NCBI GenBank assembly: GCA_951406725.2
Contig: OX597837.1
Coordinates: 37,944,001 to 38,008,000 of the forward strand
Source of the DNA: Octopus vulgaris
Lineage: Eukaryota
Direction: 5' to 3'
Length of the DNA: 64,000 nt
Shown in pieces: positions 1 to 64,000 of this stretch (position 1 is its first letter; every line of letters begins with the position of its first letter). The position numbers and the translations under genes are program-made. The notes under the pieces are model-generated. The model had not been told where the DNA came from. It made no database searches and was given only the letters and a program-made list of their open reading frames with translations.

Positions 1-16082: not shown

Positions 16083-16677
16083 TTTTCTCCCTTCTTTCTT
16101 TCCTTCCCTTTTCTCTTTCTTTTCTTTCTTTCTTTCTTTCTTTCCTTCCTTTTCCCTTTCTTTTCTTTTTACTTTCTTTTCTTTCTTTCTCTCGCGATAT
16201 TTGTGTCTCTGTCTGTCTTTATCTCTCTCTCGCACACACACACACAGACACACACACACACTCAAACACACACACACACACGCGCAAACACACACACACA
16301 CATCGGCAAACACACACGCACACACACACGCAAACACACACACACACAAACACAAACACACACACACACACGCACACACACACACACACACATGCAAACA
16401 CACACACACACACTCAAACACACGCAAACACACACACACACACATACACACATATATGTATATGTATATATTTATATCCATGTTTGTATGTACTTATGTA
16501 TGGCTATGTATGTAAGTATATAGATATGCGTATAGATAAGTATGGATGTATGTTTGACCTTTCGGCGATGTGGTATCTTTTTAACTTTTCGTTTTTGCAG
16601 GAAAAAAGAAAAAAAAGATGCCAGTCACTAAGAAAGCGACAAGCCTCTTTCCTTGATGTTATAACATTTCTTGGTTA

Positions 16678-16771
<94 letters not shown>

Positions 16772-16935
16772 ATCTATCTATCTGTAGTAAAGGAAAATTA
16801 CTGTCGTAAACGAAGCTTGACTGAGGGTGTGAATAATACCTACATTGCTAGAAATAGGAGCTAAAATGTTCCAATGCTGTTACAAAGCACATAACATATA
16901 CACTGATAGGAGCTGCAATCACCCCAAAAACCGAA

Positions 16936-17092
16936 CCGAGAATTTCCCAGACTGACCAGTCTGTTTTGGCTATTGCCATAGTCATCTTCAGTAAGGCCAG
17001 CTCTTAGCCCAGAATCAAACGAACGAGCTGGTTTTACTGATGAAGGCCACGGCAATAGACGAAACTGACTAGTCAGTCTCAGGAATTCTCGG
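16936..17092. ncRNA. Foldback of two inverted hammerhead-like motifs
   Basis: Arms 16936-17003 and 17025-17092 are imperfect reverse complements. The + arm reads CTGATGA(17037)...GAAAC-TGACTAGTCA-GTC(17078). The - arm reads CTGAAGA-TGACTAT-GGCA-ATAGCC-AAAAC-AGACTGGTCA-GTC. Confidence 0.7.
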
Positions 17093-17280
17093 GTGGATAT
17101 ACGACTTTACACATCACATCATATATACATACACACGTCCAGACCTCTCATACGCACTACATACTCTCTCATACACACACACACACTCTTATGTTGGGGC
17201 GAGGTCATTTAACCCTATTATCTCCCCTAATTTCGCTCTTGCGTCTCACGTTTGATCTTTGACTTCTGGCCGAAATCAGA

Positions 17281-17502
17281 TCGCCATGTTGATTCGCTAG
17301 CCTCTGCACGCATTTTTTTCTCTCCTTGTTTCTCTCCTTGTTTCTCTACGTGTTTCTTTTCTGTGTATCTTTCTGTTGAAGAGCGTAGGCTCGAAACGTA
17401 AAAGACTTGTTTTATTTATATTCCTGAGCGCCATACTAATACAATTGTTTGTTTGTATTCCACCTGCCTTCGTCTTTTGTTTATTTTCATAAAGCTTCCC
17501 GT
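17281..17502 (+). mobile_element. Family H1 repeat with HHR-like motif at 17368-17405
   Basis: tcttt-CTGTTGA-A-GAGC-gtag-GCTC-GAAAC-GTA-aaaga; helices I and II pair perfectly; the copy ends in (TA)n. Confidence 0.7.
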
Positions 17503-17545
17503 TATATATACATATATATACATATACATATACATACATACACAC

Positions 17546-17600
<55 letters not shown>

Positions 17601-17637
17601 CATACATACATACATAAATACATACATACATACATAA

Positions 17638-17866
17638 GGCGAGCTGGCAGAAACGTTAGCACACCCGGCGAAATGCGTAGCCGTATTTCGTCTGCCGTTA
17701 CGTTCTGAGTTCAAATTCCGCCGAGGTCGACTTTGCCTTTCATCCTTTCGGGGTCGATAAATTAAGTACCAGTTACGCACTGGGGTCGATGTAATCGACT
17801 TAATCCGTTTGTCTGACCTTGTTTGTCCTCTCTATGTTTAGTCTCCTGTGAGTAATAAATAAATAA
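17638..17866 (+). mobile_element. SINE family B, near full length
   Basis: GGCGAGCTGGCAGAAACGTTAGCAC (A-box-like), GAGTTCAAATTC (B-box-like), A-rich tail; many near-identical copies in the window. Confidence 0.9.
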
Positions 17867-17940
17867 TAATGATGATGATGATGATGATGATAACAACAAC
17901 AGTAATAATAATTTAAAAAGAATTTTTAAAAATTTTTATC

Positions 17941-18480
17941 TAGTTTCAGCTCACAAGCTGTGGCCATGCTGGGGCACCGCCATTTGGTGTTGCTACATGG
18001 TTTTTCTTCACGAATGCTTTTTAGCAACTGCCATTTGGTGCATGAGAGAGTTCGATGCAGCTGCCCTCATCTGCACCTCCTGCCGTGAAGTTGGTTCATC
18101 TGGGACACCTGACAAGAAGAGATCCAGTTTTATTTTGAAGACACCTGCATCCATCCCATGCAGGTCTCTTAGGTTCTTCGGGAGGATATTGAAGAGCTGT
18201 GGGCCTCGGAAGCCCAGGCTATCACAGTATCTTGTCCTACATCTTGATGGCAAATTCGAGTCCTTTGCACTATGCAGTGGCGCCCAGTTTTGGCATTTGT
18301 GTAACTCTCGATGCCAAATTTGGGACAAGTCCTTCCAGGATCTTCCAGATGTATATTATGGCATATCTTTCTCACCTACGCTCTTAGGAATAGAGTCTCA
18401 ATCTCTTGAGTCTTTCCCAATATGTCTGTATTTCGGACAGCTTCTGATGTTATCTTCCAGCAGTTAATGTATTTTCTTCT
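17941..18480 (-). mobile_element. 3' end of a CR1/L2-group LINE (ORF2 C-terminus, disrupted)
   Basis: ORF 18008-18328 encodes SLGFRGPQLFNILPKNLRD...FKIKLDLFLSGVPDEP...RAAASNSL. Upstream frameshifted WERLKRLRLYS and IIYIWKILEG motifs. Homologous to 32050-32660. Confidence 0.85.
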
Positions 18481-18564
18481 CCCAAAGTCAAAGGTCCAGT
18501 CTAGTATCCCAAATGATGGCACTGCCAAAGCATTGAGGAATATAGTTGCACACACACAAACGCA

Positions 18565-18647
<83 letters not shown>

Positions 18648-18694
18648 TTATATATGCATGCACGTATGTATGTATGTGTATGTGCGTCTGATGT

Positions 18695-18915
18695 GTGTCT
18701 GTGTCTTTGTACCAGTGCTTTTCCCTCACTAGCGCTTGGCAACCGGTTCTTAGCGGTTCGGCAAAATGAGACCGATAGAACAAGTACCAGGCTTAAAAAA
18801 ACAAAGAAAACTCTGTAAGTCCCGAGGTCGACTTATTCAACTAAAAACGCTTCAAAGTGGTGCTCCAGTATGGCCGCAGTCAAATGACTGAAACAAGTAA
18901 AAGAATAAAAAGAAA
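18695..18915 (+). mobile_element. SINE family A, 3' part
   Basis: TTAGCGGTTCGGCAAAATGAGACCGATAGAA...GGCCGCAGTCAAATGACTGAAACAAGTAAAAG. Confidence 0.8.
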
Positions 18916-19498
18916 AAAAGAAGAATACTGTAGAAGTGTTGTATCGTGGATATCCTCGTCGCCACTCTTGTATGGTGGCATTGTATACCACTTTTATAAC
19001 GTGGACTTATAACAGCGGGATATACAATACTACAAAAACGGAGAAGACACCAAATGTCTCCAAATACTCCGCCAACAACTGTAACCAATAAAAAACAACT
19101 TCTCATCGATTTCCTGCGACTCCACGAACGTACGAACGACACCTTTCGACTTCCTGCAATTTCTCATTTCCCACTCAGTCAAACATGCTGCTACTTATAC
19201 GAGTCAGGCTAATCCATTCTCACCGGGGTGTCATGATCTCGCCACAACAGGAAATATAACCAATTCATTGCCCCTAATTTTTAACAACCAAGTCTTATAG
19301 GGTCGTATGAAACCCGGTTGAACCAGTGATGTAGTCATGCAATCAGATTCCTTAAGGACAACTTTGTTGACGACGAGCTGTTCGGCGCAGCCCCAAAATA
19401 TTTTTCTTTCAGAATCAGGGTCGGATTAAGACCCTTAATGGTCCTAAGCACTTAAAAGATTTTGGTGCCCTTATATATTTGGAATTCAAAATATAGAT

Positions 19499-20275
19499 AA
19501 CAAGAGCACCCAGAGAGTGCAAACTTCCGCCAAAGCAACACCAACGTCCTCTCAATGATTAGCCAGAAATGATTTTTACCATGAGAATATCTGAAATAAA
19601 CTCGACTGCTCTCACGAACGAGAATATAAAAAATGAACCCTTCCGCTCTTAAAAGTTAAGTAAAAAAAATAAAATCAGGAAAAATAATCCAGAATAGGCG
19701 CAGGAGTGGCTGTGTGGTAAGTAGCTTGCTTACGAACCACACAGTTCCGGGTTCAGTCCCACTGCGTGGCACCTTGGGCAATTGTCTTCTACTATAGTCT
19801 CGGGCCGACCAAAGCCTTGTGAGTGAATTTGGTAGACGGAAACTGAAAGAAGCCCGTCGTATATATGTATAAATATATATATGTATGTGTGTGTATAATT
19901 TTGTGTGTCTGTGTTTGTTCCCCCCCCCCAACATCGCTTGACAACCGATGCTGGTGTGTTTACGTCCCCGTAACTTAGCGGCTCGGCAAAAGAGAACGAT
20001 AGAATAAGTACTAGGCTTACAAAGAATAAGTCCTGGGGTCGATTTGCTCGACTAAAGGCGGTGCTCCAGCATGGCCACAGTCAAATGACTGATCAAGTAA
20101 AGAGTAAAAGAATCCTTGTCCGGTACCAGATCGATCCCAAAATCTAATCAGTTCATGCCAGTCTCGAGGCCAGACATCCCTGAAAGTTTCATCCGAATCC
20201 ATCCAGTGGTTCTTGAGATATCTTGTCCATGGACAAACAAACAAACAAACACGACTGAGAACAATAAAAAATAAA
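19499..20275 (+). mobile_element. Putative non-autonomous DNA element (DINE/Helentron-associated-like) split by a SINE insertion
   Basis: Starts ACAAGAGCACCCAGAGAGTGCAAACTTCCGCCAA and resumes after the SINE with AATCC...CCAAAATCTAATCAGTTC...GAAAGTTTCATCCGAATCC and an internal (CAAA)n. The family assignment rests on recalled resemblance only. Confidence 0.35.
19697..20110 (+). mobile_element. SINE family A, full length
   Basis: tRNA-like head GGCGCAGGAGTGGCTGTGTGGTAAG...GGGTTCAGTCCC, CCTTGGGCAA core, internal microsatellite, 3' stem-loop CAGTC-AAAT-GACTG. Confidence 0.9.
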
Positions 20276-20434
20276 AATCCACTCACAAGGTTTTGGTTGG
20301 CCCAAAGTAGATGACACTTGCTCAAGATGTCACGCAATGGGTCTGAATCCGCAACCATGTGGTTGATCAGCAAGCTACTTACCACACAGCCACTCTATGT
20401 ATATATATATATATATATCTAAAAAAAAGTACGC

Positions 20435-20695
20435 CATCCAAAGAGATAAATATAATTTAATATTCACATTATAAAGATACGAGCTACTAGCAGTTTCTTG
20501 CTGTGAAGACACGTGTCTCCAAGCTGTTCCAGGCTCTGAGCCCATAATCTGTTTAATTTGAAAATCCGGACGCTGGATACACAGGATGTGTTATAAAAAA
20601 AATCTGCCTAGACACGTGTCTTCACAGCAAGAAACTATTAGTAACTTGTATCTTTATACAGTGTCTATTAAATGATATTTATCTCACACTGGATG
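20435..20695. repeat. Foldback/MITE-like inverted repeat with ~85-bp arms
   Basis: 20435-20518 is the imperfect reverse complement of 20610-20695, including a perfect AGTTTCTTGCTGTGAAGACACGTGTCT block. Confidence 0.85.
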
Positions 20696-20911
20696 TTGTT
20701 CGTTTTTGTTAATCTTACTATAACGGAAAAGTAAACTATGTATGCAGGTACGTACAAACATACATACAGCTTTTACCATTTTCTGGACACTCTGACTAAT
20801 TATCCGCACCTTCTACTGTCATTTTGCGATTATTACCAATTTCTTTGACTCTTCCTCTAATCACAGAATTCTTATATTTTCTCTCATTTTCAAATTTTAG
20901 TTCAACCCTTC

Positions 20912-21126
20912 TTTCTTTTACTCTTTTACTTGTTTCAGTCATGTGACTGTGGCCATGCTGGAGCACCGCCTTTAGTCGATCAAATCGACCCCAGGACTTA
21001 TTCTTTGCAAGCCTAGTAATTATTTTATCGGTCTCTTTTTTGCCGAACCGCTAAGTGACGGGGGACGTAAACACACCACCATCGGTTCTCAAGCGATGTT
21101 GGGGGGACAAACACAGACATACATAC

Positions 21127-21205
<79 letters not shown>

Positions 21206-21365
21206 TACGACGGGCTTCTTTCAGTTTCCGTCTACCAAATCCACTCACAAGGCTTTGGTCGGCCCGAGGCTATAGTAGAAGACACTTACCCAAGGTGCCA
21301 CGCAGTGGGACTGAACCCGGATCCATGTGGTTCGTACGCAAGCTACTTACCACACAGCCACTCCT
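20912..21365 (-). mobile_element. SINE family A, near full length
   Basis: Reverse complement of 19697-20110 with a longer internal (TA)n. Confidence 0.9.
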
Positions 21366-21854
21366 AGGCCCTTCGTTATTTCTTAAATAAAAAAAACCCT
21401 TTTTACCCCTCTACTTACTTTTGCTTCTTTTGTCATACATCAATAACACCTTGTACGCTGTTGTTCCTATCCTACTCACTTCGCCAATATCTTTATTCTT
21501 TCACATATTCGCTCTTTCCTCCTCACATATACGCTTTCACACTCCCCTCTAACAATTAAGCACACGCTAACGCATAACACATCGCTACAAACAAACACCG
21601 TTATACTTCCACGCTTGTACACTTCCGTACGCATACACGACGCTAAACACACACGCACACAACTACCCACCCCCGTGCTCGCTTCCTGATACAAATGCAG
21701 TCTTATACATGCATCAAAACACACGATCAATCTTCTCCTTTTAACTTTACCTTCCCCACACAACAGTATTCCACGCCGATTGCTAACCTTTGTCTGTTTC
21801 GTCACATCCCGCCGGCAATTACGCTTCCTCACTTCCTGTATGCAGGGGATTTCT

Positions 21855-21892
21855 TTCTTCTGATGAAGGTTTAACGCCCGAAACGTCGAACC
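21855..21892 (+). ncRNA. Minimal hammerhead-like motif (Penelope pLTR type)
   Basis: CTGATGA(21860)-AGGTTTAACGCCC-GAAAC-GTC. Helix III is reduced to the ACGT palindrome, and helices I and II are weak. Confidence 0.55.
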
Positions 21893-22063
21893 ACATTCCC
21901 TTTCCACTAAAGCGTTTCCATAAAATGTTATTTGTCAAACTTTCTTCCAACTGTTTTGCTCTTTTTATTGTTCAGCGTATTTACTCTATGTATGTATGTA
22001 TGTATGTATGTATGTATGTATGTATGTATGTATGTATGTATGTATGTATGCATGGATGGATGC

Positions 22064-22137
<74 letters not shown>

Positions 22138-22146
22138 TTCCATCTG

Positions 22147-22319
<173 letters not shown>

Positions 22320-22728
22320 ATTCAATTTTTTTTTGTTCTTTTCTTCCCTTTTACGATCCCTCTTGATCGAAAACCTACGCCACCCCCTTTTTTTTTCTTT
22401 TGTTTTTTGTTCTCTTCATCCCCCAAAAGAAAAGCTCTACTTTGTAACTTGTCCCATCTGTGTGCAGCCCTGTGTGGCCAATAAAGAAACTTATCTATCT
22501 ATCTATCTATCCATCCTTGCATTACAAACGTTACACCTTACAAGATGCTTCTTGTAGAGAACTGCGCAGCCGTACTCAGACACGTCAGAATACACGATGC
22601 ACCTTTCACACTTTGATGAATGAGTGCCTGGGAGACGCCGATCTCCGGATGAGTTATTTTGCAAGTGGTTGGCACGTTAGGAACATAAAATAATTTCCCC
22701 TTTTAAACACCTTGAATATATATATGTA

Positions 22729-22863
<135 letters not shown>

Positions 22864-22994
22864 ATATATATATGTATGTATATATATATTTATATACATA
22901 TGTATATATATATATATGTATATATATATGTATGTATATATATATGTGTATGTATATATATATGTATATCTATATATACATATGTATATACATA

Positions 22995-23071
<77 letters not shown>

Positions 23072-23119
23072 GTATTGGTGGCAGATATATTGACCGTATG
23101 ACTAAGGGCACATGTACTA

Positions 23120-23154
<35 letters not shown>

Positions 23155-23166
23155 CCTGTACATAAA

Positions 23167-23219
<53 letters not shown>

Positions 23220-23407
23220 ACACACACAGAAATATCTGTACAGAAATACATACATTAACTTATTAAAAAAAGAAAATGTGAGGCGGGGAAAAAGGGGACG
23301 GTTCACTGCTCCGGAGTAGAAGCGTTTTATAGAGTGTCCCCTTGATGTTGTAGTGTTGTGGGGTCCATTAGAGACGTAGCTAAATAATGTGTAAATGATA
23401 GGGGTCC

Positions 23408-23440
<33 letters not shown>

Positions 23441-23781
23441 TGTATGTATGTATGTATGTATGTATGTATGTATGTATGTATGTGAGTATGTATGTGGGGT
23501 GTGTGGGTGCTAGTAATTATGAAAAAATGTATGTGTTTGTATATATGTGTGTGTATGTATGTTTATGCATGTGGCTATGTGTGTGCATAAATCGATGCAT
23601 GTGTATAAGTAAGGCTGCATCTATGCATTCATATATATTAACAAATACGCGTGCACACACATATATACACACATATAATGTAATTTCATACATATATACA
23701 TCCATTATTACATTCATATAGCCAATTACGTGTGTATGTATTTTTGTGTATGTGCCTCTCTCTCTCTTCTCTTTCTCCCTC

Positions 23782-23818
<37 letters not shown>

Positions 23819-23877
23819 CACACATATATGTATGAATATATAAATATATACGTATATATAGATATTAAAACGTAAAT

Positions 23878-23916
<39 letters not shown>

Positions 23917-24017
23917 TACACACATACAATGTATATATAATGAATATATATACAAAATGGTTTTTTATATGCTAGCCACTTTATAAAATCTTATATAGAC
24001 TTTACCCTTGATTATAA

Positions 24018-24128
<111 letters not shown>

Positions 24129-24145
24129 TATATATACATACATAC

Positions 24146-24178
<33 letters not shown>

Positions 24179-24291
24179 CATACATATATATAAATATACA
24201 TATACATACATACGTATATATATATATACATACACGTATGTATGTATGAAAGAGAGAGAGAGTACGTTTGAGAGTGCGAGAGAGAGAGAGA

Positions 24292-24379
<88 letters not shown>

Positions 24380-24749
24380 GTGCCAGGTTGTAGCTGTGAA
24401 CTCGTCTGCGCCTGTACATAAGCATATGTCCGTAACTACGAATATGGATGTACGTGTAGTTAAATTAGAAAGCCCTGCACCAACACCCCCGCCAAAGCCC
24501 TCCACCTCCTTAATCCATCCATCCATCCATTCCATCCATCCATCCATCCATCCCCTGTTAATAATAATCCATCCAGAATGCTGCCATTTCTCTAAGAGGC
24601 TCTTCGACAACTCACGTCACCGGCGCTTTTATCTAATTGCGTTAATTTCACCGTTCCGAGCAGACAGACAGACAGACAGACAGGCAAGCAGATAGACTGG
24701 CAGCCAGGCAGACAGACTGGTCGACTGAGTGTTTGTGAAAATGCGTGCG

Positions 24750-24794
<45 letters not shown>

Positions 24795-24832
24795 ATATCT
24801 AAATACATTCGTACGAATACGTTTAGAAAGGT

Positions 24833-24931
<99 letters not shown>

Positions 24932-24935
24932 AATG

Positions 24936-25134
24936 TGACCGCGTGTGTACTGTTGGCGATTTTTTTTCCTCTGTCTTCCCTTCTTTGGATCTTTCCTTCT
25001 CCTGTGTTTCCGACGAAGAGCTCCGCTCGAAACGTTAAACCCTCCTTCTTCCCTTCTTTCCTGAGCGTCCAATAATACTATATTTGTTCAACGTCCTCGC
25101 GTTGTTGTGTCTTTTTGTGCTTTCATGTTTGGAT

Positions 25135-25140
<6 letters not shown>
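24936..25140 (+). mobile_element. ~200-bp repeat (family H2) with HHR-like motif at 25006-25040
   Basis: gttt-CCGACGA-A-GAGC-tcc-GCTC-GAAAC-GTT-aaac. A second copy at 35879 starts at the same TGACCGCGTG. Ends in (TA)n. Confidence 0.7.
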
Positions 25141-25200
<60 letters not shown>

Positions 25201-25755
25201 TATACATATATATGTGTGCATGTATGTATGTATCTTTCTCTCTTTATCTATCTATCTATCAATCTGTTTGACCGCTCATCCATCCATCCATCCATCCATT
25301 CATCCCTGTCTGTCTATCTATCTGAAATTATATGAGCGTCTACATGTCTGTGTGAGCGTGTATGGGATCGTGCGAGTGTGTTCCGAAGTGGACTTTACCT
25401 TTCGTCCTTTCAGGGTCGATAAATTAAGTACCAGTTGCGTACTTAACTTAATTGCGATAAATTGCGATAAATTAAGTACCAGTTGCGTATTGGTGTCATT
25501 CTAATCGACTGGGCCCCTGCCTTAAATTTGAGGCCGTGTGCCTCCAATAGAAATGATTATTATTATCGTCAATGTTCATTATCACCGCTGAACGTGTTTT
25601 GAGATTTCTGTATGTCTTGGGTTTATTTTCTTTTCCTAAACCTGTATTTATTAATTTTATTGGTTTTCCTTGTTGTTAAGCCGACCAGTACTCCAAAGGA
25701 CTGGTCATATGCTTTTTGTTACTCGTGATAAAATTAATAAAAAATATAAAAAGAA

Positions 25756-27063
25756 ATCGGCCATCTACAAGGATGACGAGATGTTCTCCATCGCCCCAGC
25801 AGACATTTTGGAAATGGTATTGGTGTATCGTTGCTTAAATGCCTCTCTCTCTCTCTCTTCCATTCCTTGAAACCTCCACTCCAGCTTTTTTATTGGTATA
25901 ACGTTTTTATCCACCGTCCTTCAGTGCCATTTAACGGCATGCACACACTGTTGATAATGATGATGCTGTTTTGGGAAGTGGTATGACCTAAGTACGAATT
26001 TTAGACTTCATTAGATAGCGGGGCCCTAGTTCGAGATTCCTTGGCTTCTGAGGAGCGTGGAATCACCTCTTAGCCATTATTATTCCCAAATCTGTGAACT
26101 AGATTCCCAATGCAAATTTATGTAGGCTGTAGTTATTTTTATAGAAGCCCCAGGACATTGCTTCTTAGCAAATATTTCCTAAGATGTCTTCCACTTATTT
26201 GTCTTCGCCGGCGTTCAACCCTTTCGCATTCAGATTAATTTATTAAATATAATGCTTATTTATTCACATAAAAATAATTAATCTTGTATTATCTTGTAGC
26301 TCTGAAATTTCGAAGATGTGATTGCTTATTTTTAGAATGACATTACAGGGTAAGTGTATGAGGCTGGATCTGGCCAGTTTGAACATTAAACAGGTAGAAT
26401 ATTATTTGTGCTGGATATGGCCTGTTTAAATGCTAAAGTGAGAATGTAGTTGAGGCTCACTTGAAGTCAAAATTTCCCTTTACTCAGCACTACAGCTGTA
26501 GCAATGACATATAACACTAACGGAAGGATCACTAGCAACAACATCAGCAACAGGACAGCAGTGAATGTGTCAAACATAGCTGGAGACAGGAACAGTGAAA
26601 ACTCTAAGCAAGCAGATCGGAGAACTGTACGGCCGTCGTAAAAACGTTATAGGCTGCTGGACAAAGAAGCAATGTCTTGGGGCTTCTTTAAAAATAACTA
26701 CAGCCTACATAAATTTGTATTGGGACTCTAGTTCACAGATTTGGGAATAATAATGGCTAAGAGGTGATACCACGCTCCTCAGAAGCCAAGGAATCTCGAA
26801 CCAGGGTCCTGCTACGTAATGCAGTTTAAAATTCGTACTTAGGACATACCACTTCCCAAAACATCATCACTATCAACAGTGTGTGCATGCCGTTATATGG
26901 CACTGAAGGATGGTGGATAAAAATATTATACTAATAAAAAAGCTGGAGTGGAGGTTTCAAGGAATGGAAGAGAGAGGCATTTAAGCAACGATACACCAAT
27001 ACCATTTCTAAAATGTCTGCTGGGGCGACGGAGAGCATCTCGTCATCCTTGTAGATGGCCGAT
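25756..27063. repeat. Long inverted repeat with ~400-bp arms and ~500-bp spacer
   Basis: 25756-26166 is the imperfect reverse complement of 26664-27063. Also visible as near-identical ORF translations (SAIYKDDEM..APADILEMVLVYRCLNASL) on opposite strands. Confidence 0.95.
26216..26440. mobile_element. Degenerate MITE, possibly piggyBac-type
   Basis: Ends AACCCTTTCGCATT / AATGCTAAAGTG form decayed terminal inverted repeats; the TTAA target site is not intact. Confidence 0.4.
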
Positions 27064-27289
27064 CGCTTGTGCGGTGATTTTGTGTAAAGTGAAGAAACGT
27101 TGCGCACCGTCAACCCCACTCTATCATCCGTGACCATCTAGTGGCAAGACCAGGTCAAGACGACTAGGAATGGAAACAGCTGCAGTTGATGACAAAGATG
27201 TCTTTCTTGCCTTATCTTACTTTCTGCTCTCGACAGTTGCATTGCTACAGCCACCTTTCCTTCCTTTGAACCATGAAGGTTCGGCTTAG

Positions 27290-27600
27290 GAGTAGAGCCA
27301 CCTGCTCAATGACCTCAAGTCACTAGATATAGATGTGGTGGCATTTCAGCGAGACCAGAATTTCCGAGGTACAAGTGAGAAGTCTAGAAGAGGAGCTCGA
27401 AAGAGCCACTGCGACCGATGTGCAGACGGCAGTATGTGCTCTCGACATTTCTTCAAGGGTAACTACGAAGGCGTCGTTGCCAGAGCTGCGATACGGAGGA
27501 GCGAATGCCATTTGGTGGGCCTACCTCCATGGCCAACAAAGGCAGAGTGTTGCGAAAGGCCGATAAGCAACCACGAGAAACGTTGACGAGCAGATCAGAG
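27290..27600 (+). mobile_element. Internally deleted L1/Tx1-like LINE ORF2 relic
   Basis: Translates HLLNDLKSLDIDVVAF/SETR (AP-endonuclease N-terminal D..ET motif), then VRSLEEELERA...YEGVVARAAIRR (linker-like), with frameshifts. Confidence 0.55.
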
Positions 27601-27666
27601 GGACAAATCACATAATTCGCACGTGAAACTTTTCCCAGTTTTTCTCTTTCATGTATATCAAAATTA

Positions 27667-27717
<51 letters not shown>

Positions 27718-27744
27718 GTCTGTCTGTCTGTCTATATATCTAGC

Positions 27745-28246
27745 TGTAGCTAAATAGTTGAATGATCTCCCTTGCAAGAAAGATTATAGAGTAACCTCCC
27801 TTTTGTAAGTTTCTCGAAGCCTCTGCATCATGAGACATGATTCTTAATTATTCAAAAAGCTTAGCGTTTCTCTTGGAAGGTTCTAGAATGTTTAACGTGC
27901 CATTAATAAAAACAGCTTGCTAACCCTGCTCTTTGCTTCTTAGTCGATTAGACATAGAACCATTCACATCATTGCTATTTCTCTACGCCACATGACTGAA
28001 AAACCACCTCTTAGCTGTTATTTCTACATTTCCTATCTCTGGACTTTCTTGCATAGATTATTACTTCATTCAACTAGATTCTACATTTTGATTCTATGTA
28101 TCATCATCATCGACCAATAAATAAAATATCTTTCTATGCAGTAAATATATAGGTCTGGCATTTATTCTTCATCTCTTTATGAACTCTTGTAATAATATAC
28201 ACACATCCACATCAACACCTGGTACTGACTATACATAACTACTACA
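27745..28246. mobile_element. Probable solo LTR (~502 bp)
   Basis: Unique island inside (CTGT/CTAT)n that starts TGTAG and ends CTACA. Flanks CTAGC/CTATC resemble a 5-bp TSD (4/5 match). Internal AATAAA. Confidence 0.55.
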
Positions 28247-28352
<106 letters not shown>

Positions 28353-28508
28353 GTGTGTGTGTGTGTCTGTCTGTCTGTCTACCTACTTTCCTATTTATCT
28401 ATCTGTCAGTCTGTCTGTCTGTCTGTCTGCCTGCCAGCCTGCCTGTCTATGTATGTATGCATGTGTCTGTCTATATATTTATTTCTGTGTATGTGCATGT
28501 GTATGGTG

Positions 28509-28548
<40 letters not shown>

Positions 28549-28556
28549 ATATACAT

Positions 28557-28596
<40 letters not shown>

Positions 28597-28809
28597 TGAT
28601 CTAAATATACAACACAAAGAAAATTAATTAACGAGATGAATTGCTATACACACATACCCATACACACTCACACACACACACATACACATACACACAAACA
28701 CACACACACACACACACACACACCGAAGACGCGCGCGCGCATTCATGTGTGCATAAATAAGATAATGCTTTGTTAGCGTTACACAAAAGATCGGTTAATT
28801 GTTGTGAAT

Positions 28810-64000: not shown

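Follow-up and report, generated by a model that had tools for sequence, protein, structure and literature searches.

It is quite probable, in our judgement, that the 157-base hairpin described here is the head-to-head junction of two decayed copies, of 217 and 88 bases, of one repeat family, likely made as the repeat inserted, both ends of the cut DNA priming reverse transcription in the Penelope-like, target-primed manner. The hairpin lies at 16936-17092 of the window, by which we mean the whole 64-kb stretch of DNA that was analysed. Both of its arms are copies of one dispersed repeat family. The hairpin is an ordinary by-product of insertion and not a two-ribozyme unit. Hammerhead motifs paired on opposite strands of a hairpin are expected from such an insertion and do not point to a viroid-like replicon. 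Outside annotation the locus has little significance. With it, there is one more animal genome where an ORF-less hammerhead unit of about 349 nt shows the tandem and inverted signature of Penelope-like elements.

The hairpin and its two arms

The arms of the inverted repeat, 16936-17003 and 17025-17092, are 68 nt long each, 79% complementary and separated by 21 nt. Folding of 16926-17102 gives one long hairpin on either strand, with -87.8 kcal/mol (z -11.61) on the plus strand and -87.4 kcal/mol (z -10.20) on the minus strand, and none of 200 shuffles was as stable in either case. These values agree with the inverted repeat of arms of about 68 bp that the first-pass annotation had placed here. 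The features are as follows.

16680..16783, no strand: (CTAT)n microsatellite, read from the sequence, adjoining the 3' end of the long copy and reading (ATAG)n on the strand of that copy
16787..17003, minus strand: long copy of the repeat family, unit 107-323 of the 356-nt reference L003:1395-1750, 86% identity
16945..16996, minus strand: decayed hammerhead-type motif of the long copy, with CUGAAGA, a bulged U and 5 of 6 helix II pairs
17004..17024, plus strand: the 21-nt 'loop' of the hairpin, of which 17005-17024 are unit 87-106, contiguous with the short copy
17005..17092, plus strand: short copy of the repeat family, unit 87-174, 85% identity to L003:1395-1750
17032..17083, plus strand: decayed hammerhead-type motif of the short copy, with the core CUGAUGA, GAAA and GUC intact

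These two copies are the only family pieces in the 64-kb window. The long one is 5'-truncated just ahead of its hammerhead motif and is followed by (ATAG)n. The short one lacks its own 3' part, with unrelated sequence from 17093 on, and a search of the 64-kb window for the rest of it found none. The stretch 17005-17092 matches the same copies on the opposite strand, 20 nt beyond the arm, and so the 'loop' belongs to the family and continues the right arm without a break. The 21-nt length given earlier for the loop stands, but the loop is not spacer.

A hammerhead-like string is read in each arm, one per strand, as the annotation had it: CTGATGA...GAAAC...GTC in the right arm on the plus strand, where it matches a loose hammerhead pattern (2 matches in the window vs 0.05 expected), and CTGAAGA...AAAAC...GTC in the left arm on the minus strand. 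The other loose-pattern match in the window, at 58120-58162, is without visible helix II pairing and is probably due to chance. Both window motifs are dead, and the damage reported earlier is present in the two of them. The long-copy motif has AAAA instead of GAAA, that is, A for G12, with GUC present, and the short-copy motif keeps its core with only 3 of 6 pairs in helix II and an A, not U, as the bulge. The arms have three subfamily states in common, namely a GGCA loop, A at column 53 and T at column 55. Both motifs lie within the arms only because the two breakpoints (unit 107 and unit 87) fall just upstream of the motif.

It had also been proposed that many arm mismatches would be G-U pairs on the plus transcript. 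This is not what the arms contain: of 14 mismatches in 68 positions, 5 are G-U on the plus transcript, 4 are G-U on the minus transcript and 5 are of other kinds, with no strand bias and therefore no sign of selection for an RNA hairpin. The 14 mismatches are later decay. A transcript across the locus would be predicted to fold as the long hairpin and not as hammerheads, at about -88 kcal/mol vs about -10 to -16 kcal/mol for isolated motifs. The idea that the hairpin sequesters the ribozyme is thus reasonable in energy terms, but it is moot because both motifs are dead.

The junction was also found in public contigs, which were compared with the window at 85% likeness. In a run that bears the label of another organism, a contig of 272 nt extends gap-free over 16865-17093 with 8 differences, and a contig of a further organism label covers 16997-17126 with 1 difference. 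Since contigs of other labels carry the junction, it is no artefact of assembly and is old, having arisen before some divergence. A contig of the main label spans 16872-17126 with no differences except that 20 nt of the left arm are deleted at 16956; this gap is either allelic or the result of a collapse within the hairpin.

The repeat family and its hammerhead-type motif

With 16783-17111 as query, a search of its own genome (2.8 Gb in 227 contigs) gave at least 405 first-look candidates, of which 40 were scored, with 87 matches. A natural full unit of 356 nt (L003:1395-1750) gave at least 611 candidates, and the copies in the 40 scored were 76-90% identical. The loci sampled are the best 40 of 405 and the best 40 of 611 candidates, and the sample is biased accordingly. 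The unit is about 349 nt long and without an ORF; tandem joins overlap the 356-nt reference by 7 nt. Among the best 40 of 405 candidates, the other scored copies match query positions 5-221 (16787-17003 of the window) or 223-316 separately, and no match at another locus crosses the window junction. The notion of the double-hammerhead hairpin as a conserved repeat unit, for which 16783-17111 had been put forward as the BLASTN query, is refuted by these single-arm copies.

In a 17-row alignment of 16 other copies and the long copy of the window, the 3' end has a fixed position and is followed by (TA)n, (CA)n, (ATAG)n or a similar repeat in at least 13 of the 17 rows. The 3' ends lie mostly at unit 352-356, with a second cluster at 311-330. 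The 5' starts vary, and they often fall back into the 3' part of the unit, which makes such copies longer than one unit. There is no enrichment of 5' ends at the predicted cleavage site (unit 160/161), and six of them fall at unit 147-155, inside the palindrome. An apparent recurrent boundary at unit 175 was discarded as a blastn artefact; the sequence of a sister subfamily carries on there in its own diverged form. This sister subfamily (L079-L100; for example L083:1489-1560, L086 and L098) came out of a search with a tight motif pattern and is 65-72% identical over the unit. The tight pattern gave 22 genomic matches, and its reversed control gave none. The family is old.

Each unit has one hammerhead-type motif, on a single strand: among 7 natural units it was found in sense in 6 and in antisense in none. 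A typical copy reads CCUUA-CUGAAGA-U-GGCUAY-GGAA-AUAGCC-GAAAC-UGACCGGUCA-GUC-UAAGG. Helix I has 5 bp, helix II has 6 bp and is closed by G10.1-C11.1, and helix III is a stable stem of 5 bp within a perfect palindrome of 14 nt. The merged motif that had been put together from the two arms is in this way recovered in nature, other genomic copies carrying the GGCTAT/ATAGCC helix II, GAAAC and the palindromic helix III. In the sister subfamily, helix I is CUUAA/UUAAG (vs CCUUA/UAAGG), helix II is GGCAAC/AUUGCC and the palindrome is ACUGACGCGUCAGU.

The bulged nucleotide between A9 and G10.1 is U in 33 of 36 copies, and G10.1-C11.1 was found in 46 of 53. As to the core, CUGANGA is retained in 32 of the 36 copies, GAAA in 21 and UH in 32; 17 copies retain the three together, and 3 of 36 look fully intact. 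The losses of G12 and C11.1 fall in a CpG, formed between C11.1 and G12.

Standard pairs make up 85.8% of the pair cells in the 36 copies, vs 17-41% with slid partners. In the alignment of 53 rows, of which 18 come from loci found by a pattern that fixes the core and the outer helix II pairs (2 of these 18 being outside the pattern match), the value is 85.4% of 938 cells vs 16-40% with slid partners. Cells changed on both sides number 61 in these 53 rows vs 25.9 +/- 3.6 in shuffles, none of 500 shuffles reaching 61. The covariation score is 0.253 vs 0.156 in shuffles (again reached by none of 500) and at most 0.09 in slid controls. Compensatory pairs, which trace to few independent lineages, are seen across the two subfamilies in helix I (CG 29/UA 14 and UA 31/AU 12), in helix II (UA 25/AU 21) and at the palindrome centre (CG 21/GC 6). 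The paired changes in two diverged subfamilies support the view that the motif and its palindromic helix III were under selection in active source elements.

The family thus has a conserved core and three helices around it that covary, as in a type I hammerhead, and its motif has the sequence features of the minimal Penelope-type hammerhead. Minimal hammerheads of Penelope-like elements are described in the accessible text of Cervera and de la Pena 2014 (PMC4209133) as having a long helix II, a short helix I, an unpaired nucleotide between 9 and 10.1, the G10.1-C11.1 pair and a palindromic 15.2-16.2/loop 3, with low activity and dimer dependence; the same source reports dual motifs on opposite strands, 100-700 bp apart. 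The family motif is like them in being of type I with a long helix II (6 bp) and a short helix I (5 bp), in varying in sequence within one genome and in occurring mostly as dispersed single motifs. It is unlike them in that helix III has 5 bp in a 14-nt palindrome, whereas theirs has 0-2 bp, and in that no family copy was found in the terminal repeat of an ORF-bearing element.

The Rfam hammerhead models did not match the whole window at the gathering score, nor, at E up to 10, did they match 16780-17120 or the intact-looking copy L003:1470-1600. On 20 family loci (E up to 1), no hammerhead was among the 150 of 198 Rfam matches listed, and those listed are microsatellite or miRNA-model noise. 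Isolated motifs of 57 nt do not have the three-way junction as their minimum-energy fold, with z of only -1.3 to -2.2. This weak folding is in keeping with the low, dimer-dependent activity reported for the minimal class in the part of PMC4209133 available.

A9, the bulged U and G10.1 spell AUG (for instance at L003:1519-1557, and in the 17043-17045 region of the window). From this AUG a frame of 12 codons, MATEIAETD.SV, runs to a UAA in the 3' strand of helix I, and in 12 of 14 copies of the sister subfamily the corresponding frame goes on without a stop over 23-49 codons. One Penelope-like element is reported to have its ORF begin at stem II of its hammerhead (PMC11167929, as far as its accessible text goes). 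By analogy, the frame of the motif AUG may be the vestige of a Penelope-type ORF start at that position.

Junction architecture and the Penelope-like reading

We mapped 76 family pieces from 38 independent sampled loci onto unit coordinates. The joins are 21 tandem (head-to-tail) and 15 head-to-head, with no tail-to-tail case. Tandem joins that exceed unit length occur in 18 of the 38 loci, in arrays of at most about 3 units in the sample. The head-to-head breakpoints vary by locus: 87|107 in the window, and 225|229, 176|106, 151|112 and 9|28 elsewhere. In at least 4 other loci a short inverted piece of about 50-100 nt adjoins the main copy at its 5' end. The motif falls in both arms at 2 of the 15 head-to-head junctions, that of the window and that of a near-full unit pair on contig 9. 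In the sister subfamily, L083 is a head-to-head pair in which both arms span the motif, and L095 seems to have the same layout, with inconsistent coordinates and strands for its minus arm. The window junction itself is a one-off among the sampled loci.

Insertions of endonuclease-bearing Penelope-like elements are described in the text available of Craig et al. 2021 (PMC8557442) with 5' truncation, a pseudo-LTR made up of partial tandems, a further 5'-truncated copy lying inverted immediately at the 5' end, a 'tail' extension of 30-40 bp and (TA)n or (CA)n targets. The family shows the same architecture in its 5' truncation, partial tandems, inverted copies at the 5' end and adjacency to microsatellites as targets. 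It differs in that the unit is ORF-less and in that the inverted piece of the window has only 88 nt, its own 3' end missing.

We propose that a single insertion event gave rise to both the long copy and the short inverted arm. In it, target-primed reverse transcription would have run from either end of the cut target, the long piece being primed at the 3' region of the unit and the short piece internally on the RNA near unit 174, with extension to 87. The enzymes would presumably have been supplied in trans by a Penelope-like element. An inverted 5'-truncated copy of the textbook kind would retain its own 3' end; since the short arm is without one, we have to assume internal priming or a later deletion. 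In the portion of PMC11167929 at hand, a purified Penelope-like enzyme is reported to cut both DNA strands, to extend them and to begin reverse transcription from internal RNA sites, and this activity offers a mechanism for head-to-head products.

Twin priming of LINE-1 is known to leave the 5' end of a target-primed insertion inverted, head to head. The window has a head-to-head inversion too; unlike in twin priming, 68 nt of template are common to its two pieces, and the family does not belong to the LINEs.

A parent element was sought. GIY-YIG searches of the genome gave 6136 candidates, and all 150 of the 150 scored passed the Pfam cut-off, many of them in open frames of 781 aa; judging from these matches, Penelope-like elements are abundant in this genome. 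In eighteen sampled Penelope-like loci (L031-L048), blastn found nothing similar to the unit and the descriptor used found no hammerhead. A family copy with a reverse transcriptase or endonuclease ORF was looked for and not found, and there was no long ORF after the motif in the 22 pattern matches or in the 150 peptide matches listed. The peptide search, with 27 aa translated from the motif AUG, gave at least 150 matches in open frames of at most 162 aa, the three longest being simple-repeat (microsatellite) artefacts. As no ORF-bearing parent was found, the term 'Penelope-derived' rests on the motif type and on the insertion architecture. The earlier suggestion of an inverted junction of Penelope pLTRs is consequently right in kind, given the head-to-head hammerhead repeats and the Penelope-like architecture, but what the searches recovered is an ORF-less unit of about 349 nt.

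One of the sampled loci, L043:430-5516 (G000 contig 16), is a young Penelope-like element with an open frame of 781 aa whose C-terminal part is a GIY-YIG domain. Its terminal repeats (pLTRs) are 300 nt long, 99% identical and flanked by (TA)n. About five tandem repeats of 93 nt, with TGACGTC in each, lie upstream of the 3' repeat, and the descriptor finds no canonical hammerhead in the element. Many GIY-YIG loci have the same score as this one.

Alternative explanations and surroundings

A small animal retrozyme would be an equally valid label for the family. Animal non-LTR retrozymes are tandem arrays of 150-450-bp units that carry a canonical type I hammerhead and are expressed as circular RNA, in the accessible text of Cervera and de la Pena 2020 (PMC7229834). 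We give some weight, as a tentative and less likely alternative, to the family being a retrozyme that spreads via self-cleaved circular RNA, the hairpin then being a junction in a small retrozyme cluster and not a fragment of a Penelope terminal repeat. The ORF-less unit of about 350 nt is of fitting size, has low GC and holds one type I hammerhead, head-to-tail joins of more than unit length are frequent (the 18 loci mentioned above), and the unit has no similarity to the 18 sampled Penelope-like loci. However, the arrays are short (none above about 3 units in the sample), the motif belongs to the minimal Penelope type and not to the canonical one with loop-loop contacts, and the 5' ends are not clustered at unit 160/161, though six of them lie close by at 147-155. 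A 2026 preprint (10.64898/2026.07.22.740005) argues, in the part of it available, that retrozymes derive from Penelope pLTRs and belong to the same lineage; the retrozyme and Penelope readings therefore overlap.

It is improbable that the inversion arose after insertion, at the DNA level, by fork stalling and template switching or by fold-back repair unrelated to retrotransposition. A short arm that stops abruptly at 17092 without its own 3' end would suit such an event, and the 20-nt deletion at 16956 in one contig suggests that the hairpin is somewhat unstable as DNA. Nevertheless, random DNA rearrangement does not predict 15 head-to-head joins vs none tail-to-tail; similar short inverted 5' pieces of about 50-100 nt recur at 4 other loci or more, and a run under another organism label has the junction too, at just 8 differences.

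The insertion reading can be carried one step further, into what we regard as speculation with small odds. The short arm would testify to an insertion where each of the two cut DNA ends served as primer for reverse transcription, one of the two priming internally at the hammerhead region, and the 68-bp hairpin would now be a source of dsRNA feeding small-RNA silencing or A-to-I editing of the whole family.

That the hairpin is a functional RNA unit, either a viroid-like rod with ribozymes in both polarities, as had been considered earlier, or a selected small-RNA precursor or editing substrate, is very hard to credit: it is very stable on either strand and the locus is kept in runs of other organism labels, but the other copies are one-armed with differing breakpoints, the junction is not repeated at other sampled loci, the motif has one polarity (sense in 6 of the 7 units, antisense in 0), both window motifs are broken, the arms are mismatched at 21% of positions without strand bias, and the sole Rfam match, mir-2767, has E 0.96 and 17.9 bits vs a gathering score of 69. 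The viroid-like rod, in particular, is refuted by the one-armed copies, the single polarity and the differing breakpoints. Viroid-like and deltavirus-like agents differ from the family in that its motif is in one polarity per unit and the two-arm layout is not common to its other copies.

Directly to the right of the hairpin, the summed contig depth at 17104-17175 and 17200-17300 is 10^4-10^6 in all four runs, far above that of the hammerhead repeat, which points to another extremely abundant short repeat. ARAGORN reports no tRNA-like gene at 17104-17175 or 17200-17300. Microsatellites are very dense, both around 16000-17640 and in other parts of the window, and comprise (CTTT)n, (CA)n, (CTAT)n and (TA)n. 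The window holds 167 stop-to-stop frames of at least 110 aa, often overlapping in several frames, and given this overlap we discarded them as ORFs and read them as simple-repeat artefacts. Many of the long stop-free frames, together with the spurious matches to miRNA families given by Rfam in E-value mode, probably come from these microsatellites.
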